In this document: piece by piece, positions 1 through 64,000 of the stretch
Layout of the letters: each line of letters opens with the position of its first letter
How positions within the stretch are numbered: the stretch's first letter is position 1
Source: a virus
Lineage: Duplodnaviria; Caudoviricetes
DNA: 64,000 nt
Reading direction: 5' to 3' (one strand)
Virus record (IMG/VR): IMGVR_UViG_3300024331_000207
Coordinates: 33,653 to 97,652 of that record
Made by a program: the position numbers and the translations under genes
Notes under the pieces: generated by a model
The model's input: only the letters and a program-made list of their open reading frames with translations
What the model was told of the DNA's origin: nothing
Databases searched by the model: none

Positions 1-1
1 C

Positions 2-1141
2 GCCGGCGGCGGCTCCTCGGCGGGCAGTGCCGCAGCCGGCAACCCGGGCAGCAATGGCGGCTCCGGCGGGACGGCGCCGACCGGCGGCGGCAACGGCGGC
101 GCGGGAACCGGCCAGTCCGGCGGCAACGGCTCGGCCGGCATGGCTCCCGGCGGCGGCGGCGGCGGGACCTACTTCGGCTCCACGACTTCCGGCGCGGGCG
201 CGAACGGCCAGGTCCGGCTGACCTACCCCGGCGGCGCGCCGACCAACAACGGCGCCGCCGCGGTCGCCGGCGGCGGTGCCGGCGGCGCGGGCGGCGGCTC
301 GTCCAACACTCCCGGCACGGCCGGCTCGCAGCCGGGCGGCGGCGGAGGAGGCGGCGACTCGGCCGGCTCCACCGAGGCGGGCGGCGCGGGCGGCGCGGGC
401 AAGCTCATCGTCACCCCCTACACCAGTGCGGCGTTCAAGACGCTGATCGCGCACCGGCCGGGCCGGTGGTCGCCGGTCCAGCTCAACCCGTTCGTGCCGG
501 TCGGGGCCGGCCTGGTCGCGCCGGGGTCCACCGAGTACACGGTGCCATCGCTGGTGACCGGGGTCAATGCCGACTTCAACGGCACCTACACCGTGCTGCT
601 GACCAACTTCTCGTTCAACAGCCCCAGCTCGTCGCGGACGGTAACGGTGACCGTCCGGCAGTACGAGGCCAGTGGCGGCGCGCACTACGACACTGCGGTC
701 TCCGCCACGTTCATCCCGAACACGCAGGCCATCAACGGGCTGCTCGTCGTGGGCACGCTGACGCTGCCGCTGAAGGCGGTCGCCGCCGACAACACGGCCG
801 GCTACTACACGGTGCTGGTCGGCGACACCAACTCAAGCGACAGGTGGTACGACTGCCTGTTCCTGGACACCCAGGGGCAGACGATCATCCTCAACGAGCC
901 GACGACGGGATACATCAACTACTACTTCGACGAGCCCGACCCCTGCCACGACCTCGGCAATTACCTGGGCAGCCAGGTCGGCCGGCCGCAGGCCATCTCG
1001 GTCATGGACGCGCTGACGGTCAGCGGCGGCCCGCTCACCATCGAGCCGGGCCAGAACACCCTGATGGCGTACGCGCAGGAGGGCGCGCCGTCCATCGCCG
1101 TCACATACTGGCCTAGGTGGCATGCTGAGAGACTAGAGTAA
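2..1141 (+). CDS. Gly-rich minor tail protein, 5' truncated by the window
   Basis: Frame is open from position 2 (AGGGSSAGSAAAGNPGSNGG...). It has GGGGG/GGAG repeats followed by a beta-rich C-terminus ending ...WPRWH, typical of siphovirus tail/baseplate genes. Confidence 0.75.
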   Translation, partial: AGGGSSAGSAAAGNPGSNGGSGGTAPTGGGNGGAGTGQSGGNGSAGMAPGGGGGGTYFGSTTSGAGANGQVRLTYPGGAPTNNGAAAVAGGGAGGAGGGSSNTPGTAGSQPGGGGGGGDSAGSTEAGGAGGAGKLIVTPYTSAAFKTLIAHRPGRWSPVQLNPFVPVGAGLVAPGSTEYTVPSLVTGVNADFNGTYTVLLTNFSFNSPSSSRTVTVTVRQYEASGGAHYDTAVSATFIPNTQAINGLLVVGTLTLPLKAVAADNTAGYYTVLVGDTNSSDRWYDCLFLDTQGQTIILNEPTTGYINYYFDEPDPCHDLGNYLGSQVGRPQAISVMDALTVSGGPLTIEPGQNTLMAYAQEGAPSIAVTYWPRWHAERLE

Positions 1142-1206
1142 CCAGAGGCTCTTGTGATTCCTGTTACAGGGCTACATCCAGCTGCGTCCAGGGTAGGCGA
1201 TCCCTG

Positions 1207-2361
1207 ATGGCCCTGCAGAGAACAGACGCGACACAAATAGTCACCTATAGCACCGCCGGGCTGCCGAGCCTGACGCAGCCGCGGTGGCTCGGCCAGATCG
1301 GGCACGTCAACCAGCTGAAGTACTCCTGGACGCTGCCGGGCGGCCCGGACCAGCTCAGCTGCACCCTGATGGTGCCGGCCAGCACCCGGACCGACGCGAT
1401 GAACCCCGGCCGCATCGTGCAGGCCTACCGCGGCGGCGTCGTGATCTGGGAAGGCATCCTGAACGAGCCGGTCCCCACCTCCTCGGGGTGGAACATCTCC
1501 GCCGTCGGGGCCGGGAACTACGGCACCAACTACGTCGCCCTGTACAGCAGCACCTGGCCGGCGGGCGAGCCGGACCAGGCGGTTAACCAGGCCATCACCC
1601 GCGGGCTGCGCTGGGTCAACCCCGGCATCGGCACCCCGTCGGGAATCTGGCTCGGCCAGGCGGTCGACTCCGGCGCGCAGACTATCACCGACCTGCTCAA
1701 CCTGTGCTGCACCCTCGGCGGGCTGACCTGGCAGGTGGACACGACGCAGGCCCAGGGCAACGTGCTGTCACTGTTCGCGCTGCCGACCGCGGTGAACCGG
1801 CTGCTGCTGGTCCGGCAGCCCGCGGCCCGCACCCTCGGCGGCGACATCAACGTCATCTGGATTCGCTACCAGACCGCGGCGGACAACACGACGACCGGCG
1901 CGAACGCCACCTTCGCCGTCACGTCGGCCTCCAACGCCGCCTCGGTGGCGCTGCACGGCACCCGCGAGGCCTACATGGACCTGTCCGACGCCGGCACCCT
2001 GTCCGCGGGAGCGGCCCAGGCGGTGGGCAGCTCGGTCCTGCAGCGCTACCAGCGGGCCAGTTTCGCCGGGCCGTTCGCGGCCGGGCCGGGGGACATCATG
2101 ACGACCGGCGGCGAGGGCATGGACCTGGGCATCAATCACGCCGGGACGGTGATGCAGCTGCTGCTCACCGACTACGGCTACGGCGGCGAGGTGAGCCTGG
2201 GCCCGGTCAGCTTCCTGGTCGGCGGCTACGCCTATGACGACGACACGCTGACTGGCACCGTGACCCCGTTCCAGTACCTCGACCTGTCCCTGAGCGGCCT
2301 GATGGCCGCGGCGGTCACCGGGCTGCCGCGGCCGGCGTCCGTCGCCGCCCCGCCCGCCTGA
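1207..2361 (+). CDS. Minor tail protein (384 aa)
   Basis: Long ORF directly after the tail gene; the YRGGVVIWEGIL motif resembles actinophage minor tail/hub proteins. Confidence 0.7.
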   Translation: MALQRTDATQIVTYSTAGLPSLTQPRWLGQIGHVNQLKYSWTLPGGPDQLSCTLMVPASTRTDAMNPGRIVQAYRGGVVIWEGILNEPVPTSSGWNISAVGAGNYGTNYVALYSSTWPAGEPDQAVNQAITRGLRWVNPGIGTPSGIWLGQAVDSGAQTITDLLNLCCTLGGLTWQVDTTQAQGNVLSLFALPTAVNRLLLVRQPAARTLGGDINVIWIRYQTAADNTTTGANATFAVTSASNAASVALHGTREAYMDLSDAGTLSAGAAQAVGSSVLQRYQRASFAGPFAAGPGDIMTTGGEGMDLGINHAGTVMQLLLTDYGYGGEVSLGPVSFLVGGYAYDDDTLTGTVTPFQYLDLSLSGLMAAAVTGLPRPASVAAPPA

Positions 2362-2373
2362 GCAAGGAGAAGA

Positions 2374-2994
2374 ATGAAGCGCATCGCCGCACAGCTCGCC
2401 GCCGCCATCCCCCTGCTGGTGCTGCACGGCGCCCTCGGGTTCCTGGCCCTGATCGCGTACGTGACGGTCACCGCCGGCGTCAGCATTGCCGACACGTCCA
2501 AGACGCGCGCTACCGAGGCCCGGGTCAACGGGATCGTCACGCAGCTCGGCACCACCAACTCCAACGTGACCGCGGCGCAGACCACGGCGAACAACGCGCT
2601 GCCCAAGTCCGGCGGCACGATCTCCGGCAACCTGACCGTGACAGGCAGCGTCACAGTGGACACCAACCTGGGAGTGCAGGGCGGCACGACGCTGGTAGGC
2701 GACAGCAGCTGCTCCGGGAACTGGACCTCGGGCGGCAGCACCACCGTGGACACCAACCTGGGCGTGCATGGCAACGTCTCGATAACGAACGGCCAGACGC
2801 TCAGCGTGTCCGGCGGCATCATGCCCCAGAGCGAGCCGGGCGGCGTCAGCTCGCCGCCCAACGGCACCGGCGGCACCTCTCAGTACGCCGGCAACTTCTA
2901 CACCGGCAGCGGGGCCAGCAGCTGGGCCATCGCGATCACGAACGCGCACAACTCACTGCTCACCACGCTGGTTAACGCGGGCGTGCTCAACTAA
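2374..2994 (+). CDS. Tail-fibre-like protein with hydrophobic N-terminus
   Basis: AAGGAG RBS; ANNALPKSGGTISGNLTV fibre-shaft motif; internal repeat TVDTNLGV twice. Confidence 0.55.
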   Translation: MKRIAAQLAAAIPLLVLHGALGFLALIAYVTVTAGVSIADTSKTRATEARVNGIVTQLGTTNSNVTAAQTTANNALPKSGGTISGNLTVTGSVTVDTNLGVQGGTTLVGDSSCSGNWTSGGSTTVDTNLGVHGNVSITNGQTLSVSGGIMPQSEPGGVSSPPNGTGGTSQYAGNFYTGSGASSWAIAITNAHNSLLTTLVNAGVLN

Positions 2995-3006
2995 AGGGAG
3001 ACGGGC

Positions 3007-3327
3007 ATGGCGGTCTTCAACGCCCAGAACGCCTCGGCGGCGCAGATTATCACGCAGGTACAGGTGGCGCTGGCCCAGTTCCGGACCGCGCTCCAGGTGG
3101 CCGGGAGCCTGTACGGCTGGTCGGCCGGCGTCGCGCTGAACGACCTGACCGCCGCCCCGCCGGACGGCCCCGGCATGGCCCAGGCCGACGCCCAGGACCT
3201 GCTGTCGGCTATCGCGGACGCGAACGGGCTGCTGGCCCTGTTCACCACCGGCACCGACCCGCGCAACCCGGGCGCCGGATACAACTACGGCGCCAGCGTG
3301 CGCCGGGTCATCGGCCCCCGGGTGTAG
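3007..3327 (+). CDS. Hypothetical protein, tail module
   Basis: GGGAG RBS, co-directional, GC3-biased codons. Confidence 0.7.
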   Translation: MAVFNAQNASAAQIITQVQVALAQFRTALQVAGSLYGWSAGVALNDLTAAPPDGPGMAQADAQDLLSAIADANGLLALFTTGTDPRNPGAGYNYGASVRRVIGPRV

Positions 3328-3537
3328 GGCGAGATGGGCAGGCTCAGGCTCCGGCCCAGGCCCGCGAAAGCCGGGGCCGGGCACCGGCACCGCTTCACCG
3401 AAGAGGTCAGGAGGGTGCGTGCCAGGACCCGCGGCGAGTACGACGTCACCCGGCGCTGCAGCGTCAGCGGGTGCACCGAGGAGAAGGTCTTCACCGAGAC
3501 GGAGTGATCAGCTGACCAGCGAGAGGAGGTGAGGCAA

Positions 3538-3708
3538 ATGGGGAGCATCGGAGCATACGCGAAGTCGCTCGTGGCACTCACCTCGGGTGTCCTGACGGCA
3601 CTGGCCCCGTACTACGGCAGCGAGAAGTGGTTCGCCGCCCTCACGGCGGGGCTCGGCGTGATCCTTGTCTACGCCATCCCGAACCAGAAGCCGCCCGGCT
3701 CCGTGTGA
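3538..3708 (+). CDS. Holin-like 2-TM protein (56 aa, not in ORF track)
   Basis: AGGAGGTGA RBS; MGSIGAYAKSLVALTSGVLTALAPYYGSEKWFAALTAGLGVILVYAIPNQKPPGSV, with the YAKSLVA...VYAIPN pattern of actinophage holins. Confidence 0.7.
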   Translation: MGSIGAYAKSLVALTSGVLTALAPYYGSEKWFAALTAGLGVILVYAIPNQKPPGSV

Positions 3709-3723
3709 GAACGGGATGCAAGC

Positions 3724-3764
3724 GCCCCGCCTGCGAGTTGCGGCCTCGCGGGCGGGGCATTTTC
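3724..3764 (+). terminator. Intrinsic terminator ending the tail/lysis operon
   Basis: GCCCCGCCTGCGAG / CTCGCGGGCGGGGC stem followed by ATTTT. Confidence 0.75.
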
Positions 3765-4098
3765 GCGTCCCCGGGTACCGGGCCTTCCCGGGTCAGCCGG
3801 CCGCGCCCGCTGCGTTGATCCGCGCCTTCGGGGCTGCTCTCTGCACGTCCCCGGGGACAGGACGGAGCCTAGCACGCCGCGCATGCTTAGCGCACTGTAG
3901 CGCGTGTTGCCCCGAATGCAGGGCAGAGCGGGGCAACGGGGGGTATCGTGCGGCTAGTCCGGGGAGGGCGGCCGGCTGGCACTGGCCGCCCTCCCGCCAC
4001 CGTCCCGTGAAGGGGACTGCCTTGATAAGTTCTACCGTGCCGCGGCGGCAGTATGCGCCGCCGGACCCGATTCGTGACGAAATCGTCAGGGCCTCGTC

Positions 4099-4869
4099 AT
4101 GACTGCCACCCGGACGCCCGGCAGGCACCGGGCTCAGCAGGTGCCCGGGCCGGTCACGGCGGCGATGGCGGTTATCGGGAAGCCGCGCGGCCGGGCGGCC
4201 GAGCTGGCGCTGCGCGCCTGGCCGGCGCTGCCGGCGCTGGCGCTGGCCCGCTGCGCGATGCACCGGGAGCTGGCGGGCTACGCCGATGCCGTGCTCGGCT
4301 ACGACGCCCTGCTGTGCCTGCTGGCCTGCCTGGCGGTCACCCCGTTCCTGACAGCGGCGAAGCTGCGCATCGCAAAGCTCCGGTGGTGGTACGGCATCTG
4401 GGTTTTCGTGCTCGGGTTCGCCGGGCTCATGGTGCACCTGCTCGCCATGCCGGGCGCGTACGCGGCCCGCGCGTCAGGCAATGCCGCCAGCTGGAGCGGC
4501 CTGCTGATCGTGGTGCTGCTGGCGCCGATGGCGGCGACCTCCACCGCGGTGGCGCAGAAGGCGCTGGGGACGGAGTGGAAGACCTGGCAGCGCGGGCTGA
4601 TCTGGGCGGTTGCCGCCGTCACGCTGGCCCACCTGCTGACGATCCGCGACTGGCTCACGGCGGCCGCCTACGCAGCGGCGATGGTGCCGCTGATCGTGAT
4701 GCGCATCCCGCGAGTGCGGCGGTCGGTTAAGCAATGGCGGGGAAACCGGTACGACACGCGTGGCCTATGGGTTACTCTTGCGATACTTTGCACCGTCCTG
4801 GCCGCGGGCGTCACGGTCCTTCTCGCAAGGGAAGGAGCGTCGGTTGCCTCCGCAATCCGGCTCGCTTAG
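4099..4869 (+). CDS. MsrQ/YedZ-like ferric reductase transmembrane-domain protein, divergent
   Basis: About 6-7 TM segments; LAVTP, RWWYGIWVF, MAATST, LGTEWKTWQR and LAH motifs are collinear with MsrQ. Confidence 0.7.
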   Translation: MTATRTPGRHRAQQVPGPVTAAMAVIGKPRGRAAELALRAWPALPALALARCAMHRELAGYADAVLGYDALLCLLACLAVTPFLTAAKLRIAKLRWWYGIWVFVLGFAGLMVHLLAMPGAYAARASGNAASWSGLLIVVLLAPMAATSTAVAQKALGTEWKTWQRGLIWAVAAVTLAHLLTIRDWLTAAAYAAAMVPLIVMRIPRVRRSVKQWRGNRYDTRGLWVTLAILCTVLAAGVTVLLAREGASVASAIRLA

Positions 4870-5006
4870 CAAGCTCGGGCTGCGGTTTGCAGTCTCGGCG
4901 CTCCTGCTGCTGGCGGTCGCACTGTCCGTCGCGGGCACCGCAGCCCTCGGCGCGTACCAGGTCCGCGAGCAGGGCCGCACGTTCTGGGCCCTGCCGAAGG
5001 AGGGAA

Positions 5007-6263
5007 ATGAAGGGAAAGCACCGGCAGCCGGCAAGGCCCCGCGAGAGCGGGCGGCTGCGGATCGGTATCGCGTACGGAGCGGGAGTGGCACTGGTAGCCC
5101 TCGGGGGCATCGCAGTGTCGGCAGCAGTAAGCTCGCCCATCGCCAGCCAGGCGGCCTCAGCCTCCCGGCAGGCCTCTGAGCAGGCTCTGACGGTCGCCTT
5201 CCGCGGCGGCCCGGCGCTTCCGCCCGCCGCGGGGGGCACGGTGAGCCAGCTCACCGCCAGCCCGGACTGCACGCTGCAGGTCCCGCAGAACCCGCTGTCC
5301 GCGCAGGGGCTGATGACCCCGTACGTACTGGGCTCGGCCGGCCGGCAGTGCAGCGAGGCTAATGAGGGCCTGGCTGCGTTCGTCGAGGCCACCATCTTCG
5401 ACCCGGCGACCGGCGCGCTGAGCGTCTACGACCCGGCCGTGCGGGACGCGGGCCAGCCGCTGCTGGGCAGCCCGCCGGACCCGGTGACGCTGCCGCCTGG
5501 CGCGGTGGTGACCGTCTGGACCGGCTTCAACGGCAACGTCCTGAAGCTGACAGGCCCGGGCCACGGCCAGTTCGCCAGCTTCGCGCAGCAGGGCTACGCC
5601 AACAGCCCGCAGTTCTACGCGGCCGTGAACGCCGCCGTGCACAGCGGGAAGACGATCGTGCCCGCGCTCGGCACCGGCAGCGACGGCATGACCTGCCCGT
5701 CCACCCGCGACTTCTCGGTGGTGGACCAGGACCAGTCCGACAACACCACGGTCGGCTACCCCGCCTACGGGGTGACCAACGGCAGCGACGACGCGCTGCT
5801 GCAGCACATCCAGGCCGCGCTCGGCTGCTCCCGGTGGACTGTGGCCGGCGGCACGTCCGGCGCGCTGGAGGAGCTGCAGGCCGCCTACGCGCAGGCGCCC
5901 CCGCAGGCGCTGGTGCCGTCCCTGGACCCGTTCGTGCTGAGCAACGGCCAGCCCAGCGTGTTCCTGCAGAACCTGTACCGGCTGCAGCTGGACCAGCCGG
6001 CGGCCGGCGGGCATGACACGGCAGCGTACTGCCAGAACCTGCTGGCCATCGGCGAGCCCCGGCTGAAGGCCGACCAGTCCGCGGACGCCGCCCAGCCGGC
6101 CCCGCAGTTCGCGCCGATCGGGACCGACCTGTCCCTGGTGCTGGCCGCCCGGTTCGAGGCGACATGGGGAAACCTGGACTGCCAGGCGCTGACCGGGCAG
6201 TCCTCGCCCATCACGGTGATGACAGACGGCAACGGGGTGGCCGTTTCTGCCGCCTACGCGTAA
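5007..6263 (+). CDS. Secreted or membrane-anchored hypothetical protein (418 aa)
   Basis: GGAGGG RBS before ATG 5007; basic N-terminus plus TM segment; Cys-containing domain with CTLQVPQNPLSAQGL and RDFSVVDQDQSDN. Confidence 0.75.
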   Translation: MKGKHRQPARPRESGRLRIGIAYGAGVALVALGGIAVSAAVSSPIASQAASASRQASEQALTVAFRGGPALPPAAGGTVSQLTASPDCTLQVPQNPLSAQGLMTPYVLGSAGRQCSEANEGLAAFVEATIFDPATGALSVYDPAVRDAGQPLLGSPPDPVTLPPGAVVTVWTGFNGNVLKLTGPGHGQFASFAQQGYANSPQFYAAVNAAVHSGKTIVPALGTGSDGMTCPSTRDFSVVDQDQSDNTTVGYPAYGVTNGSDDALLQHIQAALGCSRWTVAGGTSGALEELQAAYAQAPPQALVPSLDPFVLSNGQPSVFLQNLYRLQLDQPAAGGHDTAAYCQNLLAIGEPRLKADQSADAAQPAPQFAPIGTDLSLVLAARFEATWGNLDCQALTGQSSPITVMTDGNGVAVSAAYA

Positions 6264-6271
6264 CCTTCATC

Positions 6272-6308
6272 GAGCATCCGCCCCGTCCTCTGTCCGGGGC
6301 GGATGCTC
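6272..6308 (+). terminator. Intergenic hairpin
   Basis: GAGCATCCGCCCCG / CGGGGCGGATGCTC 14-bp inverted repeat after the stop codon. Confidence 0.6.
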
Positions 6309-6325
6309 CTCATTTAAGGAGACAG

Positions 6326-6868
6326 GTGAGCAACTGGTCATGGCCCGCGTTCCTGCGGGAGATCGAGGCCACCGAGAAATCCTGGATCATCAAGGGCACC
6401 AGCCCCGGGCCCGGCATGGTGGGCTGGATACCGCAGCCTCTCGGGCAGTTCGCGGCGATGCTGATGGATGCCATGGCGGCCTCCCAGGTCAGCCGTCCGG
6501 TCTTCCTGGACGCCGGCTCGGGGCCGGGCACCAAGGTGCTGCTGGCGGCGGCCCTGTTCGGCATCCGCGGCTACGGCATCGAGCTGTCGGCGGACATGGC
6601 GCACGCCGCCCAGGCCCGCGGGGCGGACACGCTGATCGCGGACTGCCTGACCTACGACGGCTACGGGATGGCCGACATCGTGCTGCTCAACCGGCCGGTG
6701 GCCGGCCGCCAGGCCGAATGCGAGCAGCGGGTGCGCGACCTGATGCACCGCGGCGCCGTCCTGATCCACGTGAACGGGCGCAGCGACCCGGGCACGGACT
6801 GGGACTGGGAGCTGGTCAGCCAGGAGTACGGCGAGCCCGTCACCGGCGTCTGGAGGAAGCCGTCATGA
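6326..6868 (+). CDS. Class I SAM-dependent methyltransferase
   Basis: AAGGAG RBS before GTG; FLDAGSGPG motif I; GIEL motif II. Confidence 0.75.
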   Translation: MSNWSWPAFLREIEATEKSWIIKGTSPGPGMVGWIPQPLGQFAAMLMDAMAASQVSRPVFLDAGSGPGTKVLLAAALFGIRGYGIELSADMAHAAQARGADTLIADCLTYDGYGMADIVLLNRPVAGRQAECEQRVRDLMHRGAVLIHVNGRSDPGTDWDWELVSQEYGEPVTGVWRKPS

Positions 6869-7014
6869 CCCGCGAAACCGGCGTCTGCATCCTGTGCGGC
6901 CACTTCTACGAGGGCGCCGGTGGCGACGAGGCGGAGGCGGAGCACCTGGCCAGCGCGCACGGCCTGGCCAGGAACGCCGAGGGCCTGCTGTACCCGCTGC
7001 CGCCGGCCGGCTGA
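6865..7014 (+). CDS. Small C2H2-type zinc-finger protein
   Basis: ATGA overlap; CILC...HLASAH. Confidence 0.5.
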   Translation: MTRETGVCILCGHFYEGAGGDEAEAEHLASAHGLARNAEGLLYPLPPAG

Positions 7015-7018
7015 AGTA

Positions 7019-7228
7019 TCACCCCTGTCGACCGTGTTCCGCTTCCCAGTGATCGCGGGCATCTGCGGCGAACTCCCAGAGTTCGATTTCCCCGCACGAT
7101 TCACCCCAGCGACAACCCTGATACCGGCAGGACACCATGACCCGATTGTCCTTCACGGAAAGATAGAACTCGGTGTCCTCGCCGCCGAGGGCGTCCACTG
7201 CCTGGTCAACGTAGTCGCTCGCGCTCAC
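7019..7228 (-). CDS. Hypothetical protein
   Basis: ORF following the XRE gene; CxxxxC...H...H pattern. Confidence 0.55.
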   Translation of the reverse strand: MSASDYVDQAVDALGGEDTEFYLSVKDNRVMVSCRYQGCRWGESCGEIELWEFAADARDHWEAEHGRQG

Positions 7229-7231
7229 TGC

Positions 7232-7486
7232 CTAGGCTGCCTGGTCCAGCAGCAGTTCGCCGGGCTCGCAGCCCAGCACGATGCACAGCCGGTCGAACGT
7301 CTTGACCAGCGGGGCGCGCTTGCCGTTCTCCAGGTGGCTGACCTCCGCGCGGGAGATCCCCACCTCTTCAGCCAGCTGCGCCTGGGTGAGCCGCACCTTG
7401 GTCGTGCGGAGCCTGCGGAGCTTCTCGCCGCTGACGCCGCCGACTGCGCGGGCTCGGCCGGCCGAGATCTTGGCCGTGTCGGTCAT
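7232..7486 (-). CDS. XRE-family HTH regulator
   Basis: LTQAQLAEEVGISRAEVSHLENGKRAP; AGGAGG RBS. Confidence 0.9.
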   Translation of the reverse strand: MTDTAKISAGRARAVGGVSGEKLRRLRTTKVRLTQAQLAEEVGISRAEVSHLENGKRAPLVKTFDRLCIVLGCEPGELLLDQAA

Positions 7487-7510
7487 CTGCGCAGCCTCCT
7501 GAAACTATTT

Positions 7511-7540
7511 AATGTAACGCACGCTCAACGCGGCATGCAA
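7511..7540 (-). promoter_or_regulatory. SigA-type promoter for the XRE gene
   Basis: TTGCAT-N18-TACATT on the minus strand. Confidence 0.6.
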
Positions 7541-7688
7541 GCACTGTATCATAGCTGGCCAGCGGCCAGCTATGCCCCGTCGCCGTCGTCCGCGTACTGG
7601 GCAAAGTCGCCAAGGTCCACGACCTGGCCGCGCTCCACACGGGCGAGGGCCTCGCGGATCGCTGCTGCCAGCTCCTCCGGCATGTCCA

Positions 7689-8018
7689 TCACGCCTCCTG
7701 CGACCAGCCGCTGATGTCGAACATGCCGCCCGGCAGCAGCTTAACCGGCCCGGCCGGCCACAGCCAGTGCGGGACGGGGATGTCCGCGGGATCATCCCAG
7801 GAGGCTACCAGCCAGCCCTGCTCCAGCGCCTCGCCGGGATGCTGGTGCGCCCAGTCGTGGCAGGCGGAGCAGAGGGTCACCTGATTCTCCCACGAGTCGG
7901 TGCCGCCCTGGCTGCGCAGCCAGCGATGGTGCACGTGAAGGCAGTCCGCAGCCCCGCAGCGCGCGCAGTGGCCGTGATCGCGCTCGCGGATCTCTTCCCG
8001 CGTGACGGAGCGGCTCAG
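7689..8018 (-). CDS. HNH endonuclease (start uncertain)
   Basis: ERDHGHCARC...VHHRWLRSQGGTDSWENQVTLCSACHDWAH; the frame extends 5' of the ORF-track start. Confidence 0.8.
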   Translation of the reverse strand: MSRSVTREEIRERDHGHCARCGAADCLHVHHRWLRSQGGTDSWENQVTLCSACHDWAHQHPGEALEQGWLVASWDDPADIPVPHWLWPAGPVKLLPGGMFDISGWSQEA

Positions 8019-8278
8019 TTGCCGCCGCCGCCGTTGCCGTCGTCGGCCGGTGCCGGGGTGAATACCACTGAAACCTCCTCGCCGAGCCGGTTCACGAACC
8101 AGTCAGCTGCGCCCGGGTTCTTGATCGTCATCTGGACCTGGCCGGAAGGGGTGGCCCTCGCCCAGCCCTTGTTGTGCTCGCCGCGGGAGACCGCCTGCAT
8201 CTTGACGGTGACGGACTCCGGGTCGTACGAGTTGCGCTCGTAGCCGCTGATGTAGAACCGGGCCTCGACTGCTGACAT
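8015..8278 (-). CDS. Small conserved phage hypothetical protein
   Basis: NKGWARATPSGQVQMTIKNP motif, recognised as a widespread small phage protein type. Confidence 0.75.
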   Translation of the reverse strand: MSAVEARFYISGYERNSYDPESVTVKMQAVSRGEHNKGWARATPSGQVQMTIKNPGAADWFVNRLGEEVSVVFTPAPADDGNGGGGN

Positions 8279-8576
8279 GGCTGCGCCTTTCGCGATTCGC
8301 GATTCGTGAATCCTGCGGGCCTGCGACGGACCTTCAGAGTCAAGCCGAGCCAGCTTCAGTGTAGCGCCGCGCCTCTCGCTGCCCTGCTACACCCACGGCG
8401 TGTCCGCGCGATCGACAGGGCCGGCCGGCACGCGCCCCTGCGCCTGCGGGCAGGCCTCATCCCACTGGCGCTGCAGGTCCGCCATCCTGGCGTCCCATTC
8501 CGGGGTATGCGCGACTCCGGCGGCTACCTCGATCCGGTAGCGCGCGAGCGTGTAAATCTCTGCCGGATACATGCGG

Positions 8577-8870
8577 TCAGGCAGCCTGGCCGTCACGCTC
8601 GCGGCGCGCCTCGGCGGCCTGGCGCCGCGCAGTCTCCTGCTGGTTCTCGCGCTTGCGCACGGGAGCCTCGCCGCGCGTCCAGCCCATCTCGGCGCGGATG
8701 CGGTCCGCCCAGCGGCGGGCGTCGGCCTTCGGCGGCCCCGTGGGCCGCTTGTACTGCGGGGGATGGGGCGGCCAGGGGCCGGGCTCGGTGACCTCCTGGC
8801 GGTCGCAGTGGCGCGCGATATGGCCCAGCCCACCGCAGGCGAAGCAGCGAAACGGCTCGTCGTCATACAT
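8577..8870 (-). CDS. CCHC zinc-knuckle protein
   Basis: CFACGGLGHIARHC = CX2CX4HX4C; GGGAGG RBS. Confidence 0.75.
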   Translation of the reverse strand: MYDDEPFRCFACGGLGHIARHCDRQEVTEPGPWPPHPPQYKRPTGPPKADARRWADRIRAEMGWTRGEAPVRKRENQQETARRQAAEARRERDGQAA

Positions 8871-8962
8871 GGTGTGCGTCCTCCCGTCAGGCTCGCGTCA
8901 ACTGTCTGATACCCACTATATCCGGGGAAATCCAGGAGCGAGCCGCACAGGCGGAAAGTGCA

Positions 8963-9063
8963 GGTCAGGGGCGGTCGGGGAAGGCACGTCGGCGCGGGCA
9001 GGGTGGGGCCGGGAAGGCTCGGGCCGGGCAGGGGCGGGTAGTCGGGACGGCGTGGTTTGGCTA
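8963..9063 (+). repeat. Stand-alone GGN-NN pentamer tract (candidate orphan guide or decoy)
   Basis: ggtca ggggc ggtcg gggaa ggcac .. ggcgc . ggcag ggtgg ggccg ggaag gctcg ggccg ggcag gggcg ggtag .. gggac ggcgt ggttt ggcta; intergenic. Confidence 0.6.
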
Positions 9064-9118
9064 GCCATCTACAGGCGTCGCAGCCAGTGTAGCGCTGAGT
9101 GCACCAGGGGAATTAGGC

Positions 9119-9150
9119 GGGGGCCCGCCCCTATCCGTGGACGGGCCCCC
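9119..9150 (-). terminator. Hairpin immediately 3' of the tRNA-like CCA
   Basis: GGGGGCCCGTCC / GGCGGGCCCCC stem. Confidence 0.6.
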
Positions 9151-9221
9151 TGGTGTCAGCGGGAGTTGAACCCGCAACCTACGGCTTAACCGGCCGTCGC
9201 GCTGCCCAATTGCGCTATGAC
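9151..9221 (-). tRNA. tRNA-Asn(GTT)-like element with a 4-bp acceptor stem
   Basis: GTCA TA GCGC AATTGGGCA GCGC G ACGGC CGGTTAA GCCGT AGGTT GCGGG TTCAACT CCCGC TGAC ACCA: intact D, anticodon and T arms, short acceptor stem, G33. Confidence 0.7.
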
Positions 9222-9225
9222 GATT

Positions 9226-9452
9226 GGTTCCGCCTCTTCTGCATCGCCCGGCCGGCCCTGCGGGTCAGTCGCGGCAGCGGCGCTCTGCCTTTAAGCTAGC
9301 CCTCCGCGTGGAGGAGGGCCCCGGACTCGAACCGGGATCTCCTGTGCCTTGCCTGCGGCCCGGCGGGCGAAAAGCGGTGACCTGAAGTCTGCGAGCGACG
9401 AATCCGAACCTGTGGCTGAGTGCGGCTCTTCCGAGTCTGAGGTCTGTGCTCG
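9226..9452 (-). ncRNA. ncRNA with a circularly permuted tRNA-like domain (YrlA-like topology) and a 5' hexamer-repeat leader
   Basis: T arm 9336-9320, acceptor 3' strand GCCCTCC + TCCA, 3-nt linker, acceptor 5' strand GGAGGGC, TA, D arm 9296-9282; closed by a long stem (9361-9377 with 9230-9255); -10-like TAGTAT at 9464-9459. Confidence 0.8.
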
Positions 9453-9471
9453 TATCACATACTACACAGGC

Positions 9472-9508
9472 GAGCGGCCCCCCGCACCCAATAAACGGGG
9501 GGCCGCTC
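9472..9508 (-). terminator. Hairpin between the upstream gene and the ncRNA
   Basis: 13-bp perfect inverted repeat GAGCGGCCCCCCG / CGGGGGGCCGCTC. Confidence 0.6.
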
Positions 9509-9534
9509 TCATCCCGGGCACGTCTGCCCGAGGC

Positions 9535-10302
9535 TCAGGGGCGCAGCCACCAGTCGAACAGCGTCCGGCCCTCGCTGTAATCCTCCACCACCGCCGTGTT
9601 GGCCTCCTCGCGGGCGTACTTTACCGCCTCGCGCAGCTGCGCCAGCCGGTCCAGCAGCTGCCGCTTGCGCCGGGCGGTGACCGCGCCGGAGTACTTCACC
9701 GTGGTCCAGTAGCCGACCACCTCCTGGCGCTGCCGCACCTCCACCCTCGGCTCCACGAGCAGGCCCTCGATCACCTGGGCCTTGACCAGCTCGTGATTGA
9801 ACAGGACGGTGTCCTCGCTGGTCGTCTCGGTGCCCGGGGTGCGGTACTGGCCCTCCTCGGTGTCGGAGTCGCTCCAGCTCTCGGTCGCGTCGAGCACCGG
9901 CAGCCGCAGCGCGAAGGAGTACAGCTCCGCCAGCCGCCCCTCCAGGAAGATCAGGTGATCGGTCGGCACCTGCGTCAGCAGCGTCTCGCCGTCCACCGTC
10001 ACGTCGCCGCGGGCGCTCATCTTCGCCTCATCCAGCGTCCGGGTCACGTCCAGCTGACGGGTGAGCAGCTGGCGGACGTCCTCCAGCACGCCGGCCACGG
10101 TCACCTGTACGGGCTTGTGCTGCGCGGGCCGCTGCAGCGGGGCCGGCTGGCCGGGCCGCGGCTCGGCGCGGGGCTGGTAGGTCTTGCTGATGCCCGTGGT
10201 CAGCTCGGGCGAGGAGACGGCCTGGCCGAGCACGTCCATCCGGGCGTTAACGTCCGCCTTGACGCCGCCGACGACGGCAAGAATCTGGGAGATGCGAGTC
10301 AT
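9535..10302 (-). CDS. Conserved helical hypothetical protein (recalled as DUF7873-type; unverified), probably leaderless
   Basis: GISKTYQP, VPTDHLIFLE, LPVLD, VGYWTTVKYSGA and AVKYAREEAN motifs; TACATT -10 lies 6 nt before ATG 10302. Confidence 0.8.
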   Translation of the reverse strand: MTRISQILAVVGGVKADVNARMDVLGQAVSSPELTTGISKTYQPRAEPRPGQPAPLQRPAQHKPVQVTVAGVLEDVRQLLTRQLDVTRTLDEAKMSARGDVTVDGETLLTQVPTDHLIFLEGRLAELYSFALRLPVLDATESWSDSDTEEGQYRTPGTETTSEDTVLFNHELVKAQVIEGLLVEPRVEVRQRQEVVGYWTTVKYSGAVTARRKRQLLDRLAQLREAVKYAREEANTAVVEDYSEGRTLFDWWLRP

Positions 10303-10384
10303 TGTCACAATGTAGCGCCCATGTGTGGTGCAAGCGCAACCGGTTTTGCGTTATCCCGCGGGAGGGCGGGCTAGGCTCACAGCC

Positions 10385-10669
10385 ATGACTCAGATGCCGA
10401 GCGTGGGCCGCATCGTCCATTACGTCAGCTATAGCACGCCGGGCGGTGAGTACAAGAGCGAGTGCCGCGCAGCGATCATTACGGCTGTTGAGGCCGGCGG
10501 CGGCACGGTCATCCCTGAGACCGTCTCCCTCGCCGTCCTCAACCCGACAGGGATGTTCTTCAATGAAGGCGTCCGCTACGACAAGGGTCCGGACGAGGGC
10601 ATCGGCACCAATCTCTGCGGCGGCATCCTTTACCTGGGCGGCACCTGGCACTGGCCGGAGCGCGTGTGA
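10385..10669 (+). CDS. Conserved phage hypothetical protein
   Basis: PSVGRIVHYV...RAAIIT...GTWHWPER motif set. Confidence 0.75.
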   Translation: MTQMPSVGRIVHYVSYSTPGGEYKSECRAAIITAVEAGGGTVIPETVSLAVLNPTGMFFNEGVRYDKGPDEGIGTNLCGGILYLGGTWHWPERV

Positions 10670-10772
10670 TGGCCGAGCATGCGTAACCGCCGGTACGACG
10701 GGGAGACCGCAGTCTGCGGCAAGTGCGGCACCGTCTACCTCAAGCGCAACGGGCACAGCTGCTGAGGCCGCG

Positions 10773-11147
10773 TCAAGAGCCAGCCGTCCCGTTAAGCCCC
10801 GCGGTCCGCTCGCGCATCCTCGCGTCCAGCTTCGCCTTCGCCGCGAGGTACTCGGGCGTAGGAGGAGTCGTTGCCGCTCCCAGCTCCCGCCGCGACGACT
10901 CCGCGATGGCCTCCGCGGGCGTCCGCTCGTACGGCTTAGCGCGCGAGGCGGCACCCTCCCGGATGATGTCCGAGACATCGACGTAAGCCTGCCTGCGCTT
11001 GACTTTTTTGGCCGCACTACGGGCCGCCGCGTAGTCCAGGTCCCCCGCCACTTCGTACCAGGCAAGAGCGGTCGCCCGGTCAATCTTCTGCGACGGGCAG
11101 AGCACGGCGATGAACCGCGTCAGGTCGACCATTTCTTCCAGCGTCAT
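10773..11147 (-). CDS. Helicase loader/inhibitor-like replication accessory protein
   Basis: AWYEVAGDLDYAAARSA pattern; lies directly after the replication-type gene. Confidence 0.55.
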   Translation of the reverse strand: MTLEEMVDLTRFIAVLCPSQKIDRATALAWYEVAGDLDYAAARSAAKKVKRRQAYVDVSDIIREGAASRAKPYERTPAEAIAESSRRELGAATTPPTPEYLAAKAKLDARMRERTAGLNGTAGS

Positions 11148-11673
11148 CCTTGCCGTCCTTCCTGTTCCGGTCGAATTCCCGCGCGTACTGGCGCAGCTGA
11201 TCCCACTCTTCGGGAGCAGGCTGGCTGCCCGGCCGCGCGGGCGTGCGCTGCGTGCCGCGCGAGAGGTCTTCGTCGGCCTTGCGCATCCAGTTGCGCCACG
11301 CTGCGGTCCAGTCACGCTTGACAGCCCTGGAGCCCGACGCGCTGCGCCAGTGGTCCCGGAACTTCTCCGTTTCCGTCAGCCCGCGGCCGGCGGCGACGAG
11401 GCCGGGGACGTGATCGCGGGCCCACTGCGCCATCGCCGGGGTGACGGCGAAGTCATCGGGGAGACGGCAGGCGCGGGCTGACGGCCTCGCCGGCGTGGCG
11501 CGGGCCGCCCGTTTCGCGGGCACGGTGCGAGCCGGCTGCGAGCACGCGGTTTCGAGTATGACCAGGATCTGCCCGTTCAGCGAACGGCGCTCCGTCGCGG
11601 CCAGTGACGCCAGGGCCTCGTGAAGCCCGGCGGGCAGACGCAGGTGCAGGCTTGCCCGGGCAGGTTCACTCAT
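11080..11673 (-). CDS. Arc-like RHH domain fused to a phage replication-initiator/DnaT-like C-terminal domain
   Basis: N-terminus LHLRLPAGLHEAL...RRSLNGQI; C-terminus RLPDDF...ETEKFRDHW...KRDWTAAWRNW. Confidence 0.75.
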   Translation of the reverse strand: MSEPARASLHLRLPAGLHEALASLAATERRSLNGQILVILETACSQPARTVPAKRAARATPARPSARACRLPDDFAVTPAMAQWARDHVPGLVAAGRGLTETEKFRDHWRSASGSRAVKRDWTAAWRNWMRKADEDLSRGTQRTPARPGSQPAPEEWDQLRQYAREFDRNRKDGKDDAGRNGRPDAVHRRALPVAED

Positions 11674-11679
11674 GGGGCC

Positions 11680-11708
11680 ATGCTAGGCCCAAACTAGGCC
11701 CAAATCAA
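11680..11708 (-). promoter_or_regulatory. Leaderless promoter overlapped by a tandem 11-bp repeat (candidate RHH operator)
   Basis: TTGATT-N17-TAGCAT-N6-ATG; CTAGGCCCAAA at 11683 and 11694. Confidence 0.65.
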
Positions 11709-12084
11709 TCCCAGATTGGTCTTTTAAAAAATGGGCCCTGAGCTGCGGAAACGTGCGGCTCTCGCGCGCGCGCAAGCTTCTGCAACCTACCCTCTTTGGT
11801 GATGCTTTTAAAAAAGCATCACCCCGACAAAAAGGTGAAGTTACCGGAGGCTCTGCGGAGCAGAGCAGACCGGCTATCGCCGGTCCAGCAGGCAAGGCCG
11901 CTGCCAGCCCCGGGGACCGCCACGTCCTCCGCCGGGCAACCCTGATTGAACCCGGGGCCGATTTTCACCTAGCGGGCCCGGGGTGTTTCGGGTTACTATG
12001 ACCTTGCGCAAGGTATGTGGCTTAGCGTATGGCGCGTTCTAGCGTCTCCGCAAGCCCCATCTCCCGGCTGGTTACCGGGGACAT

Positions 12085-12121
12085 ACGAAGGGCCGGGTCT
12101 TATTCAGACCCGGCCCTTCGT
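12085..12121. terminator. Strong hairpin
   Basis: ACGAAGGGCCGGGTC / GACCCGGCCCTTCGT 15-bp inverted repeat. Confidence 0.6.
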
Positions 12122-12407
12122 CTTCCGCCCGCGGGGGGGGCGCCGGTACGCGGCTAGCTCCGGCAGGCCCGGGAAAGATCCGCCGGGCGGGCGACCCCGG
12201 GTGCCGCCCCCGGCAAGCGAACCGGCGGCATGCCACGGCACCCGGGCAGTCCGAGCCTATGTCATCCGTAGCGCACCGTCAACGCACAGTCGGCATGAAT
12301 CGGGCAGTTTGCCAGCGCGGCTTGCGGTGATGGGGTAGCGTGTCGCCAAGTGACGGCCGGGATCGCGGGCAAGGCGATCCCGGCCTCGGCAACGAAAGGC
12401 ACGTGAG

Positions 12408-12980
12408 ATGTTCGCAGCTCTGGCCCTCGCGGCTTACGTAACAGTATCTCCTGGCAATACCCTGTCCGGCATCGCCTCCCATCACGGAATTACCTGGGAG
12501 CAGCTCTGGTACGCCAACTACCGCGAGGTCCGCGACCCAAACCTCATCTTCCCCGGCGAGAAGCTGGTCATCCCCGCCAGGAACGCCCCGTCCGCCCCGC
12601 AGTCCGCGGTGAACAAGTGGGTCTACAGCAGCAACGAGGGCGCGACGGGACCGGCGGCGCTCCCCTACCACGGCACCGGGACTGTCGTCCACCAGGTCAC
12701 CGCCGCGGCCCCCACTGCCGCAGCTCCCGTCACGGGCGGAATCCCGGGCTGGGCGACCTGCATTGTCGCGAGGGAAAGCGGCGGCAACGCGACTGTCGTG
12801 AACGCATCCTCTGGGGCGGCCGGGCTCTTTCAAGACCTCCCTAGTACCTGGGGGGGGTATGACGGGTATGCCACAGCGTCCGAAGCGCCCGTCTCCGTGC
12901 AGATCGCGTTCAACCAGATACTGTCGGACTACGGGACTAATCTCAGCCCGTGGGCCGCGGACGGCTGTCCGGGGACCTAG
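12408..12980 (+). CDS. LysM + Rpf/SceD-like lytic transglycosylase
   Basis: YVTVSPGNTLSGIA...PNLIFPGEKLVIP (LysM); CIVARESGGN...GAAGLFQ..PSTW...SPW (lysozyme-like catalytic Glu). Confidence 0.9.
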   Translation: MFAALALAAYVTVSPGNTLSGIASHHGITWEQLWYANYREVRDPNLIFPGEKLVIPARNAPSAPQSAVNKWVYSSNEGATGPAALPYHGTGTVVHQVTAAAPTAAAPVTGGIPGWATCIVARESGGNATVVNASSGAAGLFQDLPSTWGGYDGYATASEAPVSVQIAFNQILSDYGTNLSPWAADGCPGT

Positions 12981-12983
12981 CCG

Positions 12984-13274
12984 GTGAGCAGCAAGGCCGA
13001 ATGCCCCGGCTGCTCGGCATACCTGTCAGCCATATGGGACGTGATGCACGGCGAGAGGTACGACGGCGACTGCTGCCCGTCGTGCGGACTGCCCGGCGGC
13101 GTGATACGGGAGGTCGAGCGGGCGCGCAAGGCTCATGCTGACGCCGAACTCACCCGCCAGCTTGAGGAGGCCCTTATCCGCGCCGGGAAGGCCGAGGCGG
13201 AACGCGACCAGCTGAGAGAATGGCGCACGAGGGTACGCAGCGTGGTCGCCGAACCTGGCTGCCCGGGGACCTAG
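12984..13274 (+). CDS. Zinc-ribbon/coiled-coil hypothetical protein
   Basis: CPGC...CPSC followed by a helical region. Confidence 0.65.
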   Translation: MSSKAECPGCSAYLSAIWDVMHGERYDGDCCPSCGLPGGVIREVERARKAHADAELTRQLEEALIRAGKAEAERDQLREWRTRVRSVVAEPGCPGT

Positions 13275-13645
13275 TCCGGCGGCCCTGACAGCTCCCTGAT
13301 CTCCAGGCTGAACCCCGGCACCCTGCCGGCGCGCGGGTCCGGCCCGACGACATGCTTCCTGGAGTCGTCGGGAAGCACGCGGGCGTCCACGATCCCGTCG
13401 ACACCGCACTTGGCCGTCGGCATCCAGTTCCCGGGATCGAACCTGCGCGGCACCTGGATGTAGTACAGGATGTGCGCCCACTGCAGGGCCGGCACGTGCT
13501 CGGCGCGCGCCAGCCAGCCGAACGTGCGGCGCAGGTCCGCCTTCACCGCGGCCTTCGCCGCCCAGGAGCCGTGGCTGCCGTTCAGCGACAGCAGCTCCGT
13601 GCCCGGCGGCAGGGTCAGCGTCCAGCTGCGGCCGGTGTAGTTCAC
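13271..13645 (-). CDS. RusA-like Holliday junction resolvase
   Basis: RRFDPGNWMPTAKCGVDGIVDARVLPDD; GTGA overlap at the start. Confidence 0.7.
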   Translation of the reverse strand: MNYTGRSWTLTLPPGTELLSLNGSHGSWAAKAAVKADLRRTFGWLARAEHVPALQWAHILYYIQVPRRFDPGNWMPTAKCGVDGIVDARVLPDDSRKHVVGPDPRAGRVPGFSLEIRELSGPPD

Positions 13646-14130
13646 CGGAGCTGCCAGGAGGCGAGCAGCGCCCGGCCGGCCTCGGGAGTCAGGTGCGTGA
13701 CGCACGTGGCGCTCCAGCCGCCGGCGCCTGAGTGCACGCTGACGGCCCGCCCGGCCCGCCATGCCTCCTCCGCGGCCTGCTTTCCGCGGACCGTCTCGGT
13801 CAGCTCCCAGTCCTCCAGGCCGGGAATCCAGGCCACTCCCGGCCCCGTGGTGGCGGGGCGGATCTCCTCCCCGCACAGCGGGCACTCGTACCGCAGCAGC
13901 GGCGCGTAGTCGCCGCCGCACTCCTCGCACCAGTGATCCTCGTCGCGGACGGCCCGCAGCGTCGGGTAGTGCTCGGCGGCATCGTAGGCGCAGAAATGCG
14001 CGTGCCCGGCTTTGTCGGTGTAGCGCCAGTTCCGGTCAAGGTCGTCCATGTAATTGACCTGGGTCATCTCCTGGCGGAACGTCAGCCGTGCGCCATCAGG
14101 GCCGGAATAGCTCGCGCTCAGCACGGCCAT
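13642..14130 (-). CDS. Hypothetical zinc-binding protein
   Basis: CEEC and CPLC pairs; operonic overlaps. Confidence 0.6.
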   Translation of the reverse strand: MAVLSASYSGPDGARLTFRQEMTQVNYMDDLDRNWRYTDKAGHAHFCAYDAAEHYPTLRAVRDEDHWCEECGGDYAPLLRYECPLCGEEIRPATTGPGVAWIPGLEDWELTETVRGKQAAEEAWRAGRAVSVHSGAGGWSATCVTHLTPEAGRALLASWQLR

Positions 14131-14272
14131 TCCAGGGAGGAGTCGCCGGCGATCCGGCGCAGCTGCGCAAGCAGCTCATCCATGGACTCGCACTCGGTGA
14201 ACGCGATGCAGATGTCCGCCTCGCGGTTGTGCTCGCCGTCGGAGTAGCCCTGCTCGTAGTCCGGCAGCCTCC

Positions 14273-15007
14273 TCATGCCGCCACCCGGAACAGGGTCCCG
14301 ACCCACTGCGTGAACTGCGGCGGGATCGCCTCCTTGACGTGCTCGCGGTCAGCCATCCAGTCGATCTGCATGGCCTCGTTGACCACGGCCCGCCGCTCGT
14401 GGCCGCTGACCGACACGTACTTGCCCGGCACCCAGTGACCCGCCCGCGCGGCCGTCACCGGGTGCGCCCAGCCGCAGTGCGGGTTGGGCCGCACCGACCG
14501 GGCACTGGCGCCTGGCGGCACGGCCCAGGCGGCCGGCTTCTCCGGCGCCGTCAGCTTCCAGCCGCCGGAGCGGAACAGCCGGTGCCGGTACAGCCGCAGG
14601 CCGAACATGGCGCCGCACAGCGTCACCGCGCCCGGCAGCAGGGCGCGCGTGCCGCGGGACACGATGTTCTCTATCACGTACGGCACCCCTGACGCCTCCA
14701 GCAGCGGCAGCGACGGGGTGATGAGGTCGGGGTACTCCTCGCTCAGCCCCGGCCTGCAGTTCGCCATCCGTGACCACCGCTGGCACGGCGGGCTGATGTG
14801 GATCAGGTCGAACTCCTGCAGGAAGCCGGGGTCCTGCAGCACCTCCAGCGCGTCCTCGTGCAGGAAGATGCCGCGGTCGCCGACCGCCCGGCTGAAGTCC
14901 CCCCGCATCCCGGCGTCGCTGTCCACCCCGACCACGATCCCCGCCCCGGCCCGCAGGTACCCGCGGGCGGCCCCGCCGCCGCCACAACAGATGTCTATGA
15001 TGCGCAT
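14273..15007 (-). CDS. C5-cytosine DNA methyltransferase (short phage type)
   Basis: IDICCGGGG motif I, SPPCQ catalytic motif IV, VIENI motif VI, RHRLF motif VIII, EAIPP motif X. Confidence 0.9.
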   Translation of the reverse strand: MRIIDICCGGGGAARGYLRAGAGIVVGVDSDAGMRGDFSRAVGDRGIFLHEDALEVLQDPGFLQEFDLIHISPPCQRWSRMANCRPGLSEEYPDLITPSLPLLEASGVPYVIENIVSRGTRALLPGAVTLCGAMFGLRLYRHRLFRSGGWKLTAPEKPAAWAVPPGASARSVRPNPHCGWAHPVTAARAGHWVPGKYVSVSGHERRAVVNEAMQIDWMADREHVKEAIPPQFTQWVGTLFRVAA

Positions 15008-15468
15008 GGGCAGTACTCCCCGTAGTGCTGTAGCTCGGCCGCCCGCCTGGCTTCTATGGCCTCCTCCTTTGTGCGGAACAGGCCGAGATAGAGGTTGCGC
15101 CGGTCCACCGTAATCTGCGCAATCCAGCGGTTCTTCCTGCGCGCAACCCCCCGTACGCCTGAGGTGTTATTCCGGTTGAGCCTATGCCGGTTGACCTGAT
15201 TGACGTGGCCTGTCACCACCCGCAGGTTGGCTGACCGGCGATTGTCTAGCTGGTCGCCGTTGATGTGATCTACCATCATCCCCGCTGGGATGGCGCTCTG
15301 GGCCTGCATCAGGTGGGTGTGCAGCCGGCGCACAACGTTGCGACCGTCGCCCCAGACGGAGAAAGTGGCATAGCCGAGCTGGTCCCGGTAGATCGTGAGA
15401 CCGGCCACCAGAGGGGCATCCTCATCGTCGATGAGCGTGAAGCCGCCATTGCTCAGCGGAATCCTCAT
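14995..15468 (-). CDS. HNH-AP2 homing endonuclease
   Basis: VDHINGDQLDNRR..NLR; NTSGVRGV...WIAQI...YLGLF...EEA. Confidence 0.9.
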   Translation of the reverse strand: MRIPLSNGGFTLIDDEDAPLVAGLTIYRDQLGYATFSVWGDGRNVVRRLHTHLMQAQSAIPAGMMVDHINGDQLDNRRSANLRVVTGHVNQVNRHRLNRNNTSGVRGVARRKNRWIAQITVDRRNLYLGLFRTKEEAIEARRAAELQHYGEYCPCAS

Positions 15469-15798
15469 GCCCCCTCCGGTGCGTGCTGCGGGCACCAGTC
15501 GGTCCCGAACGAGCGGCCGAGTGGGCTGGACACATGCGTCCACCCGCTGCGGGCCGCCTGCGCGCGTACCGCCGAGGGCGGGCAGGACGCGAGGGCGAAC
15601 TCGCCGGGGAACCGGTTCCGGCAGGCTCCGTGGTTGCATATCAGGAAGTACCGGCGGTACGCGACGGCAGTCACGACCTGCTCCGCTCCTCGGCCGCCTC
15701 GCAGAACCGCTGCTCGAACTCCTGCAGGCTGTCGCATTCCTGCACCATGTCCAGCACCTCCTGGGCGCTGAACGGCACCTTCCAGAACGAGAGCGTCG

Positions 15799-16758
15799 TC
15801 ATGACAACAGGGTAATGGTGACGGACGGTTTACCGTACTTAATAGGCGGCTCCGCGCCGGCCCGCGCGTAATCCTCTTCCACCTGCTTGCGGTCCAGCGA
15901 GCTGCGCCCCCTGGTCATCGTGATCCGCGCGGTCATCACGCCGGCCGTGACCTCCTGGCTCTCGCCCGGCCTGGTGACGGTGCGCAGCGCGTCCAGCGCG
16001 CCCTTCGCCTCCTCCTCCAGCGCCTCCGCGGCGGCCTTCGCCTCGCGGGCCGCGGCGAGCTGCTTCAGCCACCGCTCCGCGTCGGGGTCCTCCAAGTACA
16101 ACACCGTCCGCGGGTCGCGCTCGGGCACGCCCCGCCCCCAGCACTCGGAAAAGAAAGGGCAGTTGCGGCAGTACGCGGAGTCGGGGCTGTAGTCCCGCGG
16201 CAGCGACTGCAGCGGCCCGCGCTTGACAGCCTCGACCCAGGCCAGGGCATCCCGGACGTGCTGGAGCTTGAAGTCGTCCTCCCAGACGACCTCCTCGCCG
16301 TTCGACCGATCCAGGTAATTCAGCCGGATTCGCCTGACCTGGTGACCGCGGACAGTGAGCGCGGCGGCGTACAGGGAGCATTGCCAGACGTGCCGCGCGG
16401 GCGGTCCCTCGCGGCGAACCTTGTCGAGCTGGACGGCATAAGCAGTGGTCTTGAGGTCGACCACCAGTCCATCGTGGAACAGGTCCGGGTGACCGAGGAG
16501 GCCGGCGAAGGAAACCGCATCTTCGATGATCGCACTGTCGCCCAGGACGGCACGCGCTGCATCAGCGAACACCAGGTGGATGGCCGTACCCATGACTGCG
16601 GGCGTGCTGCTGAGCTGTGCCGCGGGGAAGCCGGCAAGGCGGTAGCCGGCCTGACGGCGGCAACCGCCGATTTCACTCATGCCGAGTTCGCGCTGCTGGC
16701 TCCTGGGACGCGATGCGTCCCAGGAGCCTAGCAATTGAGTAGCGGTAGGTGTATCCAT
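15799..16758 (-). CDS. Cas4-like PD-(D/E)XK exonuclease
   Basis: SEIGGCRR, GTAIH, GHPD, DLKT, QCSLY, CRNCPFFSEC (4-Cys Fe-S pattern); likely leaderless start at 16758. Confidence 0.85.
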   Translation of the reverse strand: MDTPTATQLLGSWDASRPRSQQRELGMSEIGGCRRQAGYRLAGFPAAQLSSTPAVMGTAIHLVFADAARAVLGDSAIIEDAVSFAGLLGHPDLFHDGLVVDLKTTAYAVQLDKVRREGPPARHVWQCSLYAAALTVRGHQVRRIRLNYLDRSNGEEVVWEDDFKLQHVRDALAWVEAVKRGPLQSLPRDYSPDSAYCRNCPFFSECWGRGVPERDPRTVLYLEDPDAERWLKQLAAAREAKAAAEALEEEAKGALDALRTVTRPGESQEVTAGVMTARITMTRGRSSLDRKQVEEDYARAGAEPPIKYGKPSVTITLLS

Positions 16759-16765
16759 GAAGCAC

Positions 16766-16787
16766 ATCATGGACCGGGGGTCTGACA
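16766..16787 (-). promoter_or_regulatory. Candidate PafBC/RecA-NDp-like promoter
   Basis: TGTCAG-N10-CATGAT-N7-ATG; the mycobacterial motif is TGTCGG-N10-TAnnnT. Confidence 0.4.
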
Positions 16788-16790
16788 TTC

Positions 16791-17219
16791 CAGTCCCGCC
16801 ACACCGCGCCACGCCCTGCGGAGCCGCTGCCTTGCCCGCCAGGCCGAACCTATCCTGCCGCCCCTGCCGATGCGCCCCTTCCCTTGCCGACGCCATGCGC
16901 GCCTGTCCGCTGCTGCCGATGCTGGCCTGTCCGAACGACCCCTGTGCCTGCCGCGCCGGACCTATCCGCCCCTGCCAAGCCACGCCGCGCCCAGCCATGC
17001 CGGGCCGGTCCCGTCCTCACCTGACCACGCCTGCCAGGCCTTGCCTTGCCGAACCCCGCCCCTGCAGGCCTTGCCGCGCCTGGCCTCACCTGACCTTGCC
17101 TGCCGATCCGCGCCTAGCCCGTCCCTGCCGTGCCAAGCCCTTCCCAGCCGAGCCGTGCCTAGCCAACCCTGCCATGCCGAGCCTTGCCTGGCCGGACCCT
17201 GCCTATCCGTGTCCATCCC
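16791..17219 (-). ncRNA. GGN-NN pentamer array (about 80 pentamers), candidate multi-guide RNA
   Basis: Strict 5-nt period, mostly GGC/GGT/GGA plus a variable dinucleotide; GGCA tetramer spacers at plus 17170, 17101, 17032, 16973, 16949, 16914, 16865; preceded by hairpin GTGAGC-CCG-GCTCAC at the upstream stop codon. Confidence 0.85.
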
Positions 17220-17235
17220 TATTCGTGAGCCGGGC

Positions 17236-17715
17236 TCACTCGCCAGATGCCGCTGCGTCCTGTTCACCCATCATGCTTCGCAGCGCGGCCCAGAATTCGG
17301 GCAGCGCCTGGTACCGTGCCCGGAGTGCGGCTATCTCTCTCGCCATCCGGCTGAGGAGGATGCGCCGCTCCAGGTCGGTTATCGATTCGGCCGCGACGTA
17401 CGTGCCTGGCGGCACCGTCCGGCCGACGTTGCGGCCCGCCTGGTACTCGCGCAGCAGGTACTGGCGCACCTCGCCGTCGGCAGCCTCCTCCAGGACCTTG
17501 AGCCGGCAGCTGCGGATGAGCGCCGTCGCCTGCGCGAACCTGTACCGTTCGGCAGCCTCGGCGTCGTTCCAGGTGAACCGGTCATGCAACGGGCTCCCGT
17601 CCGGCCGGGCCGCCTCAAGAACCGCGAACGCTGACACATTACCGCCCTCGTCCGCAAGCTGCCGGATCTCCCGGCGGACGGGATCGTCAGGCTGGATGAC
17701 CCTGATCACGGTCAC
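17236..17715 (-). CDS. Accessory protein coupled to the RAMP-like gene (159 aa)
   Basis: GTGA overlap; SPLHDRFTWNDAEAAERYRFAQA..LIR motif. Confidence 0.8.
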   Translation of the reverse strand: MTVIRVIQPDDPVRREIRQLADEGGNVSAFAVLEAARPDGSPLHDRFTWNDAEAAERYRFAQATALIRSCRLKVLEEAADGEVRQYLLREYQAGRNVGRTVPPGTYVAAESITDLERRILLSRMAREIAALRARYQALPEFWAALRSMMGEQDAAASGE

Positions 17716-18392
17716 AGCGTGACCTTGGTGATTTTGGCGTCCGCTGGCACCGTGAAGGTGCCGTAGCTGCCAGTCTTGGATTCCTTGGAGCCGGGGCGCC
17801 ACTCGCCGAGGCCGCTCAGTCCGGCCGCGTCGACCAGCGCGACGATGGTGTCGCTCTTATACAGGGCCGACGGGTAGGTGACGCTGAGGACCGCGCTCCA
17901 CGGGGAATACTGCGGCCGGAAGCGGATGTCGGCTACGCCTGACTCGTTCCTGGCGTAATCCTGCCGCATCGTCGGCTCGGCGGGCTTGAGTGTCGCAGGG
18001 TCACCCGTCCACTCGCCGTAGATCGGCACCAGGAGATCGCCGTCCTCACCGCCTTCGCCGTGCACGAAGATCGTCCGCTTGAGTGACTCCATGGTCAGCT
18101 TCTGTCCGGGGAAAAACCGCGCGGCGTCAACGACCGCGCCCTTGAATGCGACAGCCGGCATCCCGGAGCGACCGTCGGCGAAGAGGTGCATGGCTCCGCG
18201 GAACATCTCCTCGGGGTTCTTGTGCTCGCGCTGGACGACTTCGCCCATCTGCTTTGCCAGCATCTGCGCCTGGGCCTTGGCGCTGAATTTGTTAACGATC
18301 AGGGGGGTGAGTCCCTGGATCGGAATGCTGAGCGTTGCACGCCCGATGCGCTGCAGGGTGATCTGCGGCGGCTGCTGGGCACGTGGTGGCAT
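17712..18392 (-). CDS. RAMP/Cas7-like RNA-binding protein (226 aa)
   Basis: GGAGGG RBS; IPIQGLTPLIV (beta1, TPL), MPAVAFKGAVVDA (cf. IPGSSLKGALR), DIRFRP, C-terminal Gly loop GLSGLGEWRP...GSYGTFTV. Confidence 0.75.
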   Translation of the reverse strand: MPPRAQQPPQITLQRIGRATLSIPIQGLTPLIVNKFSAKAQAQMLAKQMGEVVQREHKNPEEMFRGAMHLFADGRSGMPAVAFKGAVVDAARFFPGQKLTMESLKRTIFVHGEGGEDGDLLVPIYGEWTGDPATLKPAEPTMRQDYARNESGVADIRFRPQYSPWSAVLSVTYPSALYKSDTIVALVDAAGLSGLGEWRPGSKESKTGSYGTFTVPADAKITKVTL

Positions 18393-18601
18393 GATGCCCT
18401 CCGTGATCGCTAGGCTGTCGCCGGTATTCCGACCGCTTGTCGGCCGGCCGCCTCGACGGCTACTGTAGCGCATGCGTTATGCTTCATGTACCCCGTTCAA
18501 CAGAAGGGGTCTGACACTCCAGCGAGAGGAGACGGCATGCTGAACCGGCATCTCATGCCCAGAGGCTAAGGAGCCAGCATGAGAGGGGGTGAGATCACCC
18601 C

Positions 18602-18751
18602 ATGCCACCGCACAAGGGCGGGAAGAAAAACCGCAAGCACAACCGGAACCGCAAGAAGTGCGCCAGGTACGCCGCCGAGCACCGGCGGACGAAGAACAAC
18701 CCGGCGCGCACGCAGCGGAACCCGGAAAGGACGCCGCACAGTGGCAGGTAA
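18602..18751 (+). CDS. Small highly basic protein (49 aa, not in ORF track)
   Basis: GGGGGTGA RBS; MPPHKGGKKNRKHNRNRKKCARYAAEHRRTKNNPARTQRNPERTPHSGR; small hairpin after the stop codon. Confidence 0.6.
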   Translation: MPPHKGGKKNRKHNRNRKKCARYAAEHRRTKNNPARTQRNPERTPHSGR

Positions 18752-19101
18752 ACTGAGGGCGGATGCCCTTCGCACCCTGGGAGCAGCCCCGGCCAGGCGC
18801 CGGGGCTGCTCGCTTCCCGGGTCACCGCTCCTTCGCCCGCTGCATCTCAACCAGCCACTCCTGGTCCGCGAGCCCGCACATCTCCAGGAGGTCGTGCCGC
18901 TCCCCGCGGTCCGCCGCATGGTCGTCCAGGGTCAGCGCGGCAGCAAGCCGGCACGCCGGCGGCACATCGTAGGGGGCGAGCGCGTCGCCCGCCAGCTTGT
19001 CCCGGCCCATCAGTCGCCCTTCTGCTTCACGGCTCAAGTGTAGCGCACTGTTTTCACGGCCACTCTTGCGCGGAGCGTAGCAGCGGCGTTACGATCCGCG
19101 C

Positions 19102-19626
19102 ATGACAACGATACGCAAACTCACGGTCACAGCAGCCGCCCTCGCCCTGGCAGCAGCCGGGTCCGCGGCCGCAGCCACCTCGGCGCCGGCTGCCCATGCG
19201 GCCATCACCGGCGAGATCCAGCTCGCTGAGGCGCCCACCTGGTGCATCACCGCCCTCAACGGGCTCAAGGCCGGCAGCGAACTTGTGCTCGGCGGCTGCG
19301 CGCAGGCGCAGTCGCAGATCTTCGCGCTCAACGGCGCAGGGGAACTCGTCAACGAGCAGGGCGGCCTGTGCGTCACCTACAACGGCGCCAACCACGCCGG
19401 TGATGGCAACTTCGGCCTGCTCGGGAACTGCGTGAGCGCGCAGAGCCAGATCTTCAGCGAAGAGCAGGTCTCCGGCGGCGTGCACTGGGTCATGCCCTAC
19501 CGCGTGGACTCCGCCGGCCATCACTGGACCGTGGACCTGAAGAACAACTTCATCGGGTTCAACTCCCACATCGACGAGGCCGGGGACGGCAACTACCCCT
19601 CAGAGAGGTGGGCCGGCCTCGGCTAG
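19102..19626 (+). CDS. Secreted ricin-B (beta-trefoil) lectin-like protein
   Basis: Signal peptide ending AHA; repeated C...SQIF and GLCV, final ERW; TTGCGC-N18-TACGAT-N6-ATG leaderless promoter. Confidence 0.75.
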   Translation: MTTIRKLTVTAAALALAAAGSAAAATSAPAAHAAITGEIQLAEAPTWCITALNGLKAGSELVLGGCAQAQSQIFALNGAGELVNEQGGLCVTYNGANHAGDGNFGLLGNCVSAQSQIFSEEQVSGGVHWVMPYRVDSAGHHWTVDLKNNFIGFNSHIDEAGDGNYPSERWAGLG

Positions 19627-20305
19627 CCCTGCGGGCGGGTCCCGGAACTCCCTGACCCGCCCCTCGTTGTCGAGCGGCACGTCTCCCGCGATGTGCAGCA
19701 CGTCCGGGTTATCCGGGTCGATGCCGAACACGTGCGTCTCGTCCACCATGGAGACGTCGAGGATGACTGCCTCGTCGATGATCCGGATGCCGGCCCCGTC
19801 CAGGTGGCTGTTGATCACCAGCAGCCGCGTGCACAAGATCACGGCACCAGGCTGACTGACGGGGGCAATATCATCATGACCTGCCGCTGCTGTGCCTCGA
19901 TCCTCGCCATGGCCTCGCTAAATCCGACGGCGGGGTGCACCGGGCACGGCCAGGCGCTTCGCCGCCTGCACAGGCACACGTGCGGATCGGGCTCGAAACC
20001 GGTCGGCGCCGGCATCATGGGCATGCCGACAGGCCGTACCTGCTGCGGCTCGTTCCAGTCAGGCGCGGGCAGCGTCAGGCCGAGCATCAGCCGCGCTATC
20101 AGGCGGCCTGGCCAGGCGGGGCCGATCTGAGCGCCGCTGCCTGAGCTACTCACCAGCCCCCCGCCGCCGCTCGTAGATCCTCTTCTCCAGCCACCCGTAG
20201 GCCATTCGCCGGCCCGCGGGCGTGTCCAGCGGCAGGTCCGGGATGGGCAGGTCCAGCTCCCGGCACTCGGCGAACTGCCTCGCCAGCGCGTCGGCCAGCT
20301 CGGCA

Positions 20306-21403
20306 TCATCCACCGAACAGCACCCCCGCCAGCTCCGGGTCGGCCTCGCGAATCTTCTGCCGCCACACCTCCACCCGGTCGGCCAGCGCCACCGGCCCGG
20401 CCTCGGTGTCGGCGCCCTTGACGGTGGCCATGTCGGTGACCATCCGGCTCACCTCGTCCGAGGTAAGGTCGCTGGCCGCCAGGATCGGCCGGCCGCAGAA
20501 CGCCGTGCACGCCTCCAGTACCGCGGTCTTGTGCTTGCGGGGCAGCCAGCCGAACCTGGCGAACTCCTCAGACAGGCGCTGCTGCTCCTCGCGGGAGGCG
20601 GGGCCGGGCAGGCGCATGTCCGCCAGGTCCTCCTCGATTGCGGCGACCGCGTCGCCGCGGGTCTCGGCCTGCTCCAGCGGACCGCGATAGGACTTGTCCA
20701 GCTCCTGCAGCTCGGCCACCAGTGCCGGGGAGGGCCCCGGCTCCGAAGCGGGGGGCGACGGAGCCGGGGCGGCACCCGCAGCGGCAGCAGGCGCCGGCCC
20801 GCCCGGGGAAGGCGGCGGGCCCTGCGGGGAAGGGTCCTGCGGCGGCGCAGCCTCCATCAGGTCGAAGCCCATCGCCACCTCGGGGGCGCTGCGGCCGACG
20901 GCGCGCGCCGCTGCGCGCCAGAACAGCATGTCCTTCTGCCACAGCTGCCACGGCATCGGCTTGCCCTCGTATGACAGCGCGACGATCTCCCCGTCCTGCT
21001 CGGCGACCAGGCCGGCCGTCAGCGCGTCGGCGATGGTGAACGTTGCGCTGTAGTTGCGCGGGTTGTCCCCGCGCTTGATGAAGAACGTGCAGCCCTCGGC
21101 GGTCTCCTCCCACCAGTAGTCGTGCCCGGCCTTGCGCAGCCGGGCCAGCAGGTACCGGCCGCGCAGCTGCGGCTGCCCCCCGGCCGGGAAGTAGATCTCC
21201 CGCGCCGCCTGCACCAGCGACATGCCCATCTCGCGGGCCATCAGGTGCAGGTGCAGCACGTTCGCGGGCTTGCCGCGCAGCGCGGCGGGCAGCAGCCCGG
21301 ACTGCGAGATCACGTCGCAGAAGCGCAGCGCCTGGTCCAGGTCAGTGATGTCATCGAGGCTCACGGGCTGCGCCTGCCGACGGGCGGGGAGGTTTTCGGT
21401 CAC
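20306..21403 (-). CDS. RecT-like single-strand annealing protein
   Basis: SGLLPAALRGKPANV, FTIADA..AGL, W...DMLFWRA..R..R..APEV motifs; TAGGAT-N6-GTG leaderless start. Confidence 0.75.
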   Translation of the reverse strand: MTENLPARRQAQPVSLDDITDLDQALRFCDVISQSGLLPAALRGKPANVLHLHLMAREMGMSLVQAAREIYFPAGGQPQLRGRYLLARLRKAGHDYWWEETAEGCTFFIKRGDNPRNYSATFTIADALTAGLVAEQDGEIVALSYEGKPMPWQLWQKDMLFWRAAARAVGRSAPEVAMGFDLMEAAPPQDPSPQGPPPSPGGPAPAAAAGAAPAPSPPASEPGPSPALVAELQELDKSYRGPLEQAETRGDAVAAIEEDLADMRLPGPASREEQQRLSEEFARFGWLPRKHKTAVLEACTAFCGRPILAASDLTSDEVSRMVTDMATVKGADTEAGPVALADRVEVWRQKIREADPELAGVLFGG

Positions 21404-21435
21404 CCGGCTATCCTATGCCCGGCATAAAGCGTGCG

Positions 21436-21879
21436 CTACCCGGTTCGCCCTCTCCGCCCGTTCCGGCTGCCGTTGCCGTCCGCGGCCAGCCGCGGGTCGG
21501 CGCGCATCACCCGCAGCGACGTGATGAGGTAGCGGCGCTCGGCGTCGGTGGCGGCGGGGGTCTTCCACAGGTGCGCCTCGGTCTCGCCGGCGATCCAGGG
21601 CGGCATCCGTTCGCGGCCGAGCAGGTCGTGCCGCATGCGCAGGGCTTTCGCGATATCGTCGCGGCCCAGCTCCCGGGCGGTCTCGGGACGGATCTCCAGG
21701 GCGTCCAGCATCCTGGCCACCGTGCCCGCCGGCGCCGGCTCGCCGTGCTCGATCTGCCGCCACCGGGACTTGGAGATACCCGATTCACGGCCGGCGTCTT
21801 CCTGGCTCCAGCCCAGCTCCTCGCGCTGGAGCCTGATAAGATTCGCCAGCCGTCCGTCCGATTGAGGGGTGCCCCGCAT
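21436..21879 (-). CDS. XRE-family HTH repressor-like protein
   Basis: REELGWSQEDAGRESGISKSRWRQIEHG; divergent from the rightward operon. Confidence 0.85.
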   Translation of the reverse strand: MRGTPQSDGRLANLIRLQREELGWSQEDAGRESGISKSRWRQIEHGEPAPAGTVARMLDALEIRPETARELGRDDIAKALRMRHDLLGRERMPPWIAGETEAHLWKTPAATDAERRYLITSLRVMRADPRLAADGNGSRNGRRGRTG

Positions 21880-21899
21880 GGCTCTCTCCTGCCCTGTGA

Positions 21900-21990
21900 C
21901 GGGTGCGCTACCCAAGCATATCGCACATTAAACGGTCCTTAACTAGTTCTTAGTAAAGATTAGTGGCGCAAATTAACCCGAAGTGCTTGT
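21900..21990. promoter_or_regulatory. AT-rich divergent control region
   Basis: AT-rich island between the repressor-like gene and the rightward operon. Confidence 0.5.
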
Positions 21991-22106
21991 CCTGCCCGCT
22001 GCCAGGGGATAAAAAGGGCAGCAGCAGACCTTCCGGGAGCGTCCGAAGGACCGCCCGGGGGGCCTGCCGCCAACAGCGCGGGAGCAAGGGGGGCACGGTG
22101 GCGGTA

Positions 22107-22373
22107 ATGAGCCGGCCGGACGCGGTCCGGACAGCATGGAGCCTGATCACCCTGAACGTCCGGGTGCTGGCGCAAGGGCCCGGATCGGTGCCCGACGAGG
22201 ACTTCGCCGCCGCCGCCTCCGCCATGGAGAACCCCGCCGACTGGGGCGCGGTCGTCGCCGTGCTCGCCGAGCTGGCCGCCGAGGGCTGGGTCAATCACCA
22301 CGGCACGGCGGACGAGGGCCTGGAGCACTGCGCTGAGGTCGCGCTGATGCTGGCAGCCGACGGTGCCCGCTAA
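22107..22373 (+). CDS. Hypothetical protein
   Basis: First gene of the rightward operon; overlaps the next gene. Confidence 0.6.
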   Translation: MSRPDAVRTAWSLITLNVRVLAQGPGSVPDEDFAAAASAMENPADWGAVVAVLAELAAEGWVNHHGTADEGLEHCAEVALMLAADGAR

Positions 22374-22746
22374 GCCCCCGCAGCGGGCCGCGCTGCCCGC
22401 CCCGCCCCCCGGCGCCGTCGTCACCGCCTGGGCCGCGCTGCTCGACCCCGCCAAGCAGCTGTCCCCGCAGGCCGCCATCGTCTGCCTGCTCAACGTCAGC
22501 TGGCTGCGCTGGCAGCTGTACGCCATGGAGCTGAACGCGCAGGTCGAAGCCGCCCGCGGCGACAGCCCCGACGAGTTCGCCGCCGCCGGCCTGGTCACCG
22601 AGAAATACCTGGCCTACAAGGACGAGACGCTGCCCCAGGGTGAAGAAGTCAGGGCACTGGTGCAACTGGAAGGCGCAGAACGAGACCGCTGCGCAAGGCT
22701 TGCCAAGGACGCCATGAGCATGGGGATAACAGGTGGGGACTGGTGA
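22363..22746 (+). CDS. Hypothetical protein resembling the C-terminal part of actinophage small terminase-like proteins
   Basis: EEVRALVQLEGAERDRCARLAKDAMSMGI; the resemblance is from memory only. Confidence 0.4.
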   Translation: MPAKPPQRAALPAPPPGAVVTAWAALLDPAKQLSPQAAIVCLLNVSWLRWQLYAMELNAQVEAARGDSPDEFAAAGLVTEKYLAYKDETLPQGEEVRALVQLEGAERDRCARLAKDAMSMGITGGDW

Positions 22747-23330
22747 ACGACAGCGACCTGGCCAGGATCTGCGCCGACCTTGGCCACTGGATTGCCGTCG
22801 CGGAGACGCTCCTCGCGCAGGCCGACTGCGTGCCCACCGAGTCCACCGCGTTCACCCCCTTCTCTCGGCCGCCGTGGAACAGCGAGGTCGCCTGCGCGCT
22901 GTTCGACACCCACGCGATGATCCGCGACATCGAATCGGAGATGCGCCAGGAAGTCTCCGGCACCGTGGCGCGCCGCTCGCACCGCTCCGGCAACACCGGC
23001 CCGGTGCTGGCGGCCATCACCGCCATGGAAGTGGCCGTCACCCGCCCGACGCTGCGCCGGGCGCAGCGCGAGCTGGGCAAGGTGGCGCTGCGCATCCGGC
23101 AGCTGCCCGCCGTCGATGAGGCGCTGCGCTGGGAGCGGCTGCGCAACGCGCCCGATGAGATGCCGCCGGCCTGCCCGTACTGCGAGTGCTATTCACTGAA
23201 GGTCGCGATCGTGGCGGGGCTCGTGGCCTGCTTCAACCCGTCCTGCGCCGATGATGACGGCGAGCGCCCGACGGCGCGGCTGGACATCTCCCGGCTGGAC
23301 GGCAGCCCCGTGCTCGCCTGGGGGCACTGA
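22743..23330 (+). CDS. Zinc-ribbon phage protein (possible late regulator)
   Basis: RPPWN, CPYCECYSL...ACFNPSC. Confidence 0.6.
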   Translation: MNDSDLARICADLGHWIAVAETLLAQADCVPTESTAFTPFSRPPWNSEVACALFDTHAMIRDIESEMRQEVSGTVARRSHRSGNTGPVLAAITAMEVAVTRPTLRRAQRELGKVALRIRQLPAVDEALRWERLRNAPDEMPPACPYCECYSLKVAIVAGLVACFNPSCADDDGERPTARLDISRLDGSPVLAWGH

Positions 23331-23331
23331 C

Positions 23332-23565
23332 ATGAGCCTGCAATTGACATTGGCCCGCGCGGAGATGCGGGCCGCCGAGGAGAGCTGGCGCGACCACCGG
23401 CTGCACTGCCCGCTGTGCGACGCCGCCGTCCGGGAACGCAAGCTGGAACGGCTCTGCGGCGCCGGCGGCCTGGCCCGCGAGCGCTATGCGGAGGCGCGGC
23501 ACGCGGTGGAGCGCGAGCGCACCGCCGACCTGGCACCGCCGTCCGGAGCGGACCCGCTATGGTAG
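23332..23565 (+). CDS. Hypothetical protein
   Basis: H..HCPLC...LC pattern; operonic. Confidence 0.55.
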   Translation: MSLQLTLARAEMRAAEESWRDHRLHCPLCDAAVRERKLERLCGAGGLARERYAEARHAVERERTADLAPPSGADPLW

Positions 23566-23810
23566 CCCGGCACCGGCGCGGCGACGGCGAGGTGCTGCTC
23601 ACGCTGAAGGAGGCGGTCAGCGAGCTGTACCCGCCGATCACCGAGGAGCAGCTGGCCGGAATGGTGCACGTCACCCGGCTGCAGCCGCGGGGCTTCCGGC
23701 GCACCGGGGCGGCCGGGCGCCCGGCCCGCACCTACCCGATGGGCAAGCTGTACGAGCTGCACCGGGTGCTGGTGCCGCTGCTGACGGAGTTCGCGCGCGA
23801 AGGCGCGTAA
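23559..23810 (+). CDS. Small HTH-like DNA-binding protein
   Basis: LLTLKEA...GRPARTY. Confidence 0.5.
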   Translation: MVARHRRGDGEVLLTLKEAVSELYPPITEEQLAGMVHVTRLQPRGFRRTGAAGRPARTYPMGKLYELHRVLVPLLTEFAREGA

Positions 23811-23831
23811 CAAGGAGAGACAGGAGAGCAG

Positions 23832-25385
23832 ATGGGCAAGAGGGAGGACCTGGCCCGCATCAAGGCAGCGGGCCGGATCTGCGAGGAGGCGGCCGAGTTC
23901 CCGACCGTCGGGCACCTGGACGCCATGCTGGACGAGCTGCGGCACATGCCGCGCACCGGGCGCGCAGCCGAACTCATCGACATGCTGCTGGATGAGCGAT
24001 GGCAGCTGACAACAACCTGACGGCGTACCAGAAGGGCTACGCCGCCGGCCGGGCAGCCGAGCGCAAGCGGTGGGCGGCGCAGGCAGTGCGGCTGCGCCGC
24101 GGGCTGCCCGAGCAGCAGGTGCGCCCGCGCCGCGACGTCCTGCTGGACCTGGACTCGGTCATCGACGTGCTCGCCAGGGCACTGGCCGAGGAGGACTGAC
24201 GGGCACGGTCACCTGCCTGCCGTGGGCATGCATCTACGTCAGGCGGGACGGCGAATGGGTGTGCCGCCGGTGCGGCCTATCCCGGGAAATAAGGAGGAAA
24301 TTGTGGCAACCTGGGGCAACTGGTACTGGCCGGCGTTCCTCTCGATATCGGGCTTCTGGGTCCTGACCGCGTTCGGAATCCCCGAGGGGATTGCGCTGGC
24401 GACGCACCCGGTGCAGCATGTCGACAACACCCTGTCCTGGTACGCGCGCCACGAGCTGCACGTGGGAATCGCCACCGCCGGGAACATCCACACGCTCGCC
24501 TGGTGGCTGTCCTTCCTGATGTGGATGATGTTCGTCATCTTCATCACCGGCCACATCTGGATGGACCAGTTCGGATGACAAGCCTCTGCCGCGGCTGCCT
24601 GAACCGCAGGGGCCGCACGGGAGCGTGCCCGCTGTGCATCGCCTGGCGCCTGGCGCAGGAAGGAGAGGCCGGTGTCCAACAGGATGAAGCTCAAGAGGCG
24701 GACCGAGCCGGTGCAGTGTGACACCTGCGGCCTGCGGTTCGCCACCGTGACCGACCGGGAGCAGCACTGGAAGGCCCTCCCGGACGGCCGCGGCTGCCTC
24801 AGCGTCAGGAGCATGACCGGGATCTTCGGGTTTTACCGGACCAGGGGCGCCTGGCGGCTGCCGGGGTGACGGCGCATGACTACTGGGAAGACCTGTGCGA
24901 GCAGGCCGGCCGCTGCCTGGAGTGGTTCACCTGCATGGACTGCGACCGCTGCTACTGCGACTGCCGCTGCCTGCGGTGGTTCTACCGGGACGAATACGGG
25001 CAGGGCCTCCGCGGCCACAAGGTGGACACCGTGCGGCTGAGATCGGGGTACCTCTGATGCGGCGAGACGGGCGCATTACACTCCAGGGTGAAAGCACTCT
25101 ACCTGATACGGGACGGTTCAGATGGCTAAGACTATCGGCGACGGCGACAAGACCGACTTCGACGAGACCCGGCGGCTGCTGTACATGGCGCTGCTGTCCG
25201 GCCGCACGAAGCGGTACAACCTAGCGGGCACCCTGGTCAATGCGCTGGTCCACCACCATGCGGTCGGCCTGTCCGCCGCCGAGGTGGCCGATCACGTCGT
25301 GAGCGTCGTCGAGGGCGGCGATGACGGCGGCCGAGCCTGGCTGCAGGAGCAGATCGACCGCATCACGGCCGAGCTGGGCGACTAG
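23832..25385 (+). other. Run of small rightward hypothetical genes
   Basis: 23832-24020, 23999-24199, 24303-24578 (2 TM), 24672-24869 (C2H-type zinc), 24866-25057 (Cys-rich), 25122-25385; RBSs and overlaps. Confidence 0.55.
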
Positions 25386-25393
25386 AGTGCGTG

Positions 25394-25822
25394 ATGCCCC
25401 GGCCCCGTTACGGCTCCGCTCACCGGCGGGCGCGCGACGCGATCATCCCGTTGGTGCAGTGGGGCGTCACGCCCTGCTGCCGGTGCGGCCACCCGCTGGA
25501 GCATGGCGACAAGGTGGACCTCGACCACCGCGATGACGGCAGCCCCGGGTACCTCGGCCTGTCCCACAACTCGCCCTGCCGGGTCTGCAATCAGCGCTGC
25601 AACCAGGTGGCCGGCGGCCTCAAGGCAGCGGAGATGGCCGGCTACAAGCCCAGGGACCGCAAGTGCGTCATCTGCGGCAAGCCCTACCGCGCCTCGCGCG
25701 GCACCGACGGCGCGAGCACGGTAACCTGCGGAGCACGCGAGTGCGTCACCGAGATACGCCGGATCAGGAAGGCCCGCCAGCCAGACCCGGAGCCGCCGCC
25801 CGTCACCGGAAGGACGTACTGA
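25394..25822 (+). CDS. HNH endonuclease with an extra C-terminal zinc finger
   Basis: CCRCGHP...VDLDHRDD...GLSH...CNQ..G; CVICGKP...TC...C. Confidence 0.75.
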   Translation: MPRPRYGSAHRRARDAIIPLVQWGVTPCCRCGHPLEHGDKVDLDHRDDGSPGYLGLSHNSPCRVCNQRCNQVAGGLKAAEMAGYKPRDRKCVICGKPYRASRGTDGASTVTCGARECVTEIRRIRKARQPDPEPPPVTGRTY

Positions 25823-26100
25823 TGGTCCGCATCCCCGGCTTCAGCCAGGGCAGGCCCGAGCCCCCGGACAAGACCCGGCACGCCTACGGCGGCATGGACA
25901 CCATCCATCAGACCGGCACCATCGACATCCAGGTCAGCCCCGAGGGCGAGATAGTGCGCGTCTGGTTCCGCTGCCTGAGCCTCCCGTTCACCGTGGGCCG
26001 CGTGCACGACAGCAGCGGGTACAATCCGGTCGGCACCGTGGCGGTCGAGTCGGTCACGGTCGTGGACCGCACGTCCCCGTCACTGGACGAGGGAGACTGA
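25822..26100 (+). CDS. Hypothetical protein
   Basis: TGATG overlap; YGGMDTIHQTG...VWFRC. Confidence 0.6.
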   Translation: MVRIPGFSQGRPEPPDKTRHAYGGMDTIHQTGTIDIQVSPEGEIVRVWFRCLSLPFTVGRVHDSSGYNPVGTVAVESVTVVDRTSPSLDEGD

Positions 26101-26272
26101 TGGACCGGAACGCAGGCGCAAGCATCCTGCACGGCAGGCAGGCCACGCTGATCATCACCCGCAGTGACGGCCAGGAGGAACTGGTCAACGTCGGCGACTG
26201 GACAGTTGAGTTCTCCGAAGGGCCGTTCAGCATCGGGACGCTTACGACGATCCGCACGCGGGAGATATAGCC

Positions 26273-26878
26273 ATGGCCCTGCCCGACGCCGAGTTCGCGG
26301 CGCTCGCCACCCACAAGGCGGCCCCGTTCGCGCCCGGCTACCCCGCCTCGGCGCTCACCTTCTACTCCCCGGTCGACGAGGTGCACGCGGTACTCGCTGA
26401 GCTGGTCGCTTCAGCATCCAAGTCGCTGGTCGTGGCCATGTACGGCTTCGACGACGACGACCTGGCCACGGCGATCCACGGCAAGCTGGACGACCCCGGC
26501 ATCTTCGTGCAGCTGTCCCTGGACTCCAGCCAGGCGGGCGGCGTGCACGAGAAGGCGCTGCTCGCCAAGAACAACTACCCGGCCAACTCTCTCGCGATCG
26601 GGCGCAGCGAGAAGGGCGCCATCATGCATCAAAAGCTCGTCATCGTCGACGGGCTGGACATCGTGACAGGCAGCACCAACTGGTCCGCGGGCGGCGAGTC
26701 GAAGCAGGACAACCAGCTGACGGTGATCCGCGACCCGTTCGTGGCTGCCGAGGCGCGCGCCCGCATCGACGTGATCCACACGAACATGCTCCAGCAGATG
26801 GCGGCGGCCGCGGCGAAGGCAGCCGGCCGGGCGGCGCCGCCGACCATGGCCCAGATCCACGCGGCGATGACCGCGTGA
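26273..26878 (+). CDS. Single-HKD phospholipase D family protein (Nuc-like)
   Basis: [10 protein letters not shown]...TGSTNWS...QDN. Confidence 0.9.
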
Positions 26879-27579
26879 AGCCCCCCGTCCACTACTACCA
26901 CGCCTTCGCCGGCGGCCCCTGGCCACAGCCAGCGGGCGAGCACGCGGCTGCGCTGCGGGCGGCGAAGTTCCACGGCGACATCACCGTGGGGGTGGTCGGC
27001 GACCCGGCCGACCGCAGCGCCCTGCGCGGCGTGCTGAAGGAGACGATGGCCTGGCCCTGCCTGCCCGTCTTCCTGGAATGGGACGCAGGCTATGAGCAGC
27101 TGACACTCAGCGCGATGCGGCAGTGGGCGCGGGATGCTCCCGCGGACACCCCCGTGCTGTACTGCCACACCAAGGGGACCTTCGACAACTCCGAGTGGAA
27201 CGCGATGTGGCGGCGCTCCATGACCCACCACGTCGTCGGCCGCTGGAGGGAGTGCGTCCGCCTCCTGGAGGACGGCTATGACACGGTCGGCTGCCACTGG
27301 CTGACGCCCGAGCGGGACGCCGGACCGGCCCGGCCGGTCACCACCCCGATGTACGGCGGCAACTTCTGGTGGGCCACTAGCCAGTACCTCGCCACCCTGC
27401 CGGAGCCAGGCACCGAATACAGGCACCAGGCCGAGGAGTGGGTCGGCCTGAACGGCCCGAAGGCGTACGACCTGCTGCCCGGCTGGCCGACGCCGGACCT
27501 GTGCGGCCCCTACGCCGAAGGGCCCGAGTCCTGTTCCTGCCCCCGCTGCCGCGCGGTGCGCAAGTCCGTCCGGTCCTAG
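26875..27579 (+). CDS. Putative glycosyltransferase-like phage protein
   Basis: YEQLTL, LYCHTKG, WRRSM, GNFWWA and RHQAEEWVG motifs of an uncharacterised family seen in viral glycan clusters; function inferred. Confidence 0.5.
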
Positions 27580-28016
27580 TCGCACGGGCGGTGGCCATGA
27601 CTGAGGAACCACTTGTTCGCTTTGACGAACCTGCCGTCAGGCCAGAAGCCCCAGGGCCGGAAGATGCGCCCAGTCACCAGCAGCGTCCAGGCGCCGTCCC
27701 CGTCCGGCACCACGGCGTGCCGGTGCAGCGCCGGCCGGAACCGCACCACGGGGGCGCACAGATGCTCGTCGCCTTCCGGGCTGGTATCGGTATAGCCGCC
27801 GCGGAGCACGAAAGTCAGGAACCACCAGGGATGGTCATGGGGGGCACGAGTGTCATCGGGACCGGTCCAGTGGTGGACGCGGACTGACGCCCAGGGAGTC
27901 TCGGCGATCCACCTGACGACGTACGGGCATTCGTCCAGCCCCAGGGGCTCGGCCCAGGCGAACCGGAACTTGCCCTTTCCCGAGCCTTTGGTACGGGAGG
28001 GTGCCTGCGGAATCAC
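27576..28016 (-). CDS. Cupin-fold protein
   Basis: PHDHPWWF.TFVL.GGY...HRHAV. Confidence 0.75.
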   Translation of the reverse strand: MIPQAPSRTKGSGKGKFRFAWAEPLGLDECPYVVRWIAETPWASVRVHHWTGPDDTRAPHDHPWWFLTFVLRGGYTDTSPEGDEHLCAPVVRFRPALHRHAVVPDGDGAWTLLVTGRIFRPWGFWPDGRFVKANKWFLSHGHRPCD

Positions 28017-28390
28017 TCACCCACCTCCGTCGTATCAGGACGGCGCTCTTGACCGCTATGAGCTACTCCCGTTTGTTCAGTATACGCTACTGCGGCTGCG
28101 GGCGGGTTCTGCTCCATGTGGTCGGCCAGCAGGGCGGTCGTCAGGAACGAGAAGGCGGACGTCAGCAGCGGGATCATCAGCACCATGCTGACCTCGCCCA
28201 GGATGAAATCCTCGGGGCTGGTCATCGGCAGGTCGCAGCCCGCCGTGGTGGCAAAACCGGTGGCGCAGTAGACCCCGTGCCAGGTGCTCACGTGGTGCGC
28301 GAACCCGGTCAGCACGCCCATGAACACGATCGCCAGCAGCGTCGCGAGGAGCACGTACAGCGCCCGGTGGTGGTGCTTGTTAAGTGCCAC
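28013..28390 (-). CDS. KcsA-like 2-TM/pore-loop ion channel with a variant filter
   Basis: TM1, pore helix WHGVYCATGF, ATTAGCD (vs ATTVGYGD), TM2. Confidence 0.65.
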   Translation of the reverse strand: MALNKHHHRALYVLLATLLAIVFMGVLTGFAHHVSTWHGVYCATGFATTAGCDLPMTSPEDFILGEVSMVLMIPLLTSAFSFLTTALLADHMEQNPPAAAVAYTEQTGVAHSGQERRPDTTEVGE

Positions 28391-28655
28391 CCGCCTCGCC
28401 CTCCAGCTCCCGGACCGTCTCCGCCGCCACCTCCCGGGCGACCTCCGCCGCCACCTCCCGGGCGACCTCCGCCGCCACCTCCCGGGCATAGACAAACACG
28501 TGCAGCAGCCACGCCCCGGCCAGCACGTGCGCCAGCAGCGGGCGCCTGCGGCACACCTCCGTCAGCTTGGGCCGCCCCGTCAGGTACGCGGCAGCCTCGT
28601 AGCCGACGATCGCGGCCAGCAGGCTGCCCGTGGCGATGTCGGCGCGGCTGGTCAC
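28380..28655 (-). CDS. Small membrane protein with a 24-bp tandem repeat
   Basis: Two hydrophobic segments; (AREVAAEV) about three times. Confidence 0.6.
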   Translation of the reverse strand: MTSRADIATGSLLAAIVGYEAAAYLTGRPKLTEVCRRRPLLAHVLAGAWLLHVFVYAREVAAEVAREVAAEVAREVAAETVRELEGEAGGT

Positions 28656-29053
28656 TGCCGGTCCAGCGCGTTCGAGATGTGCGCGAGGTGATCGCAGATC
28701 TCCTCAAGCAGGTCGTGATCGGTGCGCCCGAGCGCCCGGCTCGGCACCGACGCCGCGTGCTTGCTGCACCACGGCGTCCCGTCGACGCGGTGCTTGCCCA
28801 GGCGCCAGCAGCCCGGGGCATGGCAGTTGTGCAAATGCCAGAGGCCGAACACCGAGCCGAACAGCGAGATCACCGTCAGCGCCGGGAGAATCCCCGACCA
28901 CATCTGGTAGGTCCAGGGGGTCGACGAACTCTCCGGGTACGGGTGCACGCCTAGCCCGTAAAGCCAGCCCCACGGGTGGGCGGCGATGCTCCAGATGACG
29001 GCTGCCAGCGCCAGCGCCGCGACGCCGTGCGGCAGTTTGCGGATTACCCCCAT
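28652..29053 (-). CDS. Membrane protein with a Cys/His cytoplasmic motif
   Basis: 2 TM, YQMWSG, HNCHAPGCWRLG...CSKH; CATACT-N7-ATG. Confidence 0.7.
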   Translation of the reverse strand: MGVIRKLPHGVAALALAAVIWSIAAHPWGWLYGLGVHPYPESSSTPWTYQMWSGILPALTVISLFGSVFGLWHLHNCHAPGCWRLGKHRVDGTPWCSKHAASVPSRALGRTDHDLLEEICDHLAHISNALDRQ

Positions 29054-29091
29054 GTAATTCAGTATGCATGTGCAGCGACAGCGACTGAGCG

Positions 29092-29721
29092 CTATTGCCC
29101 CGTGTCGTAGAGCCCCAGTTCCTCAGACAGCTGCACCAGGTCATCGGCCGCCTGACGCTCCTCGTCGCCCGCCCCGGCCGGCGGAACAAAACCCCAGCAC
29201 AAGCACCCGGCGACGCCCGCCACGCCGAACTCGTCGGCGACCTCGGTCACGCCGAAGCCGGGGTTGCCGGTGTGCGGCCCGCGGCCGTAATCATGGAACG
29301 CGATCCAGCCACCCGGCTTCACGATCCGCAGTGCGAGGGCCAGGTCCCGGCGCACCGAATCGGAATCGTGCTGGGCGTCGATGAACGCTCCGTCGGTGAC
29401 GACGCCCTCGGCCGCCAGCCGGGGGAGCACGTCTTCGAACCTGCCGACCTCGACGCGCACCCGGTCGGTCACGCCGTAGCGCCACAGGTTCGCCCTGAAC
29501 TCCGGCTCTGAATTTGATTGCCCGGCGTGCACGTCGCCGGCGTGCCAGTCAACGCTAATCACGTGCTCCGCGACGCTGGCCAAGACTACTGTTGAGTAGC
29601 CAAAGTGGGCACCCATTTCCAAGACCACTTGGCCTTCCGCCAGCCTGGCCAGAGCCCGGGACTCTGCGGGCGTGACCGCTGACGTGATCGGCGGCATCTG
29701 CAGCTGCCTTGGCTCTGTCAC
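29092..29721 (-). CDS. Class I SAM methyltransferase (Methyltransf_24-like)
   Basis: VLEMGAHFGYST, FIDAQH, PGGWIAFHDY. Confidence 0.9.
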   Translation of the reverse strand: MTEPRQLQMPPITSAVTPAESRALARLAEGQVVLEMGAHFGYSTVVLASVAEHVISVDWHAGDVHAGQSNSEPEFRANLWRYGVTDRVRVEVGRFEDVLPRLAAEGVVTDGAFIDAQHDSDSVRRDLALALRIVKPGGWIAFHDYGRGPHTGNPGFGVTEVADEFGVAGVAGCLCWGFVPPAGAGDEERQAADDLVQLSEELGLYDTGQ

Positions 29722-30281
29722 TTCACGTGCCTCCAGGTCTCGCCGTGAACCGCGTACCACATGCCCTGCTGGCTCACGCCGAACTCTTTCGCCAGCGACG
29801 CCGTATCGCCATCACCTGCAGCGTAGCGCACCCTGCACTCGCGCACGATTTCCTCGGTCAGCTTCGCGCTAGCCACTTGGGTTCCGCGCTGCATGGTGCC
29901 ATCGCGATACTTATCCATGATGTTCTCGATCCGGCTGCCGTAGCACAAATTGACCAGCCGGTTGTCCCGCTGTCCGCCCGGCCCGTGGCGCCCCTCCTGC
30001 CCCGGCGGCCGCGGGCCGACAAAGGCCCCGAGCACGAGCACGTGGATGTGGCATGTCCGCCCTATCCGGCACTCGCCGTCATTTCGGCGGAGCGTCACTT
30101 GCAGGTACCCCGCCTTGCCTAGCACTGGAGACAAGAGCCGCCCGCGCTGCAGCCGGAGGTTTCCGTAGCTATGCCGAACCATGCGGTCCAGGCTGCGTAC
30201 GCGGCCGAGGTCGCTGACTTGATAGACCTCGGCGAACTCGGGGACGGGCACCGGCAGCCAGCGTTCGATAGCATCGTTCAC
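29718..30281 (-). CDS. NUMOD4-HNH homing endonuclease
   Basis: ERWLPV...YQVSDLGRVRS; HVLVLGAFVGPRP...RH...DNRLVNL.YG...EN..D. Confidence 0.9.
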   Translation of the reverse strand: MNDAIERWLPVPVPEFAEVYQVSDLGRVRSLDRMVRHSYGNLRLQRGRLLSPVLGKAGYLQVTLRRNDGECRIGRTCHIHVLVLGAFVGPRPPGQEGRHGPGGQRDNRLVNLCYGSRIENIMDKYRDGTMQRGTQVASAKLTEEIVRECRVRYAAGDGDTASLAKEFGVSQQGMWYAVHGETWRHVK

Positions 30282-30336
30282 GTCGAGCCTGCTTCCTCAG
30301 GTCCGGCCGGCCCCGGGGTGCTCGCAGCACACGATC

Positions 30337-31005
30337 CTAGTTTCCCCAGCAGGACGGCGCGCCGACAGTCCAGAAACTAATCCCCGTCTGGATGTGCGCA
30401 TAGTAATAGGCCACGTCTTCGGGCAGGTTCGACGGATCTTCATACCACGCCAGGTGCCGGGCGAGATAGGGGGAGCCTGACCGGTAACCGCCCAGGCTGT
30501 GCCCGTCGGAACCCCGCAGTGCACGATTCACCGCAATTGTTGTGTCCGTCCCCGCCTCGAACACGCCGTCGGCCACCTGTCGCTGCCAGTACTGCTGCTC
30601 CCACTCCAGCACCTGCCTTTTGCGCGGATAGTGGTCCGGCAGGTCGTCGACGCGCAGCCCCAGGCCGACCTTCGGCTGATTGTGCGCGTACACCAGGTTC
30701 TCCAGGTGCTGCGGCCAGTCCAGTGGGCAGCCCTCATCCGGGATCACGTCAGGATCGGTCACCACGTACGGCCCGTCGGCTGCCGCTTCGCGGAACTGCG
30801 GCCGGCCCCACAGGTCCCGCGGGTTCCCGCCGCCGTGATACCAGACGGGGATGCCGTCGCGTTCGCAGTCGTGCAGCCAGTCGACCGCCCCGGGATAGGT
30901 GCTGCCGTGGTCGACGATGGTCACGTCGAGGCCAGCCGTCCACAGCGCCGCGCAGCAGGGGATCGCGTAGGAAATCCTGTCCCTGAAGATCACAAACGCC
31001 CTCAC
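30337..31005 (-). CDS. GT-A (family 2-like) glycosyltransferase
   Basis: IVDHGSTYP; YVVTDPD (DxD). Confidence 0.8.
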   Translation of the reverse strand: MRAFVIFRDRISYAIPCCAALWTAGLDVTIVDHGSTYPGAVDWLHDCERDGIPVWYHGGGNPRDLWGRPQFREAAADGPYVVTDPDVIPDEGCPLDWPQHLENLVYAHNQPKVGLGLRVDDLPDHYPRKRQVLEWEQQYWQRQVADGVFEAGTDTTIAVNRALRGSDGHSLGGYRSGSPYLARHLAWYEDPSNLPEDVAYYYAHIQTGISFWTVGAPSCWGN

Positions 31006-31437
31006 CGGCGCTCCCCGAAATGGTCGCGGTCCCAGCCGTAGATCCGCCGTACCTCATTGCCGTCCCACTCCTGGCTGGTCACGCGGAAGCGCGATCCGTC
31101 CGGCGGAGGCGGGACCCACCACTCCGTCCAGTAGCCATACGGGTCGTCTTCGGCGCCGACGCGCTCACGCAGTACCAGCTTCCCGATCCTGCTCACCCGA
31201 AGCTCACCTGCCCTCCGACACAGGCATCGCTGCGCTCGGCAATTGCCCGCAGCAGCAGGCCGGCGAACCCCGGCGGGTCCTCGTGGTGACGGTTGCCGAT
31301 GCAGCGCCCGCACAGCATGACGCCCTCGCCGATCGCGGCGGGCTCTACCGTGCGGCCATCCGGTGCCGGCCAGCTGTCCAGGGCCGAGCTACAGCAGGGG
31401 CAGACGCCGGCCGCCCAGGCCTGGTAGACCCCCGCAG

Positions 31438-32628
31438 TCATCTCCGGACCACCTCGAACTCCGGCAGGGGGAAGATCATGCGGCCGCCCTTGTCAAGGAA
31501 GCCTGACTCGCGCTCGATGAAACCGGCCCGGAGGAACCACGGGGCTACCAGCAGGTTCGAGGGCGGCTCAGCGCGCATCTCGTCCTCGGAAATGATCGGC
31601 AATCCAGTGGACGCCATTATCTTCCCGACCTTGGCCTGCTGGCGGTCCACAGCGCACTCCACCAGCGGCTGCGATGCGCCGATGATCTGCAACATCGTGC
31701 CGCCGCGGGTGCTGGCCCCGTACACCATCGTCGTCTCGCCGCGGCCCGCCGCGTGCTCCAGGTAGTCGCGCGTCCGGCGCAGCTCACTGTGCACGTCCAG
31801 GTTCCACCGGGCCCAGGTGACCGGCTCGTCGGCGTAAGACATCTGTTCCCTGTGCTTGGCCACCGCGACCGACGGCTGCACCCGGTACTTGCCGGCCCGG
31901 GCAATCGCGGCGCGCATGACGCCGCCCTTCATGCCGTGGTGCGAAACGTCGAAGACCTCCATGCCGTGCCAGCCGAGCAGCCGGTCCAGCGTGGTCACCG
32001 TGAAATAGGTGAGGTGCTCATGGCACACGTTGTCGATCGTGTTGTTCTCCAGCATGCCCAGCGCGGAATTCATCTGGACACACCAAACGCCATCGGCCGC
32101 CAGCACCTGCCGGACCGCGCGCACGAACTCGCCCGGCTGTTCCAGGTCGTAGAACATCGCCGCCGAGGTGACCACGTCGAACTCGCCGGCATAGTAGTAC
32201 TGCGGGCTGAAGTAGGCCACGTCGATCCGGTCGGCCTTCTCCCGCGCCATGTCCGAGAACTGGCCCAGCGGGTCAATCCCGGCCCGGTAGACGTGCAGCG
32301 GCACCTCGCCCAGCAGCGTCCCGTCGTTGCTGCCGATGTCCAGCCACCGCTTCGCGTCCGGCTTCAGCTTCAGCGCGTACTGCGCGATGTCCCGCAGGTC
32401 CGCGACGACGGCCTCGTTCACGCCGGAGCGGAAGCCGTACCGATCATGGAAGACCGCGTCGCGCGCAATGAAGTCGCCCAGCTGCAGGAGATGGCAGCCG
32501 GTGCACAGCACCAGCGCCAGCGGGCTCCGCTGGCGCTGGTGCCCCGGCTCGATGAAGTCGGTGACGAACTGCCGGCCGAGATCCACGACCTGCTCGGTCT
32601 CCGCCGAGCACGCACAGCAGCGGCTCAC
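31438..32628 (-). CDS. NDP-hexose C-methyltransferase (C3'-methyltransferase type)
   Basis: N-terminal CxxC...CxxC zinc site, LDIGSNDGTLL, CHEHLTYF, YGASTRG, PWF...FPLP. Confidence 0.9.
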   Translation of the reverse strand: MSRCCACSAETEQVVDLGRQFVTDFIEPGHQRQRSPLALVLCTGCHLLQLGDFIARDAVFHDRYGFRSGVNEAVVADLRDIAQYALKLKPDAKRWLDIGSNDGTLLGEVPLHVYRAGIDPLGQFSDMAREKADRIDVAYFSPQYYYAGEFDVVTSAAMFYDLEQPGEFVRAVRQVLAADGVWCVQMNSALGMLENNTIDNVCHEHLTYFTVTTLDRLLGWHGMEVFDVSHHGMKGGVMRAAIARAGKYRVQPSVAVAKHREQMSYADEPVTWARWNLDVHSELRRTRDYLEHAAGRGETTMVYGASTRGGTMLQIIGASQPLVECAVDRQQAKVGKIMASTGLPIISEDEMRAEPPSNLLVAPWFLRAGFIERESGFLDKGGRMIFPLPEFEVVRR

Positions 32629-32821
32629 TGGGCCTCCGGGTTGTACTCCCAGTGCGGCTGCGTGGCCGCATTCAGCGTCTGGTGGCTGCGCGGATCGTGC
32701 GCGGGGTTGTCATACACGATGCTCTTGATTCCCGGGCGCACCCGCCGCGCGACCCACGGGCCGGCGGGGCGCAGGTGCTCAGGGTCCTCGTAGAACGCAG
32801 CGGCGTCATCGTCGGCCTTGC

Positions 32822-33538
32822 TCATGCCCTCTCCTCGTGCAGCTTGCGCAGCGTGGCGGTGTCCTCCGCGCGCCAGCTGCTGTACGGCTCGGCATAGAAC
32901 GCCATCCCGCCGCAGTTGGAGGCGCGCCAGGCGTCGCCGCCCTCCTTGTGCGTCAGGTCGTCGTTCAGCCCGTTGATGTCCGCCCGGTCCTGCCGGACGA
33001 AGATTCCGGGGTGGGTGAGTATGCCGGCATCCCGGCCGGCATACTCCAGCCAAGTGTCAATCGCCGGCAGCGGGCACAGCCGGCCCAGCGCCGCCAGCGC
33101 GTCCATGTGCACCGACGGGAAGCAGGTCAGCCCCGGATAGTTGCCGTCGAGGTAGCCGATCGTGCCCCACGGCTGCGCGCGGATCAGGTCATCCCACCCT
33201 TGCGTGCACATTACCGCGTCGTCGCTCCACGTCGGCAGCGCCCATTCGCCGCGCGCGTAGCCGAGCAGCGCCGCCCAGTAGTTCGCGCTGCCCGCGTAGC
33301 CGTACCGCTCGGGCGCCTCCCAGGTGACGTTCACGTGCAGGGACTGCGCGGTCCGCGCCGTCTCCGGATCGTCAGGGTCGTAGGCGACCAGGATCTCCAG
33401 GAGATTCACGTCGGCAGCCGTCTCCCGCAGCGACTGGACGGAATCCCGTAGCGCCTTCGGGCGGCCGCGGGACGGCACCGTCACCGAGATCATCCCCGGC
33501 ACGCGCCTGGCTGCGGGCAGCAGCTCCAGGGGGATCAC
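32822..33538 (-). CDS. GT-A glycosyltransferase
   Basis: ISVTVPSRGRP, AYDPDD, WSDD...GWD. Confidence 0.8.
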   Translation of the reverse strand: MIPLELLPAARRVPGMISVTVPSRGRPKALRDSVQSLRETAADVNLLEILVAYDPDDPETARTAQSLHVNVTWEAPERYGYAGSANYWAALLGYARGEWALPTWSDDAVMCTQGWDDLIRAQPWGTIGYLDGNYPGLTCFPSVHMDALAALGRLCPLPAIDTWLEYAGRDAGILTHPGIFVRQDRADINGLNDDLTHKEGGDAWRASNCGGMAFYAEPYSSWRAEDTATLRKLHEERA

Positions 33539-33777
33539 GCGGCCCCGGCCTTCCGTGCGGTCGCGGCGTCCTCCATGCGCGCGATCTTCGCGTCGAGGTA
33601 GTCGCGGGCCCGGCGCAGGTCGCCGAGATAATCGCCGCGCTGCCTGGCGCACAGAATGTAGCGCACGGCATTGCCGGTGTAGAAGTCGAGGCCGAAGCTG
33701 TCGACCACGTCGTAGGCGGTCATCCCGCCGTCGCCGGTGTAGTGGTCCCGGGTGACGCCCGCGCGGCCGTCACTCAC
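33535..33777 (-). CDS. DUF3310-like protein
   Basis: HY...FYTGNAVRYI...DLRRARDYL. Confidence 0.75.
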   Translation of the reverse strand: MSDGRAGVTRDHYTGDGGMTAYDVVDSFGLDFYTGNAVRYILCARQRGDYLGDLRRARDYLDAKIARMEDAATARKAGAA

Positions 33778-34430
33778 CGCTTGGGCCTCGTGCGCGGCGT
33801 GCGCCCCTTGCCGGCCGACGGTATGCGGATGACCCCGAGGCCGAACAGGCCCTCCCCGCTCTGCCGGTTGGCCCACGACAGGCCGTGCTTCTCGCAGTAG
33901 TCGTCCATGGCGCGGGCGACCTCGCCTTCCACCCGCGGCGTGGGCAGGAACTCGCGGCCGCCGGGCGGGCCGGAAATGCACTGCGTGTCGTGCTGCAGCA
34001 CCACTCCGCCGGGCCTGACCCGGGGGACGTAGGCCTCCAGCTCGGCCAGCGTTTGCTCGTACGTGTGCGATGTATCCGCGAACAGCACGTCGATCTCCGC
34101 CGGCATCTGCGCGAGGACTGCGTCGCTGACCGAGTCTCCTATGATGAACGTCCACGCCGGGATGCCATCCCACTCCGGGGGGTGGTCCCAGTCGCCGCCC
34201 TTGCCAGGCGGCTCCAGGTCGCAGCTCCACAGGTGACCGCCGTTCAGCTGCACTGCCGACAGCAGCGCGCAGGTGGAGTTGCCGCCCCTCACGCCCAGCT
34301 CCACAACCCGGGGATTGCGGTAGCCGAGCACGGTGTCGTGAAGGAACTGCATATGGTCGATGATGTCGTTCCAGCGGCCCTCGGGCGGCGGGATGATCCG
34401 GGCCCTGAATTCCTCAGCCGGGGACGCCAT
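33774..34430 (-). CDS. Class I SAM methyltransferase (Methyltransf_24-like)
   Basis: VELGVRGGNST, FADTSHTY, PGGVVLQHDT. Confidence 0.9.
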   Translation of the reverse strand: MASPAEEFRARIIPPPEGRWNDIIDHMQFLHDTVLGYRNPRVVELGVRGGNSTCALLSAVQLNGGHLWSCDLEPPGKGGDWDHPPEWDGIPAWTFIIGDSVSDAVLAQMPAEIDVLFADTSHTYEQTLAELEAYVPRVRPGGVVLQHDTQCISGPPGGREFLPTPRVEGEVARAMDDYCEKHGLSWANRQSGEGLFGLGVIRIPSAGKGRTPRTRPKR

Positions 34431-35424
34431 CAGTGTTCTCCTCGTACGGGTGCTCCTGGTACCAGGTCGCGGTGCGCCGGATCGTCTCCTCGAAGCTCAC
34501 CGGCTCCGGCAGGTAGCCGAGTGCGCGCAGCTTGCGGGTGTCCGGCAGCCGGCGGTTCGGCGACCCCTTCAGCAAGGTGCCGGGCACCACCTTGATCTCC
34601 CGGTTGTAGCAGGCAGCCACCTGGCGGGCGATCTGCTCCACGGTCCGCTCGTCCTGCTGTCCCAGGTGATAGATCTCAGTCCCTGCCGGGGACTTCTCCA
34701 GCACCAGCATGACCTGGTTCACGAAGTCGCCGATCCAGCACAGCGACCTGGTCTCCTGGCCGGTGCCCTGGATCGGGAAGGGAATCGGCTGCGTCACGGT
34801 GACCGTGCCGTTGTATTCGGGCATGCGGGCCAGCCGGTTCATCCGCTGCGCGAAATGCGGTACCACGTGGCCGGTACCCGCGTCCGGGCCGACGATGTTA
34901 TGCGGCCGCAGGATCATGACCCGGTCCAGCACGCCGGTCCGCTGCCACGCCACGGCCATCAGCTCGGAGATGATCTTCCCGCCCGAGTAGGAGAAGCGCG
35001 GGTTGAGCGGGTCCGGCACCACCAGCCGGGTGGTCTCCGGCGTCGGGAAGACGTCGGGGACTTCGTACGCCTCGGAGCTGGAGACCAGCATCAGCTCGCG
35101 GATGCCGGTGTTCTCGCAGGCCTGCACGACCGAGGTCATGCCGCGCACGGCCACGTCCAGCACCTGCCGCGGCTCCCCGTAGAAAACGCTCGTGCCCTGG
35201 ACGAACGCCAGGTGGATGATCGCGTCGCACCCCTGTGCTGCCTGCGTCACGTCCCAGGAGTTGCGAACGTCAGCTTCGACAGCCTCGCAGCCCAGCCCGG
35301 CAAGCCGGTCCGGCCGCCCGCGGCTGAAGTCGTCAAGGACCGTCACCTGGTGACCCTTGTCCAGCAGCGCCGCAGTAATGGCGGAGCCGAGGAACCCAGC
35401 GCCGCCGGTGCAGAGATACCTCAA
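34414..35424 (-). CDS. NAD-dependent NDP-sugar epimerase/dehydratase (extended SDR)
   Basis: TGGAGFLG, SSSEAY, YSGGK (YxxxK), RPHNIVGP; TTG start. Confidence 0.92.
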   Translation of the reverse strand: MRYLCTGGAGFLGSAITAALLDKGHQVTVLDDFSRGRPDRLAGLGCEAVEADVRNSWDVTQAAQGCDAIIHLAFVQGTSVFYGEPRQVLDVAVRGMTSVVQACENTGIRELMLVSSSEAYEVPDVFPTPETTRLVVPDPLNPRFSYSGGKIISELMAVAWQRTGVLDRVMILRPHNIVGPDAGTGHVVPHFAQRMNRLARMPEYNGTVTVTQPIPFPIQGTGQETRSLCWIGDFVNQVMLVLEKSPAGTEIYHLGQQDERTVEQIARQVAACYNREIKVVPGTLLKGSPNRRLPDTRKLRALGYLPEPVSFEETIRRTATWYQEHPYEENTDGVPG

Positions 35425-35448
35425 GCCTGCCCCCTCGCCTGGCCCGGA

Positions 35449-35480
35449 CAGGGCGGAGCCGCCCATCCGGCTCCGCCCTG
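35449..35480 (-). terminator. Hairpin upstream of the sugar cluster
   Basis: CAGGGCGGAGCCG / CGGCTCCGCCCTG 13-bp inverted repeat. Confidence 0.5.
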
Positions 35481-35537
35481 GTGCAGCGGACTGTCCCCCG
35501 GAGTGTATCGCACTGTCACCCCCGTAGACTGGCAGGA

Positions 35538-35789
35538 TCAGGAGTCGCGCTCGCCTGGCAGGTGATAATCGCCCCGGCACAGGCAGGACGTGCAGCCCAG
35601 GAGCTTGCCCTTGAGGCCGAGCTTGCGAGCCTTGGCCAGGAACAGCTTTTCCGGTATCTCCGTGCCCAGCTTCCGGTTCAGGGTCGCGTGCACGTCCCAG
35701 CGGGCACGCCAGGAAGTGCAGCCGTGCATGGGCATCGTCTCGGCGACTGCCTCCAGGAACACTTCGTCGGCGATGTCGGCGGCCTTCAC
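35538..35789 (-). CDS. Hypothetical protein
   Basis: GTGA overlap; KLLGCTSCLCRGDY. Confidence 0.6.
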   Translation of the reverse strand: MKAADIADEVFLEAVAETMPMHGCTSWRARWDVHATLNRKLGTEIPEKLFLAKARKLGLKGKLLGCTSCLCRGDYHLPGERDS

Positions 35790-36079
35790 CGGTACCTCCC
35801 GACCACCTTGTCCCGCCCGGTCCACCCGTTGACATGTCCGTGGTTATTGCTGATCTGCACCCGGCTGCCGTCGATAGCGCTTACCTTGTGCAGGTAAACG
35901 CGCCCGCGGACGCGCGCCAGCACGATGTCCCCCACCTCCAGCGGCTCGCCCGCGGCCAGCTGCCAGATGGTGACCTCCGCCCGGTCGCGGATCAGCGGTT
36001 CCATGGAGTGGCCGCGCGGCCGGATTGTCACGCAGTCAGCTCCTCCGGCCAGCTGGTACCAGGCCCACGTTTCGCTCAC
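35786..36079 (-). CDS. Stand-alone S24/S26 peptidase domain
   Basis: RGHSMEP, GDIVL, YLHKV. Confidence 0.75.
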   Translation of the reverse strand: MSETWAWYQLAGGADCVTIRPRGHSMEPLIRDRAEVTIWQLAAGEPLEVGDIVLARVRGRVYLHKVSAIDGSRVQISNNHGHVNGWTGRDKVVGRYR

Positions 36080-36456
36080 CGGTTCGCCTCAATCCACATC
36101 GCGCGGAAGTGCTCCGTATCCCCGCCCAGGTCGCGGACCATCGCGTCCAGGGTGCGCAGGGAGGGTGCCGACACGGTCCCCGAGAGGGCAAGATGGACGG
36201 GCCCGCGGCCGAGCCCGGTCCGCTCGGCGATATCGCGGATAGAAGGCTTGCCGGCTTGCAGGTGCAGCTCCCGCAGCTCCTTCAGGACCGGCTGGTAGCG
36301 TGCCAGCCGCTGCTGGCGGCCCGCCCCGTTGGCCGCATTTTTCAGTGCGCTGCGCAGTATCCATGCCGCCTGCGCCTCAGGCGTGCGCAGCTGCGCCTCG
36401 GCAGCGGCCGCCAGCTCGCCTGCCAGCTCGTCAGGCAGGTCGATTCTCAGTTCCAT
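36076..36456 (-). CDS. RHH + HTH regulator
   Basis: LRIDLPDELAGEL...RTPE; LHLQAGKPSIRDIAERTG. Confidence 0.7.
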   Translation of the reverse strand: MELRIDLPDELAGELAAAAEAQLRTPEAQAAWILRSALKNAANGAGRQQRLARYQPVLKELRELHLQAGKPSIRDIAERTGLGRGPVHLALSGTVSAPSLRTLDAMVRDLGGDTEHFRAMWIEANR

Positions 36457-37106
36457 TCTGAGCCCTCCGTGTACAGCTGGTATCTCGCCAGCCGCCCGCG
36501 GCCGGCCGGCCGCGGGCCCGAGCACCCGCATGGGCACCAGGCGCGCGAGCCGTTCAGTACCTGGCGCACCCGCTCGCGCGAGATGCCGAACTGCTCCCCG
36601 ATCAGCTGGTAGCTGAGGCCCGCCTCGCGCATCGCCCCGATCGCCCGGTCCCGCTCGGCAATGCAGCCCGACTCGCGCGCCGCCGCGGCGAGCCGCGGTG
36701 CCTGCTGTGCTGCCTGCTCCCAGCTGTCGCGGCGCCTGTCCGCGTTCGCCGCCCGCTCCGTCTCCCTCCGCCGGGCGCGCAGCCACTGGCCAGCCCGCCC
36801 GCCGGAGTGCCACCACTGCTCCCCGGCGGGCGTGATGTACCACCGGTAGCAGGGGGTGCGGTGATACCAGTCCGAGGGCTCCGTCCGCCGCGAGCGGCGG
36901 ACCCGTCCGGCCGCCGCCAGCTCCTTCAGGAGGGCGTTCACCCTGACGGCCCTGGCCAGGGTGCCGGGCGGATCGGTGAAGGCCCGGGAGATCGCCCCGG
37001 CCTGCATGCCCTCGCGCCCGGCCAGGACGAGCAGGCCGAGCACCGGCATGACCCGCGGGGCGTTCACGGCAGTCCCGGTCTCCGCTATGGCCAGTTCAGG
37101 CTCCAT
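36447..37106 (-). CDS. Regulator with a C-terminal sigma70 region-4-like HTH
   Basis: GLSYQLIGEQFGISRERVRQ. Confidence 0.7.
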   Translation of the reverse strand: MEPELAIAETGTAVNAPRVMPVLGLLVLAGREGMQAGAISRAFTDPPGTLARAVRVNALLKELAAAGRVRRSRRTEPSDWYHRTPCYRWYITPAGEQWWHSGGRAGQWLRARRRETERAANADRRRDSWEQAAQQAPRLAAAARESGCIAERDRAIGAMREAGLSYQLIGEQFGISRERVRQVLNGSRAWCPCGCSGPRPAGRGRLARYQLYTEGSEWN

Positions 37107-37206
37107 TACTCTCCTTGTCCTTCCGGGCAAAGCCGCCGCCAGGCGGCGTCCGGAATGACTGATTGCAACAGGACCTCAATCGGCCCCGCCTCCCTGTAAG
37201 TGTAAG

Positions 37207-37641
37207 CTATGCGCTACCACGGATGCCGAACCGCTGCCCGACGGCCTGCCGGGTGATGCCCAGCGCCTCGCCGATCTCGGTGTCGGAGTACCTCTCGCGC
37301 AGCCGCGCTACCGCCTCGTGCGTGAGCGCGTCGACCTGCCGGGCGAACGCGGCCAGCGCGGCCAGCGCCTCCAGGTCCCCGGCAGCCCGCAGGCCGGCCG
37401 AGTCCAGCAGCCGGCGGTCCCGCCCGGCAAGCTCGGCCGGGCTGTACCACCGGTACTTCCTGGCCTCCGCCTTGCGCTGCCTGCGCTTGGCCCTGTCGGC
37501 GCTCAGCGCATCCGCCTTCCCCTGGCGTACCGCCGCCAGGATGAAGCCGACCTGATACGCGGGATAGCCGGCCAGCTCCCTGACCAGGGCTTCGGGTGCA
37601 CCGGGAAGCTCCCGGCGCACCCTGTCCTCACGGTTGCGCAT
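37207..37641 (-). CDS. HTH DNA-binding protein
   Basis: SDTEIGEALGITRQAVGQRFG. Confidence 0.75.
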   Translation of the reverse strand: MRNREDRVRRELPGAPEALVRELAGYPAYQVGFILAAVRQGKADALSADRAKRRQRKAEARKYRWYSPAELAGRDRRLLDSAGLRAAGDLEALAALAAFARQVDALTHEAVARLRERYSDTEIGEALGITRQAVGQRFGIRGSA

Positions 37642-38297
37642 ACTCTCTCTCCTTTACTGACGGGCTCGTCAGCGCGGGCCTGACCCGCGGACCCCCTTGC
37701 GGGGGTTTCGCCCTGTAACTGCCTGGCGGGGCTATCACCCTTCCCTGGTCGCTATCTGGCCAGTGCCGAGGGTGCTGTTGTAACCGGCCTTGGAGCGGCC
37801 AGCCGCCTGTGCGCGGGCGCTTGTAGGTGAAGTTCCAGCTCCGGTACGTGACCTCCGGCTCTGCGGTCCGGGTCTTGGTGAAGGTCACCGCGGCCTCCGG
37901 GTCGCCTCGGGGGATTCCCCCAGCCCTTCCCAGCCCAGCGCCGGCTCGTCCGCGTCATTGACGATGCCCGCTTCCCGCAGCCGGGTTGCGATAGTGGCCG
38001 GCAGGGACAGGCCGCACACGTCGCCGCGGCTCGCCTTTTTCCACTCCCGGTGCGCGTCGGCGATGACCTTCTCGGCCCGCTTCCAGTACGACGGATTCTC
38101 CATGGCTCTCCTTACCTCGCATTCCATTCATCCCAGTCCAGCCCGGGATGGCTCTCCTCCCAGGCGCGGCGGATGCGCCGCTGCAGCGCGGCTACTGCCT
38201 CGAACTTCGTCATGCCCGTCCCTAACTGTCCGCTCGCTCTGCCAGCTAGGCCGGCCACGGGGCACATGCTCCGTGGCCGGCCTGGTCCGCAGACCGT

Positions 38298-39200
38298 TTA
38301 GTGCGGTGCCGCCGGGCCGGCCAGGTTCAGCCACGCCCCCGCGCCCGCGAAGATGATCGCGAAGAGCGCGACCACCAGCAGCGCGCGCACCAGCCACGCG
38401 TTACGGGCCGGCAGCTCCGGCTCATTGACCAGCAGCCAGCGCACCCGCGCTCGGTGCGCCGGCGTGCCGATGACGCGCCCCTGGGCGAACGCCAGCCGGG
38501 ACTCGTCGCGGATCTTGGCCGCCGACCGCTCGGCGAAGAACCACTGCACGTCGTCGGCCACCCGCTGCATGATGCGGCTGGCGACCAGGCCGCCGGCGAT
38601 GCCCATCGCCACCGTGATCCAGGTGCCCGCCGCGACCCAGCCGTTGACCTCCGATGCCAGCACGCCGTAGCGGGCCGGCACCGTCAGCCCGTGCTGCAGC
38701 AGCCACGGCAGCTGCCACGCCAGCAGCCCGATCAGCGCGACCGGCACGAGTGCGGCACCGATAGCCAGCGGCACCCGCGTCAGGTACACGCCCCAGCCGG
38801 GATGGTCCCCGGCCGGGTACTTGGGCTTGGCGAACAGCAGCCGCACGATGATCGTGGCGATCACCGCGATGCCCACGTCGCGGATGTCGTGCCTCCATGT
38901 CACCCACCACTGCGGTGCCTGCTGGCCGGTGAACCAGCTGGCGCCCAGCAGGTTCTCGATGTGCACCGGCAGCCGGTCCCAGAAATCCTTCCAGTAGATG
39001 ACGGTGAACGTGGTCTTCCCGTAGCCGACGCCGTAGCGCACCTGCCAGGTGGCGAAGTACGCGAACGACACCGCCCACTTGACCAGGTGCGCGATCACCG
39101 CGCCCCAGGCGACGGACTCCAGGCCCGGCCAGGAGATAAGCCTGATCCGGGGCACGTCCGTGGACCGGCTGCGCGGCTGCGTTGCCGGCGCGGCGGTCAT
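38298..39200 (-). CDS. Multi-pass membrane protein (300 aa)
   Basis: About 5 hydrophobic segments; ATGA overlap with the lipoprotein gene. Confidence 0.75.
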   Translation of the reverse strand: MTAAPATQPRSRSTDVPRIRLISWPGLESVAWGAVIAHLVKWAVSFAYFATWQVRYGVGYGKTTFTVIYWKDFWDRLPVHIENLLGASWFTGQQAPQWWVTWRHDIRDVGIAVIATIIVRLLFAKPKYPAGDHPGWGVYLTRVPLAIGAALVPVALIGLLAWQLPWLLQHGLTVPARYGVLASEVNGWVAAGTWITVAMGIAGGLVASRIMQRVADDVQWFFAERSAAKIRDESRLAFAQGRVIGTPAHRARVRWLLVNEPELPARNAWLVRALLVVALFAIIFAGAGAWLNLAGPAAPH

Positions 39201-39619
39201 GCCCCCGCCCTCGATGTCAGGACCCACGCGGCCAGCGTCTGGTCCCAGAAGACCGTCCGGCTGGCCTTGCTGGCCCAGTTCACGTGCTCGATGTCGGTGA
39301 TCAGCGCGCCCTCGGCCAGCTGCCGCGCCGCCGCGTTCTGCGGCACGCCCACGCAGGTCAGCACCCGCTGGCGCGTGCCGTTCAGGTGCGGCTGATGGTC
39401 GTTGACCAGCGCCGTGGCGAACTTCAGCTGCGCCGCCCCGCTCGCCTTCACGGGGAAGCACTGGCCGATGATCACCTGCGCCGCCGCCTTGTCCGCGCCG
39501 GGCACCGACGCCACCGGGCTGGCCGGCACGCCGCTGAAGCTGGCGCTGTGCGCCCCGCCGCATGCCGCCAGCGGTGCGGCTACCGCCGCCACCGCCAGCG
39601 CCTTGAGTAGTACCTTCAC
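39197..39619 (-). CDS. Lipoprotein
   Basis: Signal peptide with LAAC lipobox. Confidence 0.75.
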   Translation of the reverse strand: MKVLLKALAVAAVAAPLAACGGAHSASFSGVPASPVASVPGADKAAAQVIIGQCFPVKASGAAQLKFATALVNDHQPHLNGTRQRVLTCVGVPQNAAARQLAEGALITDIEHVNWASKASRTVFWDQTLAAWVLTSRAGA

Positions 39620-39625
39620 TTTGAG

Positions 39626-42600
39626 TCACTCTCCTTGTGTCCGGGGCTTCGGCATGAAGCCCTCGCACCCGCAGGACTCCATCCTGCAGGCGTGCACATC
39701 ATCGGTTCCGTGATGTGCAGCTATGTGGCCGCAGGTGCAGCGGCGGTAACTGTCGTACCACTTCTGCCCTGACGGCAGTGCGGTCTTGCCGCGCTGCGGC
39801 CGCCGCCGGTACCTCTTCGGGTCGTCGTAGCTGGCGTTCCTCACGGCCCCCACTCCTCTCCCTCCAGCACGGGCTCGCCGAGTCGGCGGCGGATCTCGTT
39901 GACCATGCGCCGCTGGTTAGCGATCATGACCTCCGGCACGCCCTGCTCGGACATGCGAAGGAACGAGGCCTCGCGCCGGAGCAGCCGGTGCCGCAGGCCC
40001 GGCTCGGTCTCATCCCACTCGCGCGCCGCCTGCGCCTCTTCCGGCGTGAGCGGGTGCTGGCCGGGCCTCAGCTCGCAGCAGCCCTCGCTCGGGTAATGGT
40101 CCGGGTAGACCTCCATGCCCCAGTCACGCTGGGCCTGCGTCGGCTCGTTCATGACTCCGCCACCTTGATGTCGGCGATGAACAGCCCGCACTGCGCGCAG
40201 CTCATCGTGATCACCCCGTCCTTGTAGCTGGCCTCCGTGCCTGCCTCCATGTGGCAGCGGGCGTGGAAGTACATCTCGTGCCCGCCGCCGGCGGTGTGGT
40301 CGCAGCCCCCGGGGCCGCCGCACGTCATCGCGTCCAGCTGTTTCCTGGTGAGGCCGCCGCTCACGAGAAGCTCCCGGTGACCGCAGGGCCAGTCTCGCTC
40401 AGCAGTGTCATCTGCTCTCCTCGAATATTCCGTGCTCGCTTTCCTGCCAGCTGGGCCGCGCGCAGCGCCGTTGACTGCGCACGACCCGGGCGTCAGGACT
40501 TGCTCAGCCGCAGCAGCAGCTGCAGCTGCAGCTGGCCCAGTTGCAGCCGCAGCAGACGCACGTGCGCCGGCCGATGGCCGACAGGACTGCCCGCAGGCGA
40601 TTGATGATCATTCCGGTCCTCCTGATCAGACAAGGGGCCGGATTCCCTCCGGCCCCTGATAAGGGTGTAAAGCGTACGCTACTTACTATACTCTCCCCCG
40701 GCTTATGGCACCTCGATTTCGCTCACCTGCGGCCGCCAGCCTCGGATGACCCAGTTAACGGCCTGGCTCAGGCTGGAGCCTGGCCGCACGACGCAGCACC
40801 GGTACGTGCAGCTGTCGCGGCTTGGGCTGACCGCAACCGAGGCCCTGAATGCGGCTGGCTTGTACGTGCCGGACCAGCTGATGAACACGTCTCCGGCCTT
40901 GCGGCAGACCAGCACGCAGTAGCGGGCCCTGTCGTAGCCTGCCAGGGACACGCGCGGCTTCAGCAGCCCTTGGTCAGCCATGCTTTTCCTCCTCCCTCAG
41001 GGGCCAGGGCAGCCACTCCCGCGGCACCAGGCCGGTCACGTCCTGGCGGCCGGTCATGCCTCGCACCGCCTCGCATACCGAGCCGAAGATGGCCAGCGCT
41101 GTGTGTGACGCGGCGACAGCGGGATCGCTGTACAGGCCGGCCAGCTGGTAGTTCAGCAGCCACCAGCTCGCCCGCTCGCCCAGCTCGATGTCCTCCAGCT
41201 CGTCGCCGGCGTCCAGGCTCTGCCTCACGGCTAAGCCTCAGCTCTCGGCGGCATGGCGACGCCCAGCAGGGCGGCCACCATCCGGTCCAGTGCCTCCGGC
41301 ACGGTCCCGCCGACCTTGGGGCCGTCGCCGTCAGCGGGGATCACGTCGCTGGAGACCTCGCCGGTGTCCCGCCGCTCCGAGACGTAGTAGACGGTCCCGT
41401 CCCGGTCCACCGCCTGGATGAACCGGATCTCCACCCGGTCCGGCCGCTGGCTGATCCGGCGCGCCCGCGCGTCCGCCTCCAGGCGCCTGCCCGAGCCGGG
41501 GTTAGTGCGCTCGTTGGCCATGGCGAAGTACGCCTCGCAGCGGAACGCCATGCCGTACAGCGACTTCGGTGCCGCGGGACGCAGCTCCCCCGCGCCGTTC
41601 TGCAGGGCGTAGGACATCTCCTCCAGCGCCTCCGGCGGCCGCCCCCGCCATGCGCCGTAAGGCACGGCGGCCTGCGACAGCCGCGCCCCGAGGCCGTCCA
41701 TGTACAGGAAGTACAGCGCCGGCTCCTCGTCCCACTCGGTGCGCTGCTCCAGCGCGCGCCGCAGCGCGCTGAGGATCGAATCTCGCGTTTCCATCTGCTC
41801 TCCTTGTTCTGCTCGCTCCTGCCAGCTGGACCGTGCACAGGCATGCTGTGCACGACCCGGCCCTCAGGCCGGCCCGTCCAGCTCCCGGACGGTCACCTGG
41901 TAATCGGCGCCGTTCACCTGGATCACGAAGCGGTACCCGGCCAGGTCCTGGTGGCCCATGACCGCCATCATGGCGACGTCGCCGTCGCGATGAGCGGCAT
42001 TCCAGGCATCCATCAGCTCCATGCCCACGTTCCGCTCATCGGTCACTGGCCAATAGCGGTCGCAGGCCGGACAAGCCCCGCGCGGCTTTATGTCGCGGGT
42101 GACGTGGTTATGCCGCACCGCTGGCGGCTGACCCGCGTCCATAGCGGGCTGCACCGGCTCTGCCGGGATCTGGGACGGCTCCGGCCGCGACACGCCCTCA
42201 TGCCTCACCGCGCACCTCCGGCGCGACCTCGACGATCGTCTGCCCGGCGCGGTGCGCGTGGACCTCCGCGACCACGATGCCCTCGCGGTCCAGCTTCGCG
42301 GTCACCGCACTGATCGCCTCGATCCCGCTCTGCGCCGCCACCGCCTTCCGCTCGATGACGACGCGCACGTCCCATGCGTCCTGCCGTACCTCTGCCACTG
42401 CCGCCTCCTTGTGTGTGCTGACGTGCTCGCGCGCCGCCTTGCGGTCGCCGGGGCTGCGCGAGTCGAACTTCTCCCCGCAGGCGTTGCAGGCCCACCGGCC
42501 CAGATACTGGTGCAGCCCGGCCGGCGTGCTCATATCTCTATCTCCATCCTGGCCGCGCGCAGCAGGTACTCCCCGTCGTACATCCCGTGGTCCTGCTGCA

Positions 42601-42793
42601 TCTGCCAGATCACCTCCGCCAGGTGCTCAGTGCACGCGGCCCGCGCCTTGCGCCAGTCGCTCCCACGCCCGTCGGGGATCTTGACGTAGAAGTCCACCTG
42701 GTTCGGGCACTGCCGGCCGGCGTGCCGGTAGCGCCGCGCGCAGTAGTCGTCCCTCGTGCGCGGGCCGTAGTACAGCTCCGGCTGCTCGCTCAT
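39626..42793 (-). other. Run of small leftward hypothetical genes
   Basis: 39626-39844, 39841-40152, 40149-40364, 40703-40981, 40974-41228, 41231-41794, 41864-42208, 42198-42533, 42530-42793; 4-bp overlaps, many CxxC. Confidence 0.6.
40504..40611 (-). CDS. 35-aa Cys-rich peptide (not in ORF track)
   Basis: AGGAGG-N6-ATG; MIINRLRAVLSAIGRRTCVCCGCNWASCSCSCCCG. Confidence 0.65.
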   Translation of the reverse strand: MIINRLRAVLSAIGRRTCVCCGCNWASCSCSCCCG

Positions 42794-43617
42794 GCCGCAC
42801 CGGCCGCAGTCTTGCGCGCCCGCTTGCGCGGCTGCGCTTTCTTCGCCTCGCGCTGCGCGCCCAGCTGGGCCTTCAGCAGGTCCATCAGCTCCGACGCAGC
42901 CTCGGTGCCCGAGCCGGCGGGCACTGCCGCGACGGGCTGCCGGCTGTCTACCAGCGCCCGCACCGCCTCGGAGTAGGCGTCGGTGTGCACGTCCGGGTCG
43001 AACGCCTGCGTGGCGCCCTTGACGAACGCGCCGGCCATCTTCCGCTCAGCCTCGCTGGACGGCTGGTCAGCGGCCAGCCGGTGCAGGAACTCCGGCTCCT
43101 CGCGGACCTCCGACGGCCAGTACAGGGTGTGCAGCATGAGCGCGTCGTTGCGCGGCGCGATCACCGCCAGCGACTCCCGCGACCGGATGGCGATCGTGCA
43201 CACGGCCACCGTGCCGGCGCTCTCCAGCACCTCATACAGCAGCCGGTACGCCTTGCCGCCGCCCATGTCCGGCATCAGGTAGTACGAGGTGCGGACGGAC
43301 AGCGGGTCAATCTCGCCGGCGTCGCAGAAGTACTGCACCTGCGCCTGCTTCGCCGCCGCCTGCGGCAGCCCCTCCATGTCCTCCGGGGTCAGCGCCACCG
43401 TCTGCCCGGCGCCCTGCTGGGCCCCGCGGCCGATGTCGGCAGCCTGCAGCTCCTCGCCGCATGCCTCGCAGTACTTGCGATACCGGACCCGGCCGCCGTC
43501 CTTAACGTGCACCTGGTGCATCGGCACCGAATCGTCGGCCGTGGCCTTGCCCATCTTTACGGGGACATTGACCAGCCCCCAGCTGATCACGCCTGACCAG
43601 ACGGTATGAACTCCCAT
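42790..43617 (-). CDS. ku: Ku protein (NHEJ end-binding)
   Basis: VWSGVISWGLVNVPVK, HQVH..DGGRVRY, YYLMPD..G.KAY.LL, HTLYWPSEVR, DLLKA. Confidence 0.95.
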   Translation of the reverse strand: MGVHTVWSGVISWGLVNVPVKMGKATADDSVPMHQVHVKDGGRVRYRKYCEACGEELQAADIGRGAQQGAGQTVALTPEDMEGLPQAAAKQAQVQYFCDAGEIDPLSVRTSYYLMPDMGGGKAYRLLYEVLESAGTVAVCTIAIRSRESLAVIAPRNDALMLHTLYWPSEVREEPEFLHRLAADQPSSEAERKMAGAFVKGATQAFDPDVHTDAYSEAVRALVDSRQPVAAVPAGSGTEAASELMDLLKAQLGAQREAKKAQPRKRARKTAAGAA

Positions 43618-43631
43618 CTCCTTGCTCTCCT

Positions 43632-46600
43632 TTACTCATCCGGCTGCGCCTCGCGCAGCCTGCTCTCCGGCACCAGGAACGGGCGCCCTGATACCCGCAC
43701 GAGCACCGCCAGGTCGGCGGGGTCGTGCTGTTCCTGCGGTTCGCCGTAGCGGACCACCGTGGCGGCCGTCCAGCCCTGGGCCAGCGACAGGAACTCCACT
43801 GCCTGCCCCGGCCGGTACTTCCCGCCCGCGATCACGGCCGAGAACCCGTCGTAATTCGCCCGCGCCTCCAGCTGGGACGCCTTGCGCGCCCCGGCGATCA
43901 GCTCGCCGTCCGGGTCGTACAGCGCCCAGCCGTGCACAGCGGGCTTAATCGTCAGCGTCGTCACGTCGCCCGCCCCTGATGCGACTTGGCCAGGTGCCCG
44001 CAGTGCGCGCACTCGCTCTGGTCGCCGAGAGGCCAGATCCGGGGATTGCGAACCTGGCAGCACGTGCAGCCCTCGTCCTCCGTCCGCCCGATGCCGTACA
44101 GGCGCTTCGCCTCCGCGTAGCCGTCGAAGAACTCGCCGACCAGCGCGTCGTAGGCCTCCTCGGGAATGAACGCCCGCAGCTCGTCCTTGGCGCGGCAGAA
44201 GCTGTCCCTCATGCGGTGCATTGCGGCCATGAAATCGGCGTCGCCGAGTTTCTGCGCATCTGTGCGGCTATCCTTGCCCGCCCAGGGTGACGGGCCTCCC
44301 CACCGGTTGCGCTCCTCGCTCACCAGCCCTCTCCCCTCTCTAGCCGCCCCGCTGTGACGGCCTCGTGGTCCCAGTCGCAGTCCTGGCAGCAGCACCAGCA
44401 GCCGCCCCGGTCGTGCTCGGGGTCCTGCCGCTGCCGCTCCTCGTGGATCATCTGCGCCTGATAGACCGCGGGCGTCCCGTCCGCGCTCAGCTCGTAGCCG
44501 CTCACGTGACGCTCCCCTCCAGCCACTGCCCCGCCAGCTCCAGCCAGTCGGCCTCGCTGAGCGCGTCGCGCACCAGATCCCGCACCAGGGCGGTCCCGCA
44601 GTGCGGGATCAGCCGCCTCGTCGCGAACGCCTCTGCCTCGTCCGCCAGGTACTCAACGTCCTCGTCCCACTCCCCGCCCTCGGCCGGGGGCTCGTTGCCG
44701 GCCTCCTCGTTCTGCCGCCGGATGTAGGCGATCACGCCGGGGACGAACTCCGGCTCCTCGGTCTCAAGCCAGCGACGGACCTGCAGCGTGACCCATTCCA
44801 CGTGCTGGTCCATACTCACCTCGCTCACTGCTCTCTCCTTCTCTCCCGGCCCGCTCAGGGCCTCGTGCCGCGCTGCGCCGTGACGCGCACAGGGCTGAAC
44901 CCGCGCGGCTCCGTATTCAGTTATGTCTCGTCCTGCGGCGGTGCCGCTTGCTGTCGGCCCAGTCCATGAACAGCCGCAGGCAGGTGCGGCACCTTGTGCC
45001 CCTGTAAAACCTGCGGCTCATAATCCCTCCTCCTCCTTGTCCCCCTGCTGTGGGGGAGTGGTCCACGGCAGGTCACGGCCCAGGCTGATCGCGAACGCCG
45101 TGTCCGCCTGCTTCAGCTCGTCCTCGAAGCGCCTCAGTTCCGCCCGCACGTTCTCCTCGTGCCTGCGGATGATCTGGTTCATGGTGACGTAGCGCTGCCA
45201 GCAGGCACCCTGGAGCGCCTGCGCCTCGGTCTCGTTCATCACTCCTCCTCTCCCCCCATGAACCACCCGGGAACGGGTGCTTCGCCGCGCAGGGCTGCCT
45301 GCAGGTCCGGCGGTACCGGCCTGTCGCCGGGGTGCCGGTGCAGCAGGATGCGCAGCTTCCAGAACGAGTAGTGGCCGCAGCATCCGCCAGCGAGACCATT
45401 CGGGGTCAGTACGCCGCCTTCGGGCAGTTCCCCGGCCCACCGCTTCAGGTACATCGTGCGCAGCAGGGTCAGGCGCGTGATGCGGCGCGGAATCGCTCTC
45501 GGCAGCAGCAGGATGCGCTGCTCGCGCGGGATCTTGATGGCCCTCATTACCATTCCTCCTCGTGGAACTCGGGGACCCCGGCAGCCTCCAGCAGCTCCGT
45601 GTCGCCGGGTTCGATGTAGCCGGCCAGGCCTTGCAGCTCGGCCAGCTCGCCGTAGCTGATCCGCTCCGCGCGCAGCTCCGCGCGCAGGTACTCAAGCCGC
45701 TTTGCAATGCGCTCTGCCTCGTAGTCCCAGCTGTTCTCCAGGCTCTGCCCGAACACGCTCACTGCCGCTCTCCTCTCATGGGCGCCATCAGCATGACGAT
45801 GGACAGCCCCAGCAGGCCCAGGATCAGGCCGAACCAGATGCCGCCCCACTGCGACCGGCCGCGGTCAGCCGCAGCCCGGCCGGTGGCCAGCGCCATGAAG
45901 ACGCGGACGGCCCCCAGCACCAGGATCAGCACCGGGATCAGGTTTCCGGGCATGACGGCACCTCCGGCATCGCGCCCGCCCGGATCGTGAGATAGACGGC
46001 CCGGCCGGCCTCGTAACGCTCGTCCTCGCTAGTGCCCGGGCCTAGCTTGAGCAGGCCCAGCGCCCACGTCAGCTGCAGCATCTCGCGGTCGGTAATGTCG
46101 ATGAGCTGTGAGCGCGAGAACTGCCCGGTGGTCATGAAGGGCTTGCCTGACCGCATGTGCTGCTGCGCGTCGCTAAGCATCTGGATGCGCCTGGCGATCT
46201 CGCTCATCATGGCCTGTTCGATCACGGCCCCTCCCCCTCCTCTAGCAGGTCCACCGTCGTCAGCGTCCCGTCGGGAGCCGTCACGTCGAAGACCACCGCC
46301 CACGACAGCGGGCTGCGCTGCGTATGACGGGCGGCCTCCGCCGCCTCCCGCGGGCTGTGCGCGTCGACCTCGATCCGCCAGCTGACGGCGTAGGCCGTGC
46401 GCGGCGACGGCTGCGCGGTTACGCCCAGCACCTCGTCATCGGGGTACTGGTCGCCGAACCGCAGGTCGTGCAGCCCGAGCGCCAGCGGGATGTCGGCTGC
46501 CTCGTAATCCCAGCTGCCGCGCTGCGTGGTGACCGTCCAGGTTCTCACAGCACCCACCCCCACACCGTCTCCGCGGGCTCGCTGTAGCTGGCCTCGATGA

Positions 46601-48570
46601 TCTCGTCCGCCGTGGCGCCTGGCTCGTCAATCCAGCCCATGGCCAGGTTCACGAACAGGTTGCACTCGTCTGTCTGCGCGATGGTGCCGCTGGTCTCGTA
46701 TTCATCCTCCCCGGGCAGGGCTGCGTCCGCAGCCGCGTTGCACACGCTGGCGATCTGCTCCCGCGTGTACGGCCCTCCGCTGGCCAGCTCTGCGCGTACG
46801 CCGGCTGCCAGGCTGCGCAGAATGCGGAGCCCCTTTGCGCGCCCCGTGCGCTCCGTCCTGGCAAGCGCCGCCAGCGCGTCGGCCGCGGCTACTTCCGTCT
46901 CTCCCATTTCTTTCCCTTCAGCTGCTTTACCTCGATCGTGCGAAGGCCCGTCATGTGCAGCGGGTCCACGATGGCCTCGGCCATCGCGTACGCCTGCGAC
47001 TCGTCCTCGGCGTTCACGCAGAATGAGGGCACCATCCAGACGCTCTCACCGCGCGGGAAGCCGGGGAGGAAAATGTCCGCGCCCTGCACTTCGGCCGTTA
47101 CCTCAAACCACGGCATTTCTGCCTGCTCTCTCCTTGAGCTGATTATGACTCTCGGTAGTAACCCTAACTTTACATAGTATCCCGCCTTCATCCAGGTACT
47201 TCCTGAGCACCTGCGGCGGCGGACGGGATCACTCCCCGCCCGCCGCCGCCAGCAATCAGGCTCGCCCCTGCCCTTGCATCTGCGCCTGCGCGATGGCAAC
47301 GTGGACAGCGGCCATGCTCGTCAGCAGCGTGGCACCGCCGACGCCTTTCGCGGTCGCCGCTTCTGCCCGCACAAGCAGGTCCTCGGCTGCCTTGATGTGG
47401 TCGGCCGGGATCATGACGTACCCCTCGTACCGCCCGCTCGTTACCCTCTGGCTCACCAGAACGCTCCGATCGAGGCAGCGGCCTCCAGCAGCCGCCTGAT
47501 CAGCGGCGGCTTGCGCAGCCGCAGCTCCAGCCCGGCCAGCTCGCAGAACTTCGCCAGGTCCAGCGTGCCGGCCAGCGGGTCGCCGTAGCTGAACACCGCC
47601 GCGGGCTCCCGGTCGTACGGCCACTGCCACGGGTCGGGGCCGGGCAGCTGCTCGGCCGTGCCCTGCCCGAAGCTGTAGGTCAGCAGCCAGTAATTGCCCT
47701 GCTCGTCCCAGGCGTCCCACTGAACGGGGCGCTCCTCGCTCACCTGGACCGCCTTCACGATCCGCACCTTGCTCATGATGCCGCCGTCCCGTTGATGAGG
47801 ACGCCGCCGCCCGGCGTCTCAGTGAACGTCGCCGAGCGGGTCGTCAGGGGCGGCCGGCCCATGCGCGGCCGGCCTATATCGGCGGTCAGCCAGCCGTTGA
47901 GGAGGCCTGCCTCCTCCGGGCTCAGCTCGTAGGCCCAGGCGATCCCCTGAGCGGCCCGCTCCGGGGCGGGCAGCTCGAACCGGATGATGATCTCCTCGTC
48001 CCCGCCGATGACGCGGATCGCGTCGCCACTGGGGTCCCTGCCGTACAGCTCCTTGTACTTCCGGTGCGCCATGTCGATGGCGCTGTAAACCTCGTTCCAG
48101 TTCGCGCCGTGGTCCGCCCACACCGGGACGGCGCAGTTCCAGAACCGCTGCACCGTCTCGCTTGTCGTCCAGCTGGGCATTGCTCTCTCCCTTCCGTGCA
48201 GTAGTGCGGCGGGGCCGCGCAGTGAAAGGCCACCGCGCGGCCCCGCCAGGATCAGCGGCTAGAGCTTCCAGCCCTCGCTCTCGGGGATGAAGTCCGGGAT
48301 GTCATCCTCGCCGCCCGCCGGGTCCCCGTCCCGGGGAGCCCCGCCGCCCAGCGCGTCGAGCGCCTCGCCCATGGCGGCCGCCATCGACAGCATCGTGCCG
48401 ACCTGGTCCACCAGCGCGTGCAGCTTCTCGCGCGCCTCCGCCGGAGACGGCATCGCCGAGGTGTCGAACGCGCCGCTCGCGACGGCGGCCTCCCACACCG
48501 TGTCTTCCAGCACCAGCGTGTGCGCCATCAGGGCGATGATCTCCAGCTGCTTTGCGTCAATTCCGAACAT
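43632..48570 (-). other. Run of small leftward hypothetical genes
   Basis: 43632-43964, 43961-44323, 44320-44505, 44502-44828, 45018-45239, 45239-45547, 45547-45762, 45759-45953, 45938-46225, 46222-46548, 46545-46907, 46889-47116, 47453-47776, 47773-48180, 48259-48570. Confidence 0.6.
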
Positions 48571-48663
48571 GTGCTCTCCTCTGCCTTCCGCCGACTGTCT
48601 GCCGTGCGGCCGTGAGCGGGGACGGCCCGTAAAAGCCGCCCCCGGACATGGCTGCGCGCCTTG

Positions 48664-49980
48664 CTAGCTCCAGTCCCGGCTGTACCAGGTCTGCCCGGCC
48701 CACTCGAACGACTCGCGGCCGGCCTTGAGGGACTCGGCCGCCTTGTCCCAGTCGACGAGATTCAGCGGCCACTCCTCCAGGTCCACGCCGCACCCCTCCT
48801 CGTCCAGGTCCTCGCGGAACTGGTCCCGGGCGTAGGCAGCGGTGAACTGGTCGCCGCGGACCACCTCATCGCCGCCCTCCCAGTCCTCGGTGATGCCATC
48901 GCCCAGCTCGTCCAGCTCGCGCAGCGCGGCCAGCTCCGGCGGGGGATCGCCCGTCTCCACCTGCACCGCCTCCACCCGGCGCGGGTCGTAGTCGTTGTCC
49001 TCGATCCAGGACTCCGCCTCGGTCTTGTCCGCGAAGTCCTGCTTCAGCACCTCGGCGTTGCGGACCCGCCTGGCCGCCCAGGTGAGCAGGCCCCCGGTCA
49101 GGGACTCGATCTCGCCGCGCACCTCGTCGCCGCGGAACGAGGTGCGCTTGGCCAGCTCCGCGCAGGCGGCCGCCAGCGGGTCCGCCTCTGCCGGCTTCCC
49201 CGTCGGCCTGCCGTCAGCGTCCAGCCGGGTCACCGACGGGCTGGACATGTCGAGGTAGTGGGTGTAGCCCGGCCCGATGGCGTACACTTCCCGCCTGCCG
49301 CCCGCCCCGCCCGGTGACCTCGATTTCAGCCTCGCGCGGAAGCTGACCTCGATCACCGTCCCCGCCGCCTGCCGCCCGCGCGGGGTGGCGAGGCCCGCCG
49401 GGAGGTACAGGTAGTGCAGCTTCCCGTTGTCCTCCGCCACCAGCGCCGTGCTGTTGACGTTGCGGTCGCTGATCACGCGGCCGGTGAACTTGACAGTCAC
49501 CGTGTCGCCCTCGGCGTAGCCCGCCGCCGCGCCGGACCTGGTGGAGTAGGTGCCGGTTTCGCGGGAGACCACCGTGCCGGCGAACGAGACGTCCAGCTTC
49601 GTGCCGTCCGGCACCCTGCCGGCCGCCGCCGTGCCGCCCGGCGTGTCCGCGAGCTGCACGTAGTCGCTGCCCGGATTCAGGTACTGCACCCCGTAGTAGC
49701 CGTCGGCCCGCACCGGCTGCGCGCCGGACAGCAGCGCGTCCGGCCGCCCGGTCACCTTCCCGGCGAGCCTCACCCGCACGGTGGCGCCGCGCTCGGGCTG
49801 CCGGGTGAAGGCGAACGCGTTGGCCAGCACCGCCCGGCGTCCCTCCTGGTTACTGAGGGCCAGCAAGTGGGTGCGGCCGTCCGGGCCGCGCACCTTGCTG
49901 GTGAAGTCGCGGCTGCCGCCCGCCGTGATCACCGTGCCGGTGAACTCGGCGCGCACCAGCGCGCCTTGATCGAATGCCAT
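48664..49980 (-). CDS. Protein with about five N-terminal beta-repeats and an acidic ArdA-like C-terminal domain
   Basis: G.xV.V.F.G.V repeats; C-terminus ELAALRELD...WPLNLVDWDKAAESL...GQTWY. Confidence 0.6.
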   Translation of the reverse strand: MAFDQGALVRAEFTGTVITAGGSRDFTSKVRGPDGRTHLLALSNQEGRRAVLANAFAFTRQPERGATVRVRLAGKVTGRPDALLSGAQPVRADGYYGVQYLNPGSDYVQLADTPGGTAAAGRVPDGTKLDVSFAGTVVSRETGTYSTRSGAAAGYAEGDTVTVKFTGRVISDRNVNSTALVAEDNGKLHYLYLPAGLATPRGRQAAGTVIEVSFRARLKSRSPGGAGGRREVYAIGPGYTHYLDMSSPSVTRLDADGRPTGKPAEADPLAAACAELAKRTSFRGDEVRGEIESLTGGLLTWAARRVRNAEVLKQDFADKTEAESWIEDNDYDPRRVEAVQVETGDPPPELAALRELDELGDGITEDWEGGDEVVRGDQFTAAYARDQFREDLDEEGCGVDLEEWPLNLVDWDKAAESLKAGRESFEWAGQTWYSRDWS

Positions 49981-50064
49981 GTCCCCTCCTTCTGGGGCTG
50001 TCACTTCCAGGCTGAGCGCCTGCGGCCGCGAGCGGAGGTGTCCCCCGCCCGCGGCCGCCAGTGC

Positions 50065-51555
50065 TCAGGCTCCCGGCTCCTTGTCCGCCTCCGGCAGCTG
50101 GCCGGCCAGCTGCGCGGTCTTGCCGGCCAGCCGGAACATGGCCACCTTGCTGGCCGGGTTCACGGTCACGCCGGCCTCGTTGTCGCGCGGGTCGAAGTCC
50201 AGCCCCGCGGCCGGCCCCACCGCGTACACGCGCGGCATCAGCCGCCGCGCCAGGGCCACGCCCGGCCCGGGACGGAACCTGCTGCCGGTGGTCAGCACCT
50301 GGCCCTCGCCGCCGGCCAGCGGCGGCAGGGTCATGCCGGTGCAGAGCACGGCGTGGGTGTAGGCCCGGCCGTTCACGTACACCTCATCGCCCGCCCGCGT
50401 CACGGCGCCGCGCTCGGCGATCACCGTGATGTCGTGGTAGCGGTCGGACCGGTAGCGGACGGTGTTGACCTCATCGCCTTCCGAGCCGCTGTCGTAGTAC
50501 TCGAACTCGTCGGTGATCACGGTCGGCAGGTAGGACGACAGCCGCTGGTAGCGGCCGCGCTGCGTCATCCGCCAGGCGAGGGCGTCGGCCGGCAGCCCCG
50601 GCGCGTACCAGTCGATGCGCGGGTAGCCGTCCAGCATGGCGCTGCGCATCGCCGCCTGCGGGCCGATGCCCATCAGCGCCTCCGCCGCGCACCGGGCGCT
50701 GTCGCCGCTGCCGACCAGGGCCACCCGGTCCATGCCGCGGAACGGGAAGTCGCCGTCCATCAGGGCCATCAGCTGGCCGAACGTCAGCACCCTCTCCCCG
50801 TCGGCCGGCCGCTGGCCGCCCGCCGGGGACAGGCCGTTCTCATCGCCCATGCCGCGCGCGTCGATGCCGCGCGCGCACTCCACAGGGCTGGTGAACTCGC
50901 CGTCGCCCGCCTCGCACTGCAGCCGCGGCCGGTCGCCGGCCACGATCCCGGTGACCGTCAGCTCTGGGACCACCAGCGCGTACTGCGCCAGCGCCACCCG
51001 GATGGCGAACGCCATCTGCGCGTTGTCGGTGAACTCGCCGGCGCCCGTCATCGACGGCTGTAGGATCGCGCCGGGGATGAAGTTCAGCGCCCCGCCGTCC
51101 AGCGGCAGCCCCGGCCGCCCCGGCCGGTTCTCGCTGTTGAGCCAGAACGACGGCGCGGCCGACATCCGGAACGCCCCGCCGATCCGCGCCGCGGCCGCCC
51201 GGTCGATCACGTACGGCGGGGGGAACCCCGCCCGCACGCGAGCCGCCGCGTACACCGCCGCGTGATAGCCGGCGCCGATCGCGACCTCCGCGTCAGCCGG
51301 CACCGCGTGCCGCTCGCGGTCGGCATAGGACAGCATCGTGCGCCCCTGCCAGTGCGCGGTGATCGCCGCGTCCAGGATGTCCCTGGCCTCCGGCACCATC
51401 GCCACGCCGGCCAGCCGCATCGCCGCCCGCGAGGGAAACTCGCCCGCCCGCCTGCTCACTGCCCTGATGCCGGCACCCGCCCGCTGGCGGTCGGCGATGT
51501 CATCGACGACCCTGTCCAGCCACGGCGGCACCAGCGCGTCGTCTGCTGCTACCAT
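50065..51555 (-). CDS. FAD/NAD(P)-binding oxidoreductase-like protein
   Basis: AIGAGYHA, VALVGSGDSA, VLCTG, VYAVG: two Rossmann motifs as in flavin monooxygenases. Confidence 0.65.
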   Translation of the reverse strand: MVAADDALVPPWLDRVVDDIADRQRAGAGIRAVSRRAGEFPSRAAMRLAGVAMVPEARDILDAAITAHWQGRTMLSYADRERHAVPADAEVAIGAGYHAAVYAAARVRAGFPPPYVIDRAAAARIGGAFRMSAAPSFWLNSENRPGRPGLPLDGGALNFIPGAILQPSMTGAGEFTDNAQMAFAIRVALAQYALVVPELTVTGIVAGDRPRLQCEAGDGEFTSPVECARGIDARGMGDENGLSPAGGQRPADGERVLTFGQLMALMDGDFPFRGMDRVALVGSGDSARCAAEALMGIGPQAAMRSAMLDGYPRIDWYAPGLPADALAWRMTQRGRYQRLSSYLPTVITDEFEYYDSGSEGDEVNTVRYRSDRYHDITVIAERGAVTRAGDEVYVNGRAYTHAVLCTGMTLPPLAGGEGQVLTTGSRFRPGPGVALARRLMPRVYAVGPAAGLDFDPRDNEAGVTVNPASKVAMFRLAGKTAQLAGQLPEADKEPGA

Positions 51556-51676
51556 TCCATTTGCCTCTCTACGGTTGCCCACCTGGTGTGAGGTTGTGCG
51601 CTGCCACTGCAGCGCACACGGACGGCCCCGGGGATCGCTTCTCCCCGGGGCCGTCCGTGTGCGGTCAGGTGCGCGG

Positions 51677-52195
51677 CTACTCCGGGCCGATCCACCTCCG
51701 GCCCGCCCAGCTGATCTTGTCCCGGTACTCGACCAGCGAGTCCCGGGCCGCGTCCCAGTCGATGTAGCAGAACGGGCTGTCATCCCAGTCGGGCACGCAG
51801 CCGTAGCTCATGTCCTCCTCGTACTGCTCCTGGGCCCACCGCCTGGTGGCCCGGTCCTCCCGGAGGATGGAGCAGCCGTCCCCCCAGCCGCCGATCTGCT
51901 CGCTGGCCAGCGTGTCCAGCTCGCGCAGCGCCGTCAGCTCGGGCGGGTCCTCCTGCCCGAGCGACACGTCACCTCCCGGCGTGTAGAGGTTGTCCTCCGC
52001 CCACGCCTCCGCGTCGCCCTCGTCAGCGAAGCCGGAGGCCAGCACCCGCCCGTCGCGGATGCGCGTCACCCGCCACTCCGCCTCCCCCTCCAGCTCTCCG
52101 ATCCGGTCGGCCACCCAGTCGTCGCTGAACTCCTCATGGGAGGCGGCCAGCTCCGCGCGGGCCGCCTCGACGTCATCGTCCGTCACCACTGCCAT
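51677..52195 (-). CDS. Acidic ArdA-like protein, paralogue of the 48664 C-terminal domain
   Basis: DPPELTALRELD...PFCYIDWDAARDSL...WAGRRW. Confidence 0.6.
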   Translation of the reverse strand: MAVVTDDDVEAARAELAASHEEFSDDWVADRIGELEGEAEWRVTRIRDGRVLASGFADEGDAEAWAEDNLYTPGGDVSLGQEDPPELTALRELDTLASEQIGGWGDGCSILREDRATRRWAQEQYEEDMSYGCVPDWDDSPFCYIDWDAARDSLVEYRDKISWAGRRWIGPE

Positions 52196-52295
52196 TGCCC
52201 TGCCCTCCTTGTCTCGCGTGCCGCCATCTGCAGCGCACGCGGCCCGCTGCGGGAGCGATGAGTCCCGCAGCGGGCCGTGCACGGTCAGGTGAGTG

Positions 52296-53936
52296 CTACT
52301 CCTTCTTGCCGTCGAACGACACCGCGGCGTTGTGCAGCACGCCGTGCAGGTCGTCCTCGTCGCCGGTGATGGACACCACGCGGCCGGGGGTGGCCGCCAG
52401 GAACTCCCTGACAGCGTGCTGGACCGCCGCGCCGAACGCCTGGTCCAGCTCGGGCCGCCCGTCCTGGGCGTGCTCGGCCCCCGCCATCAGCCTGATGTGG
52501 TCGGCCATGCCGCGCGCCGCGTCCACCAGGTCGGCGGTGGTGATGACGCCCGGCTGGCCCTCGTTACGGGCCAGGCTGTAGCGGATCGCCCGCTGCGTCG
52601 CCTCCTTGGCGAACGCCGGCAGGAACCCGGCCATCGCCTCCGCCACGACGCCGAGGTCCACCGCGGGGTCCAGCAGGCGCTCGGGCACCAGCGCCCGCAC
52701 CAGCCGCTGGTAACCCGGAGCGTCCAGCTCGGCGATGTGGATCACCGCGTCCAGCCGCCCCGGCCGGATGACGTTGCGGTCCAGGACGTCGGCGTAGTTG
52801 GTGGTGAAGACCACCATCACGTCCGCGCCCTTGGCCTGCACGCCGTCCAGCTCGTCCAGCACCTTGGTGATCTGCTCCCGGCTGCTGGTCTCCGAGGAGA
52901 CCATCGTGTCCAGGTCCTCGATCATCACCACGGCCGGGGAGTACATCCGCGCCGTGTGCAGCGCCTCGATGGGGTCATCCTGCGCCCGCACCGCGATGTA
53001 CGTCCAGCCGTTCTCGGTGGCCAGCCGGCCTGCCAGCCCGCCGGCCATCGTCTTGCCGGTGCCGTTCGGGCCCTCCAGCAGGACGGCCCGCTTCAGCTCC
53101 ACGCCGGTGGCCCGCAGCGCGTCGGTGTACTTCAGCGGCGCCCAGAGGTTGACCTCCAGCTGCCGCTCCACCGCCTCGGTGTAGATCACCCGCGCCGGGT
53201 CCACCCCGGCCAGGTCCACGAAGCCCGGCTCGCTGCCGTGCGCCGTGATGGCCTTCCCGCGGTAGATGCTGCGCTCGGCCAGCTCGCGCTCCACCACCGA
53301 GAAGAACCCCTCGATGCGCTTCTGGTGCTTCTTGGGCGCATCCACCGAGATCTTCCCGACGTAGCCGAACTCCGCCCTCTTGCCCGACGTGATGGTGAAC
53401 GTCGCGTCCAGCAGCGAGAACTCCACCTGTCCCCACGGGACCTGCAGCGTCTCGCCGTGCGGGCCGACGGTCACCGTCTGGTACTCCGGCGGCCTGACGC
53501 CGAAGAACGAGAACTGCGCCCGCCCGATGCCGCCCACGCCGAACACGTGCCGCATCGCGCGGTCGAACGCCGCCGCCACGTCCCACGGCCGGTAGGTGAA
53601 CTCCCTGGTGAACGCGAAGTGCGTGTCCTGCGCCTCCTCGTAGTCCTCCAGGAACTGGCGCACCTCCGTCAGGTTGCCCTCCATGTCCGCGGGCAGGATG
53701 ATCCGCGTGCCCTCGAACCGGATGGAGCTGTCGGTGATGCTGCCCCCCGCCAGCTCGTCGAGCGTGGCGAGGATCGCGTCCCGGCGCTGCTCCTCCGGCG
53801 TCTTCGGGCGCGCGGCCTTGGCGATCTCCGCCTGGATGCCGTCGGACATCACCGGGGTGAGGAAGCCTGCCAGCTCCCTGGCCCCTTCCGACTTCGCCAT
53901 GTCGCGGTTCTGCTCGCCCCTGGTCTTGCCTGCCAT
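52296..53936 (-). CDS. AAA+ ATPase (546 aa)
   Basis: Walker A GPNGTGKT, Walker B VVMIED, sensor TTN, SRH RPGRLD. Confidence 0.92.
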   Translation of the reverse strand: MAGKTRGEQNRDMAKSEGARELAGFLTPVMSDGIQAEIAKAARPKTPEEQRRDAILATLDELAGGSITDSSIRFEGTRIILPADMEGNLTEVRQFLEDYEEAQDTHFAFTREFTYRPWDVAAAFDRAMRHVFGVGGIGRAQFSFFGVRPPEYQTVTVGPHGETLQVPWGQVEFSLLDATFTITSGKRAEFGYVGKISVDAPKKHQKRIEGFFSVVERELAERSIYRGKAITAHGSEPGFVDLAGVDPARVIYTEAVERQLEVNLWAPLKYTDALRATGVELKRAVLLEGPNGTGKTMAGGLAGRLATENGWTYIAVRAQDDPIEALHTARMYSPAVVMIEDLDTMVSSETSSREQITKVLDELDGVQAKGADVMVVFTTNYADVLDRNVIRPGRLDAVIHIAELDAPGYQRLVRALVPERLLDPAVDLGVVAEAMAGFLPAFAKEATQRAIRYSLARNEGQPGVITTADLVDAARGMADHIRLMAGAEHAQDGRPELDQAFGAAVQHAVREFLAATPGRVVSITGDEDDLHGVLHNAAVSFDGKKE

Positions 53937-54083
53937 GATTCCTCCTTCCGTGTGCTGCTACCTGCAGCGCACGCGTACGGGAACGGGGCATTATCCCCGC
54001 GCCCGCGCGCGTGCGCTCCGTGCGCTGACCGCACGCGGCCGGCCCCGGAGGGGGGCATGCCCTCCGGGGCCGGCCGCGTGCGG

Positions 54084-54704
54084 TCAGATCTCGCGGGCCG
54101 GCGTCCACCGCTCCTCGGCCTGCACCCACAGGCTGGTGACCAGCTCGCCGACGCCGGCCGCCTGCGGGAACGCGGCCAGGATCGCGTCGCGGCGCGGGTC
54201 GCTGGCGACCTCGGTCAGCTTCGCCCGTATCTCGTCGTAGCCGACCTCGCCGTCCAGCGTGAAGACCACCGTGCCGATCCCGGCGACCTGCGCGTCCACG
54301 TGCGTCACCATGGCCGGCAGCGGCAGGCCCAGCGCGGCCAGCGCCTCGCGGACCATCGGCAGCCGCGCACGGCTGCGGTCGGCGATCTGGTTCAGCACCG
54401 CGTACACGCCCCGGCGCTGACGCTGCAGCGCTTCCGCGTCGTGCGCGGCCAGCGCCTGCTCGGTGAACAGGGACCGGTCCAGGCCCTGCGGCCCGTACTG
54501 CTCGTCCGGCACGTCCGGGATCTCGTACCCGGCCCCGGACGTGTCCGGGGCGAACCGGGAGGGAAGCCCCGCCCTGGCCGCGTAGTCGCTCATGGCGCTG
54601 CTGGTCAGGTCGGCGGCCCGGCCCAGCTTCGCCAGCTCCTGCAGCGCGAGCCGCCGGAACGCGGCCAGCTGCTGCGCCGGGGTCTCTGCTGTTGGCTGTG
54701 ACAT
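54084..54704 (-). CDS. Hypothetical protein
   Basis: GGAGAG RBS; 206 aa. Confidence 0.65.
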   Translation of the reverse strand: MSQPTAETPAQQLAAFRRLALQELAKLGRAADLTSSAMSDYAARAGLPSRFAPDTSGAGYEIPDVPDEQYGPQGLDRSLFTEQALAAHDAEALQRQRRGVYAVLNQIADRSRARLPMVREALAALGLPLPAMVTHVDAQVAGIGTVVFTLDGEVGYDEIRAKLTEVASDPRRDAILAAFPQAAGVGELVTSLWVQAEERWTPAREI

Positions 54705-54803
54705 ACTGCTCTCCTTCGCTTGCTATGGAGCGCCTTGCTCCGCACCGCGCGCGCCCCGTGGGGGGCTGCTCGCGCGCGATGCGCAACAGCGGTGCTGCCC
54801 GCG

Positions 54804-55277
54804 TCAGTCGTCAAACCTGAAACCCGCGTAGATGAGCCCGGCGCCCAGGGCGAACACCCCGGCGATGATCGTCACCGCGTCCACCGCGATCAGCACCGGC
54901 GGGATGACCTGGCCGGGGCTGAACATCTGCGCGATAGTGACGGCGGGGACCGCGGCAAGCAGCGCCCCCGCCAGCGCCCCGATGACGCCGAGCGCCACGC
55001 CGTGGTCCTCGCGCAGTCCTGCGATCACGCCCCGCCGCCGCGGCGCGGGCGCCGGGGTCAGGTCCGCGCGACGGGGCAGGTCGCGGACAGCGTCCTGCAG
55101 CTCGTCGGCGTAGCGCGCGCGAAGGATCGCCTCGCGCCGCACCGCCGCCTCGTCCTCATCCAGGTAGCCGGCCGCGTACGCCAGGCCGATGTGGTCCGCG
55201 TGCGCCTCCTTCTCCGGCATCCCGGCCCTCATGCGCAGCGAGCGGTCCTGCCCCGTGCGCCCCGTGCCCCTCTCCAT
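54804..55277 (-). CDS. DUF1707 (SHOCT-like) membrane protein
   Basis: MRAG..EKE...AYAAGYLDEDE...R...ARY.DEL....DLP plus 2 TM. Confidence 0.75.
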   Translation of the reverse strand: MERGTGRTGQDRSLRMRAGMPEKEAHADHIGLAYAAGYLDEDEAAVRREAILRARYADELQDAVRDLPRRADLTPAPAPRRRGVIAGLREDHGVALGVIGALAGALLAAVPAVTIAQMFSPGQVIPPVLIAVDAVTIIAGVFALGAGLIYAGFRFDD

Positions 55278-55305
55278 GCCCTGCCTCCTTCTCTCCCCTG
55301 CCCTG

Positions 55306-58300
55306 CTGATCAGGACAGCAAGACGGCAGGGACGCGCTCCCGCGCCCCTGCCGCATGCTCTTGTGATCAGCCCCGCTTCCGCCAGCCCAGCGCCCGGACG
55401 GGCGCGGCCTCTGCTGCCAGGTGCCGGTGCGGCACCACGGGCAGCTCGTCGCCGGCGTGCATGTCCGCCAGCAGCTGACGCAGGTGCGGCGCCAGCTTCC
55501 CGGCCGCCTGCGCCAGCGCCGGCGGCCCGCCGTGCATCGCGGCCAGGTGCGCCAGCTTCCCGGCGTCGTCCATGTCCGCCAGCGCCGTCACCGGATCGGG
55601 GTACGCGCCCTCAATGGCTGCCAGCGGCCCGCGCAGCGCGCGCGCCCGCCAGCCGGCAACCTGCTCCGGCGCGCCGAGCACCCCGCCGGGCGTGCCCCAC
55701 ACCACCCGCCCGTGCGGCGGCTCGCCCACTATGGCGTAGGCGGCGGTGAACGGGGGCAGCTTGTTGCCCTTGCGCAGCGACACCGTGCACGCCCGCGTCC
55801 CCGGCTTCGGCGGCGCGAACTCGTACACGTAACGCGGTGCGTTCAGCATCGCCCGCGAGCCCGCGATGTCGGCGTTCCCCTTCGTGGAATGGTGCGTGAT
55901 GAGCACGCACACGCCCGTCCGGGCGGCCAGCTTCTGCAGCGGCTCGATCACCGACCGCGCGCCGTCGTCGGTGGCCAGCAGGTTGCCGCTGACGCACGCC
56001 AGCAGCGGCTCGATCACCACTAGCACCGGGTTGGCGTACAGCGCGGGGTCGGTGATCCCGGCCCGCTCCAGCTCCTCGTCGTGCGCCTGCAGATCGGTGA
56101 TCGTCTCCTCCAGCTTCTGCATGCTCATCAGGCTGGCTAGCTCCGCCTCCCTGCGCTGCGCCGCCGTCCGGCCGGCCACGCCCAGCCGGAACCGCTCGCC
56201 GTCGTCGTAGGTGGTCAGGTTCACGATCCGGCGCGGGTCCGCGCCGGACGCGCGCACCCGCCACGCCACGGTCTCGTTGATGTCGTCCTCCGGCGTGATC
56301 ATGATCGTGGTGCCCGGCCGGCCGGACGCGGTGACGCCCAGTGAATTGAGCGCCGCCAGCGACATGGCCACCATGCCCTTGCCGATGCCGCCCGGCCCGT
56401 AGGCCACGATCACGTGGCCGCGCACCAGCGGCAGCGGCTCGCGCATCAGGTACACCGTCGGCACCAGCGGCTCGCTCTCGTAGGTGGGAACCAGCCGCGA
56501 GAAGTGCGGCGGGAGTTCGTCAGCCATCGGCCTGCTCATCCAGCTCCGCCTGCTCATCGCGCTCGGCCCGCCGCCGGCGCGCGTTCGCACGCGGCGCCTC
56601 GCTGGCCAGCCGCACCCACGCCGCGCGGTCATCAGCCGGCATGTCGCCCTGCTCTCCGCGCAGTGCGGTCGCCGCCGCCAGCGCCAGCGTCGCGTGCACC
56701 TGCGCCTGCGCCACCAGCTCGGCTGCCACCTCCGGCGTGCCTGACGGCACGTCACGCGCGCTGTCCAGGCACGCCTCCGCCTCCGCGTAGTGCTCCGGTC
56801 CGGTCATCGCATCCACTGCTGTCCTCCTTAGTCCTGTCGTGTCGTTGCCCACTGCAGCGCACGCGGGCGGCCGCGGGTTGTCTCTCCCGCGTCCGCCCGT
56901 GCACGTTTCAGCGCACGCTCATGCCGCCGCCTGATCCTCCGGCCGCCACCTGGCGGCGTAGTCCTCCCAGTTCAGGTCCTCGCCGTGCCCGGCCTGCTCG
57001 CGCAGCGAGAACAGCCCCGGCACGTACACCGGGTCGCGGTAATGCCAGGTGCTCAGGTTCCAGGCACCGGGCGGCGAGCTGGCCCCGTAGTCCCGCGCGT
57101 GCTCTATCCGCGCCCGCGACCACTGCACGCCCTCGGGCGAGCGCAGCCACGCGATCACCTGTTCCGGCGGCAGCTCCTCGCTCATCGCCCGTCCACCCGG
57201 CCGAAGTGCGTCCACAGCAGCCGCCCCAGCGTGGTCCGGCCCTTGCGCGCGCAGCGCCCCAGCGCTGCCGTCAGGACCAGCGCCGCCGCCGCCGGCACCG
57301 ATAGCGCCGCCGCCGCCAGGCCGCTCACGTCGCGGCCTCGCTGCCCGGCTCGCAGCGCCACTCGTACACCGGCTCGTCGTGCGCCTCGACCGCCTCGACG
57401 TGCGTCGTGCCGACCTGCACGCGCTCGCACGCCCCGGACTTGCTCACGTAGATGCCCAGCTCCACCTGGCCGAACATCTTCTCGTACGTCACGTAAGCGC
57501 TGCCCGCGCTGTTGCGCTTGGCCCAGCCGTGAATGCCCCGGCGCGCCGCGCGAGCCTGGTCCAGGCTGTCGGTGTACACGGTGGCGCTCACGAACGGCAC
57601 CGGCAGGCCCGGGAACTGCTCCAGCGTGTCCGCCAGCTCGCGCAGGCCGCTGACCATCCGCGCGCGCCGCACCTGCTCCTCCTGGGCAGCCAGTGCTGCC
57701 GTTTCCTCGTCATAGGTGGTACTCATCTGCCCTGCCTCCTGTTCTCTCGCCCTGAGCGGACGATGAGGCGGCCCCGCGCCAGTCATCGGCGCGGGGCCGC
57801 CCGGACCCTTCGCTCAGTTCTCCTTCAGCTCCGCCCGCGCCTCAGCGAGCCGGAACCAGATGCCGATGCCGCACGCCAGCGCGAACGCCAGCCGGCGGTG
57901 CCACGGCTCGCCGCTCACTGCCGCTGCGCGATCAGCACGTCGCCCGGCTCCAGTCGCAGCACCTCGCCGTCGGCCAGGTCCATGAACGCCTGCTTGCGGG
58001 TGAGCGTGTAGCTGCCGCCGTTCAGCGGCGTCAGCCCCAGCGCCCCGTAGTCCGCCAGGTAGAAGACCACCTGGCGGTTAACCGGGAACGGCGCATCGGG
58101 GTAGTACGCCAGCCCCGGCAGGTCCTGCTTGTAGATCCCGGCCGGGTCCGCGAACGGCCCCTGCCCGGAGTCGAAGCTGGCCGCCAGCGCCAGCGCGGCG
58201 ATGTGGAACCCGCCCCAGCCCCGCTTCATCCCCAGCGGCTCGCCGCCCCTGATGACCTGCGTGATCAGGGGCACCGTCCGGCCCCCCGCACCCGCCGCAG

Positions 58301-59924
58301 GCCCGTCACGACCAGGCTGGCGGACAGCAGGACCAGCGGCACCGCCCACAGCGGCAGCGCGCCCGCCAGGAGCAGGCCGCCGGTCAGCAGCATGGGCACC
58401 GCGAACAGCCCGGCCTGCAGCCGCCCCCGCGCCTCCTCCTCCTCGCGCTTCGCCTGCAGCACGTCCGCGATCACCCGCGCGCGGTCTGCTGCCGCGTCGC
58501 GCCCGTAGACGTGCTCGCCAGGCCCGTAGACCGCCGACGGCTGCACCACCGCCGGCGGCAGCTCGCGCCCCATGAGGGCACGCGGGTCACGCAGCCACGC
58601 GGTGCGCAGCGCGCGCTGCTCGCCCAGCGTGTCCTCCCAGTCGCCGTCGCTGCCGTCGGCGTCCATCAAGATGTGCGCCATGTCCTCGCCTCCTTCTGCC
58701 TTGCCTGCTCTCCGTGAGCGGACAGCGAAACGGCCCCGCCTGCACTAGCGCGGGGCCGCTCGGGCTGCCTGCTCAGGTCAGATGCGCCCGGAAAGGGCGT
58801 CGTAGTTATCGATCCGCACGCCCGCGGCGTCGCTGGCTATGCCGCTGTGCGCGTACTGCGCGATGTCCGCCACCGCCAGGATCTTGCGCCCCAGCGCAAC
58901 GAGGCTGGGGCGCGCCTCCGGCGGCAGCTTGCCGAACGTCTCAGCGCCCAGCTCGTGCACCGCGGCCGCCAGGCACTGCTCATCCGTGGGCGTGTTCAGC
59001 TCGGTCAGCGCGTCCTGGAGAACGTCGTACGCCCCCAGGATCGCGTGCCGGATCGGGTCACCGCCCATATCCACCGCCATGCGGTAGGACTGCTCGAAGC
59101 CGGTGTTCAGCGAACGCTCCAGGCTGTGCGGGTCATCCTCCCTCACGGACCGCCGCAGCTCCTTCGTCCACTCAGTCTCAGCCATGTACCTCTCCTGTCC
59201 TCTCGCCCTGCTGACCAGGACGGCAACGGGGCCGGGACGCGCGCTCGCGCCCCGGCCCCATGCCCTGCGGTCAGTCCTGCGTAATGCCGTGATGGCGCGC
59301 GTGATGCGCGCAGAAGTACAGCCCGTGCGCCCGCCACGCCGCCCGCGCCGGGCAGCCGCAGTCGCAGCCCACCAGCACCGACGCCGGCACCCGCCACACG
59401 TCGCCCGCCGCCAGCGCGGCCAGCGCCTCGTCGTCGTCATCCAGCGCGCAGTGGCCCGGCGTCGCGCCGCCCATCTTCATCTGGATGTCCGTGCGCAGCG
59501 CCACCCGCTGCGTCCAGCCCCAGTCCATGTTGAACATGGTGCCGGTGACGATCCGGTCCCGGTCCGCCTGGTCGCGCCGCTCATCGGGGGACATGCCGGA
59601 ACCCCTCCTCCCCCTGCACCACGATCACCCGCTGGTCCGCCCGGTCCCCGGCGACCTGCGGGTAGGCGATATCCACCGTCGTGCCCGCCGGGAAGTCCCG
59701 CGTGCTGCAGTAGCTGCCCGCCCAGGGACCGGCCGTCAGCCGAAAGTCCGCGCCGGCCCGCCAGTCGGCGACCGCCGCCTCGGGACTGTAATACGCGCGG
59801 CCGTAGGCCGCCTGCACCCTCTCTGTGCTGTCCATCGCTAGCCTCCTCTGCTGCTGATCGGACATTGGAACGGGCGGACGGCTGAGCTGTCCTCTGCCGC
59901 CCGCCCGCATGAATGCGAGATCAG
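55306..59924 (-). repeat. Intergenic stem-loop family A (5 copies)
   Basis: 55306-55370, 57752-57817, 58714-58776, 59211-59274, 59854-59924: CTGA/TCAG basal stem, internal loop ending GTCC, variable upper stem. Confidence 0.7.
55367..56527 (-). CDS. RepA/AAA_25-type (SF4-like) helicase
   Basis: YGPGGIGKG, LVVIEP, ITHHSTK, GSRA....PR. Confidence 0.8.
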   Translation of the reverse strand: MADELPPHFSRLVPTYESEPLVPTVYLMREPLPLVRGHVIVAYGPGGIGKGMVAMSLAALNSLGVTASGRPGTTIMITPEDDINETVAWRVRASGADPRRIVNLTTYDDGERFRLGVAGRTAAQRREAELASLMSMQKLEETITDLQAHDEELERAGITDPALYANPVLVVIEPLLACVSGNLLATDDGARSVIEPLQKLAARTGVCVLITHHSTKGNADIAGSRAMLNAPRYVYEFAPPKPGTRACTVSLRKGNKLPPFTAAYAIVGEPPHGRVVWGTPGGVLGAPEQVAGWRARALRGPLAAIEGAYPDPVTALADMDDAGKLAHLAAMHGGPPALAQAAGKLAPHLRQLLADMHAGDELPVVPHRHLAAEAAPVRALGWRKRG

Positions 59925-62629
59925 TCGCTGTCGTCGCGGTCCCGGCTGCGTCCCGGCGGCAGCTGCATCAGCGCCTCCAGGAACTCACGCGAGTAGCTGC
60001 CGTCCCGCCTGGTAGCCGGCACCAGCTCCACGCGCTCCGCCGGCTCCGGCTCAACTTGAGCTGCCATCTCTCCTCCTGCTGCCTCCTGATGGTTACTGCC
60101 ACGTCCATGGCGGCACGGCCCGGAGGCCTGGAGGCCATGCCGCCGTGGACGCGGACGGGCCGTGCGCCCCGTAGACGCACGGCCCGTCGCTGCACTGCGT
60201 GTCACTCCGCAGCGCGATCGGTGATCCCCCCGAACGACAGCGCCGCGCTGTGCTGCCTGCCGTCAGCCAGCAGCCGCACCAGCGTCGCCTCCGGCTCCTC
60301 CAGCGCGGCCCGCGCAGCACGCGCGCGGCGTCGCGGCGGCGGGCCCTGCCGCTGCACCGACACCACGTGCCAGCTGCGGCTCCCGCCGTGGCTCCTCAGC
60401 AGCACCGTGGCGTGCTCCGCCAGCCAGCGGTCGAAGCCCTCCGCCTCATCGTCGGGCACGGTGATCATGTAGCGGGCCATCACTCCGCCGCCTTGCCCGT
60501 GCTGGACGCCGGCGTCATGTCCAGCGTGACCAGCATGATCTCGCAGCGCGGGGACGGGTAGACCTGCCCGCCGACGGACTCCTCGCCGTAGCCGGCGTGC
60601 CGCAGCGTCCAGCCGCCCTTGCCGTCATCGCACCGCTCCGTCACGATCACGCGCACCTCACTCACCGCCCGGGTACAGCCGCAGCGCGATCTTGCCGTCG
60701 CGCCGCACCGTCGCCGACCACAGCCCGGCCGCGCCGGCCGCGTAGCCCTGCTGCTGCAGGTCATCGGTGATCCGCTCGGCGTCCGCCGCGCTCTCGTACT
60801 CCGCCACGGTGGCCAGCACCGTCGTGCGCTGCTCCCGCAGCCGTGCCGCCGCGCTGCCCGCGCGCGGCTCTGTCTCTCCCGCCATTGCCCTGCCTCCTTC
60901 TCGTGTGATTGCCCTAACAGACGCCAGCGGGCACGTGCCCCGAAGGGAACGCGCCCGCCTGGTCTCCGCTAGCGCTACTGCTCATCCGGGTGCGCCGCGC
61001 CGTACGCCAGCCGCGCCCGGTCAAACAGCGCGGGATCGACCAGCGCCAGCCACGCCAGCAGCCACCGCTTGGTGTGATCCGGCATCTCCCGCGCCATCCG
61101 CATGGCCGCCCGCGCCTGGGCCAGGTCCTCGGCCGCGCCGCTGGCCACGATCCCGCCGGCCACCGTCTCTGCCATCACGACTGCCCGCCCCGGATCAGCC
61201 GCAGCCCGCGCCGCAGGTCCGCGCGGTCCACCGGCTGCTCCGGCTCACGCACCGCCGCGTCGCCGCCGGCGTCCGCCTGGTACGCGCGCCGCACCTCATA
61301 GTCGCCGCCGCCGTAGTGCGTGACCCGCAGCGTGGCACCCACGCGCACGCTGCCCGCCTCGCCCGCCAGCAGCAGCGCCGCCTCCGCGCCGCGCGGCGAC
61401 AGCCGCTCGCTCAGCAGCGCCGTGCGCGCCGCCTCCCACCTCATGACGACACCCGCCGCGCCGCGCTGCCGGGCGCGTTGAACAGCGTGCCCACGGGCAG
61501 GAACTCCGCGTCCCTGCCCTCGAACCGCCGCGCCAGCCGCCCGATGGTGTACAGCGGGCCGCTCAGCGTGTCGCAGCGCCCGTGCGTCGTGGCGTGCCAG
61601 GTCTGCGTCTCGCCCGTGTTCCCGTAGGGATTCCCGGACACCTCAACCTGCTCAACCTCCACCACCCGCAGGTCGGCGTCCCAGAACCGCGCGCCCGGCG
61701 TCACCGGGTAGCCGTCCGCGCTCAGATGCTGCCGCGCGCCCGTCATCACGCCCATCTCACTGCCCCCCCGCGCCGCGCCCGGCCGCCGTACGGATATCAC
61801 AGTCCGCCGGCACCATCAGGCACAGCCACAGGAGGGACGCGAACCGCGCCACCTCTGCCGCTGCTGTCCTGCTGTCCATCGCTGGCCTCCAACCGCGCTG
61901 GAAAATGGCGGACGCCCCGCGCGCCGTAGCGTGCGGGGCGTCCCTGGTCTCACGCGGCGAACCGCGCTAGCCACTGCTTACGGCAGTGGCCACCGTCGCG
62001 CTTACGGTGCGCGCTACCGTGCACTAGCCGGGGGAATCGGACCCCCCGGCCGCCGGCCATACCGCCGGCGGCCGCCACCACGGGCTAGCTGCCCTGCAAT
62101 TCCCGCTCCGCCGGCAGGTCCACGCTGCCGACCACCCACACCGCGAACGCGCCGACCCACGCGCTGCCCGCCGTGTAGTGCGACGTCCCCGGCCCCGTCC
62201 CGCGCGACAGGTAGTGCTTCCACACCAGCGAATGCGGCGTACCCGCTAGCGCGTCTGCCTGGTACTGGCACCATTCCTGGCCAGCCTCCAGCGTCTCCGC
62301 TGTCCCGTAAGGCGTAGGCGTGGCCGTGTGATCCTCCGCCCACGCCACGACATACGTGCTGCTCATGGCTGCACCGTCCTGGCGAATCGTTCCGCCACAC
62401 CCGGCGCTACCCGCGTGCGGCGCGTTGTTGCCCTGATCTCGGCTGGGCTAGCCGACCGCTCACCCAGCACGCGACCGCACCGTGGCCGTGGGCAGTGCAT
62501 CATGCCCAGGTCCGTACTGATGATCCCGTGATCTGCGCACGTGACAACGTCAGTCCACACCTTGCCGTCTCTGTCCGTGAACGTCATGGTTCTGCTCTCC
62601 TCTGCTCTCTGGCCTCTGGTCTGTCCCAA
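56520..62629 (-). other. Run of small leftward early-type hypothetical genes
   Basis: 56520-56852, 56919-57186, 57325-57726, 57915-58274, 58265-58681, 58778-59185, 59271-59594, 59581-59835, 60202-60483, 60658-60885, 60975-61178, 61175-61444, 61441-61800, 62085-62366, 62363-62587. Confidence 0.6.
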
Positions 62630-62686
62630 TCCGGCCGGCCAGCGTACCCGCTATATGGCACGCTGGCCGGCCGGCTAGGGTACAGG

Positions 62687-63259
62687 TCACTTGGCGCCGG
62701 CGATACGCACGGTCACGTTTTCGCCCACGTTCCAGTGAGCCTTGCCGTGACCGGGCACCAGCGCGACATCCGCGATGGACTTGACGCGGGGATCGGTGCC
62801 CAGCTTCGCGCGGAGCTTGGCCAGCTCCACCTTCGCGACCGGCTCACTGTCCCACGTGCGCGTGATGACGGGTCCGCCCGGTTCGGTGATCTTGCCATCC
62901 TCGCCGCGCTGCAGCTTGCGCTCTCCGGTGCGGTACCCCTTGCCGAGCATCTCGCGGACCTCCTCCGCCGCAGCCTTGGAAGTGAGGTGAAGCACGGTTC
63001 CCCACTTGTCGGTGACCAGCACGGGGAACGTGACCGACAGTCCGTCGCGGGATGCGACGTACGCGGTGATGATGGCCCGCAGGTCATCGCGGTCGGACTT
63101 GGCCGCGATCCCGTTGAACTCGGCCACGTACTTGTTCGTCTCGCCGGCGAACTTGGCCTCTAGCCGGCCCATCGCCTTGCGCTCGGCATCGGACAGCGTG
63201 CGGACGTCCGCCTTGGTGGTGCCGTCTTCCCACGCCAGTGTGTCTAGGTTGAGTGCCAT
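62687..63259 (-). CDS. Hypothetical protein, first gene of the leftward region
   Basis: AAGGAGGT RBS; 190 aa. Confidence 0.8.
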   Translation of the reverse strand: MALNLDTLAWEDGTTKADVRTLSDAERKAMGRLEAKFAGETNKYVAEFNGIAAKSDRDDLRAIITAYVASRDGLSVTFPVLVTDKWGTVLHLTSKAAAEEVREMLGKGYRTGERKLQRGEDGKITEPGGPVITRTWDSEPVAKVELAKLRAKLGTDPRVKSIADVALVPGHGKAHWNVGENVTVRIAGAK

Positions 63260-63409
63260 GGTGGCCTACCTCCTTGCACGCGCGCGTAGGGCTGGCCCCT
63301 TGCCTGCCCTGCTGTAGATCCGCGCGCGCTGCATAGCCCGAGCGTACAGGAGATTTGGACGATCACATAACCGCAGGTCAGAGACCTAATGCGATGTCAA
63401 TTTCGAAGG

Positions 63410-63980
63410 GAGGAACCGGACATAAGGTGCATAACGGACATGCAGAACCGGACATAGGTCACATCCTGTCCCACCTGTAATTCCTACCGATATTGTCGGG
63501 TAGCTCCTGGGCCTGATCGTTAGCCTTGCTAACGAGTTCGGGTGTGACATGCGTCACAGGTCGAGGGTAGTCGACCCCCACGCATGACGTGGGCCGGCCG
63601 CCAGGGCACTCGTTAGCCTTGCTAACGAGTTGCCTCGTGATGCGATATGTCCGGTTCGTGCCGGCCCCCCTCTGAGCTGGTCAGATACGCCTCAGAGAAC
63701 GGACATATTGGTACATAACGGACACCAGGCAAGTCGGAACTGGTGTTCGGGCCGACCGTCGCGGTGTTCGAACGCTCGAACGTTAGCCTTGCTAACGATC
63801 CACCACCGACAGTGCACGAGGGTAGTCGACCCTATCCGTCCCATATGTCCGGTTCGCCCCGTCTCGCCCCCTCTGCCCTGGTATGGGGTGTCTGCACCAC
63901 TATGCCCGCTTCGCCCCGTATGTGCCCATATGTAGCGCTATGTCCGGTATGGGAGGAATGGGCGAAATGTCCGAATTTTT
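63410..63980. repeat. Repeat-rich non-coding region (candidate genome end, packaging site or origin)
   Basis: CGTTAGC-CTT-GCTAACG palindrome three times (63518, 63611, 63781); CGAGGGTAGTCGACCC twice (63562, 63817); about nine CGGACA/TGTCCG. Confidence 0.7.
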
Positions 63981-64000
63981 TCGAAAATTTTATCGGGGAC

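Follow-up and report, generated by a model that had tools for sequence, protein, structure and literature searches.

VIPR is a CRISPR-like, RNA-guided DNA silencer that was first described in 2026, mostly from enterobacterial and Pseudomonas phages (bioRxiv 10.64898/2026.04.26.720920, 10.64898/2026.04.26.720927). Its components, according to the same preprints, include Vipr, a stand-alone RAMP protein of phages, and vrRNAs, which consist of 9–16 GGY/NN repeats followed by an invariant 3' tail. The NN bases pair with double-stranded DNA in a two-paired/one-skipped register, as a rule within genes of competing elements and in alignment with the wobble positions, and in the solved Vipr base-specific contacts are made with the pyrimidine at repeat position 3 (VIPR preprints, 2026). 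The target cut-off applied there is an 80% NN match, and self-targeting above this threshold is not reported in these two preprints (bioRxiv 10.64898/2026.04.26.720920, 10.64898/2026.04.26.720927). NNNGG variants, staggered arrays and solo vrRNAs have already been described in the bioRxiv VIPR preprints of 2026, and solo vrRNAs with a self-match lower than their rival-match have been published (bioRxiv 10.64898/2026.10.15.759431).

We analyzed a window of 64,000 nt, which makes up the right-hand two-thirds of one viral record (97,652 bp, G+C content 70%). The left arm carries structural genes on the plus strand; the other genes are mostly on the minus strand. Protein comparison revealed similarity between the proteins of this phage and those of Mycobacterium, Gordonia, and Arthrobacter phages, which makes an actinomycete the probable host. 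The right end of the record (window 63260–64000) is a non-coding stretch of 740 nt with lower G+C content, in which a box with a palindrome, GTTAGCCTTGCTAACGA, occurs three times along with several repeats resembling AACGGACAT. This region may be an origin, an operator or a packaging region, and joining the ends of the record would place it against an array of pentamers located at genome position 1.

Two adjacent genes of the window relate the phage to the described VIPR systems:

17712–18392, minus strand: vipr, for a stand-alone RAMP/Cas7-like protein of 226 aa; the tract described below is 8.7 kb away.
17236–17715, minus strand: candidate vap (vipr accessory) gene, designated by position only; overlaps the vipr stop; phrog_15946, function unknown.

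The only sequence in PDB matching the vipr product was SUSP1 Vipr (E = 0.01). A profile built from 60 of the 2,416 family representatives likewise had a single PDB match, 36pp_D, "SUSP1 Vipr protein", over the full length and with E = 1.3e-11. The AlphaFold model of the product (pLDDT 93.5) had Csm3/Cas7 as its top Foldseek matches, and a GxGxWRP...G motif near the C terminus was conserved among 60 Vipr homologues. The product of 17712–18392 thus combines the characters that define the Vipr family: a single-RRM RAMP, a G-rich loop, and homology to a characterized Vipr. Based on the profile match and the Csm3/Cas7-like modeled fold, we conclude that the phage carries a VIPR system. Neither blastp nor tblastn detected a second Vipr gene for arrays of the GTC type (see below) across the 97.6-kb record.

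The tract on which we focused is intergenic, with a CCHC zinc-knuckle gene on one side and tRNA-Asn (9151–9224, minus strand) on the other; a DUF7873 gene is located beyond tRNA-Asn, as seen from the tract. The genes and the tRNA flanking it are all on the minus strand. A sequence-only reading had reported about 18 intergenic pentamers, G-rich on the plus strand, between positions 8963 and 9063. Our phase-aware parse agrees on strand and placement, finding about 19 pentamers in this interval and about 21 GGNNN pentamers overall, arranged in three phase blocks with GTC between the blocks. The features of the locus are:

8577–8870, minus strand: CCHC zinc-knuckle gene, 97 aa, Pfam zf-CCHC.
8915–8920, minus strand: TATAGT box, -10-like, in the zinc-knuckle gene's own promoter region; TATAGT/TATACT is present in this phage and in its relatives L120 and L121.
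8948–8987, plus strand: leader block, eight pentamers, 6/8 starting with GG; weakly periodic.
8988–9040, plus strand: GTC junction (8988–8990) and putative guide unit of ten GGNNN pentamers (8991–9040), 10/10 with GG.
9041–9058, plus strand: second GTC junction and pre-tail block, GGGAC GGCGT GGTTT at 9044–9058, 3/3 with GG.
9059–9079, plus strand: diverged 3' tail, GGCTAGCCATC-TACAGGCGTC, the counterpart of GTCGTAGCCGTC..TACCGGCGTC.
9086–9095, minus strand: GCGCTACACT box, -10-like TACACT, pointing leftward through the tract toward the zinc-knuckle gene.

The tRNA was the sole match in an Rfam scan. A DNA similarity search of positions 8500–9500 against phages returned tRNA-level matches only, and in the DUF7873 neighborhoods of IMG/VR a tRNA was present and the tract absent. 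The DUF7873 gene is separated from a tRNA by a tRNA-like element (window 9230–9379, minus strand) in which the T arm and acceptor precede the D arm. This element had earlier been read as a permuted tRNA mimic, and it recurs beside DUF7873 in distant relatives (L002:4880–4960, L121:9640–9760).

The variable dinucleotides of the guide unit are diverse (GC CA TG CC AA TC CC CA GC TA). The tract has the repeat structure that defines vrRNAs, that is, tandem 5-nt units with a fixed GG and a hypervariable NN in at least four, typically 9–16, copies. The third position of the core is G in 8/10 pentamers and a pyrimidine in 2/10, which departs from the GGY of vrRNAs. Given that NNNGG variants were accepted in the VIPR discovery paper, the GGG-type third base is a variant and not a ground for exclusion; it does count against loading by a GGY-reading Vipr. 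The leader block differs in nature from the guide unit: alignment with L120 showed it to be homologous to plain intergenic DNA of relatives, and it is thus probably not a guide. The decoding search found no significant target for the leader block.

The 5-nt periodicity was compared with the genome background. For window lengths of 45 and 60, the G period-5 power at the tract was the highest of approximately 97,600 genome positions; for a window length of 100, over which both 3-nt GTC junctions disrupt the phase, its rank fell to the top 1.4%. The pattern (GGNNN)5GG occurred at five loci in the 97.6-kb genome, as compared to a mean of 0.29 and a maximum of two in order-2 Markov simulations. The five loci are:

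Genome 1–290, plus strand: array of seven units, GTC-punctuated, at the very start of the contig.
Genome 5304–5350, plus strand: single unit in the structural arm, (GGNNN)5GG locus.
Genome 26481–26535, plus strand: single unit in the structural arm, GTC-type, ending in the tail motif.
Window 8948–9079, plus strand: the tract, GTC-type, with a diverged tail.
Window 16800–17215, minus strand: main array, putative vrRNAs, 420 nt and about seven units, GGYNN with GG-CA junctions, downstream of vipr and vap.

The tract had been described as having the same grammar as the main array. This holds for the GG frame, which is common to both; it does not hold for the third position, which is C/T in 50/66 pentamers of the main array and G in 8/10 here, or for the junctions, which are GG-CA and GTC, respectively. 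The GTC punctuation and the 3' tail motif of the tract are instead common to the arrays at genome 1–290 and 26481, both of which close with GTCGTAGCCGTC..TACCGGCGTC. The motifs TAGCC[GA]TC and AC[CA]GGCGTC co-occurred at the three GTC-type loci only (195 kb, both strands), and the final pre-tail pentamer of the tract, GGTTT, is identical to the last pentamer of the array at genome 26481. Upon alignment, the tail of the tract was about 70% identical to the two other tails, with a 3-nt deletion, and a phase break lies between it and the ten-repeat unit. The internal units of the array at genome 1–290 have no tails. The exact tail motif had zero matches in IMG/VR, and its relaxed version gave chance matches only in genomes and metagenomes, none with an array before it. 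A (GGGNN)n pattern scan of IMG/VR was uninformative, yielding mostly poly-G-like matches at contig ends. Both halves of the tail motif also occur in the vipr operon leader (window 18415–18471, minus strand), which begins with GCGCTACAGT and continues with GTAGCCGTC and TACCGGCGAC, about 28 nt apart; they may mimic a tail or represent a first handle that lacks a guide.

Transcription signals were examined on both strands. GCGCTACAnT, with at most one mismatch, occurs 10 times in the window (3894–35511), 10/10 on the minus strand, and several GCGCTACACT-type boxes are directly upstream of minus-strand gene starts, that of the vipr operon included. We infer that the GCGCTACACT box is a promoter. 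If active, the copy at 9095–9086 would transcribe the tract in antisense, which could matter for regulation. The sequence-only reading had pointed to this box as a -10 and to the C-rich strand as the one possibly transcribed; the box is indeed a real, recurrent minus-strand motif, and the C-rich strand is not supported as the functional reading, VIPR guides being the GG-rich strand. For the DUF7873 gene, a leaderless transcript is suggested by another copy of GCGCTACAnT, whose end lies 1 nt ahead of the GTG start. On the plus strand, a scan plus inspection gave no convincing promoter for the tract, and consensus promoter and terminator scans of 8300–9700 found nothing.

The C-rich strand also holds an open frame of 50 codons, rich in Pro (8916–9068, minus strand), and the GGG-NN runs fit the G3N1-7 quadruplex motif. 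One could see in the tract a G-quadruplex/i-motif-prone spacer, a small gene for a Pro-rich protein, or G-richness that arose by chance, the genome having 70% GC. The frame exists as had been noted, yet its composition is non-coding: its GC3 is 0.68 (gene median 0.92, minimum 0.79), its codon log-odds are -0.43 per codon (gene median +0.32), and no family match was found for it. Chance G-richness does not agree with five loci where 0.3 are expected, and a reading of the tract as anything other than a guide leaves the GTC junctions, the shared tail motif, the Vipr gene and the wobble-phased match to the neighboring gene (see below) unexplained. We regard it as very improbable. A Rho-utilization site or C-rich leader was rejected since it leaves the junctions, the tail, and the target code unexplained. 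The repeats of Tweety gp54 were considered as a precedent and set aside, being unrelated 12-bp coding repeats.

We decoded the ten-repeat unit 8991–9040 by the published 1-nt-skip rule, in the register set by GTC. The genome-wide best match of the guide was 15/20 at 8814–8843, only 175 nt away, in the codons FACGGLGHIA of the zinc knuckle. The match is antisense to the gene, and its skipped bases coincide with the wobble positions of the codons. The ideal codons for this guide would be those of Y-A-C-G-E/D-F/L-G-H-C/W-A. Equal-sized windows reached 15/20 with the guide in 1.2% of cases; by itself, the own-genome 15/20 is not above shuffled guides. The register initially proposed for the middle unit (AG GG CG ...) turned out to be one base off and produced weaker matches (14/18).

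Two homologues of the zinc-knuckle gene were available in public data, with 87% and 48% identity. The homologous site scored 17/20 in each of the relatives L120 and L121 (YTCGEYGHYA and YSCGELGHYA), where it was in frame, antisense and the best site of the locus. In 52.8 kb of related DNA, a score of 17 was attained by shuffled guides in 0.5% of trials, and with the guide itself 17 was obtained with a 1-nt skip only, skips of 0, 2, and 3 giving 11–15. The site in the relatives has the attributes of a VIPR target: a 1-nt skip, a match of at least 80%, wobble alignment, location in a presumably competing element, and a score below threshold in the phage's own genome (17/20 versus 15/20). The value of 17/20 (85%) is barely over the published 80% cut-off, and exact search of IMG/VR and JGI metagenomes for a perfect target gave zero hits. 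The zinc-knuckle protein of this phage and its 87% homologue (P0006) are near identical outside residues 7–27 and heavily diverged inside. L120 and L121 are without the tract at the corresponding position; alignment with them showed about 135 extra bases in this phage, between the tRNA-side hairpin and the conserved TATAGT/TATACT promoter region. Single-protein searches of IMG/VR with the zinc-knuckle, protease, and first-gene products returned few or no close relatives. Relatives are present in the metagenome samples ERZ27256752, ERZ1760248, SRR29078244, and SRR24767407.

The tract might also be a decaying remnant, that is, a once-working vrRNA or an arrival by recombination with another array that is no longer processed or loaded, in which case the match to the neighbor would be a fossil. 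This would account for a tail diverged from two well-conserved ones, for the GTC phase break that leaves just three repeats attached to the tail, for the lack of a recognizable plus-strand promoter, and for the absence of a perfect target from the databases searched. Neutral decay would, however, erode GG, which is kept in 13/13 pentamers of the core and pre-tail block, and the code still fits the alleles of the relatives at 85% with exact wobble phasing. Moreover, as the internal units at genome 1–290 are also tailless, a tail per unit may be unnecessary. Decay is thus an unlikely explanation.

The other guides of the phage were decoded in the same manner. The last, tail-bearing unit of the array at genome 1–290 (A1.7) spells MTTVVFNL, which is exactly the peptide found in a homologue with 82% identity to the adjacent first gene; the unit scored 15/16 on the DNA of another relative versus 14/16 on its own allele, ATTVVFNL, with the mismatch at the repeat beside the tail. 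The unit at genome 5304 (A2.1) had its best match in the adjacent protease gene (16/18), and that at genome 26481 (A3.1) in its own adjacent gene (14/16). The last unit of the main array (A5.7, window 16800–16860) matched the Cas4-like exonuclease gene of L121 (1602–1634) at 20/22, in frame and antisense; its best score in the own genome within about 600 nt of the unit was only 12/22, and the own exonuclease gene, which adjoins A5.7, is diverged at the target site. Taken together, five of five located guides have their best match in the next-door gene or its homologue in a relative, all five sites are antisense to their gene, and wherever a guide could be scored on relatives (three guides), their version fits better than the phage's own.

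The own-neighbor scores of A1.7, A2.1, and A3.1 (14/16, 16/18, and 14/16, or 87–89%) exceed the 80% self-target cut-off of the preprints, and this, along with the antisense orientation of all five located targets and the recurrence of the -10-like box before several minus-strand genes, could speak for regulation in cis. The guide would then tune its own adjacent gene despite the mismatches, or a leftward, C-rich leader of the zinc-knuckle gene starting from GCGCTACACT would neutralize the guide by pairing with it or would itself be the product. For the tract, however, the own allele is the poorer match (15/20 versus 17/20), and the differences between the own protein and that of the relative cluster in the target, as expected of escape and not of regulation. 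In addition, the relatives express their zinc-knuckle gene from the conserved TATAGT/TATACT region with no tract present, and self-targeting above threshold has not been reported in the VIPR preprints. We give self-directed regulation little credence.

Our analysis makes it likely that the tract is a separate vrRNA gene of the phage's VIPR system, probably one that yields a trans-acting guide against rival alleles and is linked to a resistant allele. An orphan guide acting in trans had been one of three readings offered at the outset, next to an antisense sponge and a remnant, and it is preferred because a Vipr gene is present, the architecture is that of a vrRNA, the tail motif is shared with other loci, and the code matches the family of the neighboring gene. 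By analogy with the SUSP1 and P. fulva systems (bioRxiv 10.64898/2026.04.26.720920, 10.64898/2026.04.26.720927), the plus strand would be made into a small RNA that begins with a short leader and GTC, continues with ten GGNNN repeats and a further three, and ends in the 3' tail. Copies of Vipr, supplied by the gene 8.7 kb away, would align along this RNA, one per pentamer, holding GG(N) aside and presenting the two variable bases of each repeat. These bases would pair with double-stranded DNA in the two-paired/one-skipped register, and binding would block transcription. The likely use would be to silence the zinc-knuckle gene of competing relatives in co-infection or superinfection, with the linked own allele escaping via its five mismatches. 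The architecture of the repeats, the sharing of the tail motif, the homology to Vipr, and the matches to targets are observations; transcription of the plus strand, loading onto the phage's own Vipr, silencing, and the competitive role are steps that we infer. Several observations count against a guide: the minus-strand neighbors, the lack of a convincing plus-strand promoter, the antisense -10-like box, the diverged tail, and the lack of a perfect target in IMG/VR and JGI metagenomes. Furthermore, the Vipr encoded beside a GGY-type main array may not load GGG-type repeats.

A broader pattern can be put forward tentatively, and we consider it possible though somewhat doubtful: guides are scattered over the genome, each located beside the gene whose rival alleles it targets, and the linked own allele carries escape substitutions, forming a "weapon plus immune allele" cassette. 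If true, such a cassette could spread by recombination among co-infecting relatives, as in homing-endonuclease marker exclusion, and new VIPR guides may arise locally, from or beside their targets; the VIPR preprints consulted are silent on the origin of guides. Should the neighbor-target pattern hold, guides could be annotated by a simple rule, namely to look beside the target; warfare between alleles of sibling phages could be modeled in a testable way; and there would be a clue to how VIPR guides are created and spare their carrier.

The phage under study would represent a high-GC actinophage in which a single vipr gene is accompanied by five or more guide loci of two repeat styles, mostly located far from vipr. 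As in SUSP1 and the Pseudomonas fulva prophage (bioRxiv 10.64898/2026.04.26.720920, 10.64898/2026.04.26.720927), a stand-alone RAMP gene (Vipr) and a candidate accessory gene are carried by a phage; 5-nt repeats with a fixed GG and two variable bases are followed by a putative 3' tail; and 1-nt-skip targets are wobble-aligned in genes of competing phages, with the own-genome match of the tract below the 80% cut-off. The tract differs from those systems in belonging to a high-GC actinophage, in its third base, which is mostly G and not a pyrimidine, and in its GTC joins with a 3-nt phase shift. The tail shows no sequence relationship to the pseudoknot tail of SUSP1, and searches of IMG/VR, genomes, and metagenomes did not reveal it in another place. 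The tract also sits 8.7 kb from vipr and on the strand opposite its neighbors.

Arrays resembling the main array occur in Cluster F mycobacteriophages, for example Donkeykong (NC_051648), whose GGCNN array at 36870–37256 is about 70% identical to it and is directly upstream of the Vipr homologue gp49. Donkeykong has a single array and no dispersed tracts, and this array resembles the main array and not the GTC-type tract. The Donkeykong array, 350 nt long, is annotated as protein-coding gene 48, probably through misreading of a vrRNA array; pentamer arrays called protein genes in Cluster F mycobacteriophages would thus be a database misannotation.

Free-standing homing endonuclease genes located beside a resistant allele of their target are known from marker exclusion by phage T4. 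There, as proposed here, a weapon gene is linked to the immune version of the gene that it attacks in co-infecting relatives. The proposed RNA guide would silence and not cut, so that the likeness is one of genetic logic only, with no nuclease implicated.

The solo or orphan vrRNAs of satellites and VIPR-null phages (bioRxiv 10.64898/2026.10.15.759431) share with the tract a location away from vipr, an aim at relatives, a lower self-match and wobble alignment. By the definition used there, the tract does not count as "solo", since the phage's own vipr is less than 20 kb away. The predicted target of the tract is an ordinary phage gene, unlike the targets of the solo vrRNAs (vipr, vrRNAs, satellite recombinases, host REP decoys). 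VIPR as a kind of system and solo vrRNAs are already known, and a guide beside the resistant allele of its own target is absent from the VIPR preprints consulted; the tract differs from the solo vrRNAs in that it lies directly beside what would be such an allele.

What the first reader, a model, noticed from the sequence alone, without database searches (positions are those of the whole stretch)
9151..10302. Uncharacterised helical protein paired with a permuted-tRNA ncRNA: second candidate RNP system
Seen: after the 255-aa gene and a 13-bp hairpin, the minus strand reads T arm (CCCGG TTCGAGT CCGGG), GCCCTCC-TCCA, CGC, GGAGGGC, TA, D arm. This is a tRNA with its 3' half before its 5' half, a perfect 7-bp acceptor closed by a loop containing NCCA, no anticodon loop, and a long closing stem. 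Established: this topology is that of YrlA Y RNAs and resembles permuted tmRNA. However, no Ro60/Rsr, RtcB or SmpB gene is in the window and there is no G3-U70 pair. Inference: the adjacent protein is the partner of a Ro-independent tRNA-mimic RNP, possibly a decoy for anticodon nucleases or tRNA-sensing defences. From memory, similar RNA follows homologues of this gene, which needs checking.
Basis: partly seen in the sequence, partly recalled or inferred. Interest (0 to 1): 0.88.

Follow-up and report, generated by a model that had tools for sequence, protein, structure and literature searches.

The report
tRNA-mimic RNA paired with DUF7873
A phage gene of unknown function is followed by a folded RNA shaped like a transfer RNA turned inside out. 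This gene-RNA pair recurs in hundreds of bacteria and phages without Ro60, the protein that known RNAs of this shape work with, so it is probably an undescribed RNA-protein particle.

Summary
On the minus strand, a 255-aa DUF7873 gene (9535-10302) and a 13-bp hairpin are followed by a T arm, a perfect 7-bp acceptor helix closed by UCCACGC, and a D arm. There is no anticodon loop; a long covarying rod takes its place, and a genuine tRNA-Asn follows. A module of this kind lies just downstream of DUF7873, on the same strand, in 80/80 bacterial and about 70-74/77 phage homologue loci. In 151 sampled Actinomycetes genomes, the 5 with the protein are exactly the 5 with a strong RNA match. No Ro60, RtcB or SmpB gene is in the 97.6-kb phage record, and five of ten DUF7873 genomes gave no Ro60 match. 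One genome has both systems, and its Ro60-linked Y RNAs carry a different stem motif. The protein has a confident fold with no known relative and is predicted to form a symmetric homodimer. This window holds a reduced, one-headed form of an RNA that usually has two heads. Expression, protein-RNA binding, RNase P cleavage and function are all untested, and the decoy idea remains speculation. This scan has already flagged the same DUF7873/tRNA-mimic pair on other DNA (161 findings in at least 114 genomes).

The parts
10309..10314 (-). TACATT, a -10-like box 6 nt before the ATG. It suggests a leaderless DUF7873 mRNA.
   Evidence: Read. This is inference only: the sigma-70 consensus scan found no promoter.
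9535..10302 (-). DUF7873 gene, 255 aa (P0001)
   Evidence: Translation. Pfam PF25283, E 2.8e-59 over residues 1-251. AlphaFold2 mean pLDDT 90. Predicted homodimer, ipSAE 0.72 against a best control of 0.00.
9472..9508 (-). 13-bp GC-rich hairpin after the stop codon, with no U tract
   Evidence: Read. A hairpin in the same place, with a different sequence, is present in relatives L169-L172.
9459..9464 (-). TAGTAT, a TANNNT -10-like box between the hairpin and the RNA
   Evidence: A TANNNT box sits at the same place in L169, L170, L171, L172, L003, L007, L008 and L012. Promoter use is inferred.
9392..9452 (-). Leader domain. The stem CGAGC (9452-9448) / GCTCG (9396-9392) encloses about 50 nt of loose CAGNNN-like repeats. 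Two-headed relatives carry the first tRNA-like head at this place.
   Evidence: The stem covaries in relatives, for example GTGAGCG/CGCTCAC in L171 and L003, and AAGGAC/GTCCTT in L007. In two-headed RNAs the same GGAGCGC...TGCTCC stem encloses head 1. The lag-6 signal is weak in this window (0.32) and clearer over 121 loci (0.342 against 0.27 shuffled).
9230..9377 (-). tRNA-mimic domain. A rod (5' strand from CCGCTTTTC at 9377; 3' strand ending GAAGAGGCGG at 9230) carries the L-shaped head.
   Evidence: CM R1 hit at 9236-9377, 70.9 bits, E 9e-14. The rod helices were not used in selecting sequences; they are 84-89% paired and all 14 pairs show compensatory changes. Consensus fold of the window's clade.
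9320..9336 (-). T arm. G53 T54 T55 C56 A58 C61 are invariant across 60 modules.
   Evidence: invariant columns G50 T51 T52 C53 A55 C58 of alignment A2.
9299..9319 (-). 7-bp acceptor helix closed by the loop UCCACGC. Discriminator U is at 9312, CCA at 9311-9309 and G1 at 9305.
   Evidence: Over 219 distinct modules, C74 is present in 89%, an encoded CCA in 31% (48% in phages) and G1:C72 in 74%.
9282..9296 (-). D arm, with U8 (9298), A14 (9292), G18 G19 (9289-9288) and A21 (9286) conserved
   Evidence: invariant T84 and A90; nearly invariant G93, G94 and A96.
9151..9224 (-). Genuine tRNA-Asn(GUU), starting 5 nt after the rod ends. It is the only tRNA gene in the whole record.
   Evidence: ARAGORN. 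Rfam tRNA, 47.3 bits. Relatives carry a different tRNA at the same place: His, His, Arg, Lys, Ile, Arg, Leu.
9119..9150 (-). Terminal hairpin with a conserved loop (CACGGATAGGG-like). It is the likely end of the transcription unit.
   Evidence: Read. The same loop with covarying stems follows the tRNA in L169, L171 and L172.

Best explanation
Positions 9119-10314 on the minus strand form one module. It holds a probably leaderless gene for a 255-aa DUF7873 protein, then a non-coding RNA of about 225 nt (roughly 9455-9230), then tRNA-Asn and a terminal hairpin.

The RNA has two domains. The first is a leader stem enclosing loose six-base repeats; most relatives carry a first tRNA-like head here. 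The second is a covarying rod ending in an L-shaped tRNA-like head (variable region, T arm, 7-bp acceptor helix closed by UCCACGC, D arm) with no anticodon loop.

I think it works like a YrlA-type Y RNA with a different protein. The rod and leader would seat the RNA's own partner, a DUF7873 dimer in place of Ro60. The tRNA-shaped head would be presented to enzymes that recognise tRNA.

Inferred steps:
1. RNase P cuts at the 5' end of tRNA-Asn and so sets the RNA's 3' end.
2. RNase P probably also cuts before G9305. The 3' side is then trimmed or completed to the CCA ending at 9309. This gives a two-piece molecule held together by the rod, as reported for Mycobacterium smegmatis YrlA.
3. In the phage, the particle most likely occupies or redirects a host factor that acts on the elbow or acceptor end of tRNAs, in tRNA-directed defence, turnover or maturation.

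Shown here (by computation): the anatomy, the covariation, the two-way genetic linkage, the absence of Ro60 from the record, and the predicted protein dimer. Not shown: transcription, binding, cleavage and the physiological role.
For: Anatomy: sequence read. All nucleotides needed for the tRNA tertiary fold are conserved across 60 modules.

Structure: 30 consensus pairs are 92.8% paired, against about 43% when the partners are slid. The covariation score is 0.77 against 0.23 in shuffles (0/500 reach it). The two rod helices were not part of my selection.

Linkage:
- The strict pattern lies downstream of DUF7873 in 80/80 bacterial and 69/77 phage loci, with 0 on the opposite strand.
- CM R1 finds full-length modules in about 70 of 77 phage loci.
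- All 5 cultured-phage relatives examined, at 24-37% protein identity, carry a module: 4 by R1 and the Microcoleus phage by reading.
- In one sample of 151 Actinomycetes genomes, the 5 with the protein are exactly the 5 with an R1 hit above 120 bits, about 200 nt downstream. None of the other 146 has one.
- Bacterial neighbours are otherwise unrelated.

Independence from Ro60:
- No TROVE domain in the record.
- No TROVE match in 5 of 10 DUF7873 genomes.
- In genome G085, which has both systems, the Rsr-adjacent RNAs carry CGGUGCGAAG...GGAUACUUCG. Most DUF7873-linked RNAs instead carry GAUCGAMCGG...CCUUAAACG. The window's RNA contains no CGAA at all.

Acceptor end resembles a tRNA gene: 7 bp, C74 in 89%, CCA in 31%. 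M. smegmatis YrlA, which has a 7-bp stem, is cut by RNase P and receives CCA in vivo (PMC4201824).

Protein: confident fold (pLDDT 90). Predicted symmetric homodimer, ipSAE 0.72 against a best control of 0.00. That mark was reached by 20 of 30 proteins solved as pairs of one chain and 1 of 23 solved as single chains. The three runs agree in at least 95% of their contacts, and the partner's pLDDT is at least 87.
Against: - There is no transcript, binding or cleavage datum of any kind.
- DUF7873 is mildly acidic (median pI 5.8; the window's protein has pI 5.3 and net charge -6). That is unusual for a plain RNA binder.
- The window's clade lacks the internal-loop motifs conserved in most of the family. 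If those are the protein's seat, the seat is different or missing here.
- One distinct viral locus (L014/L015) has the gene but no RNA.
- Tight gene-RNA linkage would also follow if the RNA were a cis-acting part of the gene's transcript.
- The host is unknown and may encode Ro60.
- Folding energy of the single sequence is no better than shuffles.
Confidence: 0.55

Rival explanations
1. The RNA is a cis-acting part of the transcription unit and not a partner of the protein. A tRNA-shaped punctuation or stability element would recruit RNase P/Z to separate the DUF7873 mRNA from the downstream tRNA. Alternatively it would protect or regulate the mRNA 3' end. No stable particle would form.
For: The RNA is on the same strand, about 80 nt after the stop codon, and is followed directly by a tRNA. 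The hairpin after the gene has no U tract, so read-through is plausible (one search found no terminator-like site). In bacterial relatives there is hardly room for a promoter between the hairpin and the start of the RNA. The protein is acidic.
Against: The RNA is far more elaborate than a processing signal needs to be. It has one or two complete L-shaped heads, a covarying rod, conserved internal-loop motifs and a repeat track. In bacterial chromosomes no tRNA follows it. A conserved TANNNT box lies between the hairpin and the RNA in the window's clade.
Confidence: 0.2
2. DUF7873 is an enzyme and the RNA is its substrate or cofactor. After RNase P opening and CCA completion, the head would be a two-piece tRNA surrogate that is charged, modified or extended at its acceptor end and used by the protein dimer.
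For: The acceptor end resembles a tRNA gene: 7 bp, G1:C72 in 74%, C74 in 89%, CCA in 31%. The two head types have class-specific discriminator bases, A against U/G. [quoted passage not shown] The protein has invariant acidic and polar residues (D91, D100, E232, E233, N235; H170 nearly invariant) and is not basic.
Against: The protein has no recognisable catalytic fold or motif. I could name no identity set for any aminoacyl-tRNA synthetase: 3:70 is A:U and there is no anticodon. CCA is not encoded in most bacterial members.
Confidence: 0.1
3. It is an ordinary YrlA that serves the host's Ro60 (Rsr), and DUF7873 is merely a neighbour.
For: The topology is the same. Rfam's YrlA model aligns end to end at 25-43 bits. 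A genuine Rsr-adjacent actinobacterial Y RNA also scores only 43.3, so a sub-threshold score does not exclude membership. The host genome is unknown. About half of the DUF7873 genomes do have a TROVE gene somewhere.
Against: None of the loci I examined places the RNA beside rsr, and it is almost always beside DUF7873. Five of ten DUF7873 genomes, two of them complete chromosomes, gave no TROVE match. The Ro-binding motif is absent from the window and matches in only 4 of 60 family members. In G085 the two systems coexist at separate loci with different stem motifs. Rfam's YrlA model also scores tandem tRNA-Asn genes at 40.6 bits, so its hits here only reflect likeness to a permuted tRNA.
Confidence: 0.07
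4. It is an artefact: a tRNA pseudogene, an integration scar, or two adjacent tRNA genes read across their junction.
For: Tandem identical tRNA genes do imitate the pattern. They score about 52 bits with my model and 40.6 with Rfam's YrlA model. Chen et al. warned of this (PMC4201824).
Against: ARAGORN finds no tRNA in 9230-9377. No anticodon arm lies on either side. The rod covaries. The element is conserved with compensatory changes in about 150 loci across phages and bacteria.
Confidence: 0.01

Closest known systems
YrlA (Y RNA-like A; Rfam RF02553) with Ro60/Rsr, especially Mycobacterium smegmatis YrlA (Chen et al. 2014, PMC4201824; Wang et al. 2018, bioRxiv 10.1101/312249)
   Same: The arm order is the same: stem strand, variable region, T arm, loop-closed acceptor helix, D arm, stem strand. 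All tRNA tertiary-contact nucleotides are kept. A long stem replaces the anticodon loop. The RNAs often occur as two tandem units beside the partner gene. [quoted passage not shown] Both are also found in phages.
   Different: The linked gene is DUF7873 (about 245 aa, a helical bundle with long beta hairpins, a predicted homodimer) and not a TROVE ring protein. The Ro-binding motif GNCGAAN0-1G is absent. The family's own rod motifs differ from those of Rsr-linked RNAs in the same genome. The 7-bp acceptor helix, C74 and frequent CCA are the rule here and the exception among YrlAs. The RNA lies downstream of the gene and, in phages, inside tRNA gene clusters. Scores on Rfam's model are below the gathering score.
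Two-piece (circularly permuted) tmRNA with SmpB
   Same: The gene order is permuted: T arm, then acceptor 3' strand and CCA, then a linker, then the acceptor 5' strand. A long helix leaves the tRNA-like domain where the anticodon stem would be. A small dedicated protein partner is proposed.
   Different: There is no G3:U70 (A3:U70 here). ARAGORN and Rfam call no tmRNA. A full D arm is present. I saw no tag reading frame or pseudoknots. No SmpB gene is in the record, and DUF7873 is unrelated to SmpB.
Circularly permuted tRNA genes of the red alga Cyanidioschyzon merolae
   Same: The 3' half of the tRNA is encoded before the 5' half, and a linker joins the acceptor strands.
   Different: Those genes encode complete tRNAs with an anticodon loop and are matured through a circular intermediate. 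Here there is no anticodon loop, and the ends form a long conserved rod.
tRNA-like 3' elements processed by RNase P (MALAT1 mascRNA; plant-virus tRNA-like structures). Named from my own knowledge; the TYMV element is discussed in 10.1101/312249.
   Same: A tRNA-shaped unit is used as a processing or recognition handle by the host tRNA machinery. In this window the downstream genuine tRNA would set the 3' end of the mimic RNA in the same way.
   Different: Those elements are terminal parts of longer RNAs with free CCA-type ends and have no dedicated neighbouring protein gene.

Membership tests
YrlA / bacterial Y RNA | tRNA-like module: T arm, acceptor-like stem-loop and D arm in permuted order, with the tRNA tertiary-contact nucleotides | tested here: met
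   arm order as in the RF02553 consensus. U8, A14, G18 G19, A21, G53 T54 T55 C56, A58 and C61 are conserved.
YrlA / bacterial Y RNA | Ro60-binding helix with the conserved 5'-strand motif GNCGAAN0-1G (PMC4201824) | tested here: not met
   no match and no CGAA anywhere in 9225-9470 on the minus strand. The pattern matches only 4 of 60 family members. Rsr-linked RNAs in genome G085 carry GGUGCGAAG three times.
YrlA / bacterial Y RNA | Encoded beside an rsr (TROVE) gene and bound by Rsr | tested here: not met
   Adjacency: there is no TROVE in the 97.6-kb record. TROVE is absent from 5 of 10 DUF7873 genomes, and where present it lies on another contig or 68 kb away. Binding itself cannot be tested with these tools, and the host genome is unknown.
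YrlA / bacterial Y RNA | Score at or above Rfam's gathering score (69 bits) | tested here: inconclusive
   The window scores 25.2 bits and relatives 35.6-43.1. A true Rsr-adjacent actinobacterial Y RNA scores only 43.3, and tandem tRNA-Asn genes score 40.6. The threshold therefore does not discriminate here.
tmRNA (including permuted two-piece forms) | G3:U70 alanine identity pair, a tag reading frame, and an SmpB partner | tested here: not met
   Position 3:70 is A:U. ARAGORN and Rfam call no tmRNA. No SmpB gene is in the record.
tRNA gene (normal or permuted) | Anticodon stem-loop with a 7-nt loop | tested here: not met
   The strands flanking the head form a rod of about 30 bp with no loop. 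ARAGORN finds no tRNA in 9230-9377.
DUF7873 (Pfam PF25283) | Full-length match above Pfam's gathering score | tested here: met
   201.2 bits against a cut-off of 27, covering residues 1-251 of 255. The start MTRISQI aligns with homologues.
   9236-9377, 70.9 bits, E 9e-14, model positions 1-153. The window's sequence was one of the 60 used to build the model, so this match is partly by construction. Relatives of the window's clade that were not in the model show the same anatomy (L169, L171, L172).

The most novel reading that the evidence does not exclude
RNase P opens the head in vivo, giving a two-piece RNA with a free CCA end held together by its rod and a DUF7873 dimer. This anticodon-less tRNA surrogate would then be used at its acceptor end. 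It could be a sacrificial substrate for toxins or defence enzymes that attack tRNA 3' ends, or a charged carrier used by DUF7873 itself. That would make it a new class of tRNA-derived ribonucleoprotein shared by phages and bacteria.
Probability: 0.12. Interest if true: 0.9.

Novelty: new variant of a known kind. Interest (0 to 1): 0.76.

Why it matters
Bacterial tRNA-mimic Y RNAs are known only as partners of Ro60, and what their tRNA-like heads bind is still open. This is a sister family with the same head but a different, uncharacterised protein. It is present in at least 575 bacterial species' genomes, at least 115 viral contigs and 48 cultured-phage records, where it often sits inside phage tRNA gene clusters.

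If the pair forms a particle, it gives a second, independent route to the question of what tRNA mimicry is for. It would also assign a role to a widespread domain of unknown function. It may explain part of why phages carry tRNA regions.

The system can be tested directly in cultured hosts: Gordonia terrae phages, Arthrobacter and Rhodococcus phages, and Streptomyces. It also shows that the small 'hypothetical protein' genes annotated over this stretch in several phage records are probably not genes.

Tried and rejected
- Expression: a search for public RNA runs holding 9100-9560 listed no holder, so expression could not be examined and read laying was not used.
- Protein function: no hit in PHROGs, PADLOC or NCBIfam. 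There was no PDB sequence match. Foldseek against PDB and BFVD gave nothing at E <= 0.001. VIA-align's best Z was 8.4, to a designed helical binder, which is within the noise for helical bundles. The ESM Atlas returned only its own family.
- Thermodynamic support: z-scores were not significant in this 70% G+C sequence.
- Consensus scan: no E. coli-type promoter or U-tract terminator was found. That is expected for an actinophage and not informative.
- Literature: 'DUF7873' occurs in no held paper. It and the Sim et al. 2020 review (PMC10870794) are not held, so I could not check them.
- Second-tier CM hits (about 52 bits) in Streptomyces genomes looked like extra copies of the RNA but are tandem identical tRNA-Asn genes.
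- Partial TROVE matches (about 60 aa) in some DUF7873 genomes looked spurious. At least the one in G085 is a real 530-aa Rsr gene with its own Y RNAs.
- Six-base periodicity of the leader is weak in this window. I do not build on it.
Full report
**What is there.** The window is the right-hand 64 kb of a 97,652-bp IMG/VR virus record, about 70% G+C and estimated 84% complete. I read the finding's stretch on the minus strand.
- An ATG at 10302 opens a 255-codon frame that ends at 9535. Its product is a full-length member of Pfam DUF7873 (E 2.8e-59).
- A TACATT box lies 6 nt before the ATG, which suggests a leaderless mRNA. This is inference.
- After the stop come a 13-bp GC hairpin (9508-9472) and a TAGTAT box (9464-9459).
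- A stem, CGAGC (9452-9448) with GCTCG (9396-9392), then encloses about 50 nt of loose six-base repeats.
- The flagged element follows.

- T arm: 9336-9320.
- GCCCTCC: 9319-9313.
- UCCA, ending at 9309.
- CGC.
- GGAGGGC, starting at 9305.
- UA.
- D arm: 9296-9282.

The strands on either side pair into a long rod, from CCGCUUUUC at 9377 to GAAGAGGCGG ending at 9230. A genuine tRNA-Asn(GUU) starts 5 nt further on (9224-9151). It is the only tRNA in the whole record. A hairpin follows at 9150-9119.

**Is it more than chance?** Folding energy alone says nothing in this G+C-rich DNA (z -0.45 and +0.53). Comparison with relatives decides the matter.

DUF7873 has 470 relatives at E <= 0.001 in the protein collection, at least 115 viral stretches and at least 575 stretches in species genomes.

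I scanned the 800 nt downstream of each fetched homologue for a strict pattern. The pattern was a 5-bp T stem with the T-loop motif, followed directly by a 7-bp helix closed by a loop, then 2 nt, then a D arm.
- It is present in 80 of 80 bacterial loci and 69 of 77 phage loci.
- It never occurs on the opposite strand of the same stretches.
- Upstream it occurs 0 times in bacterial loci and 5 times in phage loci, which lie in tRNA arrays.

I then aligned 60 modules with their flanks. RNAalifold recovered the three arms and also two flank helices that I had not selected for.
- 29 of the 30 pairs show compensatory changes.
- 92.8% of cells are paired, against about 43% when the partners are slid.
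- The covariation score is 0.77 against 0.23 in shuffles, and 0 of 500 shuffles reach it.
- The rod helices alone are 84-89% paired.
- The nucleotides that build the tRNA elbow are invariant or nearly so: U8, A14, G18 G19, A21, G53, T54, T55, C56, A58, C61.

A covariance model built from this alignment scores the window's element at 70.9 bits (E 9e-14). That is its only hit in the record.

**Linkage to the protein runs both ways.**
- The model finds a full-length module downstream of the gene in about 70 of 77 phage loci.
- Five distant relatives from cultured phages all carry a module. They are Rhodococcus phage NiceHouse, Gordonia phage Ziko, Pseudanabaena phage PA-SR01, Vibrio phage D505 and a Microcoleus phage, at 24-37% protein identity. 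The Microcoleus case was found by reading and has an insert of about 85 nt in the acceptor loop.
- In one sample of 151 Actinomycetes genomes, five have DUF7873. Exactly those five have a hit above 120 bits, about 200 nt after the gene. None of the other 146 has one.
- In bacteria the gene is single-copy and sporadic (8 of 201 sampled genomes). Its neighbours are unrelated from genome to genome, and an ORF-free gap of about 400 nt follows it.
- The one clear exception is L014/L015, which are the same element. There a coding gene follows directly.

**Relation to Ro60 and YrlA.** The record has no TROVE, RtcB or SmpB gene. Five of ten DUF7873 genomes gave no TROVE match, two of them complete chromosomes. 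In the other five the match is on another contig or 68 kb away.

Genome G085 has both systems. A 530-aa Rsr gene is preceded by three Y-RNA-like units. Each carries CGGUGCGAAG...GGAUACUUCG (the third reads GCGCAG/CUUCC), which matches the published Ro-binding motif class (PMC4201824). The DUF7873-linked RNAs mostly carry GAUCGAMCGG and CCUUAAACG in an internal loop of the rod (37-38 of 60). The window's RNA has neither motif set and no CGAA at all.

Rfam's YrlA model aligns to these modules end to end but below threshold: 25.2 bits here and 35.6-43.1 in relatives, against a gathering score of 69. This test is uninformative. The true Rsr-adjacent RNA of G085 scores 43.3, and a pair of tandem tRNA-Asn genes scores 40.6. 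No other Rfam family covers the stretch.

I therefore read this as a sister family of YrlA. It has the same head, a different rod and a different linked gene.

**What is particular to this window.** Most members have two heads.
- The proximal head lies about 100 nt after the stop codon. Its discriminator is A, often read as ACCA, and its D arm reads GCCCAA..GGUAGAGGC.
- The distal head lies at about 200-300 nt. Its discriminator is U or G, and its D arm reads GYUCAA.GGCAGARC.
- In two-headed RNAs the stem GGAGCGC...UGCUCC encloses head 1, with six-base repeats on both sides.

The window and its closest relatives keep that stem and the repeats but have no head 1. These relatives are L169 (86% protein identity), L171, L172, L003, L004, L007, L008 and L012. 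They carry only the distal-type head.

In this clade a TANNNT box precedes the RNA. A genuine tRNA of varying identity follows it at once: Asn, His, His, Arg, Lys, Ile, Arg, Leu. RNase P cleavage of that tRNA would therefore define the RNA's 3' end. This is inference.

**The acceptor end.** Over 219 distinct modules the helix after the T arm is 7 bp, which was a selection criterion but was met in 149 of 157 loci.
- G1:C72 occurs in 74%.
- The base after the discriminator is C in 89%.
- A full CCA is encoded in 31% overall: 48% of phage modules and 14% of bacterial ones.

This is the pattern of real tRNA genes. Chen et al. showed that M. smegmatis YrlA is cut by RNase P and receives CCA in vivo. 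It was the only YrlA they tested that has a 7-bp stem (PMC4201824). Wang et al. argue that most YrlAs are poor RNase P substrates (10.1101/312249). In the DUF7873-linked family the RNase P-competent form is the rule. A two-piece RNA with a CCA end is therefore a reasonable but untested prediction for 9305 and 9309.

**The protein.** AlphaFold2 gives a confident model (pLDDT 90, pTM 0.78) of four long helices with long beta hairpins. I found no convincing relative by sequence or fold.

A two-copy prediction passes its controls. The ipSAE is 0.72 against a best control of 0.00. That mark was reached by 20 of 30 proteins solved as pairs of one chain and 1 of 23 solved as single chains. The runs agree in at least 95% of their contacts, and the partner's pLDDT is at least 87. 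The interface is symmetric, with about 230 contacts, and uses several invariant residues. This supports a homodimer but does not show one.

A dimer would fit an RNA that usually has two heads; that fit is my inference. The family is mildly acidic (median pI 5.8), which argues against a simple electrostatic RNA binder.

**Mechanism and rivals.** My best reading, at about 0.55, is a Ro-independent particle built like Rsr/YrlA. The rod and leader seat the DUF7873 dimer, and the tRNA-shaped head engages tRNA-recognising enzymes.

Its place inside phage tRNA clusters and its sporadic spread in bacteria point to a role in tRNA-centred conflict or tRNA turnover. Hughes et al. floated competitive inhibition of an anticodon nuclease for YrlA (PMC7790460). 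Because there is no anticodon loop here, any decoy action would have to work through the elbow or acceptor end.

The rivals are:
- a purely cis-acting processing or stability element (0.2);
- an enzyme-substrate or carrier relation (0.1);
- a normal YrlA serving host Rsr (0.07);
- an artefact (0.01).

**Earlier notes of this scan.** The same pair was flagged before on other DNA: 161 findings in at least 114 genomes. Those notes agree on the anatomy. A later internal check priced the 'protein binds RNA as a unit' reading at 22/100, for lack of any transcript or binding datum. I treated the notes as leads and re-derived the linkage myself, including the two-way test. The lack of wet evidence still stands.

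Noticed in passing
window 9119-9150 (-); also L169, L171 and L172 after their tRNA: The hairpin after tRNA-Asn has a conserved loop (CACGGATAGGG-like) while its stems covary between relatives. This is more conservation than a plain terminator needs. Other notes of this scan say the phage's pentamer arrays end in a shared hairpin.
   Followed up: partly
L176 (Gordonia phage Ziko) 2229-2697; L173 (Vibrio phage D505) 2284-2526: Small annotated 'hypothetical protein' CDSs (Ziko gp125 and gp126; D505 0060 and 0061) lie over the tRNA-mimic RNA found by model R1. They are probably mis-annotations.
   Followed up: partly
L179 (genome G085, contig 25) 2930-3440 (-): A real actinobacterial Rsr locus has three tandem Y-RNA-like units upstream of a 530-aa rsr gene, each with CGGUGCGAAG...GGAUACUUCG. 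ARAGORN mis-calls two of them as tRNA-Asp and tRNA-Pro(agg). Rfam's YrlA model scores the best unit at only 43.3 bits, below its gathering score.
   Followed up: partly
L178 166-317; L180 145-296: Tandem identical tRNA-Asn genes in Streptomyces imitate a permuted tRNA. They score about 52 bits with my model and 40.6 bits with Rfam's YrlA model. This is a trap for any search for this RNA class.
   Followed up: yes
L014 / L015 4720-5400: This is the one DUF7873 locus with no RNA downstream. A hairpin is followed directly by a membrane or histidine-kinase-like coding region. The two 'viral' contigs share this stretch.
   Followed up: partly
L024 2476-2873; L046 3389-3762: In two large viral contigs, phage-encoded tmRNA genes lie within 1.5 kb upstream of the DUF7873 gene, inside the same tRNA cluster.
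   Followed up: no
L086 8732-9180 (cyanobacterial MAG); L174 2330-2450 (Microcoleus phage): In the cyanobacterial relatives, the loop closing the acceptor helix is expanded by inserts of about 85-110 nt that contain hairpins of their own.
   Followed up: no
L177 (Rhodococcus phage NiceHouse) 2874-3726: A band-7-like membrane protein gene directly follows the DUF7873 / RNA / tRNA-Lys unit.
   Followed up: no
window 10325-10400: The DUF7873 gene is transcribed divergently from a plus-strand gene that starts near 10388. The spacer of about 85 bp would have to hold both promoters.
   Followed up: no
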